The notes under the pieces: model-generated | The model's database searches: none | What the model was told of the DNA's origin: nothing | Seen by the model: only the letters and a program-made list of their open reading frames with translations | In this document: one piece after another, positions 1 through 64,000 of the stretch | Position numbering within the stretch: position 1 is the first letter of the stretch | Layout: the number at the start of each line of letters is the position of its first letter | Position numbers and translations under genes: made by a program | Sequence record: PZ026127.1 | Source: a phage | DNA: 64,000 nt | Reading direction: 5' to 3' (one strand)

Positions 1-254
1 TTCCAGGCTTTAGTAAATTTGTTCTGAAGGTCTTCGCCAAATAGCTGGTCTGGATTAACGTATTCACGTGGTATATAATAAAGCTCAATACCACGCATTT
101 GAATAGACTCAGCAACTAAAGCATCAGCCAATGTTTGGGTATTCTCATGCTTGTAGAAGTTGACGAACGGATTCATTATTTCAGTTTCGTTCGTGTTAGC
201 ATAGCCAGTATTATTTTCCAGCTTGGCAAATAAACTCGAATCGAAAGTAGCCAT
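1..254 (-). CDS. 14: neck protein gp14, N-terminal part (gene runs off window start)
   Basis: ATG (rc) at 254-252, two nt after gene 13 stop; hand translation [18 protein letters not shown]... stays open to position 1; follows 13 as in T4. Confidence 0.6.
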
Positions 255-256
255 AA

Positions 257-1192
257 TTATCCAATTAAAATAGGTGTTGGTGGGTCGAGTAAATCTAATT
301 CTTCGCGAAGGCGTTCTTTTTCTAAACGAGCTTCTTCAATCAATCGAATACCATCTACAGTGGTTCCACCCGCAAGTTGCATGCCTTGGTGTTTGGCCAA
401 AATATTACCATTGACTTCTTTAACCAATGCCGTCGCATAATCTTTGACCCAACGGTTATTATATGAACCATCTTGCAAACCAAGGTCTTCACCTGCCCTC
501 ATACCTGAAATACGACGAGCCGGGTTATCCCAAATAGCTCCGGGACTCCATTCATTTTCGTCGCACCCGCCAGAGGCATATCCATATCCTGCGGTATTTC
601 CTACCATAGAATCAACCCCATTAAAAGAGCGAGTATAAACTTCAATTACAATAAAATCACCTTTAACAAAGTTACCCATTACCTTCAATTGTTCGGTGGC
701 ATCGTTATACCAATAATCAGGCAATGGAACCAAAAGGTCCTGCATCATAGAACGATATTGCATTAATTGTGTAAAATAACCAAGGTCAGCACCGAAGGCA
801 TTAGGTCCAAAGCTATTACAAGAAGTTCCAAGACCGCCATTAATACCGGCCAAGCCTAATACAAAATCAGTAAACCACGGATAAGTCGCTTGGCCATCCA
901 TAGATGTTAAAGAACCTACATTAGTTCTCAAAATTTGTGTTACCGCAAATATATTACGGCCTTTAAGGTCAAATACGCCGTTACGGAATTTTTCTTCGTC
1001 ATCATGGCCTATATAAAAGGCCTGATAACCTTTGTTATAGCCGTTATAATGATACTCACCGTAGAGCTCCAGGGCGCGCTGGATGCAATCGTATACTTGG
1101 TCTGTAGTTACTTCAATATTCGTAATCGGCGCACCCAGGCGGCGCAGGATTGCGTCCTTGAGTTGCTTAGGGTTATATGATTCACTTGCCAT
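257..1192 (-). CDS. 13: neck protein gp13
   Basis: 311 aa (T4 gp13 about 309 aa); N-terminal ...[13 protein letters not shown]...[14 protein letters not shown] resembles recalled T4 gp13; late promoter and RBS upstream. Confidence 0.85.
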
Positions 1193-1213
1193 GGTTTATT
1201 CCTCTAATAACCG

Positions 1214-1221
1214 TATTTATA
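1214..1221 (-). promoter_or_regulatory. T4-type late promoter TATAAATA for gene 13
   Basis: minus-strand TATAAATA about 20 nt upstream of gene 13 RBS (GAGGAA) and ATG at 1192. Confidence 0.7.
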
Positions 1222-1223
1222 GC

Positions 1224-1245
1224 AAAAAAGGGCCGAAGCCCTTTT
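1224..1245 (-). terminator. intrinsic terminator after wac
   Basis: minus-strand hairpin GGGC-UUCG-GCCC followed by U6 directly after wac stop. Confidence 0.7.
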
Positions 1246-1246
1246 A

Positions 1247-3409
1247 TTATGGTTCTGAGTTTAAAGTCACAAAATCGGACAATAATACCCATGCATTATC
1301 AACAAGAACATACGGAAGTCCATCAGCAACTGGGGCCGCTGGCGGACGTTTACCAAGTTCGGTTTCTAGTGCAGTGATTTTAGCTTCGGCTTCAGTTAAA
1401 CGAGTAGTTAATCCTGCTACCTTATCAGATTCAACTTTAACAGCAGCTAAACCTGTTTCAAGAGTACCAACTTCACCTTCAACAGTGACTAAACGGGTAT
1501 CGATTCCTGCTACTTTATCCGATTCAACTTTAACAGCGGCAAGTCCTGTTTCTAAAGTAGTGATTTTACCTTCTGTCGTAGTAACTCTAGTTGTTAAAGG
1601 AGCAATTTTGGCGGTATCAACTTTAATTGCGTTAATTTCGCCTTCAGTAGAAGAAACTCTACCTGTTAAAGAAACGATATCGCCTTTGTTCTTGGTGATA
1701 TCCGCTTTAATAGGGGTCAACTGGTTTTCCAAATCGGTTACATCTAAAGCCAGTGCAGTAACATCATCATCAGTAGTATCTGTCTTAGTTTCAAGAGCGG
1801 CAATTTTACCGTTAATGGTTACATCACTAGATTCAAGTGCTGTTAAACGACCCTCCTGTTCAACGTCTTTAGCCTTTATAGTAACGATATCTGCTTTAAT
1901 CTCACCAACCGAAGTGTTTAATGCACCTGTACGAGTATCAAGAGAAGAAATTGAGGTATCATTATCATCGACTCTAGAAGTTAAAGCGGTCACTTTACCG
2001 TTAGTAACAACCAAATCATCCTTAACAGATTCTATTTCAGTAGAAACGTTAGGAACTTCGGTCCATGTAGCATTACGACGAGCATAAAGCTTACCATCGG
2101 AAGGGGCATCATTCAACTTACCTAACATCTGGGTTTCTAAAGAAGTAACCGCGTTAATAAGACCACGCTCTTCTACAGTAGCACCGTTAGGGTTTGTCCC
2201 GTCAACCTTATTGGTGAGTTTAAGTAAAGTACCCTTAATACCAGATTGGTTATTTCCAATTTCTACTTGAATATCCTGGATAGATGAAGTAGATTGGTTT
2301 GCTTGGATAATAACGTCATTTAAACGCTTATTAATGGTCCCAGCTGCCGGAGATACTTCACTACCTAAACGGCGGTTGATATCAGTAACTTGGAAACGTA
2401 AGCCATCACTTGAACTAGCGCCCACTACGGTTTTAAGGTCATTTACATCAGTACGAAGACCGCTTAAACGTCCATTAATAGAAGTAGGAGTTGATTCAGA
2501 ACCTATTTGGGTTTCAATTGATGTTACACGAGGTTTTAAATCAACGTTGACTGAATTTTCTAGGGTAAGAGTTTTGCTTTCTAAAGTAGTTACTCGGTCT
2601 TTTATAGGCATACCAGAGAAATCAATATTAGTCTTAATTTCGTCGATAGATGTATTGAAATTAATTGCAGCCGTTTCTAATACAGAAATTCGGGTATAAG
2701 CCTGTTGTTTACCTACCGTATCGGAATGGGGCCCGAGTTCAGCACGAATTTCATTTAATTTAATACCTAGTTGCCCGACGTCAGAATCTTCATAATTCCT
2801 TTCAAGGGTATCAATGCGAAGACGATGGTCGACCAATTGAGTGGTATTATCAATGATGCGTCGTTTCATACCGGTGGCTTCACTGGTTTCACCAGGAGGC
2901 AACGGATTACCATTTATATCCTGGTTTTCATAATGACCTATTTCGGTTTTAAGAAGAACAATATTTTCGCGTACAGTTAAATATGGGCCATCTTGTAAAG
3001 GGTCATGGTAGCCAACGTCTTCTTTTAGGTGGTCGAAATTTATGGTTAAATTGTTTAGCCCAGTAGTGGTTTCGCCTTCTACTCTCTTAAGCTCTACGAT
3101 ATCAACACGGTTTTTCTCAATTTGTTGGATGACGGAAATATCCGTAGCCATTTCTAAGGCATCATTGATATTATTAACGTTTTCTACCAGTTCGTTAACT
3201 TTATCTGCGGTTTTCAAATCATTCGCATCAAGAGCTTCAACGTTTTTCTGAACTCCTAAAGCAGCAGCGTTCAAATTACCTTCATTGCCGTATTTTGTTT
3301 TTGCTGCAGACATACAATCACCCTCGCGTATCCATTGGATACGCTTTTGAGGAGCATCAGGTACGCCGTCAACAAATGGTAACTCACTAAGTTCCAATTT
3401 GTTAATCAT
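1247..3409 (-). CDS. wac: fibritin (whisker/collar), expanded coiled coil
   Basis: 720 aa; N-term ...LSELPFVDG... and C-terminal foldon-like ...DGLPYVLVDNAWVLLS...; heptad-rich middle; sits between 13 and 12. Confidence 0.85.
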   Translation of the reverse strand: MINKLELSELPFVDGVPDAPQKRIQWIREGDCMSAAKTKYGNEGNLNAAALGVQKNVEALDANDLKTADKVNELVENVNNINDALEMATDISVIQQIEKNRVDIVELKRVEGETTTGLNNLTINFDHLKEDVGYHDPLQDGPYLTVRENIVLLKTEIGHYENQDINGNPLPPGETSEATGMKRRIIDNTTQLVDHRLRIDTLERNYEDSDVGQLGIKLNEIRAELGPHSDTVGKQQAYTRISVLETAAINFNTSIDEIKTNIDFSGMPIKDRVTTLESKTLTLENSVNVDLKPRVTSIETQIGSESTPTSINGRLSGLRTDVNDLKTVVGASSSDGLRFQVTDINRRLGSEVSPAAGTINKRLNDVIIQANQSTSSIQDIQVEIGNNQSGIKGTLLKLTNKVDGTNPNGATVEERGLINAVTSLETQMLGKLNDAPSDGKLYARRNATWTEVPNVSTEIESVKDDLVVTNGKVTALTSRVDDNDTSISSLDTRTGALNTSVGEIKADIVTIKAKDVEQEGRLTALESSDVTINGKIAALETKTDTTDDDVTALALDVTDLENQLTPIKADITKNKGDIVSLTGRVSSTEGEINAIKVDTAKIAPLTTRVTTTEGKITTLETGLAAVKVESDKVAGIDTRLVTVEGEVGTLETGLAAVKVESDKVAGLTTRLTEAEAKITALETELGKRPPAAPVADGLPYVLVDNAWVLLSDFVTLNSEP
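1413..1598 (-). repeat. 93-bp (31-codon) tandem duplication inside wac coiled-coil segment
   Basis: near-identical units beginning at 1413 and 1506 (cctgctac.ttatc.gattcaactttaacagc...); encodes LETGLAAVKVESDKVAG twice. Confidence 0.8.
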
Positions 3410-3418
3410 TTTTTACCC

Positions 3419-4945
3419 TTATTCTACTTTAATAATAAAAAGAACGGACATTGTCCATGGACGTGTTTCGTTGGCAATAAGACCTTCACTATTCAATGTG
3501 GTATGTCCATCACGGTTCCAAGGATCGGTGGTCTCAAAACCATCGTTGGTATAATAACTACGGTTATCCCAGTCAAGGCCTTTACGAGTACCAACATATC
3601 CGGAGTTAGCGGTGTTACCGAAGGCACCCGCATTATCATGTTCACCAAAACCACCAGCATGTTTATGATAACGTAATGCTTGGGCTTGAACGGAAGATTG
3701 CGGGAAAGAACCAACACCATTACCTAAACGGGCTTTACCTTTACCGTCTTCTCCTCGGTTACCGGCAATATGCGGGTTAACTTCGCCTTCAGAATATCCA
3801 CCGACCGTGTTAGCGCCACGAGGATATAATCCACGGAAATCTGGAATAGCACCCCACCATCCCCAACGCCCACCAACAGCATTTAAATATGCACCACCAG
3901 TGTAAGTCCCACCTACACAAGCACGCCATTTACCAGGTATATTACCTTCATTGCCACCCCACATGCAAATAGTACCCACCGGAACGCTATCTGATAATTG
4001 GTCATGGGTAACAACATCAACACCATTACGACGTAATGCTCCATTAACGTTTAAAGTACCCCATATTTCGCCGCCTGAAGTAGAAATAACGTTAGCATTA
4101 TAAGCCAGCGCCGTATTACCATCGCCTTGGCCTACAGTAGTAGATAAACGAACCAACCCAATACGTCCGGTATTACCTGTACGAGCTAACAAAGAAGCAG
4201 GTGTAACTGCGGTGGTATGGTCGGTACCATTAGATACCATATCCCAACCAGCGAGTTTAATAATACCACTTCTGGCTTCGGTGGAAGTTAATGTGGCTAA
4301 TCCTGCTGGAGAAATAGCGATACCTACCGAAAGACTTCCATTACCAACCTCGGCATTGGTCGCTAAACGAACTAAACCTTCATTTGTAGTCGTTGCTGTA
4401 GAATAAACCGGTAACGCTGCCGTCGCTGCACCAATTGCCTGAGATACTTTAAGCGGGGTCATTGCTGTGGTATCATCGGTACCAGCTAATGCGGCAGGTG
4501 TAGTTGAAATCTTGATAACGCCTGTGGCGTTCTCTGTTGATAAACGGTTCTCAAATGTATAATCCATTACCGCTTTCAAAGAGGTTGCTACGATTGCAGC
4601 CTGGGGCTCTGTGCCTGCTATGGCTTCAGCGTTAGTAGCATAACGGGTGATACCTACATAAGTTTCTGTTGCCTGAGTAGGAATATCTAAACGAGCTTTT
4701 AAAGTTGCTGGTGTCACTGCACTATAAGCATCCAGACCATCCATTACTTCTTGTGTGGTTGCAAGACGAATAATACCTTGGGATGTTTCTGTGGCTGAAG
4801 GAACATTACCTGTGACGCCGATTAATGAAATAGTGGCCAATGCTTCTTGAACATTAGTAATATCAGGCGGGAAATTCGACCCGGTAGGGTCGAATGATTT
4901 GAATTCCGATTTATCACTAATGTGTTTTAGTGTGTTTGTTGACAT
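3419..4945 (-). CDS. 12: short tail fibre protein gp12
   Basis: 508 aa (T4 gp12 about 527); repeated ...G(I/L)(I/V)(R/K)LAT... motifs; position between wac and 11. Confidence 0.8.
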   Translation of the reverse strand: MSTNTLKHISDKSEFKSFDPTGSNFPPDITNVQEALATISLIGVTGNVPSATETSQGIIRLATTQEVMDGLDAYSAVTPATLKARLDIPTQATETYVGITRYATNAEAIAGTEPQAAIVATSLKAVMDYTFENRLSTENATGVIKISTTPAALAGTDDTTAMTPLKVSQAIGAATAALPVYSTATTTNEGLVRLATNAEVGNGSLSVGIAISPAGLATLTSTEARSGIIKLAGWDMVSNGTDHTTAVTPASLLARTGNTGRIGLVRLSTTVGQGDGNTALAYNANVISTSGGEIWGTLNVNGALRRNGVDVVTHDQLSDSVPVGTICMWGGNEGNIPGKWRACVGGTYTGGAYLNAVGGRWGWWGAIPDFRGLYPRGANTVGGYSEGEVNPHIAGNRGEDGKGKARLGNGVGSFPQSSVQAQALRYHKHAGGFGEHDNAGAFGNTANSGYVGTRKGLDWDNRSYYTNDGFETTDPWNRDGHTTLNSEGLIANETRPWTMSVLFIIKVE

Positions 4946-5610
4946 TAATATAATCTCTTATAGTAATATAAAGGAATCGTGCCGTTAACTGTACCACCTG
5001 CTAACGATTGGGTAGAGTTACCTAAGTATTCCCACTTACCGTATCCAGCCCTTGGCTGTTGGACTATAGTATGGGAAATTGTACAACCCGATTGTTTATA
5101 TGGTGAAAAAATATGATTCTGATAGTCATTGTATTTAATATTCAAGGTAGATTGGTCTAAGGCATCAATAGCAGTTTCGGCCAAAATATAGCTATTAGCA
5201 ATAGCGTCTAAAAACACATCATTTACTTTAGATGCAACCAATACAGATGAATCGCCAACTAAGACCTCTACAGGAAGTCCGAACACTTTAATAATAACCG
5301 GGTCGCCAAGTTCACCGCCTGAAGAAATAGAACCGGTAAATGTAATTTTATCAGATTGCTGAATAAATCCAGGTGCTCTGTTTTCTGTGGTAATAATAAC
5401 AGAGTTCACAGGAAGCTCTGTTCTAAATGCAATATCATCTATTGCACTTTGGACTGTAGGAAAATAAACACCCTTCTGGGTTTGGTTTGCAGAAGGCCCA
5501 CCGATAGGACGTTGGTCAGCGACAGCAGTAGGCTTGTCACTAGTGTAAGATAATTCCAAATAATCGGCTAAGCGGGATTTTAACCCGCTTTTCATTTCAG
5601 TTAAAGTCAT
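4945..5610 (-). CDS. 11: baseplate wedge protein gp11 (short tail fibre attachment)
   Basis: 221 aa (T4 gp11 about 219); ATGA overlap with gp10 stop; synteny. Confidence 0.8.
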   Translation of the reverse strand: MTLTEMKSGLKSRLADYLELSYTSDKPTAVADQRPIGGPSANQTQKGVYFPTVQSAIDDIAFRTELPVNSVIITTENRAPGFIQQSDKITFTGSISSGGELGDPVIIKVFGLPVEVLVGDSSVLVASKVNDVFLDAIANSYILAETAIDALDQSTLNIKYNDYQNHIFSPYKQSGCTISHTIVQQPRAGYGKWEYLGNSTQSLAGGTVNGTIPLYYYKRLY

Positions 5611-7421
5611 TATGCAATCCTCATCCAGCGATGAACAGTTAAGTATGGTGGTAGAGTATTAACCGGGATAGGAGTGGTTCCTTGAGCCTTATTAATACTG
5701 GCTTTATCTTCACGATATTTTGTATAAGCTGGTCCTTGTGAATCAGGGTCAACTAAACATCCACCTACAAAAATAGGGCCATCGTTATCAGCAATAAGGA
5801 CTTTATCATCGGTATTAAGTTCAGGGATATTCTCATATTTCAAATTAGCCACATGAGCGCCACCAGTACCGCCAGCAGTTGACTGTGGAATACCAGCAGA
5901 ATCCAGATCGTTGTTATTTGCATTAAACAAAGAACTAGCGTCAGGAGACCAACCTACCAAGAACACATCAGATAAACGCTTCCATGAACCAAAGCCCATA
6001 TAAGTTTTAGGGTTATTAGGGTTCACCGTATTCTCATAGATGGTTCCTATTGGATAAACCAAATCAAAAAACGTTGCTGCTGTATCTATTGTAATATTGG
6101 ACGCGGCGACCGGTTCAACGTTAGGTGCAAAAGGATTGTCTACATCAGTGATACGAACTTGACCTGTTATATCAATCGATGGGCCTTTAGAAATATAGAT
6201 GTTGTTGGTATAATCCAAAATCTCATCAATTTCCATGGTAGTACCGATATCATTATTGTACCAAATTACCGTAAGAATATCGCCATGTTCAAAGCTACGT
6301 CCAAATTCAATAGATTCAATCTTATCTTCAGGAGTCAAATTAAAAATATAATCAGATTTAGATTGGGTCCATTGACCGCCTGCATTAAAACACTCGGTAG
6401 CAGTACGACCATCAGCGCCTTCACAATAAAACGAAGGAAGTCCGGCCGTACCAGCTTGATGAAGTAATGTGCTATTCAGCATAACTTGACAAGCATTTGG
6501 GTTGATAGGACTGTTAACAGAAATATTCAAATCTGCTGCCGATATAACATGTGAAGTATTCAAATCTCCGACGAAAGAAGAACCAGGAACAGAAACATTT
6601 TTAGTCAATTCTGAACTTTGGATTGTTATATCACGACGGTTATAAGAACTGCGCCATTGAGCAAGCCCGTCATTATACGATTTGATAATAACAGTATCAC
6701 CTGCTTCACAAGGATATTTTAAACGGATGTCCTTACCATTCAAGGCAACCAATTCACCTGGTTGAGCACCTGGGGAACCGAACTCTGCGGTAGCCGCATC
6801 AAAAATATCATCAATACCATAGAACAAATTGTTACCACGTTGTGAAACGCTTAAACTTGCTACGTTATAAGAAAGACCTGGGAAAACATCTAGAAAATCT
6901 GTTTGACCTTCGGTGGCAATAAACTGCTTGGTTGCTACAGTAGCAAGGTCGTTATTTGGAATACGGTTTACTTGCTTATTTTCAACATATTCCCATCGTC
7001 CTGGGGCACAATAAACTAATTCAAGGTCCGAGAAGTTGCGAGCAATTTCTACTTGAGTAGCTGAACCCTTAATGGTATCACCCGTGGCAGGGATTAGGGT
7101 TACAGGGTTAGCTTGCCATGAGGAATACACATCACGTACACGGATAACAAAGTTATATTCTTCAGGAGAGCCTTTAGGAAGCTGAACGTTAATACGCCCA
7201 CCTTGAGTATTAAGGGTATAGCTATGACCCATTACAGCGTTCAACAAAGCACCATCTGCAGTAGAATGCTGTTTCCAAGCGCCTGCTGCATGAGGGTTGT
7301 TGCCATCACCTAATTGGTAATAAAGCTCATTGAAGTTGTTATTAATTTTAAGACCACCTGCACGCAGGTAATCACCGGACCCGTCATCAACAGCGGAACC
7401 TACTTTTAAGTCTTGTTTCAT
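5610..7421 (-). CDS. 10: baseplate wedge protein gp10
   Basis: 603 aa (T4 gp10 about 602); synteny 9-10-11. Confidence 0.8.
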   Translation of the reverse strand: MKQDLKVGSAVDDGSGDYLRAGGLKINNNFNELYYQLGDGNNPHAAGAWKQHSTADGALLNAVMGHSYTLNTQGGRINVQLPKGSPEEYNFVIRVRDVYSSWQANPVTLIPATGDTIKGSATQVEIARNFSDLELVYCAPGRWEYVENKQVNRIPNNDLATVATKQFIATEGQTDFLDVFPGLSYNVASLSVSQRGNNLFYGIDDIFDAATAEFGSPGAQPGELVALNGKDIRLKYPCEAGDTVIIKSYNDGLAQWRSSYNRRDITIQSSELTKNVSVPGSSFVGDLNTSHVISAADLNISVNSPINPNACQVMLNSTLLHQAGTAGLPSFYCEGADGRTATECFNAGGQWTQSKSDYIFNLTPEDKIESIEFGRSFEHGDILTVIWYNNDIGTTMEIDEILDYTNNIYISKGPSIDITGQVRITDVDNPFAPNVEPVAASNITIDTAATFFDLVYPIGTIYENTVNPNNPKTYMGFGSWKRLSDVFLVGWSPDASSLFNANNNDLDSAGIPQSTAGGTGGAHVANLKYENIPELNTDDKVLIADNDGPIFVGGCLVDPDSQGPAYTKYREDKASINKAQGTTPIPVNTLPPYLTVHRWMRIA

Positions 7422-8281
7422 TATACTGGAACTCCAATAGTTTGGGTTTCTACGACCTTAATTGCAAGCCTCATAGGATTGACAGAAGAAGCGGTCGCGA
7501 TAATATAGTTTGATGTATCGAATTTAAAATCTAGGGAATAAATTTCGTCATCATCTGAAGTTTGCCCACGTTTAATAACAGCGTATTCGGTGGAATAAAT
7601 CTTTTTAGCTTGGTTGTCGATAAACACAAGATATTCTGAAGCTTTGTAAACGGTTTCGTTGGCATTCACTGCCGTAACTAAAAGTTTGACCAATGAATAC
7701 TGGCCGGAATAAACCACCGGAATATCACGAGCGACAGAAGATATATTATATGTCTTATTTAATGGAACTCGTTTATCACCAAACATACTTTCAATTGAAT
7801 AATCCCATACTGCAATGCCGTTTGTATCTGATACACACCATAAAAGAACTCGTGTATAAGGTGTTACGATACGCAAAGTCGAAGTTGAATGGCTTGCAAA
7901 AGTATCCAATATACGGATTTCAAGATAATTAGTGGAAGAAATACTCCCGTTAGAGTTGATAATCTCGATTCCTTCACCGACTGCACCTTTTACAGTGGTT
8001 AATACGATAGAACCGGTAGAAGCATCGATATCCACCAAAGAGCCTAAATCTACTGAGCTTGCTTGGTCCATATCACCAAATTTTTGATAATAACCTGTAG
8101 CGTGTAATTTCTGACCGGTTAATTCACCAGTTAAAGCGGTTTTGCGTTGGTCGCCGAAAGTATTATATATGTTGTTTAAGTCAGTGTTCAGTTTAACACC
8201 GCCATCATAAAGAATGTCGCCGGTGCTGGCATTACCAATTTCACCGACGTCAATTAGTTCTTTACCAGTTTGCTTAATCAT
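7421..8281 (-). CDS. 9: baseplate wedge protein gp9 (long tail fibre socket)
   Basis: 286 aa (T4 gp9 about 288); synteny. Confidence 0.8.
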   Translation of the reverse strand: MIKQTGKELIDVGEIGNASTGDILYDGGVKLNTDLNNIYNTFGDQRKTALTGELTGQKLHATGYYQKFGDMDQASSVDLGSLVDIDASTGSIVLTTVKGAVGEGIEIINSNGSISSTNYLEIRILDTFASHSTSTLRIVTPYTRVLLWCVSDTNGIAVWDYSIESMFGDKRVPLNKTYNISSVARDIPVVYSGQYSLVKLLVTAVNANETVYKASEYLVFIDNQAKKIYSTEYAVIKRGQTSDDDEIYSLDFKFDTSNYIIATASSVNPMRLAIKVVETQTIGVPV

Positions 8282-8307
8282 AGGTATGCCTCATTATTGA
8301 TATACTG

Positions 8308-8315
8308 TATTTATT
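8308..8315 (-). promoter_or_regulatory. late-promoter-like AATAAATA upstream of gene 9
   Basis: minus-strand AATAAATA (7/8 of TATAAATA) in the 61-bp gap between gene 8 stop and gene 9 start. Confidence 0.45.
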
Positions 8316-8316
8316 A

Positions 8317-8339
8317 AACCCGAAAGGGCCTTGCGGCCC
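8317..8339 (-). terminator. hairpin/terminator after gene 8
   Basis: minus-strand GGGCC-GCAA-GGCCC hairpin followed by UUUCGGGUUU. Confidence 0.5.
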
Positions 8340-8342
8340 TTA

Positions 8343-9347
8343 TTAGAATTCGAAGATAATGTTAATTTCTTCTGTTTGGTCCATGGAACGAATAACCGGA
8401 GGACGGTTTTCCATATAAATCATTTCACCTGAATGGCGGGAGAGGTCTATAACATCATAGTACTCTTTTTCGGCTTTAATGATCGGATCGGATGGGTGAG
8501 CTTTAGCTTCTAATGGATTAGAAATTATCGAAAGCTGTCTAAATCCTTTGTTACCAGGAAGACTAAATTCAGGGAAGTAAACTGAATCTAAGAATGCTTT
8601 AAAACGAATGGTATTGCCTTTAATACGATAAATCAATCCATAATCGTCTTGCTGCCAAGTAAGATTATTCTCGTATCCCCAACGTTCAGGGTCTTCGGCA
8701 ATTTCTTCTGGCCATGGTACTACAATATATTCATTAGTGCAACGGTTAATACTTACATCAGGTGGAATCTCATACAAATATTCCCAGAGATACCCATCAC
8801 CCGTATCAACCATACCTTCCGTATCACCTTGACCTGCTGGAGCTTTAACCGACTGTACATTTGAGGTCCATTTACCACCAAGTTTAATACACTCAGTTTT
8901 ATTATCAAGGGACAAAATAGAACATGTACCTGATTCTGGGATATCTACACAACGATAAACCATCCACCCGGCACCGACATCAGTACGGTTTTGCGGCTGG
9001 CTGTTCGCCACTACAATTTCACCAATCTGGAAAGTAAACGGATTAGGATAAGAGGTATCGCCCCAGTCTTTGCGCGGGACAACACAATCCAACATGCTCT
9101 TATAAACCTTAACGCATCCCATCATGTTTGTCCAGACGTCTTCTACGCCTTCAGAATCATCTACAGGATACGGCGGGGCAAAACCTGGGTCGTTTTCGTT
9201 ATCGGCCCATGGTCGGGCCCTTCCGAAAGATACATACATGGTGTTCTGGTCTTCACCATCACCTATTGTTCTGTAAAAGTTGTACATTTTTTCCGTTCTA
9301 AATTTTGAAGTAACAATAGAACGATAAACTACTGTAGAATTAATCAT
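8343..9347 (-). CDS. 8: baseplate wedge protein gp8
   Basis: 334 aa (T4 gp8 334 aa); overlaps gp7 stop by 8 nt; synteny. Confidence 0.8.
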   Translation of the reverse strand: MINSTVVYRSIVTSKFRTEKMYNFYRTIGDGEDQNTMYVSFGRARPWADNENDPGFAPPYPVDDSEGVEDVWTNMMGCVKVYKSMLDCVVPRKDWGDTSYPNPFTFQIGEIVVANSQPQNRTDVGAGWMVYRCVDIPESGTCSILSLDNKTECIKLGGKWTSNVQSVKAPAGQGDTEGMVDTGDGYLWEYLYEIPPDVSINRCTNEYIVVPWPEEIAEDPERWGYENNLTWQQDDYGLIYRIKGNTIRFKAFLDSVYFPEFSLPGNKGFRQLSIISNPLEAKAHPSDPIIKAEKEYYDVIDLSRHSGEMIYMENRPPVIRSMDQTEEINIIFEF

Positions 9348-12300
9348 TAATTTTTACCTGAGTTGGAACTTTAGGGTCTCTAGGATTTCCAATATCGTCT
9401 TTAAGACGCTTATCAACCAGTGCACGCCAATTGGCAAAGGTCACAGCACTTTGGTCAAACAATGGACTATGCTTTTTAATACGTTCGTGTGGTAATTGAC
9501 CTTGGAATACAGAGAAATCATTTTCCGCATCATAATCTGCAGGGATATCAAACGGTTCTCCTGCTTTAGGTCCAACGTTATAAACCGGAAGCCCTGTTCT
9601 AGGGTCTCGTTCTATATTACCATCAAAACCTATTACAGCAACTCTATCATACCATTCAGATGGCAAACCTGAGTCCCATTTGTAGTTCTTAAGGATATTA
9701 ATAATAGTTTCTGTATGTTTTAGCGTTAAACCTACGTTAACGAACATAGAAAGCAAAGTTATACCTACAAAGCCGAAACCTACTGGATGAACAAATCTCA
9801 AAACATCGTTGCGATAACGAGAAGTAGGGAGATTAGACTTAATGGTCATCACATAATAAGAACGGTTACGGTTGATATAGTCGATATTGTTACTCAAAAG
9901 CTCTTTACCACGTACGCCCTGAACAATCATACCCTTGAACGAAGTGCGTTCAGATTTAATCTCTTGTCCGACTATAAAACGGCCTAAAAGATTGTGAATG
10001 GTTAAACGCCATTGCAGTTTACCATCTTTGTAATTTCGTTCTATATAAGTAACATTACTACGACCTGTAGGAGTATAAATCGTTTGGCCTACGATATCTT
10101 CACTGATATTATCAGATTCTACGATGATATCATATTCGATAGAGTTCTTGGACTCGATATCAATTTCTACATCTTCATTGTAAAGCAATTTAAACAGGAA
10201 TTTATATGAAGCTTCGGTACCTTTTGTAGACCAAAAATCGGTTTGGCGCGCCTGGAAAAAACGAACTACTTCGTCGCGTTTTTCTTTCGACAAATAGATA
10301 TTACGCTTATAGATTTCCGACCACAAATATTCCCATGAATCTTCTTCACGTGGGTATTGGTTACGAATAAGATTCAACAAATTATTATAGTGTGTACCTG
10401 AGCCATCACTAATAAATTGGAGATAGTATTCACAGAATTTTTCAAAGTTGCTATCTTGAAGCAAATAACTATCTGGAATCATTTTAACCAGTAAAGGCTG
10501 GAGGTCCGGGTCTTGCTCACCAACTTCCTCTTTAGGTTTCCACGGGATTTCATGTTCTTGGTTTTGCAATTCAGCCGTAAACATAATTTCTTTAGGCTTC
10601 CAAATAACACGGACTTCATCGCGTACACGATAGTCGAATTCAAAATATCCAACCAATTCACCTGTAGATTTGTGAATCATCATTCCGGAAGAATATTTCT
10701 TAAAGCCGTTGAACTCTATATTAGGAGATGTGACTTTACAAAAACCTTTATTCCAAATCTCATGAACAATACGTTCAGGTGAAGAACCACTGTTCAGGTC
10801 GATAATTTTCTGGTATAAAGCATCATTATAAACAACCATCGCATGGTCGCTAGTAGTAATCCACGAACGGGTTCCATCGCGTCGAGACCAACTAAAGAAT
10901 GGTTCGGCATAATAAGCCATACGCCCAGGTTTAAATTCTTTGAAATCGGATTTAGAGTTAGACCTAAAACTCATCATCAAATAATGTTTATCGTGAATCC
11001 ATTGTTCATCTTTAACATATTTAACGGCGGAGGTGACAATTTCAGGGTATTCCAAAGGAAGCTCAGAATCAACCTCTACTTCATATCTAAAGTTGCTTGA
11101 ACTGAAAAATAATTCCTCTCCATCAGTAGACATGCTGGTATATCCATGCTCTATACGACGACGTTCTTCTTCAGTGTTTCCAAATACACGGGTCCATGTA
11201 TCAGTTGAAGTGTCTAACCAATAAACACCTTTGGATTCAGAATCAACCACATTGGATTCGACCGTAGGGTCCATTTTTTCTTCTTTAACTTCACCTGTAA
11301 TTAAAGCAAATGTATGGCCTTGGATAGAATCTAATTTATAACAAACAGCTTTAGGGTTCCCTGTGATAGTCGAATATCCGCTTTCAAATATCTTCTCTCC
11401 ATAAGTCGGAGAACTAGGGTCGGTGTCTATAGGGGCCTCAGATGTTTTTGCTTTATAAACTCTGTCTCTACCTGCAACATAAATGAAATCATCAGAAGCG
11501 CATATAGCTTCAGCAATAGTGGAAATAGGCAAAGGAAGTTTTGCATATGACCCAAATATCTCGATTTCAAATGGAAGGTCGATATCACTACCTATTTTAG
11601 CAAATGTTATATCTTGGGAGCTAAAACGGACATCATCAGCAGACCAACGAATATCACTTGATTTACGTCCGTAAAATATTTGGTCATAACCTAGAACATA
11701 CGTAGTAGTTTCAGTTTGGTAATGTGCCGTACGTGAAACAGGGTTACCTACTCGGTCATTAAACAAACGGATATAATGCCAGTTCTGCCCTTTATCATTA
11801 GAAACCTTAGCGGTACTTTGGAATCTTTCTAAAAGGTAAAGTACACCACCAAGTTCCATTAAAATAGAACGTTTAGGGTCTTTACAAACCGCTTGGATGC
11901 TTCCTTGGATTTCATGGAAACGGTCGGCTTTTAAAACATAATTTGATATAGATGACAAATGCGAATACGCTGGCGTAAAGTTAAAATCTTCACTCATCAA
12001 AGAAGCCATAATGGCGTCAGTATTAAAGTTCACATAATTCTGATTATTTTTTGTGAATTTTTCTTCAATAAATTTATTAGACAACGCGAATTCGCGCATA
12101 TGCTCAAATGTATATGCGTTGGTAGAGAAAGTTTCAAATTCTTCAGTGTAAACCCATTCAGACTGCTCAAACCCCTGGGCGGCCACCGCAACTCGCATTT
12201 TATAAAATGAATTAGGAGAAATGAATGCCTCTTCAAACCATTCGTTATTAGGGGTGTAACCTAAATTTCTCCAAAATAATCTATCGTCGGGAATTTCTAC

Positions 12301-12435
12301 ACCCGCATCCTTCGTTTGGGCCAGTTCTACGAAATAATAGAAGTTGGCGCCTACGTCATCCCAAAGAATGCTCACATGGTTAGCCGAGAGTTTATCAATT
12401 CTCAGACTAGTAACATAAGGCGCTTGTACAGACAT
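9340..12435 (-). CDS. 7: baseplate wedge protein gp7
   Basis: 1031 aa (T4 gp7 about 1032); synteny 6-7-8. Confidence 0.8.
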   Translation of the reverse strand: MSVQAPYVTSLRIDKLSANHVSILWDDVGANFYYFVELAQTKDAGVEIPDDRLFWRNLGYTPNNEWFEEAFISPNSFYKMRVAVAAQGFEQSEWVYTEEFETFSTNAYTFEHMREFALSNKFIEEKFTKNNQNYVNFNTDAIMASLMSEDFNFTPAYSHLSSISNYVLKADRFHEIQGSIQAVCKDPKRSILMELGGVLYLLERFQSTAKVSNDKGQNWHYIRLFNDRVGNPVSRTAHYQTETTTYVLGYDQIFYGRKSSDIRWSADDVRFSSQDITFAKIGSDIDLPFEIEIFGSYAKLPLPISTIAEAICASDDFIYVAGRDRVYKAKTSEAPIDTDPSSPTYGEKIFESGYSTITGNPKAVCYKLDSIQGHTFALITGEVKEEKMDPTVESNVVDSESKGVYWLDTSTDTWTRVFGNTEEERRRIEHGYTSMSTDGEELFFSSSNFRYEVEVDSELPLEYPEIVTSAVKYVKDEQWIHDKHYLMMSFRSNSKSDFKEFKPGRMAYYAEPFFSWSRRDGTRSWITTSDHAMVVYNDALYQKIIDLNSGSSPERIVHEIWNKGFCKVTSPNIEFNGFKKYSSGMMIHKSTGELVGYFEFDYRVRDEVRVIWKPKEIMFTAELQNQEHEIPWKPKEEVGEQDPDLQPLLVKMIPDSYLLQDSNFEKFCEYYLQFISDGSGTHYNNLLNLIRNQYPREEDSWEYLWSEIYKRNIYLSKEKRDEVVRFFQARQTDFWSTKGTEASYKFLFKLLYNEDVEIDIESKNSIEYDIIVESDNISEDIVGQTIYTPTGRSNVTYIERNYKDGKLQWRLTIHNLLGRFIVGQEIKSERTSFKGMIVQGVRGKELLSNNIDYINRNRSYYVMTIKSNLPTSRYRNDVLRFVHPVGFGFVGITLLSMFVNVGLTLKHTETIINILKNYKWDSGLPSEWYDRVAVIGFDGNIERDPRTGLPVYNVGPKAGEPFDIPADYDAENDFSVFQGQLPHERIKKHSPLFDQSAVTFANWRALVDKRLKDDIGNPRDPKVPTQVKIND

Positions 12436-12462
12436 TAAATCTCCTTAAACCTCCGAAGAGGC

Positions 12463-14421
12463 TTATATTGTAATTGGTTCCAACTCTATAGTTGTGTACT
12501 GAGGACGAAGGTCATCTTCAAATACGATTAAAGAACCGTCTTTGGTAAAGATGTTGTCTTGGTCTGGCCCTGCATAAAGTTCAATAGACTGGACTTCAAA
12601 ACGGTCGGAAGTAAGGCCTATTGCGGCAATATCCCAGAAAATAAAATCTGAGTAATAATCAATTTCGCCAATAACATAGTAGACTGATTGGTCTGCAGGC
12701 GCTGCCATTTTATCAAAGTCATCTCCAGTGTAAGGTTGGATGTATTGGTTTTCAATTACATCGCCAGGTCGGAAAGGACCTATAACCATTTTACCATCGC
12801 CTCGTTCGTCTTTATCTGTGGCAACAATACGTACGTTGTAAGATTTAACAACATCCGATACGTTTGTTGGGACGAACTCAAATTCACTAGAAGTTACAGA
12901 ACGGTTGGTGTATTGATTATAGTATTTAATACCCGCTTCAGGTGTTTTGAAGAAGTTTAATACCTCGCGAACCATTGTTACCGTAGCCGAAGAGCCAAGG
13001 ATACTGTGGTCTGCATTATCAATATAAGTCAACATTTTAGACTTGGCAAATCCATGGTTGAATATTTCAACTTCGTTAATATAATAACGGTCTATTTGAG
13101 AAAGGATTTGAGCCGTTAACCATTGTTCGGATTCCTGTAATTTGTTCAGTGCATATGAAACCTTAATTTTATGCTTCAAGAACAAGTAGTCAGGAGAAAT
13201 AACCGAAGGGGTAATAGGTGCCAAGTTAAATTCTGAAAGATAATTTTGGATATCTTCGCGTTGAACCGCAGTCAAATACAATCCTGATTTAGGTTTAATG
13301 GTAACAAAGGCGTAACCCGGTTTATTTGGGTCTGTAAAGGTTTGTACTGCTTGTACAATAGAACCAAATCGCTCCGAAACGAATGTATCGTAATCTGTAC
13401 CAGTTACAGCACGCATCTGGGCTTCACGTTTAACTACGGCCAATTCACGAATACGTTCAATATCTTCAGGGTCACCACCACCATCAGCACCTACATAATC
13501 CGGGTTTTCATCGTAGTTTTCTGTAATTTTTTCAACTGTAATATACGCCAAAGAATCCGCATAACTAAAGTCCACCGCCCCGTTAGCAACTTCACCGTCT
13601 GTACGAAGGTATTCTATAACAATGGTGGCATCTTTAACAGGTTTTAAACCACCAATATAATTAGCTTCTAATACCCCACCTGCAACTGATTTTTCAGCAA
13701 CACCTTCACCAAAGAAGAATTCAGTATTACCATCTACGGTTTCACGCATATAGTAAATTGTTGATGTACTACCAGCATGAACCATGGATTTATTAGTCCA
13801 GTTAGTCCATTCTGCGCCATCGACATAAAGTTTAACTTCCTGTCTATCAATATCCGGGTCACGAATAAGAATAGGAGTTTTAGGGTCATACTTAAGTTCA
13901 GTACGGATAATACGACCTTGTGCTAAAGATACGATAGGAAGATATTGGTTATTAACATCACGTACGGCAATAACGTTTTCCGTGGTAACAAAAGCATACG
14001 GGTCTGCTGAAGTATCACGGGCATAGGCCAAGAATTTAGTACCACGTGGGATACGAATATTCTTTTCATTCAGGGCTTGGGTACAGGTCAACATGATACT
14101 TGTTTTGGCTGCTGATTTAGAACTTGGCAAATAGCCGTTATCCTGTGCAGCCTGGACGACGGAGGAACGCAAGTTAGCAGTACCGATGAAAGATTCATAT
14201 ACCGCGGTATTAGCAAACTGCTGCATATACAGGGTGTTGTAAGCTAACATGTCAATCAGGATATTCATTCGCGAACCAACGAAATCGTAATCCTTAAATT
14301 CGTCCTGGCTAGAAAGCCAATCGATAATATTCTTTTTAATCTCTTCAAACGTAGCTCCCACAAATACTTTTGGGATAGCGTTAACGGTTCTTGTTAATTG
14401 GTAATTCGTAGGAGTAGCCAT
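12463..14421 (-). CDS. 6: baseplate wedge protein gp6
   Basis: 652 aa (T4 gp6 about 660); synteny. Confidence 0.8.
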   Translation of the reverse strand: MATPTNYQLTRTVNAIPKVFVGATFEEIKKNIIDWLSSQDEFKDYDFVGSRMNILIDMLAYNTLYMQQFANTAVYESFIGTANLRSSVVQAAQDNGYLPSSKSAAKTSIMLTCTQALNEKNIRIPRGTKFLAYARDTSADPYAFVTTENVIAVRDVNNQYLPIVSLAQGRIIRTELKYDPKTPILIRDPDIDRQEVKLYVDGAEWTNWTNKSMVHAGSTSTIYYMRETVDGNTEFFFGEGVAEKSVAGGVLEANYIGGLKPVKDATIVIEYLRTDGEVANGAVDFSYADSLAYITVEKITENYDENPDYVGADGGGDPEDIERIRELAVVKREAQMRAVTGTDYDTFVSERFGSIVQAVQTFTDPNKPGYAFVTIKPKSGLYLTAVQREDIQNYLSEFNLAPITPSVISPDYLFLKHKIKVSYALNKLQESEQWLTAQILSQIDRYYINEVEIFNHGFAKSKMLTYIDNADHSILGSSATVTMVREVLNFFKTPEAGIKYYNQYTNRSVTSSEFEFVPTNVSDVVKSYNVRIVATDKDERGDGKMVIGPFRPGDVIENQYIQPYTGDDFDKMAAPADQSVYYVIGEIDYYSDFIFWDIAAIGLTSDRFEVQSIELYAGPDQDNIFTKDGSLIVFEDDLRPQYTTIELEPITI

Positions 14422-14429
14422 TTTAATTC

Positions 14430-14723
14430 CTATTTTATGAATACTTTAGATGAGGCTTGTGCGACTGTATCTCCGCACGAAATAGGGTCTGCCATCTGGA
14501 CAGCCTTTTTGCCTGTAACATACACCTTTGATGTTCTAGGTTGGGTTACCCCACCATGGGTTTCATATGGTTTTTTAATTTCTGTGTGTTCTGTAATAGG
14601 GTCCCCGTCAACTAACACAGGAATACCACCTGTAAATACTTTACCTTGAGTGGCATTTATTACTGTAGGAGGCCACGCTTCATGACCTGCTGTTACGCAT
14701 TGGTTATAACTTAAGCCTGACAT
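14430..14723 (-). CDS. 5.4: PAAR-repeat spike tip protein gp5.4
   Basis: 97 aa, same length as T4 gp5.4; position between 5.1 and 6. Confidence 0.75.
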
Positions 14724-15245
14724 TTATGGCCTCGCATATACGTATTCTCTTAATTGATTTGCCCATTTGGACCAATTACCGACAATAACCTTGGTATAAA
14801 CCTTAGTAAGGGTTTTTCTTACAGGAGCCGGAGGAGGGTCTATTTCGCTACCGGCCCTAGAATTACTACCGCCTGAGTTCCCTGTATCACCTCCTGATGA
14901 CTCTTCTTGAAAGTCATAGATTAATGTGACTGTGTAAGAAAACGTCTTCTGGAGATTACTAGGGGCTTTCCAGAGGTATAATTGAGTGTTACTATCGCCT
15001 GGTAAGTCTTTCCATGAACCGGCTGTTTTAAATTCATCGTTTAATCGATATTTCAAGGCATCTTCAGAGAATCCAAATACCGATTCGTAGGTTCCATATA
15101 AATGAGCTCCATCGACAATAATGCCTTCTGTAGGCTCATATTCTGTTATATTTATTTCAACTAATGTTTCGTTTGTTTCTAATTGAGCAGTAAACGTAAC
15201 ATCGATTGAGGCTCCTTCCATGGAGTCTCCTAAATCTGTGCTCAT
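14724..15245 (-). CDS. gene 5.1-like hypothetical protein
   Basis: ORF downstream of gp5; ORF-track start (15305) overlaps gp5, internal ATG at 15245 lies 10 nt after gp5 stop. Confidence 0.55.
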   Translation of the reverse strand: MSTDLGDSMEGASIDVTFTAQLETNETLVEINITEYEPTEGIIVDGAHLYGTYESVFGFSEDALKYRLNDEFKTAGSWKDLPGDSNTQLYLWKAPSNLQKTFSYTVTLIYDFQEESSGGDTGNSGGSNSRAGSEIDPPPAPVRKTLTKVYTKVIVGNWSKWANQLREYVYARP

Positions 15246-15255
15246 AGGTAAAATA

Positions 15256-16998
15256 TTAGCCAATGTCAATCCTCGAACCATCAATAGTATATTGACCAGA
15301 TGCAATAGAACTCATTGAAGCCATAGTCTCGGACCACGCACCTGCACAAGTCCAAGAAACGGTACCGTTTACTGTCCAATTTAAATTACCATTGGTCGTA
15401 CGAGTTTCATTACCTTCAACTAAGGTAGTTGCATCACCCTTAACAGTAACATCAGCATTTCCTTCAACAATAACAGTAACATTTCCTTTAACAAGCAGAG
15501 TTCCGTCACCTTCTACAGTTTTGGTTTCATTACCGCGAATATGGATGGTTTCGTTTCCATCAGTCTGACGACGCACGTTTGCCATATTATAATAGGTTTC
15601 ATCGCCACCAACGTTGACTTTATTATTACCACCAACATAAGTATTTGAATCGCCTTGGGTCATATAATAACCATCGGCTACCGTCTTAGAAGTTTTACGT
15701 CCATCAGGAGCAACTTCTTCATAACTACCGGTAGGATGGATTAAACGATATCGTTCTTGCCCTGGGGTGTTATCAAATTCTTGGATATGCCCACCTTCAG
15801 TTTGCATGGTTTGGACATATGGATATTCGCCTTTATAACTAGAATCAGGTTCTTTAAAAAGAATCCTTGTGTCTTCTGGAGTCCACGGGTCGGCAGGGTC
15901 CGAATTTGTAGGGGCCGCAAAGGTTTGAATCATTCTATACGAACGACCATTAAATGACCTTTCTTTAGGGGCCATAATACCATATGATTCCATGTTACCT
16001 GTGAGGATAATCATTGACACCCTTGATGCACGGCCTTTAGTTTGGTTAAACCATACTGAATTACGAGCTTCCTCAAATGCCTTTTTATAATCGCCTATTA
16101 GCATTGCACTAAGCATTCCACGGAATTTAGCCAAGCCGCCCAATCCCATTTGGAAAGCCATGTTTTCAAGAGCCATTTGTCTCGAACGGTTTTCTTTATT
16201 ATAAACAGGACCTACAACACTATGCCTGCCTATATCGTTTTGGACTTTTTTAAGGTCGTCTTGGAATAATTTAGAAACCTCGTCCATTGATATTGCACCA
16301 GGGTTACCTTTAACTTCTCGTCCTACCTGATTAGATAATATTTTGTTTATTTGATTCATATCTCTAATAGGTTGTGGTGTAATAAGGTGACCTATACCGA
16401 TAGTAGGGTATCCTTCGGTGTCCCAATATACCTTCAGTCGAAGCCCTTCATCACGGTGAAGCATGTTTTCTATTGTGAAATTAGGATTATCATCAGGCTT
16501 AACCTGGCTCAAATCTAAACCATCAGGATTAATACCTACATCGGTGTTTGCATCTTGTATTACGTTGGAAGTGGCATCATATCCAACTTCACCACCCCGG
16601 TTTAGTGCAGCGGCATCGTTACCTAAATAAAGTGGATATTGACCTGTCGGGTCACTAAAACCTTCATTAGGATTAGCCTTTTGTCTTGAAGCGGAACCGT
16701 ATGTACCAAGGACAAGTCCGTTTAATTTCCACTTATCAAGAAAGTGCCCGTAAACCTGTGTACCGGGGACCATACCAGTCATAGCGGTTTGGATACCTGA
16801 AACAGAGGCAGAAGATGTAGGCATTAATACCGACATCCATGGTAAATCTTCTGTACGAAGGCCTTTTACAGGGCCTTGTACTTTTTCATATGGATGCATA
16901 CCCCATACGCGCACGCGTACTCGGCCTTGTTGGAGTGGGTCCATTCGGTCTTCAACTACACCGACGAACCAACTTACATTATCAGACATGTTAATCAT
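15256..16998 (-). CDS. 5: baseplate central spike / tail lysozyme gp5
   Basis: 580 aa (T4 gp5 575); N-terminal OB-fold region, internal T4-lysozyme-like domain (...HRDEGLRLKVYWDTEGYPTIGIGHL...), Gly/Val-rich C-terminal beta-helix repeats. Confidence 0.9.
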   Translation of the reverse strand: MINMSDNVSWFVGVVEDRMDPLQQGRVRVRVWGMHPYEKVQGPVKGLRTEDLPWMSVLMPTSSASVSGIQTAMTGMVPGTQVYGHFLDKWKLNGLVLGTYGSASRQKANPNEGFSDPTGQYPLYLGNDAAALNRGGEVGYDATSNVIQDANTDVGINPDGLDLSQVKPDDNPNFTIENMLHRDEGLRLKVYWDTEGYPTIGIGHLITPQPIRDMNQINKILSNQVGREVKGNPGAISMDEVSKLFQDDLKKVQNDIGRHSVVGPVYNKENRSRQMALENMAFQMGLGGLAKFRGMLSAMLIGDYKKAFEEARNSVWFNQTKGRASRVSMIILTGNMESYGIMAPKERSFNGRSYRMIQTFAAPTNSDPADPWTPEDTRILFKEPDSSYKGEYPYVQTMQTEGGHIQEFDNTPGQERYRLIHPTGSYEEVAPDGRKTSKTVADGYYMTQGDSNTYVGGNNKVNVGGDETYYNMANVRRQTDGNETIHIRGNETKTVEGDGTLLVKGNVTVIVEGNADVTVKGDATTLVEGNETRTTNGNLNWTVNGTVSWTCAGAWSETMASMSSIASGQYTIDGSRIDIG

Positions 16999-17597
16999 AG
17001 CGCTTTTTCCATTTCTCTAATTAAAGCGGAAACAAAGGACTCGATGTCGTTAGGGTCTATAATCTTTATTTCGCGCTTATATTCATTTTTACGAATGGCG
17101 TCCTCGTAAATATCTACTGCAGCCAAAGGACCTTCATATTGAGGATAACGTTTTTCTGTATCACCTTTATCGTACCAAGTATAAGGATTTTCCGGAGTAT
17201 TTACTAGATTCCAGAATTTCTCACCCTTTTCATTGACATGATAAAGGACTTGGTTTCCGCCTGCAGTAGCATAACGTTGAATAGCTGCTTGATACGCAGA
17301 TTCTTGGCCTGTAATCCAGCCGTAATAAGGGTCATATACGTTATTACACATCAATAAAACCCAATATAATTGCACGTTACCATAAAGTTGATGGGCTAAT
17401 TCTTCTGGACGAGGGGCCCCACTGATATAATATGTTTTAAGTGTATAATTTTTAGCCACTTTATCAAAATATTCTTTATAGTTTCTAAATATATCAGTCA
17501 TCGGTACGCTCAGTACATCGGCATCAGTTAATGAGCCGGAATCTGGCTTGACTGTTTTTGATTCGTAATCGATAGGATCGAAAAATGAGAAGAGCAT
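16995..17597 (-). CDS. 53: baseplate wedge protein gp53
   Basis: 200 aa (T4 gp53 about 196); ATGA overlap with gp5; first gene of the minus-strand late block. Confidence 0.75.
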   Translation of the reverse strand: MLFSFFDPIDYESKTVKPDSGSLTDADVLSVPMTDIFRNYKEYFDKVAKNYTLKTYYISGAPRPEELAHQLYGNVQLYWVLLMCNNVYDPYYGWITGQESAYQAAIQRYATAGGNQVLYHVNEKGEKFWNLVNTPENPYTWYDKGDTEKRYPQYEGPLAAVDIYEDAIRKNEYKREIKIIDPNDIESFVSALIREMEKAL

Positions 17598-17642
17598 AGT
17601 GCCTCCGAGTATAAATAATATTAATATTTATAAGGAGGCACT
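17598..17642. promoter_or_regulatory. palindromic divergent late-promoter module (TATAAATA on both strands) between genes 53 and 4
   Basis: plus TATAAATA 17610-17617, minus TATAAATA 17625-17632, flanked by 9-bp inverted repeat AGTGCCTCC/GGAGGCACT giving identical GGAGGCACU-AUG leaders for both genes. Confidence 0.75.
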
Positions 17643-18092
17643 ATGGCCTACTCAGGGAAATTTAAACCTACAAACTTACAAAAATATAAAGGTGATTGGA
17701 AGAAAATCCAATATCGTTCCTCTTGGGAAGCATGGCTTATGCGTTGGCTTGACAACCATCCTAATGTCGTCCAGTGGAACTCGGAAGAGGTTGTGATTCC
17801 ATATTTTAGTAACGCTGATGGAAAGAAACGTCGGTATTTTATGGACTTCTGGGTTAAATTTGATACGGGCCAACAATTCTTTTTTGAAGTCAAACCTTTT
17901 AAAGAAACCCATGCTCCTGCGGTGCCTGTTAAAATGACTACGGCTGCTAAAAAGAGATATATCAACGAACACTATACTTGGTCTGTTAATACTGATAAGT
18001 GGAAAGCAGCTAAAGCTACAGCAGATAAAATGGGTATCACCTTTAGATTGATTACCGAACATTCACTGAAAAAATTAGGATGGAAAGGATGA
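17643..18092 (+). CDS. 4: head completion protein gp4
   Basis: 149 aa; MAYSGKFKP...YRSSWE...[10 protein letters not shown]... matches recalled T4 gp4 (150 aa). Confidence 0.9.
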
Positions 18093-18916
18093 GTATATTT
18101 TCCTACATCAATGAGGCTACTGAAACCACAAAGGGTTCCAAGCCTACTCGTTCAGAACAACAATGGATAACTTTAGGCGTTGAATATGCCAACGCTAAGG
18201 CTAAAGGTGTCTCGGCTAAGAAATTCGCTGAAGATAAAGGCATCAAGTATTCTAGCTTTACATCTGCGATGTCTCGATACTCGAGTCGAATTAAAACTGC
18301 TGTACAGGTTGAAAAACTTCAGAAGAAACCTGGCAATAAATTAACCAAAGCCGAACGTCAATTAATTTTGGTGAATAGTTTTAGAAAGAGTATTCGTGAT
18401 AAGATTGCTAACGAAGGCGCCGCTGTAAACAATAAATCAGCTAAATGGTTTACAGAAACATTAAAGAAAGGAATTCGTGGACACCAGGTATCTAAACCGT
18501 CTCCTGGCAAGCTTTATGCTTATATCTATGACGCCAAGCACAAGGATACTCTACCGTATTGGGACAAATATCCTTTAATCATTTATCTTGGGTTAGGTAA
18601 GCATAATTTAATGTATGGGCTGAACTTACACTATATCCCGCCTAAAGCACGCCAACAATTTCTGGAAGAATTGCTGAAGCAATACGCGAGTACGCCTACC
18701 ATTACTAACTCGACTAAATTAAAAATCGATTGGAGTAAGGTAAAAGGATTCGCTGGTGCAGACGTGATGATTAAGGCTTATATCCCTGGAAATATCAAGG
18801 GCCCTTTAGTAGAGATAAAACCGTCTGATTGGGCTAATGTCGTAATGATGCCGCTCCAACAGTTCATGTCTAAAGGCAAGCGTTATTCAGCTCAGAAAGT
18901 ATGGAAGAATTCATAA
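18080..18916 (+). CDS. 2: DNA end protector protein gp2
   Basis: 278 aa (T4 gp2 about 274); overlaps gp4 end; synteny 4-2-3-1. Confidence 0.8.
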
Positions 18917-18998
18917 TCTATTATCCCAGCCAGTTATTGAATGGAACAGACCTAGGACCATTATACACTGTCTGGGACTTAAGCAATATAGGAACCCT

Positions 18999-19589
18999 AT
19001 GAACGGTTTATTTAACCAAACTAACACTACTAACTTTATCTTAGAGGTTAGTGACGCAGGAATGACACAGGCATTCAAATTGAACGTACAAGATGTAACA
19101 CTACCGGGTATCCATATTCCGGTCTCAGACGTCCCAGGATCGACCCAGGGCATACATCGTGCTAAGCTGCCAGGTTCTACTGTAGAATTCGACCCATTGA
19201 TTGTGAACTTTCTTGTGGACCGTGAATTGAAATCGTGGCTTGACGTTTATAAGTGGATGTTGTCATTAAACAACTATGTAACCCATGATTCAGAAGCCTG
19301 GCATCCTAAAGGTCAACCGGAAGCTATCACCCTCCACATCCTTGATAACAACAAACAGAAAATCGTAATGAGCATTCATTACTACGGTGGTTGGCCATCC
19401 GACCTCTCGGAAATCCAGTACTCTTATAAAGAGGATTCTGACCCGGCGATAATCGCCACAGCAACATTCAACTTCAAATCGTTTGCTGTAGAAATAGATG
19501 GTACAATAGTTACAGGTCGTCCACAAATTGATTCGTATGCCGAACAACGAGTGGCTCGTATGTCTATGCATCCATCTATGAGAAAATAA
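18999..19589 (+). CDS. 3: tail completion/sheath stabiliser gp3
   Basis: 196 aa (T4 gp3 about 176); synteny between 2 and 1; assignment by position only. Confidence 0.65.
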   Translation: MNGLFNQTNTTNFILEVSDAGMTQAFKLNVQDVTLPGIHIPVSDVPGSTQGIHRAKLPGSTVEFDPLIVNFLVDRELKSWLDVYKWMLSLNNYVTHDSEAWHPKGQPEAITLHILDNNKQKIVMSIHYYGGWPSDLSEIQYSYKEDSDPAIIATATFNFKSFAVEIDGTIVTGRPQIDSYAEQRVARMSMHPSMRK

Positions 19590-20342
19590 TGAAACTAATA
19601 TCAATTGTAGGAATCAAACGTAGCGGTAAGGATACCGTTGCTAACTATGTAATCGAAAATATGGATTCGGTAAAATTTCAGCTCGCAGGTCCTATTAAAA
19701 AGTATCTGGCTGAAGCCTATGAATACATCTCTGATGACCCTGTATTCGACCGTAGTTACATGCCTAAACTAGATTTTAACTGTTTTGAAGGTATCGGTTA
19801 CGACCGTGAAGAAATCATTCCTTTAAAACCATATGATGTGATTGATATCTTTGAAAATGCTATTGTCAAACTGAATAATATCCTTCCTATTCCAGGAATG
19901 GATGTTCGTACCGCATATCATTATGGTCTTACCCCAGCCCAGTATCTGTCTGAAGAAACAAAAGACCAACTGTTTGAAGTAATAAATAAAAATAACAATT
20001 GGTCAGTACGTCGTCTCATGCAGACCCTTGGGACTGATATTATTGTTAACCAATTTGATAAGATGTATTGGGTTAAGTTGTTCGCTTTAGACTATTTTGA
20101 TAAAATATACTCTGATGCGAAATACTATGTCGTACCTGATGTTCGTCAAACACACGAAATTGATTCGCTCAGAGCGATGGGTGCTACGATTATTCATGTA
20201 GTTCGCGCTGAAACCGGTCAAGTACAAGACTCGCACATCACTGAAGCGGGTCTACCAATTTTACCTGGTGACGTTGTTGTTGAAAATAACGGCACTCTTT
20301 CTGAACTATACACCACTATTGATAAATTATTAGGAAATAAAA

Positions 20343-20350
<8 letters not shown>
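19589..20350 (+). CDS. 1: deoxynucleoside monophosphate kinase gp1
   Basis: 253 aa; P-loop GIKRSGKDT, ...KFQLAGPIK...WSVRRLMQTLGTD...MYWVKLFALDY... matches recalled T4 gp1. Confidence 0.9.
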
Positions 20351-21043
<693 letters not shown>

Positions 21044-21050
21044 GAACAAA

Positions 21051-21380
21051 ATGAAAACATATAACGAATTTGTACAAACTGAAGCAATTAATGAAGTAGC
21101 CATCCCTAAACCGGCTAAAGCTGGCGGTACTGAGTACTACCATATTGAAACATCTTTTGATGCAGCTTCAGATATGGCTAACGGGCTTGGTGATTTCATC
21201 CGTCAAGCTAAGTCCGACCTGGCTAAATTTACAAAGACCCTTGATAAAGAGCAAAAGAAACCTTTCTCGGATCTGGCTAAAAAACTGGACGCGTTAAATG
21301 ACAAGGTCTTTAAAGAAGTTTACCACGGTATGATTGGTCTTACCCGTGAATTCAATGCTGAAGTTAAAAAACTTCCCTAA
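21051..21380 (+). CDS. internal head protein with capsid-targeting sequence (IPI-locus)
   Basis: 109 aa; N-term MKTYNEFVQTEAINE has T4 internal-protein CTS pattern MKTYxEF + (L/I)xE cleavage motif; sits next to 57B like T4 ipI. Confidence 0.7.
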   Translation: MKTYNEFVQTEAINEVAIPKPAKAGGTEYYHIETSFDAASDMANGLGDFIRQAKSDLAKFTKTLDKEQKKPFSDLAKKLDALNDKVFKEVYHGMIGLTREFNAEVKKLP

Positions 21381-21388
21381 GTACAGAT

Positions 21389-21412
21389 AAGGAGCCACAA
21401 AGCTCCTTTTTG
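21389..21412 (+). terminator. intrinsic terminator
   Basis: AAGGAGC-CACAAA-GCUCCUU hairpin followed by UUUUUG after IP gene. Confidence 0.7.
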
Positions 21413-21428
21413 TATCTAAACAAAAGGT

Positions 21429-21460
21429 GTTTACTTTCCTGGATAGCCGTGATACTATAG
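21429..21460 (+). promoter_or_regulatory. T4-type early promoter cassette (GTTTAC -35, TACTAT -10)
   Basis: GTTTAC at 21429, 16-17 bp spacer, GATACTATAGCCCTATCAA core shared with 9 other cassettes. Confidence 0.65.
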
Positions 21461-21494
21461 CCCTATCAAAACAAATGAGTGATTGGAGAATAAA

Positions 21495-21680
21495 ATGAAA
21501 CGTTGTGAATTAATTAGAAATGTTACTGCACTGGCCGCTGTTACCGCTTTTGGCTTTAGTATGTTTGCAGGATTCATGCTCGATATGCTTTCAACTTCCG
21601 AGAATATAATCTCTTTAGTAGTGGCATTTTTAATTGGTTCAATTTCTTTTGTTATGGATAAAATCTCTAAAGGTGAGTAA
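21495..21680 (+). CDS. small hydrophobic protein
   Basis: 61 aa, ATG 21495 (ORF-track start is a TTG); predicted TM segments; downstream of promoter. Confidence 0.5.
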   Translation: MKRCELIRNVTALAAVTAFGFSMFAGFMLDMLSTSENIISLVVAFLIGSISFVMDKISKGE

Positions 21681-21681
21681 A

Positions 21682-22062
21682 ATGTATAAAGTGTATGCAG
21701 ATTATCAGGCAAATCCATCTGAAAAACCAGATTGTCAAATTGGGTGGGCACACGACACCCTGCTTGAGGCGGTAGATAAAGCCCAGGAATTAGGGTATAG
21801 TTATGTGGATATTGTTCAACCCAATGGGACCGTTATTACACTTGAAGAATTCAAGAATATCAAAACAAACTTTTTGCTCTTTGCGGGTGATAACTATTAC
21901 CCTCGTGGCGGTTATGCCGACTTAATCGCAAAGGCCGCTACTGAAGATGAACTGCGCGATATCATTAAAGAAAATGAGAATAACCCTCTTTACGGTTCCA
22001 ATCGTTTTGACTGGTGGCAGATTGTTAATGCTAATACCCATACTATTGTAGACGAGGGTTAA
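21682..22062 (+). CDS. hypothetical protein
   Basis: 126 aa from internal ATG after GGTGAG RBS (ORF-track start 21634 overlaps upstream gene). Confidence 0.55.
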   Translation: MYKVYADYQANPSEKPDCQIGWAHDTLLEAVDKAQELGYSYVDIVQPNGTVITLEEFKNIKTNFLLFAGDNYYPRGGYADLIAKAATEDELRDIIKENENNPLYGSNRFDWWQIVNANTHTIVDEG

Positions 22063-22353
22063 ATGCTATACGTTAAGGTTACTAATCCAGAGAATGGATA
22101 TAATTCAGACCAGGTTGCAGCAGAGCTACTGATTCGCAACTTTGGCAAAGGTGCTGTGCTTGATGTCCAACAGGTTAATATTGGTCGTAGTTCAAGCGAC
22201 GTTAAACTAAAAGTTAATGGTCGCCGTTATAATTCTGTTAACTTTACTTTCTACACCGCAACTGAAAACGGATTGATCGAATACGACATCTTTAAAAATC
22301 CTTTGAAGATTGCTTCTATTAAACTTGATTACATTAATATGTGGCCACAATGA
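22063..22353 (+). CDS. hypothetical protein
   Basis: 96 aa ORF, ATG directly after upstream stop (TAAATG). Confidence 0.55.
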   Translation: MLYVKVTNPENGYNSDQVAAELLIRNFGKGAVLDVQQVNIGRSSSDVKLKVNGRRYNSVNFTFYTATENGLIEYDIFKNPLKIASIKLDYINMWPQ

Positions 22354-22390
22354 ATCAAATTTGACCAGACTATTCCTAAAAATAGTAATA

Positions 22391-22415
22391 TGCTTTAAGA
22401 GTAATGTGTTATTAT
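22391..22415 (+). promoter_or_regulatory. candidate MotA-dependent middle promoter
   Basis: MotA-box-like TATGCTTTA at 22389-22397, 12 bp spacer, -10 TATTAT at 22410; overlaps 8-bp inverted repeat AGAGTAAT/ATTACTCT. Confidence 0.45.
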
Positions 22416-22532
22416 TACTCTAACATTATTAAGTAACCCTCTATTACCAAAGGTTCTTCCCTCAAAGAGCCTTTCATAATAGACAAGGTCTATTAATCAA
22501 ACTTACTTTACTTAATTTTATTTGAGGTGTTT

Positions 22533-22799
22533 ATGTTAGTATTAAAATTAGCTTTTTACGACCCAGAAACCAAGACAACAACTACCAAACGTTGTTCTAT
22601 TTCATATGAATGTCAATTTGGCGAAGTTGAGACTGATGGCGAGCCCTTTATGGCAATTGCCGATAGCACATTCGCTAAACCAAAAATAATTCCACTAGTT
22701 AACGCTGCGGCTTATCTGGTTGCTCCTGAAGAAATGACTTATCATACAATTCAGCACATGGCTAAAGATGATAATGCTCCTGCTGGATTTGTAGTTTGA
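22533..22799 (+). CDS. hypothetical protein
   Basis: 88 aa from ATG 22533 (ORF-track start is a GTG); GAGGTG RBS. Confidence 0.5.
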   Translation: MLVLKLAFYDPETKTTTTKRCSISYECQFGEVETDGEPFMAIADSTFAKPKIIPLVNAAAYLVAPEEMTYHTIQHMAKDDNAPAGFVV

Positions 22800-22804
22800 T
22801 TTAA

Positions 22805-22875
22805 GGCCCTGTAGCTGGACGGTCGAGCGAGCGACTCATAATCGCTGGATGGTGGTTCGATTCCACCCAGGGCCA
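22805..22875 (+). tRNA. tRNA-Met (anticodon CAU; could also be a lysidine-modified Ile reader)
   Basis: hand fold: 7-bp acceptor GGCCCTG/CAGGGCC, anticodon stem AGCGA/TCGCT with loop CTCATAA, T-arm GGTGG-TTCGATT-CCACC, discriminator A. Confidence 0.85.
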
Positions 22876-22916
22876 TATTTTGAGAACATAAATACTCTTA
22901 GAAATAGGAGATATTT

Positions 22917-23582
22917 ATGTTCCATTACACTTATAAAATAACAAACAAAATTAATAATAAAATCTATATAGGTGCCCATTCAACCGAAAATTTGAATGAT
23001 GCATATTTTGGTTCCGGTAAACTCTTGAAAAGGGCCCAGGCCAAATACGGTATAGAAAATTTCTCTAAAGAAATATTAGAGTTCTTTGACGATAAAATCT
23101 CTATGTTTGAGTCAGAAAAGAATATTGTGACTGAAGAGTTTTTAAAGCGCCCCGATGTTTATAATTTGAAATTAGGCGGTGAAGGTGGTTGGGACCATTT
23201 AAACACCGAAGAATATTTAGATAAAAAGAAAGAAGCTTCCTTAAAAGGAGTTGCCGCTTTTAAAACCAGATTTGAGAACGACCCAGACCTTAAAGAAAAA
23301 TATCGTAAAATGGGTTCAGAAAGGTTTAAACAACTTTGGGATAATCCTAAGTATAGAGAGAAATTTTCAAATACTAAATCTTTCTTGGGTAAGACCCATT
23401 CAGATGAAACCAAAAATAAAATGAAAGAATCTCACGCCAGAAATAAACACCAACAAGGTGAAAATAATTCCGGATATGGAAAAATGTGGATTCATTCTTT
23501 AGAAGAAAAAGTTTCTAAACGTATTAACAAAACGGATATTATTCCTGAAGGTTGGAATAAAGGCCGTAAAATAAAATTTTGA
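22917..23582 (+). CDS. segB: GIY-YIG homing endonuclease (Seg-like) in tRNA cluster
   Basis: 221 aa; N-term YTYKITNKINNKIYIGAHS (GIY-x10-YIG variant), C-terminal NUMOD-like GKTHSDETKNKMKESH; lies between two tRNA genes like T4 segB. Confidence 0.75.
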   Translation: MFHYTYKITNKINNKIYIGAHSTENLNDAYFGSGKLLKRAQAKYGIENFSKEILEFFDDKISMFESEKNIVTEEFLKRPDVYNLKLGGEGGWDHLNTEEYLDKKKEASLKGVAAFKTRFENDPDLKEKYRKMGSERFKQLWDNPKYREKFSNTKSFLGKTHSDETKNKMKESHARNKHQQGENNSGYGKMWIHSLEEKVSKRINKTDIIPEGWNKGRKIKF

Positions 23583-23587
23583 ATTAC

Positions 23588-23662
23588 GTCCCGCTGGTGT
23601 AATGGATAGCATACGATCCTTCTAAGTTTGCGGTCCTGGTTCGATCCCAGGGCGGGATACCA
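23588..23662 (+). tRNA. tRNA-Arg (probable anticodon UCU), CCA encoded
   Basis: hand fold: acceptor GTCCCGC/GCGGGAT (one G-U), T-arm CCTGG-TTCGATC-CCAGG, anticodon loop CTTCTAA, 3' ACCA; anticodon stem has one mismatch. Confidence 0.7.
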
Positions 23663-23901
23663 AATGAAGACTATTATATAGTCAAGCCGTCGTATGAAGA
23701 CTGATTACCAGCATTCACCGGCGCAACAAACAAGAAACCGGGTCGCTACCGGTAAGTCGTCGGACTGATGTTCCCTGTTTAAGGACTGACATTAATAAAT
23801 CTTTACGATTTGTTGATGTCCCCTTATATCACAGCAGAAACGGCGCACCGAATTATCGATTCGAGGAAATATCTTTGCCGTAAGCCGAGTAGCGTTTTTG
23901 A

Positions 23902-23993
23902 CGGAACGTTCGGATATGGTCGAGATATGGCCTTTTAAAAATATTGAGTGGCGTCAACTACTTAATAACCGGGTTCGAATCCCGGCGTTTCGT
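23902..23993 (+). ncRNA. tRNA-like element / candidate small stable RNA
   Basis: 7-bp acceptor-like pairing CGGAACG/CGTTTCG enclosing a canonical T-arm CCGGG-TTCGAAT-CCCGG; D and anticodon arms could not be folded confidently. Confidence 0.3.
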
Positions 23994-24044
23994 ACAAACA
24001 CTTGCCTTAGCAGGTGGAACCCCGACAAGGTTGCCGCAAGGCAT

Positions 24045-24073
24045 AGCCCCTTCCGAAAGGTTGGGGCTTTTTG
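24045..24073 (+). terminator. intrinsic terminator
   Basis: AGCCCC...GGGGCU hairpin followed by UUUUUGG. Confidence 0.7.
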
Positions 24074-24113
24074 GCATAATAAATAGATAAGTTAATTAAC
24101 TTAGGAAATAACA

Positions 24114-24578
24114 ATGAAAACTTACAATGAATTTTTGACCGAACAATCTAGTTCAGATGTAAAAGCCGCCGCGATTGCAGCAATTCAAGCAGGTAAATAT
24201 TCTTACAAAGACGCCTCTGATGAAGAACGTTTCCGTTTTATTAAAGATTTTAAAGCCGAAGGTTTTACTAATGCTAATACTGTTAGCCGAGTTTTTAAAA
24301 GCCTAGCTGCATCAGGTGAATTGTTCCAGAAAGCCACAGGTAAAGCACCTGCGTCAAAAGCGGACCCTAAAGCCGCTCAAGAAAAAAATATCGCCAAAGG
24401 AATTATTTCTAAGTATGAAGCAATTCTTAAAGAGCTTTTAGTAATCAAAACAGAAGGCCAGAAACTGGCACGAGCACATAGCTTCAAAGATAATCCGCAT
24501 GCTCACGACTTAGAGTATGTTGAAGATATTCAGAAAATCATCAAAGACCGTATCTGGTCTGCTAAACAAATCAAATAA
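24114..24578 (+). CDS. internal head protein with capsid-targeting sequence
   Basis: 154 aa; N-term MKTYNEFLTE (CTS + LTE cleavage motif); strong RBS AGGAAATAACAATG. Confidence 0.7.
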   Translation: MKTYNEFLTEQSSSDVKAAAIAAIQAGKYSYKDASDEERFRFIKDFKAEGFTNANTVSRVFKSLAASGELFQKATGKAPASKADPKAAQEKNIAKGIISKYEAILKELLVIKTEGQKLARAHSFKDNPHAHDLEYVEDIQKIIKDRIWSAKQIK

Positions 24579-24585
24579 CGAAAGC

Positions 24586-24606
24586 CCCGTCTGGGGTTTT
24601 TTGGTT
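24586..24606 (+). terminator. intrinsic terminator
   Basis: AAAGCCCC-GUCU-GGGGUUUUUUGG directly after IP gene. Confidence 0.75.
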
Positions 24607-24692
24607 AACTTAGAGAAATATATGAAACTTTTAAAATAAAGCTATGTTAGCCTTCCATGTAAACCCGTTCCGGTTCTACAAGAACTGATTCT

Positions 24693-24722
24693 AGGCCCTT
24701 CCGAAAGGTTGGGCCTTTTTTG
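24693..24722 (+). terminator. intrinsic terminator (duplicate of the 24045 module)
   Basis: AGGCCC-UUCCGAAAGGUU-GGGCCU + U7; shares CCCTTCCGAAAGGTTGGG with 24048-24066. Confidence 0.7.
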
Positions 24723-24745
24723 TTTCTAAAAAGTTTAAAAAAGAT

Positions 24746-24776
24746 GTTTACTCTTTCGTAGAACATGATACTATAG
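24746..24776 (+). promoter_or_regulatory. T4-type early promoter cassette
   Basis: GTTTAC at 24746, -10 TACTAT at 24769, shared TGATACTATAGACCTATCAA core. Confidence 0.65.
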
Positions 24777-24809
24777 ACCTATCAAAACAACAGTGTGAAG
24801 GAGAGTAAA

Positions 24810-25073
24810 ATGGATAATTATGGTGAAGTGTTTAATTTCTTTATGAAATGTGTTCCGGAAGAATTTGGTGCTACAGTTAACGATATTAAAGTTATCGGTC
24901 CTGAACACCCAGTGTATGAAACCTATGCAGTAATGGGTAATGAAGATGGACAGTGGTATACAATTAAAGTTGTGATTAATATGTTCTCAGCTGAAGGCTA
25001 CGCCAAATCGTCTACCAAAGTTTACCATGATAACGATTTTGATGCGGAAGATTATTTCAATAATATGAAATAA
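24810..25073 (+). CDS. hypothetical protein
   Basis: 87 aa from ATG 24810 (ORF-track start is a GTG); AGGAGAG RBS. Confidence 0.55.
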   Translation: MDNYGEVFNFFMKCVPEEFGATVNDIKVIGPEHPVYETYAVMGNEDGQWYTIKVVINMFSAEGYAKSSTKVYHDNDFDAEDYFNNMK

Positions 25074-25131
25074 AATGTTTACATGGGCCCATGATTAAGA
25101 TATTATGAGCCCATAATTTGAGGAGAACATA

Positions 25132-25530
25132 ATGAATATCGAAGATAAAGAAATGCAAGAGTTGTATAATTCATTAACACCTGAACAACAAAAATATGCC
25201 AAAGAATTAGAGAAAGCCCTTGCTTTCAACTTGGCAAAAACTGATTGGGCCGCGATGTATGAAGAAAAAACTAGATTAGAACTTGAAGCTGCTGAGAGAA
25301 ATGAATGGATTGTCGAAACCAAGATTTCTGATGGTGGTTGCTCTGTTGAGGTGTCTGCTGTAATTAAAGGTACTCATGGCGAAAAATCATGGGGCTGGCA
25401 TAATGAAACAAACAAATGTATTGTTCTCTCAACGTCAAAAACTTATGGCCAAAGGGCCCCTGTATCCAAAGCTATTATTAAGCAAGCTCAATGGGAAGCC
25501 AATGAAATCTGCCTCGCAAAAATGAAATAA
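25132..25530 (+). CDS. hypothetical protein
   Basis: 132 aa; RBS GAGGAGAACATAATG. Confidence 0.6.
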   Translation: MNIEDKEMQELYNSLTPEQQKYAKELEKALAFNLAKTDWAAMYEEKTRLELEAAERNEWIVETKISDGGCSVEVSAVIKGTHGEKSWGWHNETNKCIVLSTSKTYGQRAPVSKAIIKQAQWEANEICLAKMK

Positions 25531-25534
25531 AAGT

Positions 25535-25564
25535 GTTTACAAACCTCAGAGGACAGGGTATAAT
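25535..25564 (+). promoter_or_regulatory. sigma70-type early promoter (TTTACA-17-TATAAT)
   Basis: GTTTACA at 25535, 17-bp spacer, TATAAT at 25559; 7-bp inverted repeat GAGGACA/TGTCCTC brackets the -10. Confidence 0.7.
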
Positions 25565-25606
25565 GTCCTCATGGATTATAAATCTTAATCAACTGAAGGA
25601 AATACT

Positions 25607-26200
25607 ATGAACACTTTAAAGAAAATCGTTGAATTCATCCGTTCTAAACTGGGTACCGCAATGACTCAGAACCTGTCAATCGAAGACCAATACACCAAAG
25701 CGGCTTCTACCCTGATTGATAAAATCACTGAACTCCAGACTGCCCATGTTAAGTCTGTGAATGAAGAAAAACGTATTCGTGCTTTGGCTAATGAAAAAGA
25801 CCAGCTCGCTGCTTCTAAAGAACGCGAAATTCGTAAACTGATTGCCGAAGGCGCTGATGTCCAGGTACATGCTAAACTTGGCCTCCTTTATCGTCGTACA
25901 GCTACTCAGCTTCGTAAGAAAGCCGATGATTATATCGAAATGCGTAATGAAATTAAACTGAAGGTTAAGGAACTTGATGACTCTCGTCAGGAACTGGCTG
26001 TTAAGCTCGAGTACATCCGTGAAACTCGTAATATGGCTGCCCTTGGTATTGCTACTGCCGATGATGTTGTTGAAATCGCTGCACTGACTAAGATTGATAT
26101 TGAAGACACCCTACTGCGTGTAGAAACGTTTAAAGGCCCACAAGTTGGAATGGATACGACTTCTGCTGATATCGAAGACTACATTAATTCACTTAAGTAA
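25607..26200 (+). CDS. coiled-coil protein, possibly PspA/IM30-like
   Basis: 197 aa, continuous heptad-like charged pattern; family assignment tentative. Confidence 0.5.
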
Positions 26201-26248
26201 TGTTACCGGGAGACTTCGGTCTCCCTATTTGGAGGAGAGGAGAATATT

Positions 26249-26785
26249 ATGAGTTTATATGATAACCTTATATCAAATATTGATTGGTTTAAAAATAGTG
26301 GTCTTTCCCATGAAACCAATTCAGTTCTTTATAGAATTCGCCAAGACCTAGGCTATTCAAACGATTTCTTAAGCAGAACATCTAGCCGTGGCGATACTAC
26401 CAAATTACCTTTTATTTTTGCTTTAGCTGAGGACCTTTCTTTTGCAGATGCTTTAGAAATTATTGACGTAAATCTGGCTATTCAACGAGTGGAATTCGCT
26501 GGGCTACGCTATTCAGTATACTCTTTAAATGAACCAAGCGATTATAAACAGCTTGTTGATGCCGACGATGATTACCATTTAGTATGCTATTTGATGTTAG
26601 AAAATGGTGACCACTTTGGTATGGTCGACCGCCGCCCGAGTTATTCGGATATTAAAAATTACGATAAAGATGAGCTTATTATTTTAGCCAATGAGTATAC
26701 ATCAGAGATTCGTAAACAACAACGTAAACTTAATCGTTTTATTACTGAATGTCGCGAATACGCTAAAGAGGTTCAAAATGCATAA
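26249..26785 (+). CDS. hypothetical protein with C-terminal FI(T/K)EC motif
   Basis: 178 aa; RBS GGAGGAGAGGAG; C-term ...KLNRFITECREY... Confidence 0.55.
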   Translation: MSLYDNLISNIDWFKNSGLSHETNSVLYRIRQDLGYSNDFLSRTSSRGDTTKLPFIFALAEDLSFADALEIIDVNLAIQRVEFAGLRYSVYSLNEPSDYKQLVDADDDYHLVCYLMLENGDHFGMVDRRPSYSDIKNYDKDELIILANEYTSEIRKQQRKLNRFITECREYAKEVQNA

Positions 26786-27131
26786 GCCTAGTAAAACCGA
26801 CCCTGGTTACGCATTAGCAGATTACGATATCTCTATTTCATTATTCCTCGGCATTGCTACTAGTATGACTGCAGGGATAATTGGATTTCTTGTCGGTGGG
26901 ATTATTAATGGTATGCCTCGCCATCCGTTTGAAGATATGAGCCTCGCGTGGATTTGGGTTCCGGCTTTAATAGGATTTTTTATCCCATGGGTCTTTGATA
27001 TTGCCCAAACTAATAAAATAAACAAGCCACGTAAAAAGAGATATGCTTTAGCTATGGCTAATTATAATGAGTATGTAAAACAAACTAAACGTAATGACCT
27101 TGAAACCTTTATTAAGGAATGTAAATCATGA
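26778..27131 (+). CDS. small membrane protein with C-terminal FIKEC motif
   Basis: 117 aa from ATG 26778; two predicted TM helices; C-term ...LETFIKECKS. Confidence 0.5.
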   Translation: MHKPSKTDPGYALADYDISISLFLGIATSMTAGIIGFLVGGIINGMPRHPFEDMSLAWIWVPALIGFFIPWVFDIAQTNKINKPRKKRYALAMANYNEYVKQTKRNDLETFIKECKS

Positions 27132-27418
27132 ATAAAATTGAAATTGAAATCCCGGAACACAATGACGAGAAATCTGCAGAAAAGGCTATCTATGCTCTTC
27201 TGAATAAAGTGAATACCATCGAACATGAATGTGAAGCTATTGCCGATAAGTATGGTATCCAATTCGGTACTGGTGATTATGGTTCAGGCCGTACATATTA
27301 TCCTGTCGGTTATGAATGCTCCCAGTGGTTTAAAGATGAAATTGAAAACAATGGTGGTGAAGTTGAAAATGGCGTCGTTACAGTTGGTGCTTGGATCTCC
27401 TCTTCGGCAATGTGCTAA
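27128..27418 (+). CDS. small protein, paralog 1 of 4 (C-terminal WISSSAMC)
   Basis: 96 aa; shares GxGxxYYxPG core and W-x-SS-x-x-C terminus with the next three ORFs. Confidence 0.6.
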   Translation: MNKIEIEIPEHNDEKSAEKAIYALLNKVNTIEHECEAIADKYGIQFGTGDYGSGRTYYPVGYECSQWFKDEIENNGGEVENGVVTVGAWISSSAMC

Positions 27419-27427
27419 GGAAACGCT

Positions 27428-27709
27428 ATGATGAATGATTACCATAAAAATAAAGAATTGGCTGAAGCAGTAAATGATATCCATAAAGCTATTCGTCGTG
27501 CCGAGGAAATTGCAAACAAATATGAGACTCATTTTAATATATACCCTGCTCGCGGTATGGGCGGTGACTATTATTCTCCTGGCGCCTTGAAAGCCGACCT
27601 TGCCCACTGGGAAGAATACGGTGAAGCTCAGTACGCTATTGTAAACCAACATGATTACACTACCAGCCTAGAAAATGGCGGTTGGGTGTCCTCTTCTTCT
27701 GAATGTTAA
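27428..27709 (+). CDS. small protein, paralog 2 of 4 (C-terminal WVSSSSEC)
   Basis: 93 aa; RBS TAAGGAAAC...ATG; conserved motifs as paralog 1. Confidence 0.6.
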   Translation: MMNDYHKNKELAEAVNDIHKAIRRAEEIANKYETHFNIYPARGMGGDYYSPGALKADLAHWEEYGEAQYAIVNQHDYTTSLENGGWVSSSSEC

Positions 27710-27718
27710 GGAAATAAA

Positions 27719-27931
27719 ATGACTATTGATGAAATTGAAAACCAAATCCGTGAATTAGTACGTAAAGGCCAGTCTGTGGCTGACGAAACGGGTGAAGAGT
27801 TCCGTGTTTCTGGTCGTGGAGAATACATTTCTCCAAAGAACCCGGAATATGATGATTACGAATGGGTCCGTGATGATTACGGCATTCCTGATGGTGATGG
27901 TTTCTGGTTTACTTCTTCTATGTCTTGCTAA
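27719..27931 (+). CDS. small protein, paralog 3 of 4 (C-terminal WFTSSMSC)
   Basis: 70 aa; RBS TAAGGAAATAAAATG. Confidence 0.6.
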   Translation: MTIDEIENQIRELVRKGQSVADETGEEFRVSGRGEYISPKNPEYDDYEWVRDDYGIPDGDGFWFTSSMSC

Positions 27932-27941
27932 GGAAATAAAA

Positions 27942-28166
27942 ATGTCTGATATTAATGAATTAGAAAAAGCTGCTCTTGAACTGGCTGCACTGTATAAGAA
28001 AGTAAAAGATATGGCTTCTGCCCAGGATTTCGGTGTTGAGCTCGATGATTATGACGGTGAAGTTCGTCTCGAAGATTGGCTGAATAGCTCTTGTTATGGT
28101 GAAGAAGCTGGTCGCACCTTCGTTGCTCAGGCCGATGGTAAAATCTGGTATCCGAGCTCATGCTAA
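27942..28166 (+). CDS. small protein, paralog 4 of 4 (C-terminal IWYPSSC)
   Basis: 74 aa from ATG 27942 after TAAGGAAATAAAAATG (ORF-track start 27792 would overlap paralog 3). Confidence 0.55.
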   Translation: MSDINELEKAALELAALYKKVKDMASAQDFGVELDDYDGEVRLEDWLNSSCYGEEAGRTFVAQADGKIWYPSSC

Positions 28167-28387
28167 AATTAAAGAAAAGATACATTCGTAAAATAAATGG
28201 TCTTCGCGATTATGCCAAAGGTTGGCCACTAAGTATTATTATGGCTGATAGACACCCGCGTTATAATACTGAGATGACTTATTACAAAAAGTACGATTCA
28301 TATTGTCGGTCTAAAGCAGGTCGTTTAGATGGTTCTTATGAAGACTATTTCGGTAAAAAACCTACTCGTATTTCGTTAGGAAAATAA
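28160..28387 (+). CDS. hypothetical protein
   Basis: 75 aa ORF, basic. Confidence 0.45.
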   Translation: MLKLKKRYIRKINGLRDYAKGWPLSIIMADRHPRYNTEMTYYKKYDSYCRSKAGRLDGSYEDYFGKKPTRISLGK

Positions 28388-28417
28388 TTTAACCACATGG
28401 ATGTGGTAGGAGGACTT

Positions 28418-28747
28418 ATGCATAAAGATTCAGTATTCAAATATCTTTTGAAAACAAATAAAGAATTCTATATGAATGGACAGGCCTTCTTGTTCGTTCG
28501 TGGTAAACGTGAGATGTTTTACAAATGCGACCTCTCAATGCACCATCATATGTATCACACCCGCGGTGAGCCTATACTGGGGTTCTCTGGTGACGAGACT
28601 AGACACATAGCTATGTACTACGACCATTTTAAGCTCAATGATTGTGGTGACAACGCTTTGGTCTGGAACCCGTCTTGGCGTCGTTGGGATACAGTAGACA
28701 ATGATAAATTATTTTTAGAATATTGCAGAAGTGATGTACAACTCTAG
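28418..28747 (+). CDS. hypothetical protein
   Basis: 109 aa from ATG 28418 after GGAGGA RBS. Confidence 0.5.
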   Translation: MHKDSVFKYLLKTNKEFYMNGQAFLFVRGKREMFYKCDLSMHHHMYHTRGEPILGFSGDETRHIAMYYDHFKLNDCGDNALVWNPSWRRWDTVDNDKLFLEYCRSDVQL

Positions 28748-28790
28748 AAAATCATGTTACTATTACCCTACACAAACATGAGGAGAACAT

Positions 28791-29030
28791 ATGTGGTATT
28801 ACGCTCCGATGTCCGATAAGTCTAATGAACCGGTACGCATTACTCGCGCCAAGTTTAAAAAGATTTATGGCTTCTCTTATAAGAAGTCTGATTACGGTGT
28901 TCGTTTTGAAGATGCCCACTGTATCAATGACCCTTATGCTGAAGAAATCTCTAATGAGATAATTCCTATCATTAAGAATAATTCTGATGATATGTGGGAA
29001 TTGCATAACGATTACGTCGCTGAAATTTAA
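28791..29030 (+). CDS. hypothetical protein
   Basis: 79 aa; RBS GAGGAGAACATATG. Confidence 0.55.
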   Translation: MWYYAPMSDKSNEPVRITRAKFKKIYGFSYKKSDYGVRFEDAHCINDPYAEEISNEIIPIIKNNSDDMWELHNDYVAEI

Positions 29031-29049
29031 GTTTACTGAGGAAAATATT

Positions 29050-30009
29050 ATGATGTTAGTTATTGGTTCTCGTGCACTGCACCACGCTGGTCTGATTGAA
29101 AGTAAGCATATCGAAAATTCTGATTGGGATTTCATTGCCGACCAAGGCTCATGGAATCACTTTAAAGCACGTATGTTCGGCGCCCATGTACACGTTGACA
29201 ATCCTGATGTCCAGGCTTTCAAATGTATGCATAATGGTAAAGAAACCTATTTTGAAGCTTATATCGTTCGTGCTCTGACTAACGTACGAGAAATTACCGG
29301 TGAGCTTCAAGACGAAGATTTCACTTCAAGCTATCGTCTCCTGAAATATGCTGAAAATCATATTAAAAAGGACCGTCTTACTGGTTTCTATTGGGCAACC
29401 CCTGATATCTGTCTGGCTATCAAAACCTCCCATCGTTTCCTTAAGAATAATCCGTTCTTCTTGAAAACCATGTCCCACATCAAATACCTTCGTAATAAAG
29501 GTATCACCCTTAACGAAGAACTCCAGGAAATTATGTTGCAACGTCAAAAAGAAACGTTGAGCTATTCCCACCCTAAATTGGATGTAAACAAATCATCGTT
29601 CTTTAATGATACCATTTATACGCTGGACCATGACTCTATTCATGAAGCAGTGGCATTGGCAGGGCGCCCTGCATATACCTTTTATATGAAGGAAGGTTCT
29701 GAAGTCATGACCTCTCGTGAGAAGTTCGAGGCTTTGCCTGAAGCTATTAAACTGGCTGGTGTATATGAAGAAACTTGTGTCCTGGCACTAGAACGTTCAC
29801 AGGTTCCTAATGACTTCAATATTTCACCATCATTAAGTTTCTATATGGCCCTTGAGAAAGTGTGCACCTCAATCACTTCAGGTTGGTTCCGCACTTATGC
29901 ATGGGAAAACTACCAAGCTGTGGTTAATATGTACAAGACTTTAGGTGAAAACGACTACATTGAACGGTTTAAGCGTAACCAACATTTAATTCGTCCTTTC
30001 GAAAAATAA
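29050..30009 (+). CDS. hypothetical protein
   Basis: 319 aa from ATG 29050 after GAGGAAAATATTATG. Confidence 0.6.
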   Translation: MMLVIGSRALHHAGLIESKHIENSDWDFIADQGSWNHFKARMFGAHVHVDNPDVQAFKCMHNGKETYFEAYIVRALTNVREITGELQDEDFTSSYRLLKYAENHIKKDRLTGFYWATPDICLAIKTSHRFLKNNPFFLKTMSHIKYLRNKGITLNEELQEIMLQRQKETLSYSHPKLDVNKSSFFNDTIYTLDHDSIHEAVALAGRPAYTFYMKEGSEVMTSREKFEALPEAIKLAGVYEETCVLALERSQVPNDFNISPSLSFYMALEKVCTSITSGWFRTYAWENYQAVVNMYKTLGENDYIERFKRNQHLIRPFEK

Positions 30010-30022
30010 TTGCACAAAACAG

Positions 30023-30052
30023 TGTACAAGGTCTATAGGTGTGATACTATAG
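30023..30052 (+). promoter_or_regulatory. early promoter cassette variant
   Basis: TGATACTATAGACCTATCAA core with degenerate -35 (TGTACA); 9-bp inverted repeat GGTCTATAG/CTATAGACC at 30030-30055. Confidence 0.5.
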
Positions 30053-30087
30053 ACCTATCAAAACAACAGAGTGAAATGGAGAATAAA

Positions 30088-30300
30088 ATGAAACTTTCTA
30101 ACCAAGCAATCAACATGTTAAACGAAGTTCGTGCAGCTGGTGCTAAATGCCTGATGGTTAACACTCGTGACGGTGACCTTCGTCAAGCATTTGGTGAATT
30201 GAAATCTGCTGACCTGGTTAAATGTTCAGTTGGTATTGGTAACGCACTTCGTGTATCCTTATCTCCTAAAGGTAAAATGTACTTTTTCAACAAAAAGTAA
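30088..30300 (+). CDS. hypothetical protein
   Basis: 70 aa from ATG 30088 after GGAGAATAAAATG. Confidence 0.5.
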   Translation: MKLSNQAINMLNEVRAAGAKCLMVNTRDGDLRQAFGELKSADLVKCSVGIGNALRVSLSPKGKMYFFNKK

Positions 30301-30314
30301 GTGAGGAAAATATT

Positions 30315-31001
30315 ATGAACGGTCTGAAAACTTTTAATTCTAAAGCTCGTGCTGTAGGCGGATTTGCAGGTCATATTTCTAATGATGATATTAAAAACGA
30401 GCCTATGTTCTTTAACTGTGATTTGAATTTTGCTGCACAAAATGGCGGCCCTATTACTCGCAGCTTTATCATGAACCTGCCTGACGATTGGAACACTGAC
30501 CAGGTTGTATTTGATTCTCGGGTTCATATGCTGATGCCTGGTTGGTATCCTGCTATCCCAGGTTATCACCATGATGATGTACCACGTCCGGATATTCCGG
30601 TGGGTCAACACTTTATTACCGCAGGGCAACCTGATTATGATAATCCTCGATACCATTCTGAACATATTCTTGGTCTTGTTAATGCTGATGTGTGTCCTAC
30701 TCATTTTGCAACCGGAACTGCACAGTTCAGTCAGATTCCTGAAGGCGAACTTATCTATCGCCAGTGGCATAAAGAAGTTCTGGAAAAAATTGAGTCTAAT
30801 GAATTAACCAAGTGGGATGCTCCTGACCGCACGTTACTCCAGTTTGATTGGCAAACATGGCATACAGGTTCTCGTGCAGTAAGTAACGGGTGGCGCTGGT
30901 TTGGTCGTGTGTCTCGTAATACAGACCGTGTTAAAAAGATTACAAATGAAATCCGCGTTAATGCTCAAGTATATCTGGAATTCCCTATGGAGGGCTGGTA
31001 A
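30315..31001 (+). CDS. hypothetical protein
   Basis: 228 aa, His/Trp-rich; RBS GAGGAAAATATTATG. Confidence 0.6.
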   Translation: MNGLKTFNSKARAVGGFAGHISNDDIKNEPMFFNCDLNFAAQNGGPITRSFIMNLPDDWNTDQVVFDSRVHMLMPGWYPAIPGYHHDDVPRPDIPVGQHFITAGQPDYDNPRYHSEHILGLVNADVCPTHFATGTAQFSQIPEGELIYRQWHKEVLEKIESNELTKWDAPDRTLLQFDWQTWHTGSRAVSNGWRWFGRVSRNTDRVKKITNEIRVNAQVYLEFPMEGW

Positions 31002-31588
31002 TGGCCCTTTATGAACCTGGTTGTATGGGTATTGATACAAACTTCATCCGTCGGTCGGAAAATGCTGGAATTATTATCCCAAGTGGTGAGACTATGATTA
31101 TTAAAAAGTCCTGGCGAAATATTGATGATGGTGATGAAGGAATTTCAGCCAGTACAATAGATTGGTCAGGTTGTACTGCCGAAATGAAACAGCTTTTAAT
31201 TGAGGAATATAAAATGGGCTATATCGTAAATGGCTGGCAAGCGGAACCACATAAAGAACAGACTCCAGACCCATTGATTTGTTATAGCAAAAAATACGGC
31301 TTCCGTGCATGGAGTGATGAATACGACAAATTGGTGAGTTCTAGATTCTATGTTTGGATGGGTATATTATTTTTCCCACTCCTAGGGTTTTTCCTGACAA
31401 CAGATAATGACCTGCCTATTTGTGTATTCGCTTCAGCGATGTCTGCTGCTATCTTAGGTCTTATCGCATCATTTTTATGGACCTCTGTTATCGAAGTACC
31501 TTTTCGTATTTCTAAAGTTAAAAAGGTATATGACGATATCACTAAGAAAAATACATTAAACTCTTTTATTAAGGAATGCCGTAAATGA
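31001..31588 (+). CDS. membrane protein with C-terminal FIKEC motif
   Basis: 195 aa; TM helices near residues 125-165; C-term ...LNSFIKECRK. Confidence 0.55.
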   Translation: MALYEPGCMGIDTNFIRRSENAGIIIPSGETMIIKKSWRNIDDGDEGISASTIDWSGCTAEMKQLLIEEYKMGYIVNGWQAEPHKEQTPDPLICYSKKYGFRAWSDEYDKLVSSRFYVWMGILFFPLLGFFLTTDNDLPICVFASAMSAAILGLIASFLWTSVIEVPFRISKVKKVYDDITKKNTLNSFIKECRK

Positions 31589-31821
31589 GCATTGCAATTT
31601 ATATTAAATCTGAGTCATGTGATTCTTATCTGTATTCCTATGATACCGGAACATCAGAAGAGAAAATTAAAGAAGACTTAGAAAGCGATATGGATATGTT
31701 CTGTCCTATTGGTGACTATATGCTTCAAGTGTCTGATAGTGAAAGTCCATCATCAGAAAATAGACTTCAAATTATTATGCAAGATATTTTTAAACAATCA
31801 TGGGAACGAGACGATGAGTAA
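31585..31821 (+). CDS. hypothetical acidic protein
   Basis: 78 aa ORF, overlapping start/stop with neighbours. Confidence 0.5.
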   Translation: MSIAIYIKSESCDSYLYSYDTGTSEEKIKEDLESDMDMFCPIGDYMLQVSDSESPSSENRLQIIMQDIFKQSWERDDE

Positions 31822-32263
31822 GAAAGCTAAGGAATTATCGGCAGGTATTTTGTTCATGACCGTTGATAAAGAACTAGTTATGGGTCGTGTAACAGGCTCT
31901 CGTAATCCAGAGAATATGCGTCATAAATGGGACATTCCTAAGGGTCATGTCGAACCAGGCGAAGAGCCTATTCAAGCGGCAATGCGCGAAACCGAAGAAG
32001 AGATTGGATTCACAGCATACGATCCTGCGTTCCTGAAAGACCTAGGTGAGTTCAAATATTCAAGCAATAAGAATCTACATCTGTTCTTATATACAGTGCC
32101 TGTGGAACACGAGCAGTTCAAGGATTGCAAATGTACGGCTTACCATACGTTCCCTGATGGTCGTACTATTCCTGAATTCGATGCGTTCGCTTTGATTAAA
32201 CGTCCGCAATGGGAATATGTCATGGGCCAGTCGATGTTTAAGGTTTTAGATTCACTCTTTTGA
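31814..32263 (+). CDS. nudE: Nudix hydrolase (NudE.1-like)
   Basis: 149 aa; Nudix box GHVEPGEEPIQAAMRETEEEIG (GX5EX7REUXEEXGU); directly upstream of lysozyme e as in T4. Confidence 0.85.
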   Translation: MSKKAKELSAGILFMTVDKELVMGRVTGSRNPENMRHKWDIPKGHVEPGEEPIQAAMRETEEEIGFTAYDPAFLKDLGEFKYSSNKNLHLFLYTVPVEHEQFKDCKCTAYHTFPDGRTIPEFDAFALIKRPQWEYVMGQSMFKVLDSLF

Positions 32264-32293
32264 TATAAATACCTCCTATACTCAGGAGGTATT
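32264..32293 (+). promoter_or_regulatory. late promoter TATAAATA embedded in SD-sequestering hairpin upstream of e
   Basis: TATAAATA 32264-32271; 10-bp stem 32268-32277 / 32284-32293 pairs AGGAGG SD; same layout as the known T4 lysozyme translational control. Confidence 0.8.
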
Positions 32294-32782
32294 ATGGATA
32301 TTTTTGATATGTTACGTCAAGACGAAGGTCTTGATTTAAATCTTTATAAAGACACTGAAGGTTATTGGACTATTGGTATTGGCCAATTGATTACTAAGAA
32401 CCCATCTAAAGACGTTGCTCGCGCTGAACTTGATAAGCTTATGGGTCGAGTTTGTAATGGTCGTATTACTATGGCTGAAGCCGAACAACTCTTTAACCGG
32501 TCGGTTGAAAATGCTCGTAGAGCTATTCTGCGTAATCCTAAATTGAAACCTGTTTATGATGTATTGGACGAAGTTCGTCGTTGTGCTTTAATTAACATGG
32601 TCTTCCAAATGGGTGAAGCAGGTGTAGCAGGGTTCACTAACTCTTTACGTATGCTCCAACAGAAACGTTGGGACGATGCGGCAGTTAACCTGGCTCAATC
32701 CCGTTGGTATAAACAAACTCCAAATCGTGCTAAGCGCGTGATTTCAACATTTAAAACCGGCACATGGGCTGCTTATAGATAA
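32294..32782 (+). CDS. e: endolysin (T4 lysozyme e)
   Basis: 162 aa; [26 protein letters not shown]...[31 protein letters not shown] matches T4 lysozyme; catalytic E11, D20, T26 present. Confidence 0.95.
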
Positions 32783-32787
32783 AAGCA

Positions 32788-32818
32788 GTTTACATCTCCT
32801 AGAATTGTGATAGTATAT
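32788..32818 (+). promoter_or_regulatory. T4-type early promoter cassette
   Basis: AAAGCAGTTTACATCTCCT... with -10 TAGTAT about 16 bp downstream. Confidence 0.55.
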
Positions 32819-32869
32819 CTACAGTTACTTGAACAGACCAATTAAAATATTTACCTTTAAGGAACCCGT

Positions 32870-33466
32870 ATGAAAACGTATAAAGAATTTATCGCCGAAG
32901 CTTCTGTAGGAAAGGTCCAAGGCATTAATAAAGATGAGTGGACTTACAAAGGAAACGGCGTTGACAACCCAGGAAACGGTTTTGACGCTAAAACAGCTCC
33001 TATTGAACGGTATTTAGCTACAAAGGCTTCCGACTTTAAAGCTTTCGCCTGGGAAGGACTTCGCTGGCGTAACGACCTAAATATTGAAGCTGATGGACTT
33101 AAATTTGCCCATATCCAAGATGTTGTTGCTAGTAACTTGGACGCAGCTTTTGTTAAAGCTGACGGTGACCTTCGTCGCTGGAATTTAAAACTGTTCTCTA
33201 AACAGAAAGGTCCTGTATTTGTACCTAAAGCAGGTAAATGGACTATTGATAATAAATTGGCTAAGGCGGTCAACTTCGCCGGTCTTGAATTTGCCAAGCA
33301 TAAATCCGCATGGAAAGGTCTTGATGCAATGACTTTCCGTAAAGAATTTGCCGATGTTATGGTTAAAGGCGGCTTTAAGGCAGAGATAGATACCTCTAAA
33401 GGTACGTTTAAAGACGCTAATATTCAGTACGCTTACGCCGTTGCTAATGCAGCCCGTGGTAATTAA
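32870..33466 (+). CDS. ipIII: internal head protein IPIII-like with capsid-targeting sequence
   Basis: 198 aa (T4 IPIII about 194); N-term MKTYKEFIAEA with IAE cleavage motif; between e and denV. Confidence 0.7.
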   Translation: MKTYKEFIAEASVGKVQGINKDEWTYKGNGVDNPGNGFDAKTAPIERYLATKASDFKAFAWEGLRWRNDLNIEADGLKFAHIQDVVASNLDAAFVKADGDLRRWNLKLFSKQKGPVFVPKAGKWTIDNKLAKAVNFAGLEFAKHKSAWKGLDAMTFRKEFADVMVKGGFKAEIDTSKGTFKDANIQYAYAVANAARGN

Positions 33467-33491
33467 TAAAGCTGATACTTGATAAAAAGCA

Positions 33492-33542
33492 GTTTACATC
33501 TCCTGTAGTCATGATACTATAGACCTATCAACTACAGGAGAT
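33492..33542 (+). promoter_or_regulatory. early promoter cassette with SD-complementary spacer
   Basis: GTTTAC 33492, -10 TACTAT 33515; 11-nt ATCTCCTGTAG (33498-33508) is exact reverse complement of CTACAGGAGAT (33532-33542) containing the denV SD. Confidence 0.7.
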
Positions 33543-33548
33543 TAAAAA

Positions 33549-33956
33549 ATGACTCGTATCAACCTTACCTTAGTATCTGAATTGGCTGACCAACACTTAA
33601 TGGCTGAATACCGTGAACTCCCACGGATTTTTGGTGCGGTTCGCGAACGTATTGCCAAAGGGCAAGGCTTCTCTGATATCCCTAAAGACTTCCGCCTTGG
33701 TGCAGGGCACGTCAAGTTCTTTTATGACAAAATTGGATTTTTGTTCTTGCGACAAAATGCAATAATTGAGGAACTTCTGAAGCGTGGTTACCAGATTCAA
33801 AATACCCATGTAGACGTAGCGGATATTCCATTACGGCTCATGAACGATTTCACCCCATCCGAAGCTGATATAGCTTTAAGCCAAGCTCGTCTGGACGAAA
33901 AAATTGCACAGCGTCCTACCTGGTACAAACATTACGGCAAGGCTATTTACGCTTAA
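33549..33956 (+). CDS. denV: endonuclease V, pyrimidine-dimer DNA glycosylase
   Basis: 135 aa; [26 protein letters not shown]...LGAGHV.FFYDK...[24 protein letters not shown] matches T4 DenV. Confidence 0.95.
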
Positions 33957-33998
33957 TTAAATCCGTGATAGAATATTTCTATCAACTTAAGGAATAAT

Positions 33999-34358
33999 AT
34001 GAAAACTTACCAACAATTTATTACTGAATCTACTCAGCGCATTAACGAAGCTATGTCTCCTGAACAATTGGCTAAGGCTAAAGAAGGGCTGAACCCATCT
34101 GAAGTTTTTAAAGTTACAGGTAAAGACTTTGCTTCCATGGCCACTAACCAAAGTCTGGCTAAAGAACTTAAATCTAAATCTAACTTCATTCATGCTACAT
34201 GGAATGGTGATTCTCTTACTTCAATAAGCGTGTACAATAAAAAAGGTCTCCTTAAGAGCTCTTATGGCGCTGATGCCATCCGTGTTTCTAAATCAGATTG
34301 GCATAAAAACACTACTAAAGCAGAAAAACCTCATAACCCAGCCCTTGACCATCTTTAA
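33999..34358 (+). CDS. internal head protein with capsid-targeting sequence
   Basis: 119 aa; N-term MKTYQQFITES; RBS AAGGAATAATATG. Confidence 0.65.
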   Translation: MKTYQQFITESTQRINEAMSPEQLAKAKEGLNPSEVFKVTGKDFASMATNQSLAKELKSKSNFIHATWNGDSLTSISVYNKKGLLKSSYGADAIRVSKSDWHKNTTKAEKPHNPALDHL

Positions 34359-34366
34359 GGAATAAT

Positions 34367-34624
34367 ATGAAAACTTATCAAGAATTTATTACAGAATCCA
34401 CTTTAGTTTCTAAACGTTGGAATATGATTGTAAACGTTAAACCTTCCGGCACTGAAGTTTCTATGGCCGACCCTAATGATGACGAACTTGAGCACGCTTT
34501 TAGCTCTAAAGAAACTGACGAGAAAGTGGTTAAGCAACTGGTTGCTGATGCAGACCAACTTCGTAAAGTAGCAGATGTTGTTAAGCTGTTTACTAAGAAA
34601 GGTTTTAAACACGAAGAACGTTAA
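34367..34624 (+). CDS. internal head protein with capsid-targeting sequence
   Basis: 85 aa; N-term MKTYQEFITES; RBS AAGGAATAATATG identical to the preceding gene. Confidence 0.65.
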   Translation: MKTYQEFITESTLVSKRWNMIVNVKPSGTEVSMADPNDDELEHAFSSKETDEKVVKQLVADADQLRKVADVVKLFTKKGFKHEER

Positions 34625-34773
34625 TTAGCATTTTAAATGGGAGCAACCTGGACCTCACAATTCTGTGAGGGACTCCCGCCAACCTGTAATAAGGTCGAGC
34701 CCAAGTGCGGTAATGGGTAAATGCAGAAAGGGACGAATTAATGTGCCAAGGAACGGCCCTCAAAGGAAATACT

Positions 34774-35301
34774 ATGAAATTTTTAACTCCCATTTATCTA
34801 ACCTTAATGCACGCCTTCGCTGAACGCGCCATTGAACGTTTAGACTCAGACCAATATACCTGGTATGAACCTGCTTCAAGAATGCAAGAGTTTGGTACTC
34901 TTCGACTTGATGGCGGACGCCAAACAGGTAAAACAAGTGCCCTTGCTCAGTTCGCCGCTGATTGGGTTTCCAAGGGTAATGATGTGATTGTTATGTCGAG
35001 TTCTTCGCATCGCTCGCGAGAAATTTGTAATGTAATAAAACAGGTTTCTAAGGCACACCCACATCTCCAAGTCGAAGGTCCTGGTTTTGTTGTCTATGAT
35101 ACTGTGCGCAGTTTCCTTGATGAAGACAATTTCCATAAGTATCGTGGACTATCTGTTACTCGATTATTGATTATTATCGAAGAGCCAATGCGCCTTCCAG
35201 CGATGGATAAGTTCTATGAAGCTTACCAGGTAATGATTAATAAATTTATGTGCCAAGGCGACAAGCCTTTGCCTCTGTTCTTTGTGATAGGAATGCAATG
35301 A
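34774..35301 (+). CDS. small P-loop NTPase-like protein
   Basis: 175 aa from ATG 34774; Walker A-like GGRQTGKTS and Walker B-like LLIIIEE. Confidence 0.55.
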   Translation: MKFLTPIYLTLMHAFAERAIERLDSDQYTWYEPASRMQEFGTLRLDGGRQTGKTSALAQFAADWVSKGNDVIVMSSSSHRSREICNVIKQVSKAHPHLQVEGPGFVVYDTVRSFLDEDNFHKYRGLSVTRLLIIIEEPMRLPAMDKFYEAYQVMINKFMCQGDKPLPLFFVIGMQ

Positions 35302-35594
35302 TGACTGATGAAGAACTTTTTGAGTTCTGTTATTTCTCACGTAAGGTTCGAAGAGAGGACCTTACTGCAAATTTCGAATATGCTTATTTCTACCCATTGG
35401 AATATGTATTCATGACAGGGCCCTTTAAGGGCCCTCGTTTTAGATGTCATGCCCCAAGCATCCGATTAATGAAACAGGTTCCTTACTTCACCCTCGAGTT
35501 CATCTCAGGGCCTTGTAAGGGTATTATTACTCGCAGTCTCTTAACTTATGACCAAGAGATTCATATGATTTCTGATTGGAAAAAATATGTCTAA
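35298..35594 (+). CDS. hypothetical protein
   Basis: 98 aa, ATG overlapping upstream stop (ATGATGA). Confidence 0.5.
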   Translation: MMTDEELFEFCYFSRKVRREDLTANFEYAYFYPLEYVFMTGPFKGPRFRCHAPSIRLMKQVPYFTLEFISGPCKGIITRSLLTYDQEIHMISDWKKYV

Positions 35595-35805
35595 ATTGAC
35601 AATTGAAGGTTCTGAAGAAGCTCTGAAAAGATTTGTTGAATGGCTTAATGGACCAGGTGAACAAGACTTTCTGGAAGTCTGGGATGGCGGTCGGTGGAAT
35701 GGTAAAGAAATGATTTACCCGACTACCTATATCTCCGTGCAAGGTTGGACTGAAGGCCTTCGTTTGGTAGAATATGATATCGCAACTGGCGAGGAAGTGA
35801 AATGA
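35587..35805 (+). CDS. hypothetical protein
   Basis: 72 aa, overlapping start/stop with neighbours. Confidence 0.5.
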   Translation: MSKLTIEGSEEALKRFVEWLNGPGEQDFLEVWDGGRWNGKEMIYPTTYISVQGWTEGLRLVEYDIATGEEVK

Positions 35806-36080
35806 TTGAAGATATCAAGGGTTACAAACCACATACCGACGATAAAATCGGTAAAGTGAATGCTATTAAAGATGCCGAAATTCGGTTAGGGCTGATGTTT
35901 AAAGCTCTAGAAGAAGAACATGTTACCTATTATATGAACTTAGATACCGAAGAGGTTTCTGAACAAGAACTAGACCAGGCTCATGAACGCATTACCCAGA
36001 TTCGTAATGCAATTGACCGTCTGAAAGAAGCAAGCATGTGGGCGTGTCGTTCCGTTTTCCAACCCGAGGAAAAATACTGA
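35802..36080 (+). CDS. hypothetical protein
   Basis: 92 aa, ATGA overlap with upstream gene. Confidence 0.5.
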   Translation: MIEDIKGYKPHTDDKIGKVNAIKDAEIRLGLMFKALEEEHVTYYMNLDTEEVSEQELDQAHERITQIRNAIDRLKEASMWACRSVFQPEEKY

Positions 36081-36289
36081 TGAAAATTGAAAGTTTACAA
36101 GATTTCCAGCGTATCATCGGTGAAGCCTGTACTGGCTACCACAAATACTTGCTTGACGACCAAATGGCTTGTCTCGAAGAAGGTGAAGTACAGTATGCAG
36201 CCCAACGCCTTGAACAAGTGAAAGAGTTTTACCCTGTACTGGTAGAAATTTGTTCAGCTGCTGGAAAACTTACCCCATTCCAAGAATAA
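36080..36289 (+). CDS. hypothetical protein
   Basis: 69 aa from ATG 36080 (ORF-track start 36038 overlaps upstream gene). Confidence 0.5.
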   Translation: MKIESLQDFQRIIGEACTGYHKYLLDDQMACLEEGEVQYAAQRLEQVKEFYPVLVEICSAAGKLTPFQE

Positions 36290-36293
36290 AGCA

Positions 36294-36344
36294 GTTTACA
36301 TCTCCTGTAGACGTGGTACTATAGACCTATCAACTACAGGAGAT
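36294..36344 (+). promoter_or_regulatory. early promoter cassette with SD-complementary spacer
   Basis: GTTTAC 36294, -10 TACTAT 36317; ATCTCCTGTAG (36300-36310) complementary to CTACAGGAGAT (36334-36344) containing the regB SD. Confidence 0.7.
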
Positions 36345-36350
36345 TACAAA

Positions 36351-36809
36351 ATGTCAGAAATTAATTCAGAAGTATTCATCCGCCGCAATAAATTACGTCG
36401 TCAGTTCGAAACCGAATTCCGTGAACTGAATACGTCCATCAAAAAAGCCGCCATCAAGAGCGGAGTCCCAGCCTTCTTTATTAAGTACTCTAATCACTTG
36501 TTGGACCGTGCTATCCAACGTGAAATCGACGAAAAATACGTTTTTGCTTTATTCAAGCAACTCCATAACCATGTTAAAGAAATTCATGAATTTTTAATCC
36601 AGGAACCTCTACCTGATGTAGAATCCGAAATTGTCCCTGGTAAAGTGTATCGTCCATTGCGTCTCGAAATTACCGATAAAACCTTATGGCTAGGTATGAC
36701 AGTAGACCGTAAACATCCTGATAAAGGATATTCCCTTAAATGTCGTATGGCATTTGTTAACTCTAAACGTTTAGAAGGTAAAACCAGCACGAAAGTAATC
36801 TATCTTTAA
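36351..36809 (+). CDS. regB: endoribonuclease RegB
   Basis: 152 aa; ...EVFIRRNKLRR.FE.EFR.....I..........YS.HLLDRAIQREIDE.YVF.LF... matches recalled T4 RegB (153 aa). Confidence 0.9.
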   Translation: MSEINSEVFIRRNKLRRQFETEFRELNTSIKKAAIKSGVPAFFIKYSNHLLDRAIQREIDEKYVFALFKQLHNHVKEIHEFLIQEPLPDVESEIVPGKVYRPLRLEITDKTLWLGMTVDRKHPDKGYSLKCRMAFVNSKRLEGKTSTKVIYL

Positions 36810-36821
36810 TAATGAGGTCTC

Positions 36822-37361
36822 ATGAAAAAAGTATTAGCCACTTTACTATTGACAGTTAGTATGTCTGCCCATAGCGTAGAGCCTACTTTCAGTAATGAAC
36901 AACTCGATAATTTACATTATGCGTATGCTTTCGGTGAACAATACCAAAAGTCGGGAAAGTTCAAAGAAACCCCTAATCAAAAAGGATTAGGATATATCAT
37001 GGCCGGATTACTATGGCAGGAATCATCTGCCGGAATTAATCAGGGTTTAAATAAAGATAAGCACCATGCTTATGGCATGTTCCAAAATTACTTGCCTACG
37101 TTAAGAAGTCGTGTTCAACAGGTAGGTTGGAAGATGTCTGACAAAGAAATAATTCGTATGGTCCAAAAACGACAGAACAGTGCCTCTTGGGCCTACATTG
37201 AACTGTCTTATTGGATTGATGTTCACAAAGGTGACCTGAGAAAAGCGATTGCTTCTTATAATGCGGGCTGGAACGCCAAAGCAGGCAGTAAATATGCTTC
37301 TGAAGTTCTAGAAAAGGCCAATTACCTAAAATCTAAAAAGATGTTTGAGGCGGTGTATTAA
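36822..37361 (+). CDS. secreted lytic transglycosylase-like (SLT domain) protein
   Basis: 179 aa; N-terminal signal peptide MKKVLATLLLTVSMSAHS; family-1 LT motifs WQESS and SYNAGW. Confidence 0.6.
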   Translation: MKKVLATLLLTVSMSAHSVEPTFSNEQLDNLHYAYAFGEQYQKSGKFKETPNQKGLGYIMAGLLWQESSAGINQGLNKDKHHAYGMFQNYLPTLRSRVQQVGWKMSDKEIIRMVQKRQNSASWAYIELSYWIDVHKGDLRKAIASYNAGWNAKAGSKYASEVLEKANYLKSKKMFEAVY

Positions 37362-37718
37362 ATGATTAAGCAGATGACTATAGCGCTTATGTTGATTGCT
37401 CCGGGAGTATTAGCGTCACAAGTTTATGATAGTAATAATTCAATTGTCGAGTATGCTACCCGTACAGCAAAAGATTATTGTCATCCGAGTAATACTGAAT
37501 GCATTATCGAATTCAGTTCAAAAATCACAGCTGCTTTTAAAGATGGCCAGAACGACGTAGAGCATCGCCGAATGAAAGAGAAAACTCTTTCTAAAAGATA
37601 CGAGCAACGTCTAAACGTTACTGAATGTATTCCATCTGATAAAAAGTACAAAGAAATGTGCGCGTCTATGGTAGACAGACTCGTTGACTCATACAACCGA
37701 GGATTAAACTCTAAATGA
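37362..37718 (+). CDS. secreted/periplasmic hypothetical protein
   Basis: 118 aa; signal-peptide-like MIKQMTIALMLIAPGVLAS; 4 Cys. Confidence 0.55.
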   Translation: MIKQMTIALMLIAPGVLASQVYDSNNSIVEYATRTAKDYCHPSNTECIIEFSSKITAAFKDGQNDVEHRRMKEKTLSKRYEQRLNVTECIPSDKKYKEMCASMVDRLVDSYNRGLNSK

Positions 37719-38182
37719 TTATTGATTATATTAAGGGCGATATCGTCGCCCTGTTTCTTCAAGGTAATAATGTTGCACACGGGTGCAACTGTTTCCACAC
37801 AATGGGTTCAGGTGTAGCTGGGCAATTGGCTAAGGCTTATCCGCCTATTCTCGCTATTGATAAAACAACTTGTTTAGGTGATTTGGCAAAACTTGGTACG
37901 TTTACTCAAGCTACAGGTAATAAGGGTCAAATTTGCTATAATTTATACACCCAATACGAACCGGGCCCTAATCTTGATTACGGTGCTTTAGTAAACTGTA
38001 TGATAGAATTAAACCGTACCGCAAAGGGTCTTTTGTTTAAACCAAGAATTTATATCCCTCGCATCGGTTGTGGTATTGCTGGTGGTGATTGGGACAAGGT
38101 TTATCAATTGATTAATTTGTTTACTCCTGATATTAATTTAGTGGTGGTAGATTATGAAAGCCCATTACCCACATCCGTTTGA
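37715..38182 (+). CDS. macro-domain protein (ADP-ribose binding/hydrolase-like)
   Basis: 155 aa; motifs NNVAHGCNCFHTMGSGVAGQL (N..G.GVA..L) and IPRIGCGIAGGDWD (G.GI.GG) typical of macro domains. Confidence 0.65.
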   Translation: MIIDYIKGDIVALFLQGNNVAHGCNCFHTMGSGVAGQLAKAYPPILAIDKTTCLGDLAKLGTFTQATGNKGQICYNLYTQYEPGPNLDYGALVNCMIELNRTAKGLLFKPRIYIPRIGCGIAGGDWDKVYQLINLFTPDINLVVVDYESPLPTSV

Positions 38183-38366
38183 CCCTAAAAACAAAGCGGA
38201 AATTATTCGACGCTGGACCGAAACCCGAGTAACTAAATGCCCTATAAAAAGTCAACACAACACCGATAAATGGTATATTGGCGAATATGTTGAATATACT
38301 TTTATAGATAAAAATAAACGTAAACAGCATGTAGAAGAATATTGCTTAAAGGTGCAATGGTTATGA
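38154..38366 (+). CDS. hypothetical protein
   Basis: 70 aa ORF overlapping end of macro gene. Confidence 0.45.
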   Translation: MKAHYPHPFDPKNKAEIIRRWTETRVTKCPIKSQHNTDKWYIGEYVEYTFIDKNKRKQHVEEYCLKVQWL

Positions 38367-38548
38367 GTCTGAGTAAAGAACAGAAAGATAAATTGTTTGA
38401 GCTTATCCATGAACTTCTAGATGAGCATGCAGAAGCAAATTCTTTTTATGATGAATATGGCCCTATAGATGCCGAACACCTGGAAGAATTTGCCAATCGA
38501 TTTGATGAGAAAGAAAATGAATTAATAGCTTATGTAAATAGTCTTTAA
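38357..38548 (+). CDS. hypothetical acidic protein
   Basis: 63 aa from ATG 38357 (second ATG at 38363). Confidence 0.5.
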   Translation: MVMSLSKEQKDKLFELIHELLDEHAEANSFYDEYGPIDAEHLEEFANRFDEKENELIAYVNSL

Positions 38549-38557
38549 GAAGGTATT

Positions 38558-39130
38558 ATGGCCCAACTTTATTTTCACTACGCAGCAATGAATTCCGGGA
38601 AGACCGCTTCATTGCTAACAGCCGCTCATAACTACAAAGAACGTGGTATGGGCGTACTCCTTTTAAAGCCTGCGATAGACAATAGAGAATCAAGCCATAG
38701 CATTTCGTCTCGTATAGGGATTAGCCAAGAGGCTAATGCAGTGACTCCGGATATGGACCTATACGAGTTCTATCGTTGGGCTGAATCTCAAAAAGATATC
38801 CACTGTGTGTTTGTGGATGAAGCGCAGTTCTTAGAACCTGTACAGATAAAACAACTGGCAAAGATAGTAGACAATTATAATGTTCCAGTTATGTGCTATG
38901 GACTAAGAACTGATTTTCAGGGTAAACTGTTTCCTGGCTCTGCTGAATTACTCGCTACAGCAGATAAACTCGTTGAGTACAAAGGTGTGTGCCATTGTGG
39001 CCGTAAAGCTACTATGACTGCTAGGGTCCAGGATGGTATCGCAATTAAGGACGGCGCCCAAGTTTCTATAGGTGGCAACGATTCTTACGTGTCATTGTGC
39101 AGGAAGCACTGGATAGAAATAACGAGTTGA
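38558..39130 (+). CDS. tk: thymidine kinase
   Basis: 190 aa; P-loop AAMNSGKTASLL, ...CVFVDEAQFL...VPVM.YGLRTDF.GKLF.GS.ELLA.ADKL.E.K.VCHCG.KA.MTAR... matches recalled T4 Tk. Confidence 0.9.
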   Translation: MAQLYFHYAAMNSGKTASLLTAAHNYKERGMGVLLLKPAIDNRESSHSISSRIGISQEANAVTPDMDLYEFYRWAESQKDIHCVFVDEAQFLEPVQIKQLAKIVDNYNVPVMCYGLRTDFQGKLFPGSAELLATADKLVEYKGVCHCGRKATMTARVQDGIAIKDGAQVSIGGNDSYVSLCRKHWIEITS

Positions 39131-39137
39131 GGGTATT

Positions 39138-39416
39138 ATGGACCTAAATTCAAAGATTTTAATTCTAGCGTTCGCTGTGGCTATTTCTTATATTGTTCTT
39201 TCGCCTATCATGGATGATGTGGCTTACAAAAGAGAGATAGAGGTTGTAGCAGCGACGTATAATGCTAATAATAAAGAGTGTCCTAATAAAAACGGGATGG
39301 ATTTAATTAAAGCGCATTATATGCTTTCCATTACCTCGCCTATACAGAGGAATTGGGTTGAATATAATTTTAACGACGTGTTCTATTCTTATTGTCGTAA
39401 GCTTAAAAAGCTATAA
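39138..39416 (+). CDS. small membrane protein
   Basis: 92 aa; N-terminal TM helix ILILAFAVAISYIVLSPI. Confidence 0.5.
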   Translation: MDLNSKILILAFAVAISYIVLSPIMDDVAYKREIEVVAATYNANNKECPNKNGMDLIKAHYMLSITSPIQRNWVEYNFNDVFYSYCRKLKKL

Positions 39417-39508
39417 ATAATAATACTAACCGTAGAGCTTTAGCTTTTGGTAATCGCTATCGGTTAAGGCCGAAAGGCAAATAGTATAAAACAACAAAGG
39501 ACTTTTGT

Positions 39509-39802
39509 ATGGATATTTTCCGTACAGCGGCTTGTATCCTTATGGCGGGATGTTTAAGCCCTACAGTTTCACTAGCAAATGGTGCCAATGATAAATTGAT
39601 GGATGCATTTGCTAGTAGTGCGATGCCTGTTTATGCGCAAATGAGTAGACCCAGCGTAAAGGCCTCCGAAGACTATTGGGCCTATGTTACGGCTTCCTGG
39701 AAGATTTCAAGTTGTCGGACTATAGAAGCGTGCTCAATTGAAGGTCGGGCCATCGGAGAGCGTTATGTAAAACTAATGAAGGTGGAAGATGAAGTTCAAT
39801 GA
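39509..39802 (+). CDS. putative lipoprotein
   Basis: 97 aa; signal peptide with lipobox-like ILMAGC. Confidence 0.5.
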   Translation: MDIFRTAACILMAGCLSPTVSLANGANDKLMDAFASSAMPVYAQMSRPSVKASEDYWAYVTASWKISSCRTIEACSIEGRAIGERYVKLMKVEDEVQ

Positions 39803-40172
39803 TTTCGTACCCAGTCGAGGGTCTGAAGTGGATTCTTATATTGGTTGGCTACTGGTTTCTTTAGCCTATTTTAAGTCAGCCCATTTAGAAACCAAAAGCT
39901 ATGCAAGACACAAAGCGTATGACTTCTATTATGTAGAAGTTCAAGGACCACTGGACCAATTTAGTGAGCAATATCTTGGATTCAGTGGCAAAGAATATAA
40001 AGCATCATTACCGTCTGCTTCAGACTTGCCTAAGGACCCGGTAGATTTTCTTGACGAGCTTCTTAAAGCATCTGATAAAATCTATGACACCCTTCCTAAG
40101 GCCATCCAGTCGACTTTGGACGATATCACTGGCGTCTTTTACCAGACTAAGTATTTGCTGACGTTAGAATAA
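39789..40172 (+). CDS. hypothetical protein
   Basis: 127 aa ORF overlapping upstream stop. Confidence 0.5.
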   Translation: MKFNDFVPSRGSEVDSYIGWLLVSLAYFKSAHLETKSYARHKAYDFYYVEVQGPLDQFSEQYLGFSGKEYKASLPSASDLPKDPVDFLDELLKASDKIYDTLPKAIQSTLDDITGVFYQTKYLLTLE

Positions 40173-40175
40173 TCA

Positions 40176-40204
40176 AAGGTCTCACTTCGGTGGGACCTTT
40201 TTTC
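40176..40204 (+). terminator. intrinsic terminator
   Basis: GGUCUCAC-UUCG-GUGGGACC (8-bp stem, one G-U) followed by U6. Confidence 0.8.
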
Positions 40205-40212
40205 GTTTAGGT

Positions 40213-40243
40213 GTTTACATCCTCTAGGAACATGATACTATAG
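40213..40243 (+). promoter_or_regulatory. T4-type early promoter cassette
   Basis: GTTTAC 40213, -10 TACTAT 40236, TGATACTATAGACCTATCAA core; 9 nt after terminator (PeSL-like). Confidence 0.7.
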
Positions 40244-40269
40244 ACCTATCAACTAATGAGGAGAACAGT

Positions 40270-40506
40270 ATGAAACTTACAAGTACTACGGTTTCATTAG
40301 AATATGAAATCAACGGTCGTATCCTTGAGATTAAGATATTCGACGACCGAAGTATCTTCGCTGATTATCGAGGATACAGAATTCGTCTAGAAAAGGACGA
40401 GCTCAAGGAACCATGGCTCCTTAAAGACACATTAAAGGGTTGTGGATGTAAACTGAAGACTACCCAAGCCCAAGAATTAATTTCTACTATCAACAAATAC
40501 TGGTGA
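40270..40506 (+). CDS. hypothetical protein
   Basis: 78 aa; RBS GAGGAGAACAGTATG. Confidence 0.55.
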   Translation: MKLTSTTVSLEYEINGRILEIKIFDDRSIFADYRGYRIRLEKDELKEPWLLKDTLKGCGCKLKTTQAQELISTINKYW

Positions 40507-40510
40507 TATT

Positions 40511-40693
40511 ATGTTAACTACTGAACAGATTGAACAAATCCTTAAACTAGCTACTGCTATTGAACGTGATTCTTATGATAGTGCAGTAGAACATTGCGAA
40601 GGCTATTCATATTCCGGAATAGAGCAGTGTAAACGTGATTTGGCTAATTCTAAAGCGGCCTTGGTTGAGTATCTTAATGAGTTGAAAGCATAA
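40511..40693 (+). CDS. hypothetical protein
   Basis: 60 aa ORF. Confidence 0.45.
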   Translation: MLTTEQIEQILKLATAIERDSYDSAVEHCEGYSYSGIEQCKRDLANSKAALVEYLNELKA

Positions 40694-40814
40694 TGGCTGA
40701 TGGCACAGGAGCCTGAAGATGATTTACTATCTTGAACCTTGGGCTTGGTCAACAATGATTATAGGCCCTATTTTAATCGGTTTATTCTTTTCATGGTTAG
40801 TGAGGAAATTGTAA

Positions 40815-41012
40815 ATGTTATACGATCCAAATGGTTGTTCTGAAGATGGTGTGATTGCCCTTTTAGCAGATGTTGAAGAATCTGACGATGACGTCTTTGT
40901 TAAAGATTGGGAAGAAAAAGGTGGAATTACGCTCCAACAAGAAAATGATATGATTTGTCTGAATGCAGACCAAGTCGAAGAGCTTTATAGTATTTTAAAA
41001 CATAACCGTTGA
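40815..41012 (+). CDS. small acidic protein
   Basis: 65 aa; RBS GTGAGGAAATTGTAAATG; strongly acidic. Confidence 0.5.
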   Translation: MLYDPNGCSEDGVIALLADVEESDDDVFVKDWEEKGGITLQQENDMICLNADQVEELYSILKHNR

Positions 41013-41022
41013 GGAATAGAAA

Positions 41023-41583
41023 ATGATTATTGAAACAACTGAATTGTTTGGCGAACTGTCCGCTGAAGTAGTTAATAACGCAATTGAGCTTTCACAAGAA
41101 GACGATAAAATCGTACTGACTATCGCTGATATTAAACCGCTTTATGATTTAATGGTTTTAGATAGACACGATTATCTTAACGGTCGGGCTAGTGCTCCTA
41201 TCGATATCAATGATGATATGTTTGCCTATATCTATAAAAATGAAACCGGGTTTAATCTGGAAAATGGTATTGAATGTCTGAGCATCAGCGATTCTGATAA
41301 ATTCTTTGATTGTATTTTCAAACTGTTCCAGGAAGAATGCAAGCCGGAAGTTGAATGGAAAGTCCCTGGCCAAGATGCCGTGATTCGTTCTAGTGAAACC
41401 TTTGAAGGTGATGAAGAAGAACTGAATTATGATACTGAATTAACCGTGTATCAACATCAGGGCCGTGATTTGTTATCCTTGACCCAAAGACACGATGGTG
41501 AAAGTGAAGTGGTATTTACTAAAGACGAACTAAAAGTTTTAGTCTCTTATCTGAACTCTGTTATCCCAACTATGAACTCTTAA
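41023..41583 (+). CDS. highly acidic protein
   Basis: 186 aa; RBS GAGGAATAGAAAATG; by eye many more D/E than K/R. Confidence 0.55.
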   Translation: MIIETTELFGELSAEVVNNAIELSQEDDKIVLTIADIKPLYDLMVLDRHDYLNGRASAPIDINDDMFAYIYKNETGFNLENGIECLSISDSDKFFDCIFKLFQEECKPEVEWKVPGQDAVIRSSETFEGDEEELNYDTELTVYQHQGRDLLSLTQRHDGESEVVFTKDELKVLVSYLNSVIPTMNS

Positions 41584-41593
41584 GGAAAATATT

Positions 41594-42052
41594 ATGATTA
41601 TGATTATCAATGCAAACTCTTGGCACGCTAAACTTCATGACCGTTTTTATGACAGTCATTCTCGACCGCACTCTTTATGTGCTTACTTCTGGAAAATGGT
41701 TTGGGCTTGTTTTGCTTGTGCTGTTGTTGCAGGTAGTACGCTTTTTGGATTAACTGTTGCAGGTGTTGGTGTATTAGAGCATTTCTTTGTATTAAGTACC
41801 CCTGTTCTGTTGAGTCTAGGGTTTGTTTTAGGATTGGTTGCAATAGCTCTTATTATTGCGCTATCCATTGGTTTGGCATTCGGTGCGATGAATTTACACG
41901 CATGGTATGATGCCCGTAGAGAAGAAAAGGAACGGCAACGTATTCAAGCTGAGCGTGAAGGCCGAGAAACTAAAGAAAACATCGTTATTCAATACATTAA
42001 AGCTCGTAAATCTAAGGTCTGTCCGGTAATCCACTTCGAGGACAAAGAATGA
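41594..42052 (+). CDS. membrane protein
   Basis: 152 aa; two long hydrophobic helices then basic C-terminal tail. Confidence 0.55.
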   Translation: MIMIINANSWHAKLHDRFYDSHSRPHSLCAYFWKMVWACFACAVVAGSTLFGLTVAGVGVLEHFFVLSTPVLLSLGFVLGLVAIALIIALSIGLAFGAMNLHAWYDARREEKERQRIQAEREGRETKENIVIQYIKARKSKVCPVIHFEDKE

Positions 42053-43059
42053 GAACAGTTATGAAAGGCTACTTCGGTAGCCACCTTTATGGAACAAGTA
42101 CTCCAGAATCTGATGTTGATTTTAAAGAAATCTTTGTTCCACATCCGCGTGATATTCTGTTAGGTACGGCTATGAACCATACCAACCTGAATACGAATAA
42201 CACAGCTTCTAAAAACACTAAAGATGATGTTGACCACGAGCTTTACAGCCTGAAATATTTCTTTAAACTGGCTGCTGATGGCGAAACCGTTGCTCTGGAT
42301 ATGCTCCACACTCCACCTGAAATGGTGGTTAAATCTGATTTACCTGATGTATGGAAATTTATCCAAGACAATCGTTCTCGGTTCTATACGACTAACATGA
42401 AAGCCTATTTAGGGTACGTCCGTAAGCAAGCTTCTAAATATGGTGTTAAGGGTTCTCGACTAGCTGCACTGCGTGGTGTACTGGCTATTGTTAACCAGAT
42501 TCCTGAACAGTGGGTTGACTATCAAGAAGGAATCCCTGATAGACTTCGTCGTACTAAGGTAGAAGATATCAAACACAGACTCCCTGAAAATGAGTTCTGT
42601 GAATGGGTATTCCATAACCATGAGAAAACAGGCCCTCAAACGTTCTATACTGTTCTAGGACGTAAGTACCAAACTACTTTGTCTTTAATCGAGCTCAAGC
42701 AATCTCTGAATAAGCTTGATGCTGAATATGGCGAACGTGCTCGTAAGGCTGAAGCTAATGAAGGTATCGATTGGAAAGCTCTGAGCCATGCTTATCGTGC
42801 CGGTTATCAGTTGAAGGAAATCTATATGACCGGCGATCTCAAATATCCTTTACGTACAGCACCGTTTATCCTTGAAATCAAACAAGGGCTACATGCTTTT
42901 AAAGATGTGCAGGCTGAACTTGAAGCTATTGTAGATGAAGTCGAAACTAATGCTATCTGGGCCGCTAAGAATGGTATGCCTGATAAGGTAGACATGAAAT
43001 TCTGGGACAAGTTCGTTGAAGAGGTGTACCTAGAAAACCATAACTCGTATTATAAATGA
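42049..43059 (+). CDS. pol-beta-superfamily nucleotidyltransferase-like protein
   Basis: 336 aa; N-terminal YFGSHLYGTSTPESDVDF fits the G[GS]x9-13[DE]h[DE] NTase motif with a further acidic VALDMLH about 60 aa later. Confidence 0.5.
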   Translation: MRTVMKGYFGSHLYGTSTPESDVDFKEIFVPHPRDILLGTAMNHTNLNTNNTASKNTKDDVDHELYSLKYFFKLAADGETVALDMLHTPPEMVVKSDLPDVWKFIQDNRSRFYTTNMKAYLGYVRKQASKYGVKGSRLAALRGVLAIVNQIPEQWVDYQEGIPDRLRRTKVEDIKHRLPENEFCEWVFHNHEKTGPQTFYTVLGRKYQTTLSLIELKQSLNKLDAEYGERARKAEANEGIDWKALSHAYRAGYQLKEIYMTGDLKYPLRTAPFILEIKQGLHAFKDVQAELEAIVDEVETNAIWAAKNGMPDKVDMKFWDKFVEEVYLENHNSYYK

Positions 43060-43060
43060 T

Positions 43061-43082
43061 AAAAGGCCTTCGGGCCTTTTTT
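43061..43082 (+). terminator. intrinsic terminator
   Basis: AAGGCC-UUCG-GGCCUU followed by UUUUGGG directly after the NTase-like gene. Confidence 0.8.
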
Positions 43083-43101
43083 GGGTTTAGTGCAAAAAAG
43101 A

Positions 43102-43132
43102 GTTTACACTCTCGTAGAGCATGTTATTATGG
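43102..43132 (+). promoter_or_regulatory. T4-type early promoter cassette
   Basis: GTTTACA 43102, 16-bp spacer, TATTAT 43125; 20 nt after terminator (PeSL-like). Confidence 0.65.
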
Positions 43133-43167
43133 ACCTATCAAATCTACTGAGTGAAATGGAGAATATA

Positions 43168-44148
43168 ATGTTAACTATCAAAATCAACAAAGGTGTCTAT
43201 CGCGGTAATGAAATCTCTGGTACGTTCATGAGTTCAGGTAAAACCTGGTTCCCTAATAAAATTCATGAATCTGAAGCTCACCTCGGTGATGGTAAGGTAT
43301 TCGTACAGATTGATGGTGTTGAACGTGGTGTATGGGTATTCAAATCTGATATCGAAACCGAAGGTGCTGAAGCTCCTGTAGTGGTTACCGAATCTTCTGA
43401 AGAAATGAAACACCGCATCAACAAACGTTTTAAAGTAATGAACATGATGACTAATGGAATCATCGATGGTAAAATTCGTTCCCTTATCATCTCTGGTGCC
43501 GCAGGTATTGGTAAAACATATTCTTTGGATAAAGCATTACAGAATGCCCACGAAAATGAAACTATCGAATATAAATCAATCAACGGAAAGATTAGTGGAA
43601 TCGGTCTTTACGAGCAGCTTTGGAATAACCGCGGCCCTAATAGTGTTCTTCTTATTGATGATGTTGATGTATTCTCTGATATGGATATCCTGAACCTGTT
43701 AAAAGCAGCATTGGATACCGGTGAAAAACGTAAGGTGTGCTGGAGCACTTCAAGTTCTTACCTCGATGATAAAAATATCGATAAAGAATTCGAATACGAA
43801 GGCACCATCGTGTTCATCACCAACGTTGATATCGACCGTGAATTAGAGCGCGGAACTAAACTTGCTCCACACCTCCAGGCTTTAGTATCTCGTTCAGTTT
43901 ACTTAGACCTCGGAGTTCACTCTAACGAAGAGATTATGGTCCGTGTTGAAGACGTTATCCTGTCCACTGATATGATGCAAAACCGTGGTCTGACTGATGC
44001 CGAGACTTATCAAGCACTGTCCTGGATGAAGGCTAATGTATCTCGTCTTCGTAACGTATCATTACGTACAGCTCTTTATCTGGCGGACTTCATTGCCACC
44101 GATAAAAATGACTGGAGCGAAATCGCTGAAGTTACACTTCTGAAATAA
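43168..44148 (+). CDS. AAA+ ATPase
   Basis: 326 aa from ATG 43168; Walker A GAAGIGKTYSL, Walker B VLLIDDVDVF, sensor-1-like IVFITN. Confidence 0.65.
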   Translation: MLTIKINKGVYRGNEISGTFMSSGKTWFPNKIHESEAHLGDGKVFVQIDGVERGVWVFKSDIETEGAEAPVVVTESSEEMKHRINKRFKVMNMMTNGIIDGKIRSLIISGAAGIGKTYSLDKALQNAHENETIEYKSINGKISGIGLYEQLWNNRGPNSVLLIDDVDVFSDMDILNLLKAALDTGEKRKVCWSTSSSYLDDKNIDKEFEYEGTIVFITNVDIDRELERGTKLAPHLQALVSRSVYLDLGVHSNEEIMVRVEDVILSTDMMQNRGLTDAETYQALSWMKANVSRLRNVSLRTALYLADFIATDKNDWSEIAEVTLLK

Positions 44149-44158
44149 AGGTGAAATT

Positions 44159-44500
44159 ATGTTCGAACAATTTATTTACAATCTTTATAACGCAGGTCAG
44201 ACTTTTTCCAAAGCTATGAAACAGTCTGTTGAAGACTATATTAATGAATGTAGTACTAAGTTTTCTGAGAAATTCTATAAAAATCCGTGTAGTGGAGGAG
44301 ACTTCAGGAGACTGCGCTTGGCCGTTAACACCCAGGCCTTAATAAATCTAGACCGCAAGCAGGTAAAGTTGGCAGGCGACTTCCGAGATGAACTCTGCGC
44401 CATCAGGAATGAATATCGCATTCGTATTGAACACCAACGGAAAGAGAACACTCAATCCGCATGGTTTAGTGGTCAAGCCGGTGAAAAAAGTTTCTATTAG
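44159..44500 (+). CDS. hypothetical protein
   Basis: 113 aa ORF. Confidence 0.5.
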   Translation: MFEQFIYNLYNAGQTFSKAMKQSVEDYINECSTKFSEKFYKNPCSGGDFRRLRLAVNTQALINLDRKQVKLAGDFRDELCAIRNEYRIRIEHQRKENTQSAWFSGQAGEKSFY

Positions 44501-44502
44501 TT

Positions 44503-44553
44503 GTTTACATCTCCAGTAGAAATGATACTATAGACCTATCAACTACTGGAGGT
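44503..44553 (+). promoter_or_regulatory. early promoter cassette with SD-complementary spacer (compensatory variant)
   Basis: GTTTAC 44503, -10 TACTAT 44526; ATCTCCAGTAG (44509-44519) pairs with CTACTGGAGGT (44543-44553); paired G/A and C/T changes relative to the 33492 and 36294 copies. Confidence 0.7.
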
Positions 44554-44557
44554 TATC

Positions 44558-45082
44558 ATGAACGCTAAAGATATTTTTTCACTGATTAATTTCAACAACG
44601 GTAATTTCAAATCTGAAAAACAAAGCAAGTTCTTTAACGACGTTGCTTGTGGTAATGAGATTACCGTATCTGGAGGAGAGATTTACAAAAGCCGTTGGAA
44701 CTGGATTGTTATCATCGATTCAGTTGGTATTGTAGAGCTCTATAAAAACACTAACAAAAAACGTACTCTTCACTGGAGTCGTGAAACCAATCAAGCTTAT
44801 CAAGCTGAACGTAACAAACGTTTAATGCCTACCGAATCTGACCTGGCAAACGTTAAATCTGATATCGCTTATTTCGATAATCTGATTGCTGAACAACAAG
44901 CAGTTATTGATAAGTTTGACGAAATCAAAGCTTGTAAAGAGATTCCTGAATTTATGCGGGAATCAGTAAACGAACAGTACGCCCTCACTTCAGGTCGTAT
45001 CGAGCAGTACAAATCACAACGAGCTGAACGCCAAGCTCTGCTTCATAAATTTGAAGAGCGTTTAAAGACGGTTCTCGCATAA
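44558..45082 (+). CDS. hypothetical protein
   Basis: 174 aa ORF. Confidence 0.55.
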   Translation: MNAKDIFSLINFNNGNFKSEKQSKFFNDVACGNEITVSGGEIYKSRWNWIVIIDSVGIVELYKNTNKKRTLHWSRETNQAYQAERNKRLMPTESDLANVKSDIAYFDNLIAEQQAVIDKFDEIKACKEIPEFMRESVNEQYALTSGRIEQYKSQRAERQALLHKFEERLKTVLA

Positions 45083-45108
45083 ACGCTTTATACCAAGGAT
45101 GGTATAAT
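45082..45108 (+). promoter_or_regulatory. candidate middle/early promoter
   Basis: MotA-box-like AACGCTTTA, 12 bp, TATAAT at 45103; palindrome ATACCA/TGGTAT within spacer. Confidence 0.45.
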
Positions 45109-45145
45109 GGTTCTAGGTTCTTAATTACTTACTGAGGAAATTATT

Positions 45146-45988
45146 ATGTCACAGGCAATTAATCAAATTCGTTCTGAAGTTAAAAAAGTTATTAAATTTG
45201 GTCGTATTCCACTGAATAAAGAAGTGGTTGAAAAGGTTTTGGCCATGATGTGGGAAAAGTTTGAAGTTTGTATTTCTGTAGATGAATTCACTAAAATATT
45301 TGACAAGACTAAAGGTTTGTTTACGTTAGAAGACCGAGTCATGAAATCTCTTCACAGGGCCGGTATGTTGACTCGTGCTAACGCCAGAATTATTCTTAGA
45401 AATTATAACAAAGGCTATGACCTCTATGGTCGTTTAATTCCAGCGATGTCATTTGATGAAGTTGTTAAAGACCTTCGTACTAACCAACGTCGTTTACTAG
45501 CACTGGGTGCTCGCCTTGCAAAAGGTCAAGATAAGCAAATGCCATTTAAGACTAATGGTTCAGGCGATTGGATTATCTTTAATATTGTCAACCAACCAGG
45601 TAACGAAAACGAGTATCTTACTTCAACTTTTAGTGGTTGTCAATATGACAACTGGAAATTCCATCTTCGATTGGCTTTGTCCGAACTCGAACGTAGTGGT
45701 ATTCTTACCTTCGATAATGTTAATACCAGTACAGGCTGGCGTATTAAACTTGTTAAGCCAGGTAATGATGTTAAGAGTCATTCAGAAGCTCCTAAACCGG
45801 AACCTGTACCAGTGCGCAGCAATGAGAAGCACCAAGCTCAAATCGAGTATTTTAGCAATTTGCTTACTTGTCTTAATGTTACAATTCAACAACAAGATGA
45901 TGAGATTTTCCGACTCTCTGGTCTGAATGCTAAAGCCGAGGCTGAACGTCAAAAATATATCGATATCCTAAATCTTCTTAAGGATTAA
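45146..45988 (+). CDS. hypothetical protein with C-terminal coiled coil
   Basis: 280 aa; RBS GAGGAAATTATTATG. Confidence 0.6.
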   Translation: MSQAINQIRSEVKKVIKFGRIPLNKEVVEKVLAMMWEKFEVCISVDEFTKIFDKTKGLFTLEDRVMKSLHRAGMLTRANARIILRNYNKGYDLYGRLIPAMSFDEVVKDLRTNQRRLLALGARLAKGQDKQMPFKTNGSGDWIIFNIVNQPGNENEYLTSTFSGCQYDNWKFHLRLALSELERSGILTFDNVNTSTGWRIKLVKPGNDVKSHSEAPKPEPVPVRSNEKHQAQIEYFSNLLTCLNVTIQQQDDEIFRLSGLNAKAEAERQKYIDILNLLKD

Positions 45989-45990
45989 TT

Positions 45991-46206
45991 ATGGAAATTA
46001 TTGGTTTTATTCTTGCTTATCTTGTGATAGGATTTATTACTGCTTTGATTGCGCATAAAACAGGCGCGTGGAACCCGGTTAAAATTGAATCAAGCTATGA
46101 TGCGGTATTCATTACATTTGTATGGCCAGTATTTTGCTTTGCCTGGTTATGTATGCTAATTCTGTGGCCTATCGCTAAACTCTATGAAAAATTATTTGGA
46201 CTCTGA
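45991..46206 (+). CDS. small membrane protein
   Basis: 71 aa, two hydrophobic helices. Confidence 0.5.
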   Translation: MEIIGFILAYLVIGFITALIAHKTGAWNPVKIESSYDAVFITFVWPVFCFAWLCMLILWPIAKLYEKLFGL

Positions 46207-46207
46207 T

Positions 46208-47077
46208 ATGAACATTAAAACACGTAAAGAATATTCCATCTATGACCATGACACGACTCGTCGTATCGCTATCGATCGGCTGGCCGACTTCGGTCATATT
46301 TGTAATGGTAATTATACTTATGGTGTAGGTCGTAAAGGGACTTATATTAGTTCTTTGAACGATTATTGCCGTTGCCCTGCTCATTTATTTGGTGCAACAC
46401 TGCGAGCTAATATCAAAGACCTCTTGGCTACTGCAGGACGTATTTCTACGGTTCCTGTCAATATCAAGAATATTAATTTTACGGCTCGTAACCTAGTCAT
46501 TAATATTCTGCCTGACGGTATTCAAGTTCGTTTCCGTCCTACCTCAAAAGGTAATAAGGCCCTTCGTGAAGCATTCGAAACCTTATTCAGAGAGGCAATG
46601 ACCCGTATTAAGGCAGTAGAATCATATAAAGTTACAACCGATGAATATGCTGATTGTTTTGAGCGGGCTGATGCAGTGTATTTTAATGTTAAACTAACTC
46701 GTGAATATCTTTTGTCTTATGCCCCTTATCAATCCCAACAAAAGGAACCACAAATGGAACGTCGTATCTCTACCGCATCATATGGGCCCGTAGGCCAGTA
46801 TGCAGCCTATGACAGATTCAAAACCACGGCTGTACCGAGTCCATTCAATTCTGAACCGTATCATTGGAAAATTAAACCCGAGAATTCTTTGGTGGTTACT
46901 AACCCTACGATGAAACCTATCGAGAAGTATCATGAGGACCACCTCCAGGAATCAATCCACCGTTTAAACGGCCAGATCGAAGATGAGAAAAAGAGTATCC
47001 AAGACGTATTGATTCGCATCAAGAACATGGAACTCCAGCGTGACAAGCTCCGCGCGGCAGTATTAGCTCTAAAATAA
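46208..47077 (+). CDS. hypothetical protein with C-terminal coiled coil
   Basis: 289 aa from ATG 46208 (ORF-track start 46184 overlaps upstream gene). Confidence 0.55.
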   Translation: MNIKTRKEYSIYDHDTTRRIAIDRLADFGHICNGNYTYGVGRKGTYISSLNDYCRCPAHLFGATLRANIKDLLATAGRISTVPVNIKNINFTARNLVINILPDGIQVRFRPTSKGNKALREAFETLFREAMTRIKAVESYKVTTDEYADCFERADAVYFNVKLTREYLLSYAPYQSQQKEPQMERRISTASYGPVGQYAAYDRFKTTAVPSPFNSEPYHWKIKPENSLVVTNPTMKPIEKYHEDHLQESIHRLNGQIEDEKKSIQDVLIRIKNMELQRDKLRAAVLALK

Positions 47078-47078
47078 T

Positions 47079-47108
47079 GTTTACATCCAAGGATGGATGG
47101 AGTATAAT
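47079..47108 (+). promoter_or_regulatory. sigma70-type early promoter (TTTACA-17-TATAAT)
   Basis: GTTTACA 47079, 17-bp spacer, TATAAT 47103. Confidence 0.7.
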
Positions 47109-47134
47109 CTTTTAAATCTACTGAGGAGAATATC

Positions 47135-48145
47135 ATGACTCGTACTGAATACATCAATGCCTTTACTACGTATATCACTACCAACACCCCTCCGTTAACC
47201 CCATACGAGGTAATAGTTTCTAATATCAATAAATGGGTCGACCAAATTGATGATGCATTATCGCGCTGTTTCAAAGCTGAAATCGAAAAGATTGCAGGCC
47301 GTTTGTGCATTCATGATATCATTAAAACATTTAAAGGTTCTCGACTGCTTTCGCGCCTGGTCAATAAGGACATCCTTTCTGAGTTCGGTAAAGAGAAATA
47401 TCCAGGTTCCAACCGTGTTGTTAGCTACAAATGGTTTGGTGATACCATAAAAGGTTATATCAAAATTAAAGGTATGGACCCTAATAGTTTATTTCCGCAA
47501 CGTTGGGTTAGCGAATTCAAGGCTAACTCTGCATTAATTCTCAAAGCGGCCTCTAAAACTATAGTTTCCGGTGATTGTCGTACTATTCACCCGATGGCTA
47601 ATTGCATGATTAAAACAAATAGTTATAAAGGAAAAGCTATTATTTCTGTTATTTGGTCACCTAATAGGAAACCTAAAGATGATGTGGAAGTTGTAAAGTA
47701 TCAAGATATTGCTTACGATACCTTGAATACTATCGAACAAGCTTTAGCTCTGATGGATACCGTAGAGAAATATGAGACCCAAGAAGTTAAACACCACTTA
47801 GGCTGGAAAGGATATGAAGTCTTAGTAACAGTCCGTGAAATCAAATGTACCGTTCCAAAAACTGATGCTGAAATTTACCAAGAAAAATGTGAGGAAATTG
47901 TGAACACTGATAAAGAGCCTGCTACATTAGAAGATTTGATTAACGACTTGAACAGCCCTATCATGGCCCCTACACCAATTACTAAATCCAAGTTACCGGA
48001 AATCGTGGCCTTAGAAAAAGCGTATAAAGATGCCCTTGCTATTAACAAAAAACTGACTGGGCAATATACCGCTGCCAAGAAACTTTGGGAAGAGTCTACC
48101 AATCGTTTAGACCGTCTTGAACAAGCTCTGGAGCTGTTGAAATGA
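47135..48145 (+). CDS. hypothetical protein with C-terminal coiled coil
   Basis: 336 aa; RBS GAGGAGAATATCATG. Confidence 0.6.
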   Translation: MTRTEYINAFTTYITTNTPPLTPYEVIVSNINKWVDQIDDALSRCFKAEIEKIAGRLCIHDIIKTFKGSRLLSRLVNKDILSEFGKEKYPGSNRVVSYKWFGDTIKGYIKIKGMDPNSLFPQRWVSEFKANSALILKAASKTIVSGDCRTIHPMANCMIKTNSYKGKAIISVIWSPNRKPKDDVEVVKYQDIAYDTLNTIEQALALMDTVEKYETQEVKHHLGWKGYEVLVTVREIKCTVPKTDAEIYQEKCEEIVNTDKEPATLEDLINDLNSPIMAPTPITKSKLPEIVALEKAYKDALAINKKLTGQYTAAKKLWEESTNRLDRLEQALELLK

Positions 48146-48363
48146 AATACCAATTAGCTGAAGATATTGACCAAACTATTCCTGATTGGAATGCCATTAT
48201 TAAAATTGTCGCACGACGAGAACAAGCTTCTAAGAACGTTCCGAACTGTCCGGAATGTGGAACTGAACAGGTTCAATTGGTCCATTGGCAGACTAGTAAT
48301 CTTCGTTACAAATGCCGCCATTGTAAACATAAATTTGAGCGAGAAGAAAATGGCAAAGCGTAA
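48142..48363 (+). CDS. small zinc-ribbon protein
   Basis: 73 aa; CPECG ... CRHCKH Cys pairs. Confidence 0.5.
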
Positions 48364-48586
48364 AGAATATGTAGAGGCTGCCGATAAGGCAGTCCGCGAA
48401 CTTACTCTAGCTTATTATAAAGAGCACGGTAAATTTCCGGACAGTTATTCAGTATTGAAATCTGCTTTAACTCGCTCGTATAATAATATACTATCTGATG
48501 TGTATAATTTAAAATATGAGCACATGGAAAAATACGGAACAGAACTCGACCGTTCTGAAGCATTCAAACAAATATTAGGAATTTAA
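48350..48586 (+). CDS. hypothetical protein
   Basis: 78 aa from ATG 48350 (ORF-track start 48167 overlaps upstream genes). Confidence 0.45.
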
Positions 48587-48587
48587 A

Positions 48588-48851
48588 ATGTTTAAAGTTT
48601 ATGGTTATGATTCAAATATTCACCGTTGTGTTTTCTGTGATAATGCCAAACGACTGCTTGATGTTAAGAAACAACCTTACGAATTCATTAACGTGATGCC
48701 GGAAAAAGGTGTATTTGATGATGAGAAGATTGCTCAACTCCTGGCTGCGCTTGGTCGCGAATCTCAAATCGGTTTGACCATGCCGCAAGTATTTGCCCCT
48801 GATGGAAGTCATATTGGTGGCTTTGACCAACTGCGAGCGTATTTCAAATGA
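48588..48851 (+). CDS. nrdC: thioredoxin/glutaredoxin NrdC
   Basis: 87 aa; MFKVYGYDSNIH.CV.CDNAKRLL.VKKQP.EFIN.MPEKGVFDDEKIA.LL..LGR..QIGLTMPQVFAPDGSHIGGFDQLR.YFK matches recalled T4 NrdC. Confidence 0.95.
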   Translation: MFKVYGYDSNIHRCVFCDNAKRLLDVKKQPYEFINVMPEKGVFDDEKIAQLLAALGRESQIGLTMPQVFAPDGSHIGGFDQLRAYFK

Positions 48852-49009
48852 TTGAATTAATGTTGGTTGTTTTGTATCTTATCATCGGTATTGGTTATGC
48901 TAAGACCCTAGCTAAATTAGATGATTCAGGTGACTTTTGTTCATGGCTGACGTCTATGATTTGTTGGCCTTTATTTCTGGTTGGTGCTTCATTCTGGAAC
49001 TTCAAATGA
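48848..49009 (+). CDS. small membrane protein
   Basis: 53 aa ORF (below ORF-track cutoff), ATGA overlap with nrdC stop; hydrophobic. Confidence 0.4.
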   Translation: MIELMLVVLYLIIGIGYAKTLAKLDDSGDFCSWLTSMICWPLFLVGASFWNFK

Positions 49010-49194
49010 CTGAATTTGATACAGCTTATGGAACCTGCGCAAGAGAGTTTACAAGTGAGTTTGATACTCCTGCGCCTAGTAAAGAAACCGTATTGGCAAA
49101 TCTCCCGGATTGGTTAAAAGAAGAAGCCAACGAATGGGGCTGGACTGATACTTGTGTACGTGACCAGCTATTTGAATTTATGGTGGAATTATGA
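49006..49194 (+). CDS. small acidic protein
   Basis: 62 aa from ATG 49006 (ORF-track start 48937 overlaps upstream ORF). Confidence 0.45.
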   Translation: MTEFDTAYGTCAREFTSEFDTPAPSKETVLANLPDWLKEEANEWGWTDTCVRDQLFEFMVEL

Positions 49195-49499
49195 TTGAAT
49201 TAAACGAACAAACCATTTTTCTAGGTGATGGTACCGAAGATGACCTGGAATATAAACTATACGAATATATGGTTTGGTTGGCTAAAGCAGAAGGTATAGA
49301 CTTTGCTGTAGCCCATCCATATGGCGAGAACACTGTTGTAATCGGCGGCACCGCTTACGAAGTCCAATGGCAATACGTTGGGCTTGAATCCGAAGAATTT
49401 GAAGAAGATGAACACGGCGATTGGCATCCGGTTGGTCCTTGGTACTGGGACAACGGTGAACCTGATTTTGAAGTAAGTTGTTATTGGTGTGACCGATAA
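49191..49499 (+). CDS. small very acidic protein
   Basis: 102 aa; E/D-rich with C-terminal CYWCDR. Confidence 0.55.
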   Translation: MIELNEQTIFLGDGTEDDLEYKLYEYMVWLAKAEGIDFAVAHPYGENTVVIGGTAYEVQWQYVGLESEEFEEDEHGDWHPVGPWYWDNGEPDFEVSCYWCDR

Positions 49500-49512
49500 G
49501 CCATGGTATGTC

Positions 49513-49575
49513 GCTCGGTGGAAAACTACCGAGCCAGAGGAACCTGTTTACAACGATTCCGAAATAGAGTATAAT
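49513..49575 (+). promoter_or_regulatory. stem-loop plus early promoter (PeSL-like)
   Basis: hairpin GCTCGGT/ACCGAGC 49513-49534, then GTTTACA 49546, 17 bp, TATAAT 49570. Confidence 0.65.
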
Positions 49576-49615
49576 GAACCTTCAAACAATGATTTAATCG
49601 ATATGGAGTTTGGAT

Positions 49616-49789
49616 ATGAGTACCAAAATTGAAGTTGGCCGTCATAAAGGCCGTCTGATTGAACATTCGCTTTACGAATTGTCGGATTCGGGTTCTTTAC
49701 CTGACTTAGAATCCGATTTGATTAAAGCTGCAGCCGATTATATTCATTGGCTTGAAGCTCAACTTCGCTTTTCCGATGGGGCCTTCTGA
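49616..49789 (+). CDS. hypothetical protein
   Basis: 57 aa ORF (below ORF-track cutoff) downstream of promoter; stop overlaps next ATG. Confidence 0.45.
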   Translation: MSTKIEVGRHKGRLIEHSLYELSDSGSLPDLESDLIKAAADYIHWLEAQLRFSDGAF

Positions 49790-50091
49790 TGAATTTATTT
49801 GAATTTGAAGGTAAAACTGTTCGTATTACTGAAGAAGATGTCGACCACTATGTTGACTGGCCTGAATTAAACGGCAATCGCGGCTTTGAATCAGGCGAGC
49901 TTTGTGAAGGCGCCGAAGTTAAAATCCTTAAGGTGGAGATTTCTCCCTGGGGCGACCCTGAAATCATCGGCGTAACTGCTATCGAATTTAATGGTAAGGT
50001 ATACGAATACACTAAAGAAATGTTTGAAGATACTAAAGCTTCATTCTGGTGTTTTTGGACTAACGATGATAATGAATTTGAGGTCGCATGA
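49789..50091 (+). CDS. small acidic protein
   Basis: 100 aa ORF. Confidence 0.55.
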   Translation: MNLFEFEGKTVRITEEDVDHYVDWPELNGNRGFESGELCEGAEVKILKVEISPWGDPEIIGVTAIEFNGKVYEYTKEMFEDTKASFWCFWTNDDNEFEVA

Positions 50092-50264
50092 AAACTGTAT
50101 TAGTCTATACCGAAAAATTAAATGGCGGTAAGGTCTGGAAACTTCTTATTAAAGGAAGTCCTACTGACCAGTTTATGGCCACTTGTGTAGGGTTATACAC
50201 CCGTCCTACTAAAAAGATGATTCGACAATTTAAACGTTTGCATCGTTCGTTCTATAAGGACTAA
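50088..50264 (+). CDS. small basic protein
   Basis: 58 aa ORF (below ORF-track cutoff), ATGA overlap with upstream stop. Confidence 0.4.
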   Translation: MKTVLVYTEKLNGGKVWKLLIKGSPTDQFMATCVGLYTRPTKKMIRQFKRLHRSFYKD

Positions 50265-50266
50265 TT

Positions 50267-50410
50267 ATGGACGCCTTATTAGATATGAGAATAGGTCCTG
50301 ATGGTAATCCTTTTGTTATGGTGTTTTGGATTGCTGTTTCTCTATTAGGTTCTTTAGCTTTAGCCTGGATTGTTGCCAAGCTAGAAGGTTATCCTGGAAA
50401 GAAATCTTAA
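50267..50410 (+). CDS. small membrane protein
   Basis: 47 aa hydrophobic ORF. Confidence 0.35.
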   Translation: MDALLDMRIGPDGNPFVMVFWIAVSLLGSLALAWIVAKLEGYPGKKS

Positions 50411-50440
50411 TAAATACCCTTATCTAATAATGGTAAGGGT
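50409..50440 (+). promoter_or_regulatory. late-promoter-like AATAAATA within hairpin upstream of gene 49
   Basis: AATAAATA 50409-50416; inverted repeat ACCCTTA (50416-50422) / TAAGGGT (50434-50440) covers the weak SD; layout like T4 gene 49. Confidence 0.55.
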
Positions 50441-50445
50441 TTATT

Positions 50446-50919
50446 ATGTTGCTGACTGGCAAGCTTTATAAAGAACAAAAAGAACAGATGTACAAAGAAC
50501 AACAGGGCTTGTGTTTAGTATGTAAACAGCATCTAAATACAGATGTTCAAAGTAACCACTTAGACCACTCTCATGATTTAGAAGGGTCACAAGCCGGACG
50601 AGTTCGTGGGTTGCTCTGTAATCTTTGTAATGCCTGGGAAGGGCGCAGCAGACACCAATTTGTACGCTCTGGTCTTAAAGGTCGTGGAAACGACTACCTC
50701 GAGTGTCTTAAAAATCTGGTTGCGTACCTCGAGAATGATTGCTCAAAGAATCCTATTCACCCTACCTTTGTAACTGACAAAACCAAAGAGTTCAGCAGGT
50801 TGGGTAAGGATGAAATGATTGCTGAAATGCTTTCGCATGGAATGACTTATAATGAATCTGATACTAAGAAACAAATGGTCGATTCGTTTAAAAAACAACT
50901 GAGGAAATCGCTTAAATGA
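50446..50919 (+). CDS. 49: endonuclease VII (Holliday junction resolvase)
   Basis: 157 aa; MLLTGKLYKE...C..C...LN.DVQ.NHLDH.H.L.G..AG.VRGLLCNLCNA.EG...H.F.RSGLKG.G.DYLE...NL..YL matches T4 gp49. Confidence 0.9.
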   Translation: MLLTGKLYKEQKEQMYKEQQGLCLVCKQHLNTDVQSNHLDHSHDLEGSQAGRVRGLLCNLCNAWEGRSRHQFVRSGLKGRGNDYLECLKNLVAYLENDCSKNPIHPTFVTDKTKEFSRLGKDEMIAEMLSHGMTYNESDTKKQMVDSFKKQLRKSLK

Positions 50920-51029
50920 TTAATTTTTATGCCTTAACCGAATCTATGAATGATATTATCCGGCGCATGGGTGTTGAGTATCCTGCTCAATGGTTATTTG
51001 TTGTAACTAATACATGGACTATCGTATGA
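50916..51029 (+). CDS. small hypothetical protein
   Basis: 37 aa ORF, ATGA overlap with gene 49 stop and with next gene. Confidence 0.3.
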   Translation: MINFYALTESMNDIIRRMGVEYPAQWLFVVTNTWTIV

Positions 51030-51241
51030 ACAAATTTCGTAATGCTGTTTCTGATATCCTGGCCAATATTACATTTGTCTTGTTTATCGTGTGCCTTTTA
51101 ATCCTGGTCGTCCCATTTGGATTGCTGTTTATGATTATTGGTGCCCTGAGTACTGAAAAAGGTCTTGAAGGGTCCGAGTTCGACAAACGAATCCAGGCTG
51201 TTCATAGTGTTATTGCAAAAATGATGAAGGTGAAAGAATGA
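51026..51241 (+). CDS. small membrane protein
   Basis: 71 aa from ATG 51026; one long hydrophobic helix. Confidence 0.5.
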   Translation: MNKFRNAVSDILANITFVLFIVCLLILVVPFGLLFMIIGALSTEKGLEGSEFDKRIQAVHSVIAKMMKVKE

Positions 51242-51534
51242 AACGTTTTGAAGAATATGTAGCTTTGAATTGGACCGCTTGGGACAAGTTTGGTGATGAT
51301 TGGTACTTCCATGACTGTGACCTGAACCCTGAATTCTTTAAAGGTAAGGAAGACGACCTCAAGGACATCTATGCTCTGTCAGAGATTCATGGTATTAAAC
51401 CTACTGTCTATTTCTCTTTTGATGATACCGGGTTCCTTATCCAGATTTACGTCCCATACGGAACTAATGAAGACGAAGTTCTAAAAACTTGGGACTACCA
51501 AGGAGTTATTTCCTGTGGACCAAAAGTTAACTAA
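51238..51534 (+). CDS. hypothetical acidic protein
   Basis: 98 aa ORF. Confidence 0.55.
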   Translation: MKRFEEYVALNWTAWDKFGDDWYFHDCDLNPEFFKGKEDDLKDIYALSEIHGIKPTVYFSFDDTGFLIQIYVPYGTNEDEVLKTWDYQGVISCGPKVN

Positions 51535-51832
51535 AATTGAGATTTACGGTATCCCTGAGACAGTCATGCGCTGTCCAGGGTGCATTGCTGTTCTATCGCT
51601 CCTAAATTCCCTTTCTATCCCACATACTTTCTATCCTGTGATTAATCAGACGCCGTCAGGCGCAGTATATGACAAGCCTCTTATAGTATCATTGGCCAAA
51701 CGTGCAGGCTTCAAGAGCTTAGCGATACGCTATCCTGCCATATTTGTCGATAATAAGAAAATAGAAAATATTCCTGCCTTCAAATCGCTTTTGATTGAAC
51801 TTGGTTATGACCGAGATTTAATTGAAGATTAG
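51515..51832 (+). CDS. redoxin-fold protein with CPGC motif
   Basis: 105 aa; probable GTG start after AGGAG; beta-strand KIEIYG followed by CPGC. Confidence 0.45.
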   Translation: MDQKLTKIEIYGIPETVMRCPGCIAVLSLLNSLSIPHTFYPVINQTPSGAVYDKPLIVSLAKRAGFKSLAIRYPAIFVDNKKIENIPAFKSLLIELGYDRDLIED

Positions 51833-51833
51833 T

Positions 51834-51885
51834 GTTTACTTCCTCTCCTCACGTGTTATAGTCTATCCTATCAACACATGAGGAG
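51834..51885 (+). promoter_or_regulatory. early promoter cassette with SD-complementary spacer
   Basis: GTTTAC 51834, -10 TATAGT 51857; CTCCTCACGTGTT (51845-51857) complementary (12/13) to AACACATGAGGAG (51873-51885) containing the SD. Confidence 0.65.
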
Positions 51886-51891
51886 AACATT

Positions 51892-52074
51892 ATGACTATC
51901 CAAGATAAAGAAATTAAAGCCGACCAGTATTATTTGGTAAATGGGCGTGCGGTTCGTGTAATTGCTGCTAGCGATTCAGACGTATGGTACCGTGTACTAG
52001 ACCATAGAAATATTCCATTGATGGTATGTGACCGTAGTTTGTTTTGTTCGATAGCTAAGGAAATTAAATTATGA
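51892..52074 (+). CDS. hypothetical protein
   Basis: 60 aa; RBS GAGGAGAACATTATG. Confidence 0.5.
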   Translation: MTIQDKEIKADQYYLVNGRAVRVIAASDSDVWYRVLDHRNIPLMVCDRSLFCSIAKEIKL

Positions 52075-52325
52075 GCCTGAAATTACACTCAATGAAAAAT
52101 ATCATTACCCTTAATCTGGATGATGAGCGCCTGATTTTTCTCACCGTCACTGATAAGAATATTGAAATCGCCAACGGCCCGAAAACTTATTGCTGTCCTG
52201 TTAAGAATTGGAAACGCGTAACATTTCTTACTCTGACCGAACGCCTGAAAGATATTAAGTTGGATTTGGATGTCAAAGATGTCCAATACATTAAAAATCT
52301 TATTGGATACAAACTGCTGAGGTAA
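52071..52325 (+). CDS. hypothetical protein
   Basis: 84 aa ORF. Confidence 0.5.
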   Translation: MSLKLHSMKNIITLNLDDERLIFLTVTDKNIEIANGPKTYCCPVKNWKRVTFLTLTERLKDIKLDLDVKDVQYIKNLIGYKLLR

Positions 52326-52327
52326 CT

Positions 52328-52621
52328 ATGGGTAAAACTATTCGTCGTAAAGAATTGTCTGTAAAAGATTTTTATTATTCCGGACGTCGTAAAGCACCGG
52401 ACGGCGTAAGTCAGGAACTGGTTGAAGAAAATATCTTCCGTTCCGACAAGTGGAAACGTATGCGCGGTGTTGATTCTGAAGTTAAGAACGAAATGAACCG
52501 CCAGCTTCGTAAAGAAGTGAGAAAGCTGAAAAAAGATGTTTACAATGACGATGAACCTGATTACAATACTTCTCATCGAGTTGCAAAACGTAAATCAAAC
52601 GAATGTTATCGTTATAGCTGA
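52328..52621 (+). CDS. hypothetical basic protein
   Basis: 97 aa ORF, K/R-rich. Confidence 0.5.
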   Translation: MGKTIRRKELSVKDFYYSGRRKAPDGVSQELVEENIFRSDKWKRMRGVDSEVKNEMNRQLRKEVRKLKKDVYNDDEPDYNTSHRVAKRKSNECYRYS

Positions 52622-52628
52622 GGAAAAT

Positions 52629-52760
52629 ATGAATATCAAACGAATGCTTTTTAAGCAAGGACTATACACTTTAAATGTTAGTCCAAAGGGCGATACAACC
52701 ACGTGGTCAGTAAATGACTGGATTAAATTCATTGATAAACACGGAAACTGGAAAATTTAA
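52629..52760 (+). CDS. small hypothetical protein
   Basis: 43 aa from ATG 52629 after GAGGAAAAT. Confidence 0.35.
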   Translation: MNIKRMLFKQGLYTLNVSPKGDTTTWSVNDWIKFIDKHGNWKI

Positions 52761-52961
52761 ATGAATCCTGAATCTAAATTATCACAGCGAATTGCTGAAG
52801 CTCGTCGTCAGTTCTTTGAAAATATGATAGCCCAAGGTATTGATGACGAAGTTTTTCTGAACTGGTTTTGGAACCACAAATATTCAAGTTGTTCAGGCGC
52901 TTTATTAATTTCAGCTGCATCTATGTACGAAGGCTGGAAAGGTGCAATGAGTCAAAAATAG
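52761..52961 (+). CDS. hypothetical protein
   Basis: 66 aa ORF. Confidence 0.45.
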   Translation: MNPESKLSQRIAEARRQFFENMIAQGIDDEVFLNWFWNHKYSSCSGALLISAASMYEGWKGAMSQK

Positions 52962-52990
52962 TTTACAAACTCTTGGGACCAGAGTATAAT
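52961..52990 (+). promoter_or_regulatory. sigma70-type early promoter (TTTACA-17-TATAAT)
   Basis: GTTTACA 52961, TATAAT 52985; inverted repeat GGGACC/GGTCC brackets the -10. Confidence 0.7.
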
Positions 52991-53029
52991 GGTCCTACGG
53001 ATTATAACTTTAAAACTGAGGAAATTATT

Positions 53030-53359
53030 ATGTCACAAGCTATTAAAAACGTACTGAACTCTTTCGCTTTCGATAAAGTAAACGAACTGATGAATACCGG
53101 TTTTGTGACTCCTCAGGTTCTTGACCAATGGGTTGCTGAACTGCTGCCAATCATGCACTCTAAAGACCAGAAAATTGGTAAGAACGGTATTCGTGAAATC
53201 CTGGTTCAATATATCCTTGATGAATTCGATGTCGCTGCCTTTGGTGTTGAATCCAAAGCTTGGTGCCCTGGTGAAATCACGGATAAAACTATCCGTCGTA
53301 TGAAAAACCAACGTAAGAAAAAATTCGTTGACCTGAAAATTGTTAAGGCAGCGAAATGA
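53030..53359 (+). CDS. hypothetical protein
   Basis: 109 aa from ATG 53030 after GAGGAAATTATTATG. Confidence 0.55.
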   Translation: MSQAIKNVLNSFAFDKVNELMNTGFVTPQVLDQWVAELLPIMHSKDQKIGKNGIREILVQYILDEFDVAAFGVESKAWCPGEITDKTIRRMKNQRKKKFVDLKIVKAAK

Positions 53360-53622
53360 TTAAAATAAAACTCTCTAATTACGATAAAAACTTGGAAATG
53401 ATTGCTATGAAAGAAGAACTCTTGAATGATGTCCGCTTTACCGGTTATGCAGTTCAATTTAATGGTGATGGGACTCTCCAGATTGAGGGTGACCACTTTA
53501 TCATCGAATACGAATTTAAACAGTACTGGCTTTATGCGAAGGATGAAGTTGGCGGTGTTGATTACGTCGACGAGTTCGATAACCTAGATGATGCCTTGGA
53601 AGGAGCTCGATTCCTACAATGA
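53356..53622 (+). CDS. hypothetical protein
   Basis: 88 aa ORF. Confidence 0.5.
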   Translation: MIKIKLSNYDKNLEMIAMKEELLNDVRFTGYAVQFNGDGTLQIEGDHFIIEYEFKQYWLYAKDEVGGVDYVDEFDNLDDALEGARFLQ

Positions 53623-53882
53623 AACCCATATCCACCACCCTCGCCTACGAAGGTCTCGGATTTTTCTTAATAGATAACTGTATGGATGTTGAGTTTGTTT
53701 GTGGTGAGACTTCTTTAGTATGGAAGTCTCATATTTCCAAATACAACCATCGCGAATATCCAGGTCTTTTTAAAGAATTTTGTGGATATATGTCTGAACA
53801 TGGATGTACTGATACAATTTCTTATTCCGAGTTCACACAAATCCTTGAAACCGTATTTCAGGCTTATTGCTTACTCCGTTGA
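53619..53882 (+). CDS. hypothetical protein
   Basis: 87 aa ORF. Confidence 0.5.
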   Translation: MKPISTTLAYEGLGFFLIDNCMDVEFVCGETSLVWKSHISKYNHREYPGLFKEFCGYMSEHGCTDTISYSEFTQILETVFQAYCLLR

Positions 53883-53917
53883 TGCTTTAAAAGGGTCTTC
53901 AAATACTATGATATAAT
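53883..53917 (+). promoter_or_regulatory. candidate promoter for gene 55 (MotA-box-like plus TATAAT)
   Basis: TGCTTTA at 53883; -10 candidates TACTAT 53904 / TATAAT 53912; TGATATAATAGACCTATGA resembles the early cassette core. Confidence 0.45.
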
Positions 53918-53948
53918 AGACCTATGATTTGAGTTATCTGAGGTAACA

Positions 53949-54506
53949 ATGACCGAAATTAAACTGACTAAAAATAACTATGTAAATAATAAGGAGCTTC
54001 TGAAAGCTATCACCCAATGGAAAACAGAACTCAGAGAAAATACCGATCCTAATAAAATAGTTCGCCAGAACGACGTTATCGGCTTGGCTATTATGCTCAT
54101 TGCTGAAGGACTAAGTAAACGTTTCAACTTCTCAGGATATACCCAATCTTGGAAGCAAGAAATGATTGCTGATGGAATCGAAGCTTCGATTAAAGGTCTT
54201 CACAACTTCGACGAAACAAAATACGACAACCCACATGCATATATCACTATGGCTTGTTTTAATGCCTTCGTTCAGCGTATCAAAAAAGAACGTAAAGAAA
54301 TGGCAAAGAAATATAGCTACTTCGTCCATAATGTCTATGACAGTAATGATGACGACATGGTAGGTATTGCAGATGAAACCTTTATCCAAGATATCTACGA
54401 CAAAATGACTCAGTATGAAACCTCTTTAACTAAAGCACCAGGGTCTGATAAGAGTGCCGAACCTAAAGTTGGTGAACTGGATTTTTTATATGGAACATCA
54501 GATTAA
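53949..54506 (+). CDS. 55: late-transcription sigma factor gp55
   Basis: 185 aa; ...[82 protein letters not shown]... and C-terminal LDFLY clamp-binding tail match T4 gp55. Confidence 0.95.
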
Positions 54507-54720
54507 TATCACTCCACTTTTAGATGGAATGGAAGACTTCGAAGCACTCCCTTATTTTATTAAATTGATATTACGGGATGTTAAAGGTCTTCCTATTGAT
54601 ATTGACCCACTTAACGTCAGGAATATTGAATTCACTTCTCCTGACAATAACGTAGATTACCGTTATCATGTTGAGAACGCTAATTTCTACTTCACTATTG
54701 AATTGACTCCAAAGGATTAA
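54490..54720 (+). CDS. hypothetical protein
   Basis: 76 aa from ATG 54490, overlapping the gp55 end. Confidence 0.45.
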
Positions 54721-54721
54721 T

Positions 54722-55033
54722 ATGCAAAGCCATGACATTTCTCAATTGACTGATGAGCAAATTGAAGAAGCCCAGCAACGTTTAGAAGAGCACAATATTA
54801 AAGAAGCTAATTCTCAAGCGGCTAAGATTCTTAAGAAGAATGCTCGTGAAATCCGTCGTTTAAATCTCCATGCCCAAGGCGCTGTACTTGAAAACAACTT
54901 TGAAGCATATAAGTACGCTTTAATTAAATTACGTGGTATTTACCGTCAACCTGTTACTGATGAACTTGTTCAATTGATGTGGGAATCTACCCGCAAACAA
55001 ATTTGGGAAATCGTCAATGGCCCTAGTAAATAA
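54722..55033 (+). CDS. hypothetical protein
   Basis: 103 aa ORF. Confidence 0.5.
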   Translation: MQSHDISQLTDEQIEEAQQRLEEHNIKEANSQAAKILKKNAREIRRLNLHAQGAVLENNFEAYKYALIKLRGIYRQPVTDELVQLMWESTRKQIWEIVNGPSK

Positions 55034-55217
55034 ACCCTTTAAACGGCTTCTTATTGGAGCCGCCTTTAGACTTCGCTCATACGGTAATATCTGTATTAAG
55101 CAGTCCGAAACCGAATATAAAATGGTCGGCCAGTATTCCGATGGAATTTTTCGGATTGAGCCCGTAGCCAAGGTTTGGGTGGATTCACACCAACTTAAGA
55201 AATGGTGGCAACGATGA
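55017..55217 (+). CDS. hypothetical protein
   Basis: 66 aa ORF. Confidence 0.4.
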   Translation: MALVNKPFKRLLIGAAFRLRSYGNICIKQSETEYKMVGQYSDGIFRIEPVAKVWVDSHQLKKWWQR

Positions 55218-55275
55218 TAACATGGACAGGCGGCTAATGAAAGACGAATACGAAAAAGTTTAAGAGGTTGTATGA

Positions 55276-55449
55276 ATGACGAATTCGATGGATTTTGATA
55301 AGATTAAATCTGACAAAAACGAGATGATTCTTCAATTTGAAGCCGCTCGTATTAAAGCAGAAAACGAAGGTACTATTACATATAAGCCTATCAAGTTCAG
55401 GTCTAATCACGAACCTCTGTACGGTGTATTAGTTGGTAAAGGAGCTTAG
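55276..55449 (+). CDS. small hypothetical protein
   Basis: 57 aa ORF after AAGAGG RBS (below ORF-track cutoff). Confidence 0.4.
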   Translation: MTNSMDFDKIKSDKNEMILQFEAARIKAENEGTITYKPIKFRSNHEPLYGVLVGKGA

Positions 55450-55483
55450 GCTCCTTTTTTGCTTTATATTCGGATGATAAAAT
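55438..55483 (+). promoter_or_regulatory. intrinsic terminator followed by candidate MotA-dependent middle promoter for gene 47
   Basis: AAAGGAGC-UUAG-GCUCCUUU + U-run (55438-55460); TGCTTTA 55460-55466, 11 bp, TAAAAT 55478-55483. Confidence 0.55.
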
Positions 55484-55503
55484 GAACCAACTGAGGAGAA
55501 CAT

Positions 55504-55647
55504 ATGGAACTACTTTTAGGATATGTCGTGTTATTCATGGCATTCTACACATTCACACGAGCCTGTTGGATAGGATTCTTTTCTACTCCTGATGGGTTCA
55601 TCTCAATAATTTTATTTTGCATTGCGATAACGGTGCTCGGCTTATGA
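55504..55647 (+). CDS. small membrane protein
   Basis: 47 aa hydrophobic ORF after GAGGAGAACATATG; stop overlaps gp47 ATG (ATGA). Confidence 0.45.
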   Translation: MELLLGYVVLFMAFYTFTRACWIGFFSTPDGFISIILFCIAITVLGL

Positions 55648-56666
55648 AAATATTAAACACAGGTGACTGGCACCTTGGAGTGAAGAACGACGACCCTTGG
55701 GTGCAAAATATTCAATTGGCAGGCATTAAAGACGCCATCAATTATTCTAAAGCAAATGGTATCACTGTCTGGATTCAGTATGGTGATATTTTTGATGTTC
55801 GTAAAGCAATTACTCATAAGTGCATGGAATTTGCCAGACATATTTCAGATTTGCTTAAAGAAAATGGCATTACCATGTATACTGTTGTTGGTAACCATGA
55901 TGCACACTACAAAAATACCTTGACTCCGAACGCTGCTTCTGAAGTTCTGGGTAAATACGACCATATCAAGGTTATTGAGAAACCTACTACGGTTAATTTT
56001 GATGGTACAGAAATTGATTTGATTCCATGGATGTGTGAAGAAAACACGACCGATATCATGGACCATATCAAAAATACTACTGCCGATTTCTGTATTGGCC
56101 ACTGGGAATTAAATGGTTTCTATTTCTATAAAGGAATGAAATCACATGGTTTAGAACCTGATTTCCTTAAGAAGTATAAGCAAGTATGGTCTGGTCACTT
56201 CCACACCATTTCTGATGCAGCAAACGTCAAGTATATTGGTACGCCATGGACCCTGACTGCAGGTGATGAGAACGACCCTCGTGGCTTCTGGATTTTCGAT
56301 ACAGAAACCCATAAAATGGATTTCATCATCAATGAAACTTGTTGGCATCGTAAGATTCATTATCCGAATGCGACTATCGATTACAAAGATTTTACAAATA
56401 TTGCGGTTCGTGTTATAGTCGATAAAATTGATGACGGGCTTACCAAGTTCGAATCTGAACTTGAAAAGGTTGTTCACTCTTTACGTATTGTGTCTAAGGT
56501 AGATAACAGTGTTGATATCGATGATTCTGAAGAGGAAGATGAAGTTAAGTCCCTCTTGGATATGATGTATGATTATATCGATGCCCTTCCTGATGGCCGC
56601 ACTGAAGACGATGTTAAAGCCCTTAAGACTATGGCCGCACAACTTTATAATGAGGTTACACGATGA
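55644..56666 (+). CDS. 47: recombination endonuclease subunit gp47 (Mre11-like)
   Basis: 340 aa from ATG 55644; MKILNTGDWHLG phosphoesterase motif, GNHD motif; upstream of 46 as in T4. Confidence 0.85.
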   Translation: MKILNTGDWHLGVKNDDPWVQNIQLAGIKDAINYSKANGITVWIQYGDIFDVRKAITHKCMEFARHISDLLKENGITMYTVVGNHDAHYKNTLTPNAASEVLGKYDHIKVIEKPTTVNFDGTEIDLIPWMCEENTTDIMDHIKNTTADFCIGHWELNGFYFYKGMKSHGLEPDFLKKYKQVWSGHFHTISDAANVKYIGTPWTLTAGDENDPRGFWIFDTETHKMDFIINETCWHRKIHYPNATIDYKDFTNIAVRVIVDKIDDGLTKFESELEKVVHSLRIVSKVDNSVDIDDSEEEDEVKSLLDMMYDYIDALPDGRTEDDVKALKTMAAQLYNEVTR

Positions 56667-56926
56667 CTTTAGATGAATTCAAAAAATCGGGACTTGAACT
56701 AGAACACGACTGCATCGTTATTGATGACGACGGACAAACGAGTATTATTAAGTTCTGGTTTGAAGCCGTGAGCACTCGCGACACCAACGAGCTTATTAAA
56801 GTTTATGTTGCTACTGATTGGGCTGTGGAATTTAGCTTTAATGTAATGGTAGATGATACTCCAGAAACATTAATTCATATGGCTGAATCATGCATCAAGG
56901 ATGCTTATAACGATGAAGACTTTTAA
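56663..56926 (+). CDS. hypothetical protein (46.1-like position)
   Basis: 87 aa ORF between 47 and 46, ATGA overlap. Confidence 0.5.
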   Translation: MTLDEFKKSGLELEHDCIVIDDDGQTSIIKFWFEAVSTRDTNELIKVYVATDWAVEFSFNVMVDDTPETLIHMAESCIKDAYNDEDF

Positions 56927-58595
56927 GTTAAAGAAAGTAACGTATAAAAATATTATGTCGGTAGGGCAGCAGCCCATTACAATTCAACTTGACAAGGTCC
57001 AAAAGACCTTAGTCACCGGTAAAAATGGTGCAGGGAAATCTACTTTCCTTGAAGCCGTTACATTTGCTCTGTTCGGTAAGCCTTTTCGTGATGTTAAGAA
57101 AGGGCAGTTGATTAACTCAAGTAATAAGAAAGACCTTTTGGTCGAACTGTGGATGGAATATGATGGCAAAGAATACTATATCAAGCGCGGGCAAAAACCC
57201 AATATTTTTGAAATCTCTTGTGGCGGTGAACGTCTTGATGAATCTGCCAGCAGTAAAGACTTCCAAGCAGAATTTGAACAGCTTATCGGAATGTCATATA
57301 CCAGTTTCAAACAGATTGTCGTACTTGGTACAGCAGGGTATACCCCTTTCATGGGTTTGTCGACCCCTGCGCGCCGAAAGCTTGTGGAAGACCTCTTAGA
57401 GGTTTCTGTATTAGCGGATATGGACAAGTTGAACAAATCTTTGATTCGTGAGACTAATAGCCAAATCCAAGTAATCGACGTTAAACAGGATTCTATTATC
57501 CAGCAAATTAAAATTTATAATGACAACGAAGAACGTCAGCGTAAATTATCAGGTGAGAACGCAGCACGTCTACAAACAATGTACGATGAGCTCGTTAAAG
57601 AAGCCAGGACTGCGAAGGGCAATATAGAAAAACTGACTGATGAATTACTCAATGTCATCGTCGATGATGACCCTAGCAACTCTATGAGTGACCTGAGCAA
57701 TAAAGGATTTGCAATCAAGAATGATATGGCAACCTTTACTAAGGTCGTGAAATTATACGAAACCGGTGGTAGTTGTCCTACATGTATGCAAGGACTGGAA
57801 GAGCATGGGAACATCCTTACTAAAATTAAGGACAAGAACTTTGAACTTCAAAAATCTTTGGATAAGATTAATGAGCAGTACCAAGAACTCAAGCTCATTA
57901 AGGACCAAGTAACCGAACAACGTAATAAAGCGCTGGCTATTAAATCTCAGATAGCTACTCATAAGCAACAAGCCATTACTGCCGTAGAGAAAGCTAAAAA
58001 AGTTAAAGTATTAATCGACCAAGCAGCTGCTGAGTTCGTAAGTAATGCCGAAGAGATTGCCACGCTTCAAGCAGAGCTTGATAAAATCGTCTCTACCAAA
58101 TCGTCCTTGGTAATGGAAAAATACCATCGTGGAATTCTGACAGAAATGTTGAAGGATACTGGTATTAAAGGTTCCATTATTAAGAAATACATTCCTATCT
58201 TTAATAAGCAGATAAATTCTTATTTGAAGATTATGGAAGCGGACTACGTCTTTACACTAGACGAAGAGTTCAATGAGACGATTAAATCACGTGGACGTGA
58301 AGACTTTAGTTATGCTTCATTTTCACAGGGTGAGAAAGCACGTATTGATATCGCACTACTTTTTACATGGCGCGATATTGCTTCTAAGGTATCAGGTGTT
58401 AATATCAGCACGTTAATTCTTGATGAGGTATTTGACAGTGCTACTGACGCTGAAGGCGTTAAGACCATTGCAACCATCTTGAATAGCCTTGAGGATACGA
58501 ACGTGTTCATTATCTCTCACCGAGACCATGACCCACAAGCTTATGGCCAACATCTTCAAATGAAGAAAGTTGGACGATTCACGGTGATGGAATGA
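56913..58595 (+). CDS. 46: recombination endonuclease subunit gp46 (Rad50/SbcC-like)
   Basis: 560 aa from ATG 56913 (T4 gp46 560 aa); Walker A GKNGAGKST, long coiled coil, signature SGGE and Walker B LILDE. Confidence 0.9.
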   Translation: MKTFKLKKVTYKNIMSVGQQPITIQLDKVQKTLVTGKNGAGKSTFLEAVTFALFGKPFRDVKKGQLINSSNKKDLLVELWMEYDGKEYYIKRGQKPNIFEISCGGERLDESASSKDFQAEFEQLIGMSYTSFKQIVVLGTAGYTPFMGLSTPARRKLVEDLLEVSVLADMDKLNKSLIRETNSQIQVIDVKQDSIIQQIKIYNDNEERQRKLSGENAARLQTMYDELVKEARTAKGNIEKLTDELLNVIVDDDPSNSMSDLSNKGFAIKNDMATFTKVVKLYETGGSCPTCMQGLEEHGNILTKIKDKNFELQKSLDKINEQYQELKLIKDQVTEQRNKALAIKSQIATHKQQAITAVEKAKKVKVLIDQAAAEFVSNAEEIATLQAELDKIVSTKSSLVMEKYHRGILTEMLKDTGIKGSIIKKYIPIFNKQINSYLKIMEADYVFTLDEEFNETIKSRGREDFSYASFSQGEKARIDIALLFTWRDIASKVSGVNISTLILDEVFDSATDAEGVKTIATILNSLEDTNVFIISHRDHDPQAYGQHLQMKKVGRFTVME

Positions 58596-58783
58596 GTGAT
58601 TTTATAACAGGCCAGCATTTGTTGGCCGTTCCTGAACTAAAGCGGTATGTTTTAGTTAATAACTTCTCTGGAGACGAACATCTTGTTACTGAAGATTATC
58701 TCCGAAATGCTTTTAAGTCAGAGTATGATAGAATCATGTCGAACAGGAATCCTGCCTGGTTCGTTTATGAATACTTTGATTAA
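58592..58783 (+). CDS. hypothetical protein
   Basis: 63 aa ORF, ATGA overlap with gp46 stop. Confidence 0.5.
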   Translation: MSDFITGQHLLAVPELKRYVLVNNFSGDEHLVTEDYLRNAFKSEYDRIMSNRNPAWFVYEYFD

Positions 58784-58843
58784 ATTAAGTGCTTTAAAAT
58801 ATTGATTTATAATACATCTACCAACCAAATGAGAGAAAATATT

Positions 58844-59257
58844 ATGTTTGCTAACGCTATTACTGTTAAAGATATCCAAGTTAAAACCATTCGTACTGAT
58901 TCCAACCCACATAATCAAAACCGTATCCGTAAATCATGGGTACTGAATATTGATACCGACTCTGCACGTCGTCTGCAGTCTCTTCCACAAGAAACTAAGT
59001 TCATGCTCTACGGTATCATTGATAACGACGTATCCGATAAGTGGGTAGAAATTATGCGTCGCCACTATAATGATTCACTGGCCGCAGGTGCTAAACTGGT
59101 TATCGACCGTGATGGTTCTGAACGTCTCGAAGATGATTATTGTGTAGATTTTGACGAACAACTGCTTGAAGCTGGTGCTATTGTTGCTTCCCAGATTCCA
59201 GAGTATATTGAATCTCTGCCTGAATCCATTCGTAAACAAATGATCGTTATTGCTTAA
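58844..59257 (+). CDS. rpbA: RpbA-like protein (by position between 46 and 45)
   Basis: 137 aa from ATG 58844 after GAGAGAAAATATTATG; assignment by synteny only. Confidence 0.45.
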   Translation: MFANAITVKDIQVKTIRTDSNPHNQNRIRKSWVLNIDTDSARRLQSLPQETKFMLYGIIDNDVSDKWVEIMRRHYNDSLAAGAKLVIDRDGSERLEDDYCVDFDEQLLEAGAIVASQIPEYIESLPESIRKQMIVIA

Positions 59258-59281
59258 TTTTTGACTTGATAAGGAAACATT

Positions 59282-59980
59282 ATGAAATTCTCTAAAGAAA
59301 CTCTGAACATTCTGAAAAACTTCTCCAGTATTAACCCAGGTATCATGCTTAAGCCTGGTAACACTATTCTAACTCGTTCAGTAACGGGTGCAAGTTATGG
59401 TGAAGCTACTGTAAGCGATACCTTTGATATCGAAGCCGCAATCTACGACCTGAACGGCTTCTTAAGTATTCTGTCATTGGTATCCGATAGTGCTGAAGTT
59501 TCAGTAAGTGAAGACCAAACCACTTTAATTATTAAAGACCAACGTTCAACTATTAAGTGGCCTATTGCTGACCCAAGTACAATTGCATTCCCAAGCAAAG
59601 CTATTCCATTCCCGGTGGCTGAAGTTATTTTTGACCTTAAAGCCGAAGATTACCAACAGTTGATGCGTGTGTCCTCTGGATTGAGTATTGATACATTTGC
59701 TATCACTGTAGACAACGGTAAAATTGTAATCAATGGCTACAAACAAGTTGATGATAAGGACCTGGCACGTCCATTGTATTCCTTAGTGGTTGCAGACCAT
59801 GATGGTCCTGAATTCAAATTCATTATCAACAAAACCAATATGAAAATGATGCCTGCTGATTACCATGTATTGCTATGGGCTCGTGGTGAAGGTCAGGATG
59901 CTCGTTTCGCAGCCAAGTTTGAAGGTTCACAAGCTTCTTATGTATTGGCTATGGAAGCAGGCTCAAGCCACTCGTTCTAA
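59282..59980 (+). CDS. 45: sliding clamp gp45
   Basis: 232 aa; MKFSK.T...LKNF..IN.GIMLK.G......V.G..Y.EA..SD..D...AIYDLNGFL.ILSLV.D.AE.S.SED... matches T4 gp45. Confidence 0.9.
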   Translation: MKFSKETLNILKNFSSINPGIMLKPGNTILTRSVTGASYGEATVSDTFDIEAAIYDLNGFLSILSLVSDSAEVSVSEDQTTLIIKDQRSTIKWPIADPSTIAFPSKAIPFPVAEVIFDLKAEDYQQLMRVSSGLSIDTFAITVDNGKIVINGYKQVDDKDLARPLYSLVVADHDGPEFKFIINKTNMKMMPADYHVLLWARGEGQDARFAAKFEGSQASYVLAMEAGSSHSF

Positions 59981-60546
59981 TGTACATTTGCTATCATAAT
60001 ACAATAACAAATACCAAAACTAAGGATGTCTACCATTATTTCGGTAGACACCGTGTTACTCCTGAAGAATATTATGGTACTGGTAAATTTGTTAAGAAAT
60101 GCAAACGAGAAAATGCTATAACTCCTGGTGTTTGGGAGTTTAGTATTGAGATTGTCCACAAAACGGATACATTTAAAGAAGCCAAACTTATTGAAGAGGC
60201 CCTTGTTAAAGAAGGTATTGCCAAGTATGGTTCACTTTGTGTTAATAAAGCTCCCGGCGGTCCGGGTGGCGTAGATTTCCACAGTGCTGAATCTAAACGT
60301 AAGATGTCTATCACCCGAACCGGAAAATCAAGAACATTTTCCGAAAGCCATAAGCTTAATTGCTCTAAATGGCAACGCTCTGAAATATGGCAGAATTATG
60401 AAGAGCTCCATAAGATTTGGATAGAACTTGGTATGCCTAAAAAGGGTAGATTTAGTACGCTTTTACAAAATTATGGATATAATTATTCTGCAAACGAATT
60501 GAATAAAATTGTTAAACATTTTAATGAGGAAAATAATAATGAGTAA
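59980..60546 (+). CDS. GIY-YIG-like homing endonuclease (Seg-like, divergent)
   Basis: 188 aa; N-term YICYHNTITNTKTKDVYHYFGRH (GIY...YIG variant, Arg after YIG), NUMOD-like SAESKRKMSITRTGKSRTFSESHK; inserted between 45 and 44. Confidence 0.55.
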   Translation: MYICYHNTITNTKTKDVYHYFGRHRVTPEEYYGTGKFVKKCKRENAITPGVWEFSIEIVHKTDTFKEAKLIEEALVKEGIAKYGSLCVNKAPGGPGGVDFHSAESKRKMSITRTGKSRTFSESHKLNCSKWQRSEIWQNYEELHKIWIELGMPKKGRFSTLLQNYGYNYSANELNKIVKHFNEENNNE

Positions 60547-61516
60547 AGTGGTAAATGGTTTAACTATTAATGAAAATGACTTCATGTGGGAACAGAAATA
60601 TCGTCCAGGTACTTTATCTGAGTGTATTCTGCCGGCGCATGATAAAGAAACCCTCCAAGCCATTGTTAATAAGGGTCTAATCCCTAACATTATCCTAGTC
60701 TCTGCTTCACCAGGCACAGGTAAAACTACCGTAGCTAAAGCATTGTGTGCTGATACAAATTCAGATATGCTGTTTGTTAACGGTTCTGACTGCCGTATTG
60801 ATTTCGTTCGTAATGAACTTACTCGTTTTGCATCTTCCAAATCTATCGAAGGTAAACGTAAGGTAATTGTTATCGACGAATTCGACCGCGCCGGTGTTGC
60901 TGAAGCTCAACGTCACCTTCGTTCGTTCTTAGAAGCCTATTCCTCAAACTGTTCTGTAATTATTACAGCAAACAATATTGATGGTATTATCGGCCCACTT
61001 CAATCCCGTTGTCGTGTTATTAAATTTGGTGAAGCCACTCCGGCCGACCAAACATCCATGATGAAAGAAATGATTCATCGTGCTGTAGCAATCTGTAAAA
61101 ACGAAAATATCGAAGTCGAAGACCTTAAAGTTATTGCTGCCTTAGTTAAACAAAACTTTCCTGACTTCCGTAAAACAGTTAACCAACTGGACCGTTACTC
61201 ATCCAGTGGTAAAATCGATACAGGCATTTTGAGTATTGTAATGAATACCAATTCGCCTATCGATGAAGTAGTGGCTGCACTTAAAGATAAAAACTTTAAA
61301 GAACTCCGTGCATTAGCTCCACGTCATGTCAACGATTATTCCAACTTTATTATGTCGCTGGCTAACGAACTCTATGGTAAATTGCCTGGACCAAGCATTG
61401 TTAGAATGTACGAAATTGTCGGTGAAAATAACCAATACCACGGTATTGCGGCTAACCCAGAAATTCACATGACTTATCTGTTCATCCAACTTGCTCTGGA
61501 GCTCCAATGGCTATAA
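60539..61516 (+). CDS. 44: clamp loader large subunit gp44
   Basis: 325 aa from ATG 60539; ...EQKYRP......LPA.DKET......KG.IP.I.L.S.SPGTGKTTVAKALC.D.N.DM.FVNGSDC.IDFVR... matches T4 gp44. Confidence 0.9.
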   Translation: MSKVVNGLTINENDFMWEQKYRPGTLSECILPAHDKETLQAIVNKGLIPNIILVSASPGTGKTTVAKALCADTNSDMLFVNGSDCRIDFVRNELTRFASSKSIEGKRKVIVIDEFDRAGVAEAQRHLRSFLEAYSSNCSVIITANNIDGIIGPLQSRCRVIKFGEATPADQTSMMKEMIHRAVAICKNENIEVEDLKVIAALVKQNFPDFRKTVNQLDRYSSSGKIDTGILSIVMNTNSPIDEVVAALKDKNFKELRALAPRHVNDYSNFIMSLANELYGKLPGPSIVRMYEIVGENNQYHGIAANPEIHMTYLFIQLALELQWL

Positions 61517-62079
61517 GTCTTTTTGATGATGACGTTGAACTGAACGAACATGAAGTTGCTTGGAAATCACGTAACGACGCTGCAATTCAAGCCTTGGCCG
61601 ATTCATTTAAAGAAAAGGCTGAAAACGAACTGTTCGCCATTATGAACGATATCACATATGGTAAGAACCAACGTAACTTGGCTCAGTCGGAAAACTACAA
61701 TCAATTTTGGCTCGATAATAGTTTGAGCCAACATGTGGATTGTATTATGCAGGCTGCAATGGTTAACTGTCTGAAACTTGATGACCAAAGTCATTTCAAC
61801 TATCTTTTACACGCTGTTCCTAAGGGTAAGAGGTTTGGTAAATGGGCTAAGGCCCATGATGATGAAGTTAGTGTAGTTTTTATTACTCGTTTATTGATGA
61901 AATACCATTCAATTAATAATGATGACGCTTATCGTTATCTCGAGACTTATAAAATTAAAGGCCATCTTCCAGCAGTGCTTAAGAAGATGAAAGGGTTGGT
62001 TACGGACGAATTCCTGAAATCCGTAACTAAAAATGTTAAAGAACAAAAAGACTTGAAAAAGAAAGCATTGGAATGGTAA
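61507..62079 (+). CDS. 62: clamp loader small subunit gp62
   Basis: 190 aa; ...LNEH.VAW.S......ADSFKEKAENE... and C-term ...KGLVTD.FLK.VTKNVKEQK.LKK.ALEW match recalled T4 gp62. Confidence 0.85.
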   Translation: MAISLFDDDVELNEHEVAWKSRNDAAIQALADSFKEKAENELFAIMNDITYGKNQRNLAQSENYNQFWLDNSLSQHVDCIMQAAMVNCLKLDDQSHFNYLLHAVPKGKRFGKWAKAHDDEVSVVFITRLLMKYHSINNDDAYRYLETYKIKGHLPAVLKKMKGLVTDEFLKSVTKNVKEQKDLKKKALEW

Positions 62080-62085
62080 ATTAAA

Positions 62086-62448
62086 ATGATTGAAATTACT
62101 CTGAAACAACCTGAAGACTTCTTGAAAGTTAAAGAGACCCTAACTCGTATGGGTATCGCTAATAATAAAGAAAAGAAACTATATCAATCCTGCCACATTC
62201 TGCAAAAGCAAGGGCTATATTATATCGTCCACTTTAAAGAGATGTTACGTATGGATGGCCGCCAAGTTGATATCGATGGTGAAGACTATCAACGTCGAGA
62301 TTCAATTGCCCAGCTTCTTAAGGAGTGGGGACTGATTGATATCGTAGACGACTCTGAGCTGTTCGAAATCACTAATAATTTCCGTGTCATTTCCTTTAAG
62401 CAGAAAAATGACTGGGAACTACTGTCTAAGTATACCATCGGTAATTAA
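62086..62448 (+). CDS. regA: translational repressor RegA
   Basis: 120 aa; MIEITLK.PEDFLKVKETLTRMGIANNK.K.LYQSCHILQK.GLYYIVHFKEMLRMDGRQV... matches T4 RegA. Confidence 0.95.
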   Translation: MIEITLKQPEDFLKVKETLTRMGIANNKEKKLYQSCHILQKQGLYYIVHFKEMLRMDGRQVDIDGEDYQRRDSIAQLLKEWGLIDIVDDSELFEITNNFRVISFKQKNDWELLSKYTIGN

Positions 62449-62449
62449 T

Positions 62450-62665
62450 ATGATTCTTGAAATTGAAATGTGTGAACGTCTTAAAGAGGTATACGGACTT
62501 TCCCCAACTCAAACGATTTTTGACCTTTCCGAAGAGCTCCAAATAGAATTTCAAAAAGAACTCCATAAGTTGCTACATCCAGGTCAGAAAGTCTTCCAGG
62601 CTATGATTAAAACTAAAGACGAAGATGGTAATTCAACCATTAAACGTCAAACAATAGAAATTTAA
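62450..62665 (+). CDS. hypothetical protein between regA and 43
   Basis: 71 aa from ATG 62450, 1 nt after regA stop (ORF-track start 62384 lies inside regA). Confidence 0.5.
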   Translation: MILEIEMCERLKEVYGLSPTQTIFDLSEELQIEFQKELHKLLHPGQKVFQAMIKTKDEDGNSTIKRQTIEI

Positions 62666-62667
62666 GC

Positions 62668-62690
62668 AAAGGGACTTCGGTCCCTTTTGG
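62668..62690 (+). promoter_or_regulatory. stable UUCG-tetraloop hairpin upstream of gene 43 (terminator or translational operator candidate)
   Basis: AAGGGAC-UUCG-GUCCCUU 7-bp stem, followed by UUGGAGUAUAAUG; about 60 nt before gene 43 ATG. Confidence 0.5.
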
Positions 62691-62751
62691 AGTATAATGA
62701 TTCATCAACAAACAAAAGACAATCACTCGTCTATAAAGGAAATGAAATGAA

Positions 62752-64000
62752 ATGCAAGAATTCTATTTGACAGTCGAACAAATCGGTGATAATATTCTCG
62801 AACGTTACATCGATAAAAATGGTAACGAACGTAGTCGTGAAGTTCCATACAAGCCTACAATGTTTATGCATGCTAATCCAGAGCAAGCCGTAAAATACAT
62901 TGATATCTATGGTAAGGGTTGTGTTAAGAAAGAATTCGATTCTATGCGTGATGCATCCCAATGGATGAAACGTATGGATGATATGGGTCTCGAAGCCCTG
63001 GGTATGGACGACTATAAATTAGCCTATTTGTCTGATACCTATCGTAAAGAAATCAAATATGATTCTTCTAAGATTCGTATTGCTAACTTCGACATCGAGG
63101 TAACATCTCCTGATGGATTCCCTGAACCAGCTCAGGCTAAACATCCTATCGATGCCATTACCCACTACGACTCGATTGACGATAAATTCTATGTATTCGA
63201 CCTTTTAGTTTCGCCTTATGGTACTGTTGAAGAGTGGTCGATTAAAATCGCTGAGAAACTCCAAGACGAAGGTGGTGACGAAGTTCCACAGGAAATCATT
63301 GACAAAATCGTTTATCTTCCGTTTAATTCTGAAGAAGAAATGATGCTTGAGTACTTGAATTTCTGGCAACAGAAAACTCCTGTGATTTTGACTGGATGGA
63401 ACGTTGAGTCGTTTGACGTACCGTACGTTTATAACCGTCTGAAAAATCTGTTCGGTGAGAACACTGCTAAGCGATTAAGCCCACATCGTAAAACTCGTGT
63501 TAAAGTTATTGAGAACATGTACGGTGCTCGTGAAATCATTACATTGTTCGGTATCTCTGTTCTGGATTATATCGACCTCTATAAAAAATTCAGCTTCACC
63601 AACCAGCCTTCTTATTCTCTGGATTATGTTTCTGAATATGAATTGAAAGTAGGTAAGTTGAAATATGATGGTCCAATCTCCAAGTTACGTGAGACGAACC
63701 ACCAACGATATATTTCCTATAATATTATCGACGTATATCGTGTAGTGCAGATTGATATGAAACGCCAGTTCATTCTTCTGAGTTTGGACATGGGTTATTA
63801 TGCCAAGATGCAGATTCAGTCGGTGTTCAGTCCAATTAAGACTTGGGACGCTATTATCTTTAATAGCCTTAAAGAGCAAGGCAAGGTAATTCCACAAGCT
63901 CGTTCACACGTGGTCCAACCTTATCCTGGTGCTTTCGTTAAGGAACCGATTCCTAACGCTTACAAATATGTAATGAGTTTCGACCTTACATCTCTGTATC
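62752..64000 (+). CDS. 43: DNA polymerase gp43, N-terminal part (runs off window end)
   Basis: ATG 62752; MQEFYLTVEQIGDNILERYIDKNGNERSREV.Y.PTMF.H...DIYGK.C..K.F.SM.DA..WMKRM.D.GLEALGM.D.KLAY.SDTY... matches T4 gp43 N-terminal exonuclease domain. Confidence 0.95.
   Translation, partial: MQEFYLTVEQIGDNILERYIDKNGNERSREVPYKPTMFMHANPEQAVKYIDIYGKGCVKKEFDSMRDASQWMKRMDDMGLEALGMDDYKLAYLSDTYRKEIKYDSSKIRIANFDIEVTSPDGFPEPAQAKHPIDAITHYDSIDDKFYVFDLLVSPYGTVEEWSIKIAEKLQDEGGDEVPQEIIDKIVYLPFNSEEEMMLEYLNFWQQKTPVILTGWNVESFDVPYVYNRLKNLFGENTAKRLSPHRKTRVKVIENMYGAREIITLFGISVLDYIDLYKKFSFTNQPSYSLDYVSEYELKVGKLKYDGPISKLRETNHQRYISYNIIDVYRVVQIDMKRQFILLSLDMGYYAKMQIQSVFSPIKTWDAIIFNSLKEQGKVIPQARSHVVQPYPGAFVKEPIPNAYKYVMSFDLTSLY

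Follow-up and report, generated by a model that had tools for sequence, protein, structure and literature searches.

The three open reading frames found between positions 32,870 and 34,624 of the DNA studied here begin with nearly the same amino acids, and they raise the question of how such genes came to stand side by side and what the proteins behind this shared start do. The window, i.e. the whole stretch of 64,000 nucleotides that was analyzed (PZ026127.1), is 97–98% identical to the Dhakavirus phages ABTNLS3, PSD9, and WG01. By sequence, the source phage is a T4-like Dhakavirus (WG01/JS98-like), and the three-ORF region is the counterpart of the e-ipIII-ipII-denV-vs.8 variable locus of T4. 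The gene order nudE-e-[IPs]-denV-[IPs]-vs.8-...-regB, where IP stands for internal protein, is syntenic with T4, JS98, WG01, and RB69, and all three ORFs lie within one of the IP loci known from T4-type genomes (e-ipIII-ipII-denV or 57B-ipI). The gene for endonuclease V, denV (33549..33956, plus strand; Pfam PF03013, Pyr_excise, E=3e-15; phrog_1183, E=4e-52), sits between ORF1 and ORF2, inside the cassette array. Taken together, our analysis makes it probable that the interval from e to vs.8 is a hypervariable IP array of Dhakavirus, in which cassettes carrying a capsid-targeting sequence (CTS) are shuffled by recombination, and that ORF2 and ORF3 are packaged, injected, and likely directed against host defence.

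The first-pass annotation had described three ORFs with CTS-like starts, and their coordinates, lengths, and N-termini are as it gave them: ORF1 (32870..33466, 198 aa, MKTYKEFIAEA), ORF2 (33999..34358, 119 aa, MKTYQQFITES), and ORF3 (34367..34624, 85 aa, MKTYQEFITES), all on the plus strand. Their common N-terminus, MKTY(K/Q)(E/Q)FI(A/T)E, can be equated with the T4 CTS, as had been proposed, since all experimentally defined residues are present. Truncation and suppressor experiments on IPIII demonstrated that a stretch of 10 residues is enough and that targeting depends on positions 4 and 7, processing on positions 8 and 10 (Mullaney & Black, 1996, summarized in PMC9026906). Tyr4 and Phe7, the targeting determinants, are kept in ORF1, ORF2, and ORF3, as are Ile8 and Glu10, the determinants of the (L/I)-x-E cleavage site of gp21; residues 8–10 read IAE in ORF1 and ITE in both others. 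ORF2 has a second I-x-E site (INE) at residue 17. A degenerate 30-nt leader pattern matched the three ORF starts with 0 mismatches and one more site, at 24114, with 2 mismatches, while 100 dinucleotide shuffles of the window gave 0 matches. Two further leader-bearing ORFs, absent from the earlier annotation, are located at 21051–21380 (N-terminus MKTYNEFVQTEA) and 24114–24578 (N-terminus MKTYNEFLTEQ).

The leader could also be read as an inherited translation-initiation module, offering a strong RBS and favorable first codons, in which case ORF2 and/or ORF3 would be left unpackaged and confined in their action to the cell that makes them. We found no virion proteomics report on JS98-like phages that covers the ORF2 or ORF3 families, their relatives are annotated as "hypothetical protein", and none of the three ORFs is directly preceded by a canonical late promoter (TATAAATA), all of which would suit this reading. 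The nearest late promoter is at 32264, before gene e, and T4 ipII and ipIII likewise lack one directly upstream. Against an unpackaged product, Y4, F7, I8, and E10 are invariant even in orthologues whose payloads have diverged to 36–56% identity, namely P0003, a divergent ORF2 orthologue (36%), and P0005, an ORF3 relative (56%) encoded on a metagenomic T4-like contig, where it, too, takes the final slot ahead of vs.8. In addition, the ten CTS residues are enough for foreign proteins, GFP among them, to be packaged (PMC9026906), and the ORF2 and ORF3 genes occur only in known IP loci. We therefore regard the absence of packaging as very improbable. The processing machinery has to be taken from relatives because the window lacks genes for gp21 and gp22, tblastn with the two T4 queries giving no match there; Dhakavirus genomes encode gp21 (88% identical to T4 gp21), so both genes are expected outside the window.

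Behind the leader, the payloads of ORF1, ORF2, and ORF3 are mutually unrelated. ORF1 is an ipIII orthologue with a predicted mature product of 188 aa (20.7 kDa, pI 9.5). Over its full length it shares 87% identity with T4 IPIII (E=6e-128), it belongs to phrog_5341 "internal virion protein" (E=7e-115), and its counterpart is annotated ipIII in JS98 and QL01. Its CTS is that of T4 IPIII (PHROG 5341/Pfam PF26861) except for Q5K, and both genes directly follow gene e with the same promoter cassette upstream. Relative to T4 IPIII, six residues are inserted in ORF1 close to the mature N-terminus, and whereas ipII comes after ipIII in T4, no ipII follows ORF1 in the present genome. In other phages the position of IPIII is variable, either before or after denV, or the gene is absent.

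ORF2 (predicted mature protein of 109 aa, 12.0 kDa, pI 9.5) and ORF3 (predicted mature protein of 75 aa, 8.5 kDa, pI 6.1) present another picture. Neither is a member of the IPIII family (PHROG 5341), and neither has homology to T4 IPII in its mature region, the alignments covering only residues 1–11 (ORF2) or 1–25 (ORF3), i.e. the leader. Close homology to T4 IPII or IPIII, which the first-pass annotation had named as counting against its reading, is thus seen for ORF1 but not for ORF2 or ORF3. A true IPII orthologue (100 aa) is present in ABTNLS3 and absent from the present window. Scans of Pfam and NCBIfam with the three proteins gave no family for any of them, and PHROGs placed ORF2 in a family of "unknown function", ORF1 with IPIII being the only other assignment. 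Relatives of ORF2 are confined to Dhakavirus and Mosigvirus, while the ORF3 payload is known from 7 phage records only, all at least 99% identical, plus one metagenomic relative. An exhaustive HMMER search with ORF3 recovered 2 clusters among 1.84 billion representatives, one of them being P0005; a collection of 5.8 billion proteins held one cluster for ORF2 and one for ORF3, and a profile built from ORF2 and its RB69 relative recovered only three clusters from it. Such homologue sets are too shallow for a good structure prediction to be attainable. The ORF2 model is an alpha/beta sheet protein with no meaningful match in the PDB; in BFVD it matched its own family only, plus, weakly, uncharacterized T4-like proteins of about 160 aa. 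The AF2 model of ORF3 is mainly helical but unreliable (pLDDT 55) and too poor for a fold search.

How, then, did ORF2 and ORF3 come to share a leader? It had been proposed that one arose from the other by tandem duplication, the payloads diverging beyond recognition while the leader was conserved. The two genes are indeed adjacent, 8 nt apart, and each begins with a copy of a 48-nt RBS+leader repeat, composed of TAAGGA..ATG and the 10 leader codons. With the copy at ORF2 (33987..34034) as reference, the copy at ORF3 (34355..34402) is 92% identical and the copy at ORF1 (32858..32905) 67% identical, all three on the plus strand; the RBS of the ORF3 copy overlaps the stop codon of ORF2 (cttTAAGGAATAATATG). 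The RBS and leader of ORF2 and ORF3 had been called identical, which is true of 23 nt (TTAAGGAATAATATGAAAACTTA) but not of the whole repeat, and residue 6 is Q in one and E in the other. The homology of all leaders requires that a unit bearing a leader was duplicated at some time. However, comparison of the mature regions reported no ORF2–ORF3 pair with an E cut-off as permissive as 100, and the predicted secondary structures differ, though the helical one comes from the poor ORF3 model. Moreover, each payload family occurs elsewhere with other neighbors and without its present partner: that of ORF2 follows family F4 in RB69 (F4|F6) and F1 in locus L041 (F1|F6), and that of ORF3 follows F13 in locus L009 (F13|F7). 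The ORF3 leader is also closer to the leader of the 99-aa internal head protein of JS98 (97.8% identity) than to that of ORF2. Finally, the RBS of ORF3 is different in WG01, ABTNLS3, and E33 (AAGGCTTAAT), which indicates that the RBS identity in the present window is probably due to local, recent homogenization. For these reasons, it is improbable that one IP gene was duplicated locally in tandem, although an entire ancestral cassette may have been duplicated in the very distant past.

The limits of homology point instead to the exchange of cassettes. With QL01 and JS98, homology runs up to 34028, exactly where leader codon 10 ends, and starts again at 34679; with VR5 and T4, in which denV is followed by no cassette, it is regained at 34639. 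A break at codon 10 speaks against payload divergence after duplication and fits, as a sequence pattern, cassette exchange via recombination in the 48-nt repeat, a concept that is already published; the left junction would then lie at the 3' end of the ORF2 copy.

To the right, the array is separated from vs.8 by a conserved non-coding element of about 120 nt (34639..34759, plus strand), which is the predicted right-hand junction of the cassette swaps. It comprises a P1 hairpin (GGGAG, 34639–34643, and CTCCC, 34673–34677), a core (34678–34718) that is invariant in the alignment, and a second conserved block (34741–34759). The element is 89% identical to its T4 counterpart, compared to 72–76% for the flanking genes, and with covariation seen in P1 it is apparently structured. 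Rfam gave no match to it, either at gathering or at E≤10. This result agrees with the rejection by eye of a hammerhead- or twister-like motif. An 18-nt stretch of the core had 33 matches in bacterial and archaeal genomes, which we consider chance matches since none of the 33 carried the extended motif. The literature on vs.8 yielded nothing useful.

A third repeated component is a 66-nt early-promoter cassette. Copy 1 (32782..32847, plus strand; TTTACA-N16-TAGTAT, promoter-like site 32789–32816) lies upstream of ipIII, copy 2 (33486..33551, plus strand; promoter-like site 33493–33520), used as reference, lies before denV, and copy 3 (36288–36353), 94% identical to copy 2, lies upstream of regB. 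The promoters read TTTACA-N16-TAGTAT or TACTAT, with the spacing as given by the scanner, and copies 2 and 3 contain an 11-bp inverted repeat, which in copy 2 (ATCTCCTGTAG/CTACAGGAGAT) spans the denV RBS. T4 has the same cassette upstream of ipIII and the same element before denV. The arrangement matches the PeSL (promoter-early stem-loop), a mobile regulatory cassette in which a repeated early promoter has a stem-loop next to it (Arbiol, 2010, PMC2839356; Comeau, 2014, PMC4122927), and for which the T4/PST promoter consensus is TTTACW-N17-TAYWAT (PMC4122927): there are three copies, each at a gene boundary in the variable region and all within 3.6 kb. Unlike the PeSL alone, the present IP genes carry an extra repeated and partly coding module (RBS and CTS codons), and the observed left breakpoint falls in this module and not in the PeSL.

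A census of about 30 T4-like loci that carried any leader-bearing ORF gave 81 such ORFs upstream of the vs.8 element; they sort into 13 payload families, which are arranged in many different orders. The presence, absence, and identity of cassettes vary freely among near-identical phages, and E33 lacks even IPIII. That the CTS serves as a portable tag, with unrelated payloads behind one conserved leader, is thus borne out, and the idea was already in the literature (see PMC9026906). IP loci of T-even phages are known to be polymorphic (Repoila et al., 1994, as cited in PMC3012670), and PST and T4 differ in their IPs (PMC4122927). This is the same phenomenon, in which closely related phages differ in the payloads behind a conserved CTS, but the earlier work dealt with the ipI locus and Tequatrovirus while the present array occupies the e-denV-vs.8 locus of Dhakavirus, and its breakpoints are mapped to leader codon 10 and to a conserved downstream element. 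Conceptually, there is nothing here beyond published knowledge of T-even phages.

The cassette model that we favor would work as follows. Each IP gene would consist of a module of about 48 nt (a TAAGGA-type RBS, the ATG, and ten codons for MKTYxxFIxE) joined to an unrelated payload. Tyr4 and Phe7 would dock the protein on the prohead scaffolding core, the prohead protease gp21 would cut after Glu10 (I-x-E), and the mature payload would remain in the head and be injected with the DNA. Homologous recombination in the leader modules, in the repeated early-promoter cassettes, and in the conserved element upstream of vs.8 would build the array, recent tandem duplication not being its source.

Regarding function, we infer that ORF2 and ORF3 are packaged, cleaved, and injected and that they act against defence; by analogy with IPI, IPII, and IPIII, their most likely role would be to neutralize first-line host defences on entry. 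IPI inhibits GmrS/GmrD (PMC3012670), IPII inhibits fused GmrSD (bioRxiv 10.1101/2023.04.06.535777), and IPIII is needed for infecting ECOR17 and, when it lacks its CTS, still acts in the cytoplasm (PMC9391042). ORF2 and ORF3 share with T4 IPI* and IPII the size class (8–12 kDa mature), the CTS, the predicted I-x-E site, and the location in an IP array, and from this likeness the same mode would be expected, i.e. co-injection with the DNA and neutralization of a defence enzyme. Alternatively, both proteins could be packaged for a structural task in the head, such as DNA charge neutralization, condensation, or ejection. About 300 copies of each basic IP are present per head and bind DNA at low salt (PMC9026906), IP lysines contact DNA phosphates (PMC3012670), and mature ORF2 is basic (pI 9.5). 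Mature ORF3, however, is near-neutral (pI 6.1) where the classical IPs are basic, a difference that tells against the favored cassette model as well, and the free variation of cassettes argues against a required structural role. Moreover, the three T4 IPs whose phenotype is known all counter the host's defences. A purely structural function thus appears unlikely.

Returning to an anti-defence role, any specific target for ORF2 or ORF3 is a guess, because their payloads have no recognizable domain or fold. We nevertheless put forward, tentatively and as the less probable side of the matter, that they are two unrecognized injected anti-defence proteins (the ORF2 fold being absent from the PDB), each aimed at another of the first-line defences found in Escherichia, Shigella, or Salmonella, such as variant modification-dependent nucleases of the GmrSD/BrxU type, in an array kept fluid by recombination that is anchored at one end in the CTS codons and at the other in an undescribed phage-specific structured RNA upstream of vs.8.

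IP cassettes constitute a ready catalogue of proteins delivered ahead of the phage's own gene expression, and every IP whose phenotype is known (IPI, IPII, and IPIII) counters host defence. For screens directed at anti-restriction or anti-defence activity, ORF2 and ORF3 offer two specific candidates, and they may account in part for differences in host range between therapeutic Dhakavirus phages that are otherwise nearly identical. The 13-family census, together with the breakpoint at codon 10, gives a concrete picture of a packaging tag that doubles as a recombination site.

The window comes from a T4-type phage, namely a Dhakavirus from the JS98/WG01 group, and across 32200-35400 it shares 97-98% identity with Salmonella phage ABTNLS3, Shigella phage PSD9, and Escherichia phage WG01. 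The first-pass annotation placed three ORFs with a capsid-targeting sequence (CTS) around denV, and all three were confirmed in position, length, and N-terminus: ORF1 (32870-33466, 198 aa, MKTYKEFIAEA), ORF2 (33999-34358, 119 aa, MKTYQQFITES), and ORF3 (34367-34624, 85 aa, MKTYQEFITES). denV (33549-33956, Pfam Pyr_excise match) lies between ORF1 and ORF2. The three ORF starts match a degenerate 30-nt leader pattern with 0 mismatches, while 100 shuffles of the window gave no match. ORF2 and ORF3 are only 8 nt apart, and the ribosome-binding site (RBS) of ORF3 and the ORF2 stop codon overlap (cttTAAGGAATAATATG). The gene order is nudE - e - ORF1 - denV - ORF2 - ORF3 - vs.8 ... regB, the T4 counterpart being nudE - e - ipIII - ipII - denV - vs.8 ... 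regB.

ORF1 is the internal protein (IP) IPIII, being 87% identical to T4 IPIII over its full length and matching phrog_5341 (E=7e-115); its predicted mature product is 20.7 kDa (pI 9.5). Close homology of the payloads, i.e. the mature regions after the leader, to T4 IPII or IPIII thus holds for ORF1 and not for ORF2 or ORF3, whose likeness to IPII is restricted to the first 11 residues in ORF2 and to residues 1-25 (leader and a few residues) in ORF3. ORF2 belongs to phrog_3966 ("unknown function"). Its mature region (predicted 12.0 kDa, pI 9.5) is near-identical in 13 Dhakavirus records and about 32% identical in 77 Mosigvirus records, including RB69ORF123c, and a search of 5.8 billion proteins returned only three 90%-identity clusters for the family. 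The ORF3 payload (predicted mature product of 8.5 kDa, pI 6.1) is present in seven phage records, each at least 99% identical, and searching 1.84 billion representatives exhaustively with HMMER gave just two clusters. The second one, P0005, from a metagenomic T4-like contig, is 56% identical, carries the same leader, and likewise occupies the last slot before vs.8.

According to Mullaney & Black 1996, as related in PMC9026906, the first ten residues of IPIII are enough for packaging, with positions 4 and 7 involved in targeting and positions 8 and 10 in processing by the prohead protease gp21. Y4, F7, I8, and E10 are retained in ORF1, ORF2, and ORF3, where substitutions are confined to positions 5, 6, and 9. 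None of these four residues varies in the divergent orthologues P0003 and P0004 (ORF2 family) and P0005 (ORF3 family), an argument that the tag itself is under selection. Neither gp21 nor the scaffold gene gp22 was found within the 64-kb window. As the leader residues are kept and the Dhakavirus gp21 is 88% identical to that of T4, packaging of the tagged proteins, cleavage after Glu10, and injection are well-founded inferences.

Two additional ORFs with CTS-like leaders were detected elsewhere in the window, bringing the total to five putative internal-protein genes, spread over two or three loci. The first (21051-21380, 109 aa, leader MKTYNEFVQTEA) matches phrog_7857 'internal virion protein' (E=2.5e-25) and directly follows 57A/57B, the T4 ipI position, with its I-x-E site displaced to residue 15. 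The second (24114-24578, 154 aa, MKTYNEFLTEQ; phrog_2280, unknown function) is located downstream of tRNA-Arg (23588-23662). Between tRNA-Arg and this 154-aa ORF lie about 440 nt without convincing ORF (23663-24100), relatively G+C-rich, with a segment resembling a tRNA T-arm (ccgggttcgaatcccgg, near 23970) and no Rfam hit at gathering score; this stretch may correspond to T4 stable RNAs C and D. A 221-aa ORF (22917-23582, start MFHYTYKITNKINNKIYIGAHS) between tRNA-Met and tRNA-Arg presumably resembles a seg-like GIY-YIG homing endonuclease inserted in the tRNA region.

To the first-pass annotation, the identical RBS and leader of ORF2 and ORF3 suggested that a tandem duplication had occurred and the payloads had then diverged. 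A 48-nt RBS and leader module is indeed present three times in the window, copies 2 and 3 being 92% identical, and the RBS identity is real in this genome. It is not general, as the RBS of ORF3 is AAGGCTTAAT in WG01, ABTNLS3, and E33 versus AAGGAATAAT in the window; the perfect identity is therefore a local feature, most likely caused by short-patch conversion between leaders. Compared in pairs, the mature regions from all five ORFs with the leader revealed no significant similarity (best E 0.06 in a five-sequence database). Structure prediction by AlphaFold gave a model of moderate confidence for ORF2 from a shallow alignment (pLDDT 78.5, pTM 0.66), a small sheet with two N-terminal helices packed against it, and an unreliable one for ORF3 (pLDDT 55).

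With a conserved element upstream of vs.8 as anchor, we gathered loci, drawing on public phage genomes as well as IMG/VR contigs. The 81 leader-bearing ORFs, carried by about 30 T4-like loci, fall into 13 payload families (F numbers below) arranged combinatorially, with ORF2 in F6 and ORF3 in F7. The order is e, IPIII, denV, F6, F7 in the window and e, F3, IPIII, denV, F6, F7 in WG01; ABTNLS3 has the WG01 order plus IPII following IPIII, and E33 the WG01 order without IPIII. The other orders are e, IPIII, F3, denV, F2 in JS98, e, IPIII, F2, denV in VR5, F5, denV, F4, F6 in RB69, and e, F9, F10, denV, IPIII, F13, F7 in the metagenomic contig SRR10097265_5069. The 132-aa F3 ORF, which overlaps the end of gene e in WG01 (2068-2474 of the locus), QL01, ABTNLS3, and E33, is missing from the window at 32767-32787. 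The e-ipIII junction of the window is JS98-like and its denV ABTNLS3-like (408 nt, not 417 nt). The locus thus combines features of several sequenced relatives in a mosaic, and its exact arrangement occurs in no listed record.

In pairwise DNA comparison, homology to QL01 and JS98 extends across denV as far as 34028, the final base of ORF2 codon 10, breaks off there, and restarts at 34679, while the interval from denV to 34639 is empty in VR5 and T4. The ORF3 leader is 97.8% identical to that of a 99-aa IP of JS98. With dissimilar payloads, combinatorial orders, and a breakpoint at codon 10, a recent tandem duplication is unsupported. Together with the repeats, these observations support cassette exchange, with the leader and the flanking repeats as sites of homologous recombination.

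The right-hand boundary and anchor of the cassette swaps is the element at 34639-34759, apparently non-coding and structured. The interval of approximately 150 nt that separates ORF3 from the start codon of vs.8 (34774), in which it lies, is 89% identical to T4, versus 72-76% for neighboring genes. The core, CC(A/T)ACCTGTAA(N)AAGGTCGAGC-N5-6-GCGGTAA(N)GG (34680-34717, CCAACCTGTAATAAGGTCGAGCCCAAGTGCGGTAATGGG in the window), and a second block (34741-34759, ATGTGCCAAGGAAYGGCCC) are nearly invariant in T4, RB69, JS98, VR5, and metagenomic relatives. Of 38 distinct sequences, 33 (11.2 expected from shuffles) have a hairpin that closes at a constant spacing 5' of the core, and it covaries, with 11 different closing helices, e.g. 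GGGAG/CTCCC, AAAGG/CCTTT, GAATG/CATTC, and GGAAC/GTTCC. The T4 vs.8 annotation extends across the element, which does not look coding since its indels are non-multiples of three. Rfam gave no match for it. Non-T4-like phage contigs carry the same core as well, with tRNA arrays following 300-550 nt downstream. In bacterial and archaeal genomes, the 18-nt core gave 33 hits, none of which had the extended motif, and they were dismissed as chance matches. The element has the appearance of a phage-specific structured RNA not described before, for which a vs.8 5'-UTR regulator, a processing signal, and an antitermination signal are candidate roles.

A 66-nt early-promoter cassette lies upstream of ipIII (32782-32847), denV (33486-33551), and regB (36288-36353), and fits the description of PeSL in the T4/PST pair; in T4, the same cassettes precede ipIII, ipII, and denV. 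Copies 2 and 3 share 94% identity, and each has an 11-bp inverted repeat (ATCTCCTGTAG / CTACAGGAGAT); in read-through transcripts, this repeat would mask the Shine-Dalgarno sequence that follows it.

Regarding function, IPI* inhibits GmrS/GmrD (PMC3012670), IPII inhibits the fused GmrSD/BrxU (bioRxiv 10.1101/2023.04.06.535777), and IPIII is needed for T4 plating on ECOR17, where plasmid-borne IPIII works even without its CTS, indicating cytoplasmic action (PMC9391042). The view of the CTS as a portable tag on rapidly turning-over payloads, also held by the first-pass annotation, is already explicitly published. ORF1 is likewise known, and ORF2 and ORF3 are deposited in GenBank ("hypothetical protein" in WG01, ABTNLS3, and E33) without being recognized as IPs; what we add is their placement among the IPs, a census of 13 payload families, and the codon-10 breakpoint. 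No domain or fold clue to a target was found in ORF2 or ORF3. Because they are freely present or absent among near-identical phages, accessory, host-specific roles fit better than a structural one, and by analogy with the T4 proteins they most likely serve as injected inhibitors of first-line defences. A 69-aa ORF of SRR10097265_5069 (6464-6673), located between vs.8 and regB, has a weak precomputed Pfam match to Acb2_Tad1_hairpin, an anti-CBASS/anti-Thoeris sponge family, which suggests that the neighborhood of the IP array also gathers other anti-defence genes.

Follow-up and report, generated by a model that had tools for sequence, protein, structure and literature searches.

Why should the promoter of an early phage gene carry, between its own recognition elements, the complement of the ribosome-binding site that it serves? 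The question is raised by four cassettes in a 64,000-nucleotide stretch of phage DNA (sequence record PZ026127.1, hereafter the window), the first of which begins at position 33492. The original prediction held that read-through RNA arriving from an upstream gene would fold the Shine-Dalgarno sequence (SD) into a hairpin, whereas transcripts from the promoter of the cassette itself would lack the 5' arm and be translatable, a logic it likened to that of the lysozyme e hairpin. The window comes from a T4-like myovirus that belongs with the Dhakavirus (JS98/WG01) phages; Shigella phage PSD9 is ~97% identical to it, and WG01 and QL01 are related. Early transcription follows the + strand, and the region matches the T4 genes e - ipIII - denV - regB - vs - tk - nrdC - pin - 55.

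Layout of the four cassettes

All four cassettes consist of a GTTTAC -35 element, a 17-nt spacer and a TG-preceded -10 element of the form TAnnnT, with GGAG and an ATG following 20-30 nt on. Spacer segments of 11-14 nt are the reverse complement of the GGAG-containing segment, and GGAG is present in all four of the 3' arms. Cassette 1 (33492..33551, + strand) lies upstream of denV (33549-33956, +), with its -35 at 33492-97 and its -10, TACTAT, at 33515-20. Its arms, ATCTCCTGTAGT (33498-33509) and ACTACAGGAGAT (33531-42, with GGAG at 33537-40 and the ATG at 33549), form a stem of 12 Watson-Crick base pairs. Cassette 2 (36294..36353, +) lies upstream of regB (36351-36809, +), a gene identified from the PSD9 annotation; its -35 is at 36294-99 and its -10 at 36317-22, and the arms ATCTCCTGTAG (36300-10) and CTACAGGAGAT (36334-44, ATG 36351) form an 11-bp stem. 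Cassette 3 (44503..44560, +; -35 at 44503-08, -10 at 44526-31) precedes an nrdC.8 homologue (44558-45082, +), and its arms ATCTCCAGTAG (44509-19) and CTACTGGAGGT (44543-53, ATG 44558) make 10 Watson-Crick pairs and one U.G. Cassette 4 (51834..51894, +; -35 at 51834-39, -10 TATAGT at 51857-62) precedes a 55.6 homologue (51892-52074, +) and differs in arm sequence from the other three; TCTCCTCACGTGTT (51844-57) and AACACATGAGGAGA (51873-86, ATG 51892) pair at 13 of 14 positions, with a single C.A mismatch.

Transcript starts in this phage were predicted from the promoter consensus, 7 nt after the -10, which places +1 at about 33527, 36329, 44538 and 51869 in cassettes 1-4 (all + strand). The 5' arms are entirely upstream of these predicted starts, and +1 falls in the 22-nt loop of the stem, which also holds the -10. 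Upstream open reading frames end at 33466 (ipIII, site 1), 36289 (site 2), 44500 (site 3) and 51832 (site 4), leaving only 2-26 nt before the -35, and a terminator scan called none between the upstream frame and the cassette at any of the four sites. With no terminator in these short gaps, read-through transcription into the cassettes is unavoidable. An Rfam search of the window returned two tRNAs only, so that the cassettes match no RNA family in that database.

Pairing statistics and accessibility of the Shine-Dalgarno sequence

Each spacer was shuffled 20,000 times and the longest Watson-Crick run was scored. Runs of 12, 11, 9 and 8 at sites 1-4 gave p = 1e-4, 5e-5, 1.4e-3 and 1.3e-2, values to be read with the knowledge that sites 1-3 are near-identical paralogous copies of one cassette and do not count as separate cases; independence is supplied by the orthologues in other genera. 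None of the other 11 of the window's 15 early-promoter-like sites fell below p = 0.05 in the same test. Where the original prediction had counted at least four cassettes with a spacer complementary to the downstream SD, the analysis returned exactly those four, with sequences as described. The pairing-preserving double substitution claimed for the cassette at 44503 is likewise real, a T->A change in the 5' arm being matched by A->T in the 3' arm.

Read-through RNAs of 110 nt, starting 40 nt ahead of the -35 and ending at ATG+14, were folded alongside the RNAs that begin at the predicted +1. These energies come from a thermodynamic model, with ribosomes and co-transcriptional kinetics outside it. 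The SD stem appears in both the minimum free energy (MFE) and the centroid structures predicted for the read-through RNAs, with z = -3.76, -3.50, -3.20 and -3.57 at sites 1-4. The RNAs from the predicted +1 have folding energies of -1.4 to -2.3 kcal/mol, with z between +0.1 and +0.3 (+0.14, +0.26 and +0.15 for cassettes 2, 3 and 4), and are predicted to be essentially unstructured; for cassette 1, the two folds are -25.8 and -1.5 kcal/mol. The model therefore agrees with both halves of the original prediction, the hairpin in read-through RNA and its absence from RNA that has lost the 5' arm.

As a measure of accessibility we used the opening energy, the ensemble free-energy cost of keeping ATG-15..ATG+2 single-stranded, and computed it once for read-through RNA (-120..+40) and once for RNA from the promoter itself. 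Between the first and the second, in PSD9, it falls from 21.0 to 3.4 kcal/mol for denV, from 13.1 to 4.5 for regB, from 19.0 to 2.8 for the nrdC.8-like gene and from 18.1 to 2.8 for the 55.6-like gene; the comparison of the two transcript classes suggested with the original prediction thus sets 13-21 against about 3-4.5 kcal/mol. Hairpins established by experiment served as positive controls and give, on the same metric, 15.4 for T4 e, 15.6 for T4 gene 49 and 14.1 for PSD9 e. Early cassettes thus score in the range of the e hairpin, in keeping with the proposal that its logic has been applied to early promoters. The homing endonuclease genes segB and I-TevII score 17.6 and 12.3. The original interpretation is supported by these computations, and poor translation of read-through RNA is what the modelled occlusion would be expected to cause.

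Such occlusion is confined to a gene-specific subset and is not a general trait of early promoters. Having an early promoter close by did not make genes more occluded than those that lack one (Mann-Whitney p = 0.95 and 0.49), and the idea that promoter-proximal genes are generally SD-occluded in read-through RNA was rejected on this class test. Gating is limited to 4 of the 15 early promoters in the window and to about 10 of 30 in T4.

Arm pairs at orthologous genes, in T4 and across the cassette family

Upstream regions orthologous to those of all four genes were fetched from viral contigs, many of the sequences being phylogenetically related. They contain at least 12 distinct, unrelated arm pairs, in two geometries. 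In the spacer-SD geometry, relatives carry the pairs TCTCCTGTG/CACAGGAGA, TTCCTCCAAG/CTTGGAGGAA, ATCTCCGTTTG/CAAACGGAGAT and TTTCTCCTCTTTATG/CATAAAGAGGAGAAA. In the -10-SD geometry the 5' arm is formed by the -10 hexamer and discriminator and the 3' arm spans the SD to the AUG, as in ATAGTAGCCT/AGGCTACTAT, TAGTGTTCTC/GAGAACACTA, ATGTCCTCCTA/TAGGAGGACAT and GATGTCTTCC/GGAGGGCATC, the last of which contains two G.U pairs. In all strong helices the 3' arm stops somewhere from 8 nt ahead of the ATG to 2 nt inside it. Because the two geometries converge there, the first of them despite a costly 22-nt loop, the SD appears to be the target. In a variant of site 4 (L164) two pairs have been swapped for G.U wobbles, and some regB, nrdC.8 and 55.6 orthologues (L054-56, L151-153 and L168) have no SD pairing. 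An RNAalifold consensus on 15 diverse cassettes gave no structure; the arms do not share a register, and the columns of such an alignment carry no information on pairing. Where the cassette family can be aligned in register, 96.4% of cells are paired, two pairs show double-sided changes (UA/AU and GC/UA) and a third switches between U-A and U.G, with U.G found three times.

T4 itself carries at denV the same cassette as the window, GTTTACATCTCCTGTAGG...CTACAGGAGAAC. At regB its arms, TTTTCCTCTTGACTG/CAGTTAAGAGGAGAA, form a 15-bp pairing with two G.U and are quite unlike those of the window, and at nrdC.8 the arms GTTCCTCTG/CGGAGGAAC include one G.U. Opening energies at these T4 genes are 16.7 (nrdC.8), 16.1 (regB), 11.3 (denV) and 7.8 kcal/mol (55.6). 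A scan of the three early regions of T4 found further genes that reach a similar level in read-through RNA, namely alc (19.3), alt.-3 (18.4), motB.2 (15.5), modB (14.9), ndd.4 (13.8), 30.8 (11.3) and e.8 (10.4). With nrdC.8, regB and denV these make ten; in their own transcripts nine of them open at 0.3-4.9 kcal/mol, and only motB.2 stays higher, at 9.6. By this measure about a third of T4 early promoters (10/30) gate. Several of the gated genes are annotated as encoding products harmful to the cell, among them the RegB RNase, the Alc transcription terminator and the ModB ADP-ribosyltransferase; RegB and ModB are classed as early proteins in T4 proteomics (PMC9697503).

The arms have co-evolved across genera. 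In a chimera test the 5' part of each lineage (to +1) was joined to the 3' part of every other; among 27 cluster representatives the native combinations averaged 12.7 kcal/mol and the chimeras 7.1 (permutation p <= 5e-5), and the native partner ranked first of 27 in 11 lineages. When T4 was taken by itself, a threshold of 10 kcal/mol was reached by 10 of its 30 native combinations and by 6.4% of its 870 chimeras (p <= 5e-5); for the window the figures are 4 of 15 and 6.7% (p = 0.011).

The two strands are not equivalent. G.U pairs number 17 and A.C mismatches 7, and when the interval from -35 to ATG was folded in 31 lineages, the sense strand was the more stable in 22 and the antisense in 8 (Wilcoxon p = 0.0013), with mean folds of -17.5 and -14.7 kcal/mol. 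This asymmetry points to the mRNA as the selected object, and speaks against a cruciform, an operator or a recombination site because a DNA palindrome is strand-symmetric.

The cassette belongs to a family (GTTTAC-N17-TACTATAGACCTATCAA) that occurs 9 times in the window and, among related phages, in 69 unique contexts. The SD is occluded (>= 10 kcal/mol) in 21 of the 40 family copies without an upstream terminator and in 0 of the 29 preceded by a GC hairpin and T run, a contrast whose Fisher p = 5e-7 is overstated, since about 5 occluding and about 9 terminator-preceded loci that are phylogenetically related underlie it and the true significance is far weaker. The direction fits a gate that is not kept where a terminator already stops read-through. 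Within the window, the copy at 40213..40272 (+) has weak, 5-bp SD pairing, is preceded by a terminator-like hairpin at 40175-40200 and opens in read-through RNA at about 7 kcal/mol, no higher than in its own transcript. The SD is free in the copy at 43102..43170 (+), with a terminator-like hairpin at 43061-43080 upstream, and in that at 24746..24812 (+), which follows a GC hairpin and then a T run and has opening energies of 4.2 and 1.5 kcal/mol in the two contexts. The copy at 21429 is also terminator-preceded and has no gate.

Inverted repeats that bracket only the -10, and not the SD, occur at 25077, 25535, 52538 and 52961 in the window and at ipI, ipII, ipIII and mobD.2 in T4, and some promoters of the same family have no inverted repeat at all. 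As such repeats are found at many sister promoters, some further hairpin function must exist. The family also shows signs of exchange. In one recombinant cassette (L042/L158) the 5' arm of one cassette is joined to the 3' arm of another, and the denV of the window has 96% identity to another lineage and about 68% to Dhakavirus denV, yet carries a cassette of the Dhakavirus/T4 type.

A possible promoter-gated ribosome-binding site, its alternatives and known systems

We consider it reasonably probable that the four cassettes are promoter-gated translation initiation regions, in which the spacer of a strong T4-type early (sigma-70) promoter doubles as an RNA anti-SD arm, as the modelled structures suggest. 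Polymerase arriving from the upstream gene would transcribe both arms, since no terminator intervenes, and the resulting 11-14 bp hairpin would bury the GGAG, so that denV, regB and the nrdC.8-like and 55.6-like genes would be poorly translated from read-through RNA. RNA from the cassette's own promoter would start in the loop, without the 5' arm, and leave the ribosome-binding site open. Translation of the gated genes would then likely be tied to the brief firing of the early promoter and be insensitive to later delayed-early or middle read-through. T4 early promoters are off within minutes (5 min at 30 deg C; 2-3 min for the regB promoter) (PMC3014915), and upstream transcription goes on after this shut-off (PMC3014915; PMC2988021). 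Because of this overlap, the gate would confine synthesis to the immediate-early window.

Two further consequences may be envisaged. T4 early transcripts run into downstream genes, where translation is needed against Rho-dependent polarity, and Rho sites have been placed between immediate-early and delayed-early genes (PMC2988021). Untranslated read-through RNA would thus probably become a substrate for Rho polarity, and an untranslated stretch could insulate neighbouring transcription units. In addition, RNA structure protects GGAG from RegB (PMC3014915; PMC1702504), so the hairpin would probably shield the internal SDs of read-through RNA from this nuclease. The T4 denV promoter is marked by primer extension stops, and Durand et al. 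treated the denV mRNA as unstructured in their RegB work (PMC1702504), which is consistent with the short own transcript and lends the gate no positive support.

Among the other ways to read these stems, one comes from the PeSL (promoter-early stem-loop) cassettes of T4-like phages, conserved intergenic repeats in which AT-rich DNA leads into a strong early promoter with its stem-loop, SD and ATG; they cluster in hyperplastic regions and are involved in gene shuffling (Arbiol 2010, PMC2839356; Comeau 2014, PMC4122927). On this reading the stem-loop would serve attenuation or termination, or DNA recombination, and its overlap with the SD would be incidental to very short intergenic spaces. The repeated family in hyperplastic regions, the recombinant copy, the mosaic denV and the sister promoters with repeats around the -10 only are all as it expects, and PeSL stem-loops of RB49 have been reported as terminators and recombination sites (PMC2839356). 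Against it, no T run follows the 3' arm, the terminator scan called none of the four hairpins, and a 22-nt loop would be a poor choice if any hairpin sufficed. Nor would it account for a 3' arm that falls on the SD in two geometries, for a property kept at orthologous genes with unrelated arms, for a strand asymmetry at odds with any strand-symmetric DNA function, or for the missing SD stem in copies with a real upstream terminator. We therefore hold it to be rather unlikely, and its narrower form, an intrinsic (Rho-independent) terminator, was rejected on the loop length, the lack of a U tract and the negative scan.

SD-sequestering hairpins are a classical means of translational coupling, for example in RNA phages, and a ribosome finishing the upstream frame might melt the 5' arm, so that downstream translation would be coupled and not silenced. 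Stop-to-arm distances of about 10 nt at regB, 8 nt at the nrdC.8-like gene and 11 nt at the 55.6-like gene appear to invite this, but at denV the distance is 31 nt. A ribosome that terminates melts the RNA no further than about 5-6 nt past the stop codon, which falls short of all four arms. In gene e, whose hairpin is similarly laid out, translation is blocked about 100-fold although ribosomes translate the RNA upstream (PMC3014915); we regard coupling as quite improbable. Protection from RegB, in which the hairpin hides an internal GGAG and so spares long polycistronic RNAs, could draw on the GGAG in all four 3' arms, on the protective effect of structure noted above, on the RegB resistance of the T4 denV SD in vivo (PMC1702504) and on the presence of regB itself among the gated genes. 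However, it would leave unprotected the own transcript, which is abundant when RegB acts early; the T4 regB SD is efficiently cleaved by RegB (PMC3014915); and denV resistance is explained by sequence 3' of the GGAG and is reversed by changing it (PMC1702504). Stems of the -10-SD type moreover bury the AUG, as expected of a translational block but unneeded for shielding, so protection from RegB or stabilisation of the RNA is unlikely as the primary role, and RegB shielding is probably a side benefit. An inverted repeat centred on the -10 and +1 could also be an operator at which a dimeric DNA-binding protein silences early promoters, whose shut-off mechanism is described as not fully understood (PMC3014915). 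The at least 12 unrelated arm pairs across promoters and orthologues share no half-site, the arm spacing is variable and only the sense strand tolerates G.U wobbles; on this lack of a half-site and the strand asymmetry the operator was rejected as highly improbable. Finally, sites 1-3 are near-identical paralogues, and functionless complementarity might reflect chance or the shared ancestry of duplicated cassettes; the shuffle p-values, compensatory changes, unrelated arm pairs at orthologous genes and chimera tests leave this next to no probability.

If promoter-gated translation is the correct reading, the spacer of a sigma-70 promoter can double as an RNA regulatory arm and genes can be translated only from their own transcripts, dangerous early proteins (the RegB nuclease, Alc, ModB and DenV) would be confined to the first minutes of infection, and tightly packed, terminator-free transcription units would be insulated in cis. 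Part of the PeSL stem-loops would then be reinterpreted, the cassette being a portable promoter with a matched translational gate wherever recombination puts it, a design that could be reused in synthetic operons. We also put forward, more tentatively, a possible design rule for T-even phages, whereby roughly one early promoter in three, those of the toxic immediate-early genes regB, alc and modB among them, would have an anti-SD arm in its spacer or -10 and license translation only on promoter-proximal RNA, with read-through RNA left untranslated, open to Rho and shielded from RegB. Such a rule would offer a cis-encoded explanation for parts of the immediate-early/delayed-early problem with Rho-dependent sites, and for part of the mismatch between transcript and protein timing in T4 (PMC9697503). 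Since denV, regB, nrdC.8, alc and modB all show the feature in T4, the hypothesis lends itself to direct test in the phage whose experimental system is best developed.

Both the gate logic and the cassette have precedents. The cassettes resemble PeSLs as repeated intergenic motifs with a promoter-associated stem-loop and a link to gene exchange (the recombinant copy and the mosaic denV). At the sequence level they differ in having the 22-nt loop, no T run and a negative scan where a terminator or attenuator is expected. PeSL stems are described as local terminator or attenuator hairpins and recombination targets, placed 'between -35 and -10 or overlapping the -10' (PMC2839356), with those of T4/PST drawn just upstream of the promoter; a 3' arm on the SD is a position not described for them. 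Neither PeSL paper (PMC2839356; PMC4122927) nor the 2010 T4 reviews give the cassette stem a translational role, and spacer-SD pairing at early promoters is absent from these and from Nolan 2006 and Durand 2006 (PMC1702504). A full-text literature search found no description of SD gating at early promoters elsewhere; the 2003 MMBR T4 genome review and pre-1995 subscription papers were outside its scope, and isolated earlier mentions are possible.

Hairpins over the ribosome-binding site also limit translation initiation in homing endonuclease genes (Aeh1 mobE; T4 segB, I-TevII and I-TevIII) (PMC3014915). These likewise restrain a potentially harmful nuclease, but their 5' arm is not described as an early-promoter element. 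Composite terminator-promoter hairpins, with the -35 in a GC stem followed by a T run, precede denV in jumbo phages (L093-L096) and occur in one further lineage (L168). As in the cassettes, the promoter lies within a hairpin whose formation requires read-through RNA; unlike the cassettes, these are canonical intrinsic terminators that stop read-through and leave the SD untouched.

A close parallel is with T4 e, soc, 49 and I-TevI, where the SD or AUG is held in a helix on upstream-initiated RNA and the RNA of an internal promoter starts past the 5' arm and is translated (PMC3014915). The e-type hairpin itself is present in the window at 32264-32292. The early cassettes are predicted to sequester the SD in read-through RNA in the same way, with their own promoter starting 3' of the 5' arm, and their opening energies of 11-21 kcal/mol are of similar size to those of e and 49. 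The T4 e family relies on late gp55 promoters (TATAAATA), a motif absent from all four cassettes, whereas the cassettes use sigma-70-type early promoters, and their 5' arm, unlike that of the e family, is the promoter's own spacer or, in relatives, its -10. The temporal sense is also predicted to be reversed: T4 e is silent early and on late, while the early cassettes would be on only while their early promoter fires.

Initial transcribed sequence and known or proposed hairpin gates

Early-promoter conservation in the window phage and in T4 reaches well past the -10 element into an initial transcribed sequence, (C)TATCAACTAC, which is conserved at +1 to +11 of many early promoters in both phages. 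Several SD stems have the CTAC of this sequence at their base. Two T4 genes, alc and alt.-3, have a duplicated promoter-plus-gate cassette in common (locus L172; T4 136278 and 123032), and nrdC.8 and ndd.4 have a second one in common (loci L048/L172; T4 53885 and 166749). In the case of ndd.4, the start indicated by the cassette is 166749, downstream of the annotated start at 166764.

A gate of the classical type precedes the lysozyme gene e at 32264-32292: the late promoter TATAAATA occupies 32264-71, ATACCTCC and GGAGGTAT are the two sides of the hairpin, and the start codon ATG is at 32294. The computed energy needed to open the e hairpin is 14.1 kcal/mol in the closely related Shigella phage PSD9, similar to that of T4 e (15.4). 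Rfam places two tRNA genes on the + strand of the window (22805-22875 and 23588-23659), and there are no other Rfam matches within it.

Promoter hairpins short of the SD and adjacent terminators

Five early promoters of the window (25077-25132, 25535-25607, 52961-53030, 52538-52629 and 47079-47135) carry inverted repeats that lie around or within the -35/-10 region and leave the SD untouched, with arms such as ATGGGC/GCCCAT, GAGGAC/GTCCTC, GGGACC/GGTCC, CGATGA/TCATCG and ATCCA/TGGAT. Only read-through RNA, started upstream, is able to form these hairpins. The promoters at 25535 and 52961 are paralogous and their arms differ by compensatory changes; T4 equivalents, of 9-13 bp, are found at ipI, ipII, ipIII and mobD.2.

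Directly 5' of the cassette copies without SD occlusion are strong terminator-like hairpins followed by T runs (40175-40200, 43061-43080, about 24684-24722 and about 21389-21413), in which a UUCG loop is frequent. At the denV loci of phages of about 350 kb (L093-L096), and at locus L168, the -35 element (TTGACT or GTGTAC) itself lies within a GC-rich hairpin that is followed by a T run. This arrangement is a composite terminator-promoter, another answer to the same read-through problem.

Mosaic denV and a recombinant cassette

The denV protein of the window (33549-33956) is 96% identical to that of a different phage lineage (compared at loci L067-L069 and L075-L078) but shares only about 68% identity with its counterparts from typical Dhakavirus contigs. 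The cassette 5' of the window's gene is nevertheless of the Dhakavirus/T4 type, in place of which the lineage with the 96%-identical protein has a -10-SD hairpin. Protein and cassette match different lineages, and this suggests a mosaic junction located at the denV start codon or close to it.

L042 (307, - strand) and L158 show a recombinant cassette, in which a 5' arm from one cassette (CCATTAG) is joined to a 3' arm from another (CTACTGG). The stem is mismatched as a consequence of this dual origin, and its opening energy is 13.1 kcal/mol as against about 17-19. It looks as though a crossover had recently taken place between the two arms, an outcome expected from shuffling mediated by PeSLs, the promoter-early stem-loop cassettes of T4-type phages.

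Follow-up and report, generated by a model that had tools for sequence, protein, structure and literature searches.

The vs.1 and vs genes of a T4-like phage: a predicted exported SLT-like muramidase and a tightly linked protein with a predicted export signal

Vs.1, Vs and related cell-wall enzymes

The product of vs.1 belongs to the conserved 'ORFans' of T4-like phages. Its similarity to the SLT domain was published in 2006 (Nolan et al., PMC1524935) and was seen in six of six T4-like genomes; the same paper cites earlier PSI-BLAST results on T4 vs.1 and suggests 'some role in cell lysis' for the vs.1 product. The neighbouring gene, vs, owes its label to classical work in which its product was described as a binder of the cytoplasmic valyl-tRNA synthetase (ValRS) (Müller & Marchin 1975, 1977, as cited in PMC8076793). 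The supplement of PMC9697503 places the T4 regB, vs.1, and vs RNAs in the early class and the T4 Vs.1 and Vs proteins in the 'middle' class, and it records the detection of both proteins in infected cells by mass spectrometry. Our literature search on the function of vs.1 and Vs yielded just the Pfam note of 2006, one expression trial that had failed, and tables of omics data, with no experimental or biochemical work on Vs.1 in the literature searched. UniRef and recent GenBank records label Vs.1 as 'transglycosylase SLT domain-containing protein'. Since the SLT match was published in 2006 and is present in the annotation, the core claim of a secreted SLT-like protein was already known.

The closest described enzymes are the family-1 lytic transglycosylases (E. 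coli Slt70 and MltC/D/E/F), which share with Vs.1 the helical fold, the Glu-Ser, GxxQ, and YNAG motifs, and a Tyr. Vs.1 differs from them in being a single domain with no superhelical, LysM, or lipoprotein module, and the sequence similarity is marginal. It has been known that motifs I-IV define the family-1 lytic transglycosylases in the Blackburn & Clarke classification. Lytic transglycosylases act non-hydrolytically and give 1,6-anhydroMurNAc, whereas the goose-type lysozymes (GH23) are hydrolases. The specialised transglycosylases of secretion systems (EtgA, IpgF, IagB, VirB1, and P19) also resemble Vs.1, but Vs.1 is found without an associated secretion machine. In addition, pairs of a muramidase and a periplasmic inhibitor, such as T4 gp5-Spackle, Tse3-Tsi3, and g-lysozyme-PliG, offer a comparison, although Vs has no detectable fold match to any of these inhibitors.

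The vs.1-vs locus and its transcription

The window is the whole stretch of phage DNA that was analysed, 64,000 nucleotides of record PZ026127.1, and its relevant features are listed in Table 1. The phage is T4-like: the 2-kb region of the locus is 98.6% identical to Shigella phage PSD9, and its identity to the Escherichia phages QL01, WG01, Bp7, IME08, and JS10 is 95-98%. The genes are named regB, vs.1, vs, tk.4, and tk.3 in those records. The T4 gene order, tk … tk.4, vs, vs.1, regB, is the order found in the window. T4 Vs.1 (UniProt P13311, Y06E_BPT4; phrog_600) is a full-length orthologue that lies between regB and vs and carries the same motifs; its identity to Vs.1 of the window is only ~67%, in keeping with the distance of the Bp7/JS10/QL01 lineage from T4. 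T4 Vs (UniProt P13310; phrog_1256; PF26829) is 46% identical to its counterpart in the window and shares with it the signal peptide, four Cys residues, and the C-terminal SMVDRLVDSYNRGL. The assignment of the two ORFs as orthologues of vs.1 and vs, two long-known genes of T4, is practically certain. Chance ORFs are ruled out by the 2076 phage records in which tblastn detected relatives of Vs.1, and by the detection of the T4 proteins by mass spectrometry.

An earlier note, made from the DNA letters, had described this pair as a secreted SLT-like lytic transglycosylase and a second signal-peptide protein, and had placed gp5 and lysozyme e in the same window as the two muralytic activities already expected there. 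Both ORFs (179 and 118 aa, + strand) lie exactly at the positions given in that note, both muralytic genes are in the window, and the predicted exported SLT-like (GH23) protein is indeed encoded by an ORF distinct from gp5 and lysozyme e. The vs.1 and vs ORFs share one frame, and the TAA of vs.1 is directly followed by the ATG of vs.

Table 1. Features of the vs.1-vs locus and related genes (positions in the window unless a surveyed locus, L, is named)
Feature	Position	Strand	Basis or remark
gp5	15256-16998	-	in window
Lysozyme e	32294-32782	+	in window
Early-type sigma-70 promoter-like site (TTTACA, 16 nt, TACTAT with TG)	36295..36322	+	consensus match only; upstream of regB
regB, endoribonuclease	36351..36809	+	Pfam REGB_T4 E 6.1e-69; gene upstream of vs.1
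vs.1 orthologue, 179-aa precursor	36822..37361	+	phrog_600 E 3.2e-67, residues 1-177
Vs.1 predicted signal peptide, aa 1-18, MKKVLATLLLTVSMSAHS/VEP	36822..36875	+	rule-based
Motif I WQESS, aa 65-69	37014..37028	+	W65, E67, S69 invariant
Predicted catalytic Glu67	37020-37022	+	aligned to Glu of 'rES' motif of g-type lysozyme 3mgw
Motif II GMFQN (G-L-M-Q equivalent)	37074..37088	+	G85, Q88, N89 invariant
Motif III SYNAGW, aa 145-150 (A-Y-N-x-G equivalent)	37254..37271	+	Y146, N147, A148, G149 invariant
Motif IV tyrosine Y158	37293..37295	+	invariant
vs orthologue, 118-aa precursor	37362..37718	+	phrog_1256 'valyl tRNA synthetase modifier' E 3.8e-34; PF26829 precomputed
Vs predicted signal peptide, aa 1-18, MIKQMTIALMLIAPGVLA/SQV, cleavage after residue 18 or 19	37362..37415	+	rule-based
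Vs first Cys pair, C40 + C47 (CX6C)	37479..37502	+	helix 1/helix 2 turn; invariant
Vs second Cys pair, C89 + C100 (CX10C)	37626..37661	+	helix 3/helix 4 turn
tk.4, macro-domain protein	37715..38182	+	Pfam Macro E 4.9e-8; start overlaps vs stop (ATGA)
tk, thymidine kinase	38558-39130		family scan
rI, antiholin RI	39509-39802	+	in window; 2 kb from vs.1
Predicted Vs lipoprotein clade	L032 3549-3875; L033 2495-2821; L036 3549-3875; L053 3549-3875		
T4 (NC_000866) mobD.4 and rI.-1 entries	L001 2353-2535 and 2820-3206		

The promoter-like site upstream of regB is likely to be the start of a regB-vs.1-vs-tk.4 transcript, as judged from its consensus match. The only terminator-like match on the + strand from regB to tk is a hairpin at 37734-37752, inside the tk.4 coding sequence, and no MotA-type middle promoter box was found before vs.1. 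Together with the early class of the T4 vs.1 and vs RNAs, the early-type promoter upstream of regB agrees with the expression from the early region that the earlier note had proposed. We also inspected the ribosome-binding regions for GGAG, the RegB target. It is present in the Shine-Dalgarno region of regB itself (36325-36352) and absent before vs.1 (36796-36823), vs (37336-37363), and tk.4 (37689-37716), which fits the later accumulation of their proteins compared with RegB in T4 proteomics. Further downstream, a strong terminator-like hairpin with an 11-bp stem and a T run (40175-40200) lies directly before another promoter-like site of the early type (40214-40241; TTTACA, 16 nt, TACTAT with TG), and the two elements probably mark a transcription-unit boundary downstream of rI.

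Vs.1 as a predicted muramidase

Several lines of evidence bear on the enzyme family of Vs.1. First, when we aligned 39 family members ranging from 97% down to 42% identity to the query, the core residues of the WQESS and SYNAGW motifs, both of which had been pointed out in the earlier note, were invariant, as were those of motifs II and IV. The Glu with which Glu67 is aligned, in a profile alignment that is itself weak (E 0.4), is the catalytic residue of g-type lysozymes. Second, Pfam SLT (PF01464) matched Vs.1 of the window alone with an E-value of 0.0078 and 16.2 bits, which is under the gathering score of 21.3; among the 39 family members, 35 matched at E<0.01, the best at 1.3e-7, and precomputed PF01464 matches exist for several relatives. 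Third, the AlphaFold (AF2) model of Vs.1 (pLDDT 85.6, pTM 0.80) has a lysozyme-like helical fold, and MltD, goose lysozyme, and Slt came out on top when the model was searched with Foldseek, at an E-value of only ~0.03. Finally, the Vs.1 profile gave a weak match to g-type lysozyme in the PDB (E 0.4), mixed with spurious metacaspase matches, while a direct sequence search of the PDB gave no match and an NCBIfam search nothing useful. The mature protein is predicted to have ~161 aa, a mass of 18.5 kDa, and a pI of 9.4. We suggest from the motifs and the model that Vs.1 is an exported single-domain GH23/SLT-like muramidase; catalytic activity is likely, and we infer both the activity and the nature of its product.

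Remote relatives of Vs.1 were found in Kuttervirus (Ackermannviridae), Mooglevirus (Ounavirinae), Vibrio phages, and jumbo Aeromonas phages, and the Mooglevirus and Kuttervirus homologues that we examined have a signal-type N-terminus and several cysteines. When Vs.1 was compared by tblastn with 72,556 plasmids, no relative was found at E<0.01, and there is consequently no link of Vs.1 to the transglycosylases of conjugative plasmids. This result bears on the idea that Vs.1, like EtgA, IpgF, VirB1, and P19, might be a specialised transglycosylase opening local gaps in the sacculus for a trans-envelope assembly such as the spanin complex. The idea is drawn purely by analogy, and no partner machine was identified; we consider it very unlikely.

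The annotation of these genes varies considerably among records. In records of Kuttervirus, kaaroe, and Morganella phages, homologues of Vs.1 go under the names 'endoribonuclease / RegB' or 'site-specific RNA endonuclease', and the homologue of Klebsiella phage Roth19 is labelled 'C-type lysozyme/alpha-lactalbumin family protein'. Such drift is seen, among others, in Salmonella phage LPST94 (L005 1971-2588) and at L003 2001-2546. Vs is often labelled 'valyl-tRNA synthetase' in place of 'modifier'. In the T4 RefSeq record, the 60-aa mobD.4 is named 'molybdopterin-guanine dinucleotide biosynthesis protein MobD', which looks like a name collision, and rI.-1 is named 'starvation-inducible transcriptional regulator'.

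Export signals, gene coupling and possible roles

Signal peptides were called with a rule-based script, the Sec/signal-peptidase-I type being marked by a basic n-region, a hydrophobic core of 8-13 residues, a small-x-small site, and no lipobox. In Vs.1 of the window these parts are MKK, VLATLLLTV, and AHS/V, and in Vs they are MIK, MTIALMLIA, and VLA/S. The same features, with the small-x-small site near residues 16-32, were found in 39 of 39 Vs.1 proteins and 28 of 28 Vs proteins, indicating that the signal-peptide architecture is kept in both families although its residues diverge. The earlier reading of a signal peptide on both ORFs thus extends, by rule-based features, to every member of both families. 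T4 Vs.1 has the same signal type as Vs.1 of the window, with predicted cleavage at MRKALLAGLLAISMMAHS/SEH, and the N-terminus of T4 Vs reads MTKILVLCIGLISFSASASA/DTSY; the predicted mature N-termini are SEHTFSNVQLDNMR for T4 Vs.1 and DTSYTEIR for T4 Vs. In the AF2 models, the signal region of Vs.1 forms an N-terminal helix of low confidence that is not part of the domain, and residues 1-22 of Vs are unstructured with a pLDDT below 50. We conclude that Vs.1 and Vs are very probably both exported, as predicted from these N-termini. A SAR endolysin was considered and rejected: such an enzyme would have an uncleaved, weakly hydrophobic transmembrane domain of ~20 residues rich in Gly/Ala/Ser at its N-terminus, whereas here a hydrophobic core of just ~9-12 residues precedes a site of the cleavage type, and the core of Vs.1 is too short for a SAR-type anchor.

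When Vs was traced with an iterative HMM, all 65 Vs-family ORFs carried an export-type N-terminus, and in one clade a lipobox (LSGC; MKKLFVLLVVVALSGC/K, …ALSGC) replaces the signal-peptidase-I site. Judging from this motif, Vs of that clade would be a membrane-tethered periplasmic lipoprotein. Other proteins with export-type N-termini are encoded just downstream of vs.1/vs, namely a 130-aa signal-peptide protein in Roth19 (L003 2863-3255) and a 146-aa putative lipoprotein at the corresponding locus of Aeromonas phage 31 (L002 2856-3296), which suggests that the locus collects periplasmic proteins.

The predicted mature Vs of the window has ~100 aa and a mass of 11.6 kDa, and that of T4 has 95 aa and 11.0 kDa (T4 locus L001 5387-5734, - strand). 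The AF2 model of Vs of the window (pLDDT 76.8) consists of four helices (24-39, 45-68, 73-89, and 94-115). Intact Vs copies contain four cysteines past the signal region, arranged in two pairs (CX5-10C and CX8-10C), and the second pair is present in every listed Vs-family ORF except truncated or split ones. Beyond the cysteines, little is kept in the diverse alignment except two glycines and one nearly invariant leucine. Since the cysteines sit at the turns of the modelled helices, two hairpin-closing disulfides would be the expected pattern. PF26829 is precomputed on all Vs relatives. The PDB sequence search with Vs returned noise only, the fold search gave only generic helical matches, and the model showed no detectable fold match to the known inhibitors Ivy, MliC/PliC, PliG, Spackle, and Tsi3. 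The family is confined to T4-like phages (46 matches with the diverse profile), and when we searched 1.84 billion representatives with the Vs profile, eight matches were obtained, none of which was a fusion protein. One large protein, P0147 (3,694 aa), contains 17 stretches that match the Vs profile (E 5e-10), but this match looks spurious. The matches fall in the N-terminal half of the Vs profile (positions 15-54 in the best stretch), and the repeat contains a Cys-x-Cys region; repetition, not homology, probably accounts for the high score.

In order to describe the coupling of the two genes, we surveyed 70 Vs.1 loci from IMG/VR together with four annotated loci and grouped the Vs.1 proteins at 80% identity into 30 clusters. 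A Vs-family ORF was present in 65 of the 74 loci, corresponding to 24 of the 30 clusters. In 23 of these 24 clusters, vs starts between -8 and +7 nt from the vs.1 stop codon, and in the remaining one the Vs-family ORF lies 0.5-1.2 kb downstream of vs.1. The two genes overlap by 8 nt in T4, whereas they abut in the window. By tblastn, Vs was found in 802 records compared with 2076 for Vs.1; since the iterative HMM finds Vs at the loci, this rarity is mostly an artefact of sensitivity. Six clusters (the Aeromonas phage 31 type, Mooglevirus, Kuttervirus, and jumbo phages) have no detectable Vs, indicating that Vs is not an obligate partner of Vs.1. At individual loci, vs encodes just 85 aa, without the first Cys pair (L007 3541-3798), or is split into two ORFs of 65 and 61 aa (L038 3549-3746 and 3691-3876), and Vs therefore appears dispensable in some lineages. 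The gene coupling leads us to suggest, tentatively, a functional partnership in which Vs.1 and Vs might interact.

These features of Vs have to be weighed against its label, which implies a cytoplasmic target, whereas the sequence features of Vs predict export. If Vs is the cytoplasmic ValRS binder of the annotation, its hydrophobic N-terminus would not function in export, and the position of vs next to vs.1 would just reflect an inherited gene order; the occurrence of Vs.1 without Vs in some phages agrees with this. However, the signal peptide is kept in all members despite sequence drift and has become a lipoprotein type in one clade, the four invariant Cys residues lie at the turns of helix hairpins, and, according to PMC8076793, Vs with an N-terminal His tag was not soluble in the cytoplasm of E. 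coli. Furthermore, the literature searched, in which the classical work figures through its citation in PMC8076793, gave no account of how the vs mutation had been linked to the ORF. A cytoplasmic location is not what the family as a whole predicts, given the export signal throughout, the lipobox clade, and the four conserved Cys residues. The conserved signal peptide, the lipoprotein variant, and the paired cysteines are hard to reconcile with binding of cytoplasmic ValRS, and we regard the annotated role as unlikely.

The purified ValRS-modifying factor was reportedly ~10 kDa, a size compatible with processed T4 Vs (11.0 kDa), and its difference from the 13-kDa precursor does not exceed the error of the methods used then. 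The insolubility of His-tagged Vs is, as a weak hint, what an unprocessed secretory protein might show. It seems most likely from its sequence that Vs is a helical protein of the periplasm with disulfide bonds, produced along with Vs.1. We propose, as a tentative reading, that Vs is not, or not only, a cytoplasmic ValRS modifier and that it is instead the periplasmic, disulfide-bonded partner of Vs.1 in a conserved, translationally coupled envelope module of T4-like phages. The 50-year-old ValRS label would then either belong to another ORF or reflect a side binding. One may speculate that Vs controls Vs.1 or shields it from inhibitors, for example PliG, in the host periplasm.

Taken as a whole, an exported early Vs.1 muramidase with a co-exported Vs partner is the explanation that we favour with moderate confidence. 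In the proposed scheme, regB, vs.1, and vs would be co-transcribed early, and translation of vs.1 and vs would be coupled via the TAA-ATG junction. Vs.1 would be synthesised with a Sec signal peptide that can be cleaved off, and would enter the periplasm as a soluble and basic GH23 enzyme with a single domain. It would be of the family-1 lytic-transglycosylase type and use Glu67 as its catalytic acid. It would cleave MurNAc-GlcNAc bonds of the sacculus from early to mid infection, well before holin-triggered lysis, and would serve as a non-essential accessory function, not as an endolysin. Vs would be exported with Vs.1 as a four-helix protein of ~11 kDa with two hairpin-closing disulfides and would most probably act with it in the periplasm, as a regulator, an inhibitor, or a targeting partner. 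Our confidence in any specific physiological role, be it pre-lysis remodelling of the sacculus, superinfection control, or help in lysis, is low.

Here, we need to consider two other roles. Vs.1 might be an accessory lysis enzyme that aids lysozyme e at the end of infection, with Vs being unrelated to it. Such a role was proposed in PMC1524935 and would suit a predicted GH23 muramidase; moreover, the homologue of Mooglevirus Sf13 lies beside rIIA/rIIB and near the spanins, and vs.1 of the window is 2 kb from the antiholin gene rI. However, Vs.1 is early and, by prediction, Sec-exported, and would be at the wall long before the holin fires, and the tight coupling of vs.1 to an exported partner is left unexplained. 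Since lysis fails in T4 e-minus mutants, Vs.1 cannot stand in for the endolysin, which also counts against this role. We judge it improbable. Regarding the beginning of infection, the earlier note had suggested that vs.1 acts in infection or superinfection control at the envelope, which is plausible. Vs.1 and Vs might form an envelope module for superinfection control or for resistance to lysis from without, beside Imm and Spackle, the latter being an early periplasmic inhibitor of the gp5 lysozyme (PMC7677548). Both proteins are early and predicted to be periplasmic, like Spackle, and Vs is a small helical protein with an export signal and a size near that of Spackle; nevertheless, we hold this specific form of the proposal to be quite unlikely.

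Returning to the favoured explanation, an exported muramidase with a co-exported partner, what is new here is the presence of predicted export signals across the Vs family and the tight coupling of vs to vs.1, which argue for a periplasmic role at odds with the standing annotation. No other predicted wall-cutting enzyme is sent by T4 to the periplasm via the Sec system of the host ahead of lysis. Should Vs.1 and Vs act jointly in the periplasm, the textbook T4 label vs would need re-examination, and T4 would gain a third, pre-lytic action on the sacculus.

What the first reader, a model, noticed from the sequence alone, without database searches (positions are those of the whole stretch)
37715..38182. 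Macro-domain protein encoded in the early regB-tk region
The 155-aa ORF carries both hallmark macro-domain motifs: N-terminal N-x6-G-x-G-V-A-x-x-L (NNVAHGCNCFHTMGSGVAGQLAKAY) and C-terminal G-x-G-I-x-G-G (IPRIGCGIAGGDWD). A phage macro domain could remove ADP-ribose marks laid down by host defence (for example DarT-type DNA ADP-ribosylation), process NAD-derived products, or tune the phage's own Alt/Mod-type ADP-ribosyltransferases. I cannot place it among canonical T4 genes at this locus. It lies in a run of secreted and unknown early proteins.
Basis: partly seen in the sequence, partly recalled or inferred. Interest (0 to 1): 0.65.

Follow-up and report, generated by a model that had tools for sequence, protein, structure and literature searches.

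The report
T4 tk.4 (AdfM) macrodomain ortholog
This is a real macro-domain gene, but an ordinary one: it is the ortholog of phage T4 gene tk.4, recently named AdfM, which lets T4 escape the bacterial DarTG2 defence, most likely by removing ADP-ribose from phage DNA.

Summary

It is 53.5-55% identical to T4 Tk.4, with the same order regB-vs.1-vs-tk.4-tk.3-tk.2-tk. The window is a Dhakavirus-type T-even phage, about 97% identical in DNA to WG01, Bp7 and JS10.

A 2025 preprint (HIDEN-SEQ) reports T4 tk.4 as the only transposon hit on a DarTG2 host. A clean knockout sensitised T4, and the gene was renamed adfM.

One refinement comes from this work. The family carries an invariant Gln (Q80) where DarG, TARG1 and PhiKZ AdfM have the catalytic Lys. 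It also keeps the Asn and Gly residues needed by Streptomyces SCO6735, a lysine-less macrodomain that cleaves thymidine-linked ADP-ribose on DNA. It has no DarT-binding C-terminal domain.

Verdict: observation confirmed, interpretation supported, already known, low interest.

The parts
37715..38182 (+). tk.4 / adfM ortholog: 155-aa single-domain macrodomain protein (coordinates include the stop codon)
37699..37703 (+). Shine-Dalgarno-like GAGGA, 11 nt upstream of the ATG, inside the 3' end of vs
   Evidence: Read directly from the sequence. The same GAGGA is present in T4.
37715..37718 (+). ATGA overlap: the tk.4 start codon overlaps the vs stop codon, an arrangement typical of translational coupling
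   Evidence: The same 4-nt overlap is annotated in T4, Bp7 and several other genera.
37778..37828 (+). Residues 22-38, HGCNCFHTMGSGVAGQL: N-terminal ADP-ribose-binding motif with invariant H22, G23, N25, G33 and A35
   Evidence: Invariant columns of the 62-sequence family alignment. N25 aligns with SCO6735 Asn27 and with PhiKZ AdfM N23. Mutating either of those residues reduces activity (PMC9411070; PMC13309987).
37940..37954 (+). Residues 76-80, NLYTQ: invariant N76, Y78, T79 and Q80. Q80 occupies the position of the catalytic Lys of TARG1 (K84) and DarG (K80), and of Gln85 in SCO6735
   Evidence: Profile alignments, family invariance, and the equivalence Gln85 = Lys84 = Lys80 stated in PMC9411070.
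38057..38092 (+). Residues 115-126, PRIGCGIAGGDW: phosphate-binding Gly-rich loop with invariant P115, G118 and G120
   Evidence: G118 and G120 align with SCO6735 Gly126 and Gly128. A122 sits where TARG1 has catalytic Asp125.
37734..37752 (+). 8-bp hairpin followed by a T-rich run, inside codons 7-13 of tk.4 (terminator-like; role unknown)
   Evidence: Terminator scan. Folding energy -13.0 kcal/mol. Present in 5 of 10 orthologs examined, with one compensatory pair in a Vequintavirus.
37362..37718 (+). vs (valyl-tRNA synthetase modifier) ortholog, the upstream neighbour
   Evidence: Annotation of Bp7 and WG01 at the syntenic position. No Pfam hit.
38154..38366 (+). tk.3 ortholog (DUF7202), the downstream neighbour; overlaps the last 29 nt of tk.4
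   Evidence: Pfam DUF7202 at 127 bits. Bp7 annotation.

Best explanation
The ORF is the Dhakavirus ortholog of T4 tk.4 (AdfM), an orphan antitoxin-like macrodomain enzyme. It is probably co-transcribed with the neighbouring regB-vs-tk genes, which all lie on the same strand; timing and promoter were not determined here.

Proposed mechanism: host DarT2, the toxin of the DarTG2 defence, ADP-ribosylates thymidines in single-stranded phage DNA at TNTC motifs and blocks replication. The phage protein binds the ADP-ribose through its two Gly-rich loops and hydrolyses the thymidine-ribose bond. That releases free ADP-ribose and restores replicable DNA.

Its active site is of the SCO6735 type. An invariant Gln (Q80), held in place by an invariant Asn (N25), sits where DarG and TARG1 use a catalytic Lys. 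Catalysis is therefore probably water-mediated, with substrate positioning by Gln, rather than lysine-dependent. It has no DarT-binding domain, so it acts mainly on the modification and not on the toxin.

Shown here: gene, fold, orthology, synteny and active-site residues. Shown in the literature for relatives: the anti-DarTG2 phenotype of T4 tk.4, and T-ADPr-DNA hydrolysis by SCO6735 and by PhiKZ AdfM. Inferred: that this ortholog does the same, and by hydrolysis.
For: - Macro domain by sequence and fold.
- Orthology to T4 Tk.4: 53.5-55% identity over the full length and identical gene order. The position next to vs and tk is kept across seven further Straboviridae-type genera.
- T4 tk.4 was the single significant transposon hit on a DarTG2 host, and a clean knockout sensitised T4. 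T4 lacking adfA and adfN stays DarTG2-resistant, so another factor was expected (PMC11825919).
- Q80, N25, G118 and G120 are invariant in 62 homologs down to 38% identity. They align with SCO6735 Gln85, Asn27, Gly126 and Gly128. In SCO6735, Q85A abolishes and N27S nearly abolishes cleavage of DarT-made thymidine-ADPr DNA (PMC9411070).
- A second, distantly related phage macrodomain, PhiKZ gp104, removes DarT2 ADP-ribose from DNA in vitro (PMC13309987).
- The PADLOC and NCBIfam DarG models match only their N-terminal macro part.
Against: - No experiment exists on this ortholog.
- The T4 evidence is a preprint and is genetic only. No enzymology has been reported for any Tk.4-family protein.
- Identity to T4 Tk.4 is only about 54%, and the phosphate-loop sequence differs (GCGIAGGDW here, GAGIGKGNW in T4).
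- SCO6735 and TARG1 also hydrolyse protein-linked ADP-ribose, and catalytically dead SCO6735 still inhibits DarT by binding. Substrate range and mode of action therefore remain open.
- The Gln-for-Lys assignment rests on profile alignments, not on a superposition I could inspect.
Confidence: 0.75

Rival explanations
1. The protein neutralises DarT2 mainly by binding and blocking the toxin, not by hydrolysing the DNA adduct.
For: Catalytically inactive SCO6735 Q85A inhibits DarT in vitro, more strongly than inactive DarG or TARG1 (PMC9411070). Other phage anti-DarT factors (AdfA, AdfB) are thought to act by direct interaction (PMC11481870; PMC11825919).
Against: The protein lacks the C-terminal DarT-binding domain of DarG; the DarG models are matched only over positions 3-142 of 329 and 3-138 of 338. 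Every residue needed for catalysis in SCO6735 is invariant in the family, which points to selection on enzymatic activity.
Confidence: 0.1
2. It is a protein de-mono-ADP-ribosylase acting on Asp/Glu-linked ADP-ribose. It would either reverse host defence ADP-ribosyltransferases that target phage proteins, or tune targets of the phage's own Alt/ModA/ModB. Any anti-DarT2 effect would be secondary.
For: TARG1 and SCO6735, two of the closest solved relatives, hydrolyse glutamate-linked protein ADP-ribose. T-even phages carry three ADP-ribosyltransferases.
Against: tk.4 was the only T4 gene specifically required on a DarTG2 host. Alt and Mod enzymes modify arginine (established knowledge), a linkage macrodomains are not known to cleave. 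TARG1's Lys84/Asp125 dyad, used for protein substrates, is absent: the aligned residues here are Q80 and A122.
Confidence: 0.08
3. It is a small-molecule enzyme, as the database names say: an ADP-ribose-1''-phosphate phosphatase ('phosphatase', 'A1pp') or an O-acetyl-ADP-ribose deacetylase. It would process NAD-derived metabolites, for example products of RNA repair or of Sir2-type defences.
Against: These names come from the old domain name, not from assays. As far as I know T4 RNA repair (Pnk plus RNA ligase) does not produce ADP-ribose-1''-phosphate; this is from memory and was not tested. The T4 phenotype is specific to DarTG2.
Confidence: 0.05
4. It reverses RNA ADP-ribosylation, either base-linked or phosphate-linked, laid down by RNA-targeting defence toxins.
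For: RNA ADP-ribosylating defence toxins exist, such as CmdT (PMC11618068, title and abstract seen). A paper on enzymes that reverse RNA ADP-ribosylation came up in the search (PMC11833690, title and abstract only). It did not specify macrodomain classes in what I read.
Against: According to the abstract of PMC11618068, CmdTAC gives robust defence against T-even phages although they carry tk.4. No data link the Tk.4 family to RNA substrates.
Confidence: 0.02

Closest known systems
Phage T4 Tk.4 = AdfM (anti-DarT factor Macrodomain; bioRxiv 10.1101/2025.11.20.689424)
   Same: Full-length homolog: 53.5% identity by tblastn, 55% in the alignment, 155 aa in both. Same position between vs and tk.3, and the same ATGA overlap with vs. 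Same invariant H22, N25, G33, Q80, P115, G118 and G120.
   Different: About 45% of residues differ. The phosphate loop reads GCGIAGGDW here and GAGIGKGNW in T4. The host phage is a Dhakavirus, not a Tequatrovirus. No experimental data exist for this ortholog.
Streptomyces coelicolor SCO6735 and Bacteroides BT1257 (PDB 5E3B, 2FG1/2AFC): lysine-less ALC1-like macrodomains
   Different: Only 24-26% identity. They are bacterial chromosomal orphans, not phage genes. The segment after the Gln differs: QYEPG here, QHG plus a longer Lys-containing mobile loop in SCO6735, which that paper links to DNA processivity.
DarG antitoxin of DarTG2 (M. tuberculosis 5M3I; T. aquaticus 5M31/5M3E; T. africanus 7OMU)
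   Different: The window protein has no C-terminal DarT-binding domain and no adjacent darT gene. It has Gln instead of the catalytic Lys80. It scores 24.2 bits against the 250-bit cutoff of the DarG equivalog model.
PhiKZ gp104, also named AdfM (Cell Rep 2026, PMC13309987)
   Same: A single-domain phage macrodomain that counters DarTG2. It has the conserved Asn (N23, aligned with N25 here) and has been shown in vitro to remove DarT2 ADP-ribose from DNA.
   Different: Only 21% identity, pairwise E 3e-5. It carries the DarG-like FPTK lysine motif and a GCANGG loop, and it is imported into the phage nucleus. It is a separate branch that happens to share the name.
Human TARG1/OARD1 (4J5R/4J5S)
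   Same: Best Foldseek hit: E 2.2e-9, TM 0.75-0.83, including the ADP-ribose complex. Both Gly loops are in register.
   Different: The catalytic dyad Lys84/Asp125 is replaced by Gln80/Ala122. Identity is about 20-23%.

Membership tests
Macro domain superfamily (Pfam PF01661) | Score above the curated gathering threshold over most of the model | tested here: met
   33.4 bits against a cutoff of 22, E 4.9e-8, profile positions 2-117 of 118.
Macro domain superfamily (Pfam PF01661) | Three-layer alpha/beta/alpha macro fold | tested here: met
Macro domain superfamily (Pfam PF01661) | Conserved Asn and two Gly-rich ADP-ribose/phosphate-binding loops | tested here: met
   N25, G31-x-G33 and G118-x-G120 are present and invariant or nearly invariant in 62 homologs. 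They are in register with TARG1 and SCO6735. No ligand superposition could be inspected.
ALC1-like macrodomain class (TARG1, DarG, SCO6735, Poa1p) | Closer in sequence and structure to class members than to MacroD, viral or PARG-type macrodomains | tested here: met
T4 Tk.4 / AdfM orthologous group | Full-length homology to T4 Tk.4 | tested here: met
   53.5% identity over residues 1-151 at E 1e-50 by tblastn, and 55% in the alignment.
T4 Tk.4 / AdfM orthologous group | Conserved position regB-vs.1-vs-tk.4-tk.3-tk.2-tk | tested here: met
   T4 and Bp7 annotations, Pfam on the window's neighbouring ORFs, and other genera.
T4 Tk.4 / AdfM orthologous group | Required for growth on DarTG2-carrying hosts | not testable with these tools
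   Reported for T4 only. Needs a deletion or complementation experiment.
DarG antitoxin (NCBIfam NF048014 equivalog; PADLOC PDLC02990) | Score above the equivalog cutoff, with the full-length two-domain architecture including the C-terminal DarT-binding domain | tested here: not met
   24.2 bits against a cutoff of 250. Only model positions 3-138 of 338 and 3-142 of 329 are matched. The protein is 155 aa.
DarG antitoxin (NCBIfam NF048014 equivalog; PADLOC PDLC02990) | Catalytic lysine (Lys80 in T. aquaticus DarG) | tested here: not met
   The aligned residue is the invariant Gln80. The equivalence of positions comes from PMC9411070.
DarG antitoxin (NCBIfam NF048014 equivalog; PADLOC PDLC02990) | Encoded next to a darT toxin gene | tested here: not met
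   The neighbours are vs and tk.3.
SCO6735/BT1257-type lysine-less DNA ADP-ribosyl hydrolases | Gln at the catalytic-Lys position, plus the Asn that positions it and the Gly126/Gly128 loop | tested here: met
   Q80, N25, G118 and G120 align with Gln85, Asn27, Gly126 and Gly128, and all are invariant in the family.
SCO6735/BT1257-type lysine-less DNA ADP-ribosyl hydrolases | Hydrolysis of thymidine-linked ADP-ribose on ssDNA | not testable with these tools
   Needs a biochemical assay on a DarT2-modified oligonucleotide.
Poa1p-type ADP-ribose-1''-phosphate phosphatase (source of the 'phosphatase' annotation) | Conservation of the Poa1p residues probed by the deposited mutants (H23, S30, F152) and phosphatase activity | not tested

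The most novel reading that the evidence does not exclude
The T-even Tk.4/AdfM family may not be a captured DarG macrodomain. It could be a separate, lysine-less (Gln-type, SCO6735/BT1257-like) lineage that phages acquired independently of the Lys-type AdfM of PhiKZ. If so, it would use a different, water-mediated chemistry. Like SCO6735, it might also have a dual DNA and protein substrate range, and so protect against more than DarT2.
Probability: 0.4. Interest if true: 0.35.

Novelty: already known. Interest (0 to 1): 0.15.

Why it matters
It matters little as a discovery. The gene is a conserved, named T-even gene. Its macro domain has long been annotated: the T4 record says 'contains A1pp phosphatase motif'. 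Its anti-DarTG2 role in T4 was reported in 2025.

The analysis has three practical uses.
- It corrects the misleading 'phosphatase' and 'hypothetical protein' labels carried by Dhakavirus genomes.
- It predicts that this phage resists DarTG2, which is relevant to host-range prediction for therapeutic T-even phages.
- It points out that the two phage proteins both named AdfM differ at the key catalytic residue (Gln versus Lys). That gives a simple mutational test of mechanism.

Tried and rejected
- **DarG membership.** I tested whether the protein could be filed as a DarG antitoxin. It cannot: it falls far below the equivalog cutoff, lacks the C-terminal domain, lacks the catalytic Lys and has no darT neighbour.
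- **Five-sequence MAFFT alignment.** The alignment with BT1257, SCO6735 and TARG1 mis-registers the central region. I used profile alignments instead.
- **PhiKZ register.** hmmalign and BLASTP place the PhiKZ FPTK motif two residues out of register with NLYTQ. I treat this as an alignment artefact at 21% identity. I rely on the published structural equivalence for DarG-type lysines.
- **Structure prediction input.** I repeated it without that row.
- **Second macrodomain.** A scan of all six-frame ORFs of the window with the family HMM found none.
- **Promoter scan.** The sigma-70 scan of 34500..40500 gave 20 sites against 15.7 +/- 3.6 expected, so it is uninformative about the promoter that drives tk.4.
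- **CmdTAC paper.** It mentions macrodomains only in its reference list.
- **Antisense ORF.** The ORF at 37481..37798 (105 aa, GTG start) has no support and I treat it as spurious.

Full report
**Observation**

The window has an ATG-to-TGA ORF at 37715..38182 on the + strand, encoding 155 aa. The only slip is the spacing of the first motif: it is N25-x5-G31-x-G33-V-A-x-x-L38, not N-x6-G-x-G.

A GAGGA Shine-Dalgarno-like sequence lies 11 nt upstream of the start. The start codon overlaps the stop codon of the preceding ORF as ATGA. The next ORF begins 29 nt before the stop.

**Is it a macro domain?**

Yes, by every test.
- Pfam Macro (PF01661) scores 33.4 bits against a gathering cutoff of 22, over profile positions 2-117 of 118.
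- PHROG 335 matches at E 1.3e-67.
- A single-sequence search of PDB sequences finds BT1257, SCO6735, Poa1p, M. tuberculosis DarG and TARG1.
- A profile of 62 homologs raises these to E 5.3e-20 (BT1257), 1.3e-17 (TARG1), 1.2e-16 (SCO6735), 6.4e-15 (Poa1p), and 1.5e-11 and 6.9e-10 (DarG).
- AlphaFold2 on that alignment gives mean pLDDT 94.2 and pTM 0.88.
- Foldseek against the PDB returns TARG1, Poa1p, DarG and BT1257, including their ADP-ribose complexes, at probability 1.00 and TM 0.72-0.83.

The protein therefore belongs to the ALC1-like class of macrodomains.

**What gene is it?**

The surrounding DNA is 96-98% identical to Dhakavirus phages: WG01 and Bp7 carry that taxonomy, and JS10, IME08 and others match equally well. 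In those genomes and in T4, the ORF at this position is tk.4.

T4 Tk.4 is 155 aa, 53.5% identical by tblastn and 55% in the alignment. The gene order regB-vs.1-vs-tk.4-tk.3-tk.2-tk is the same. Pfam confirms RegB, Tk.3 (DUF7202), Tk.2 (DUF7438) and thymidine kinase in the window itself.

The T4 GenBank record already notes 'Tk.4; contains A1pp phosphatase motif'.

Homologs are detectable in 2729 of 50,697 phage records. They include T-even relatives, Vequintavirus, Felixounavirus, Pakpunavirus, and Vibrio and Aeromonas phages. In seven further Straboviridae-type genera sampled, the gene keeps its place next to a vs-like gene and tk.

**What is known about the ortholog?**

The HIDEN-SEQ preprint (bioRxiv 10.1101/2025.11.20.689424) infected a DarTG2-expressing host with a T4 transposon library. 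It reports tk.4 as the single significant hit. A clean knockout sensitised T4 to DarTG2. The authors renamed the gene adfM and proposed enzymatic removal of ADP-ribose from DNA.

This fits earlier work. T4 lacking both adfA and adfN stays fully DarTG2-resistant, and NADAR-type AdfN acts only on guanosine adducts, whereas DarT2 modifies thymidine (PMC11825919).

Independently, PhiKZ gp104 was also named AdfM. It was shown in vitro to remove DarT2-made ADP-ribose from a TNTC oligonucleotide, and an Asn mutant had reduced activity (PMC13309987).

**Mechanistic detail added here**

I aligned reference sequences to the family profile (consistent).
- The invariant Gln80 falls at the position of TARG1 Lys84 and SCO6735 Gln85.
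- Asn25 falls at SCO6735 Asn27 and PhiKZ Asn23.
- Gly118 and Gly120 fall at SCO6735 Gly126 and Gly128.
- Ala122 falls where TARG1 has Asp125.

PMC9411070 states that SCO6735 Gln85 is structurally equivalent to TARG1 Lys84 and DarG Lys80. It also reports that Q85A abolishes and N27S nearly abolishes cleavage of DarT-made thymidine-ADP-ribose DNA. It further finds that SCO6735 protects cells from DarT, and it proposes a water-mediated mechanism with Gln positioning the substrate.

Q80, N25, G118 and G120 are invariant in all 62 aligned homologs, down to 38% identity.

PhiKZ AdfM, translated from the sequence printed in the paper, has a DarG-like FPTK motif. It is only 21% identical to the window protein.

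So the T-even AdfM family is of the lysine-less SCO6735/BT1257 type, and PhiKZ AdfM is of the DarG lysine type. The parts of the preprint I read compare Tk.4 with M. tuberculosis DarG and do not mention this point.

**Why it is not DarG**

The NCBIfam DarG equivalog scores 24.2 bits against a cutoff of 250 and matches only positions 3-138 of 338. The PADLOC DarG model matches positions 3-142 of 329. There is no C-terminal DarT-binding domain, no catalytic Lys and no adjacent darT gene. The protein is best described as an orphan, antitoxin-like eraser enzyme.

**Most likely function and rivals**

I put about 0.75 on hydrolysis of DarT2-made thymidine-ADP-ribose on phage ssDNA. Each rival is given with my probability.
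- Neutralisation by binding the toxin, 0.1. Inactive SCO6735 can do this, but the binding domain is absent here and the catalytic residues are invariant.
- Protein de-ADP-ribosylation, 0.08. The class can do it, but the TARG1 dyad is missing, and Alt/Mod marks are arginine-linked by established knowledge.
- Small-molecule phosphatase or deacetylase, 0.05. This rests only on legacy names.
- RNA de-ADP-ribosylation, 0.02.

These are not mutually exclusive with the main function.

**Novelty and score**

The gene, its domain and the function of its T4 ortholog are already described. This copy is a routine ortholog, and RefSeq labels it 'phosphatase'. Interest is low, at 0.15. The residual novelty is the Gln-type active site and the possibility that phages acquired two macrodomain lineages independently against the same toxin.

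**Side observations**

- Vs, annotated as a valyl-tRNA synthetase modifier, has a signal-peptide-like N-terminus in both this phage and T4.
- An 8-bp hairpin followed by a T-run lies inside codons 7-13 of tk.4. It is present in 5 of 10 orthologs examined, with one compensatory change. It may be a terminator or 3' stabiliser for the vs message.

Noticed in passing
window 37362..37718 (vs); T4 locus L001:2157-2504: Vs is annotated as a cytoplasmic 'valyl-tRNA synthetase modifier', yet it has a textbook Sec-signal-peptide-like N-terminus in both phages (MIKQMTIALMLIAPGVLAS/Q here, MTKILVLCIGLISFSASASA/D in T4) and no Pfam hit. That is odd for a protein said to bind a cytoplasmic synthetase. HIDEN-SEQ found vs to be the most strongly depleted T4 gene in minimal medium.
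   Followed up: partly
window 37734..37752 (+), inside tk.4 codons 7-13: A terminator-like hairpin (AGGGCGAT-ATC-GTCGCCCT, -13.0 kcal/mol) is followed by a T-rich run, 20 nt after the tk.4 start. It is also present in T4, REP1, a Krischvirus and a Vequintavirus. The Vequintavirus has a compensatory change (GGGAGAT...ATCTCCC). It is absent from the Gelderland-, Karam-, Jiaoda-, Marfa- and Tulanevirus orthologs. It may be a terminator, attenuator or 3' stabiliser for the vs transcript.
   Followed up: partly
window 36822..37361 (vs.1): The Vs.1 ortholog has a signal peptide (MKKVLATLLLTVSMSAHS) and a sub-threshold match to the SLT lytic transglycosylase domain (16.2 bits against a cutoff of 21.3). 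This suggests a secreted, murein-active early protein.
   Followed up: no
window 37715..37718 and 38154..38182: The genes are tightly packed. The tk.4 start overlaps the vs stop (ATGA), and tk.3 starts 29 nt before the tk.4 stop. The tk.3/tk.2 pair also overlaps. This is consistent with a translationally coupled vs-tk.4-tk.3-tk.2 block.
   Followed up: no
window about 20588..21043, and the nrdC-proximal region about 47000..50000 (positions inferred from synteny with WG01, not verified in the window): By synteny with WG01, the window should also carry orthologs of other T4 counter-defence genes: 57B/acb1 (anti-CBASS) and nrdC.1 (anti-Septu, per HIDEN-SEQ). It should also carry the NudE nudix hydrolase, which acts on ADP-ribose, the expected product of the macrodomain reaction.
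   Followed up: no
database annotations of tk.4 orthologs: The same protein family is variously labelled 'phosphatase', 'hypothetical protein', 'macro domain protein', 'RNase III inhibitor', 'ADP-ribose binding protein' and 'O-acetyl-ADP-ribose deacetylase (regulator of RNase III)'. None of these names reflects the anti-DarTG2 role reported for T4.
   Followed up: yes
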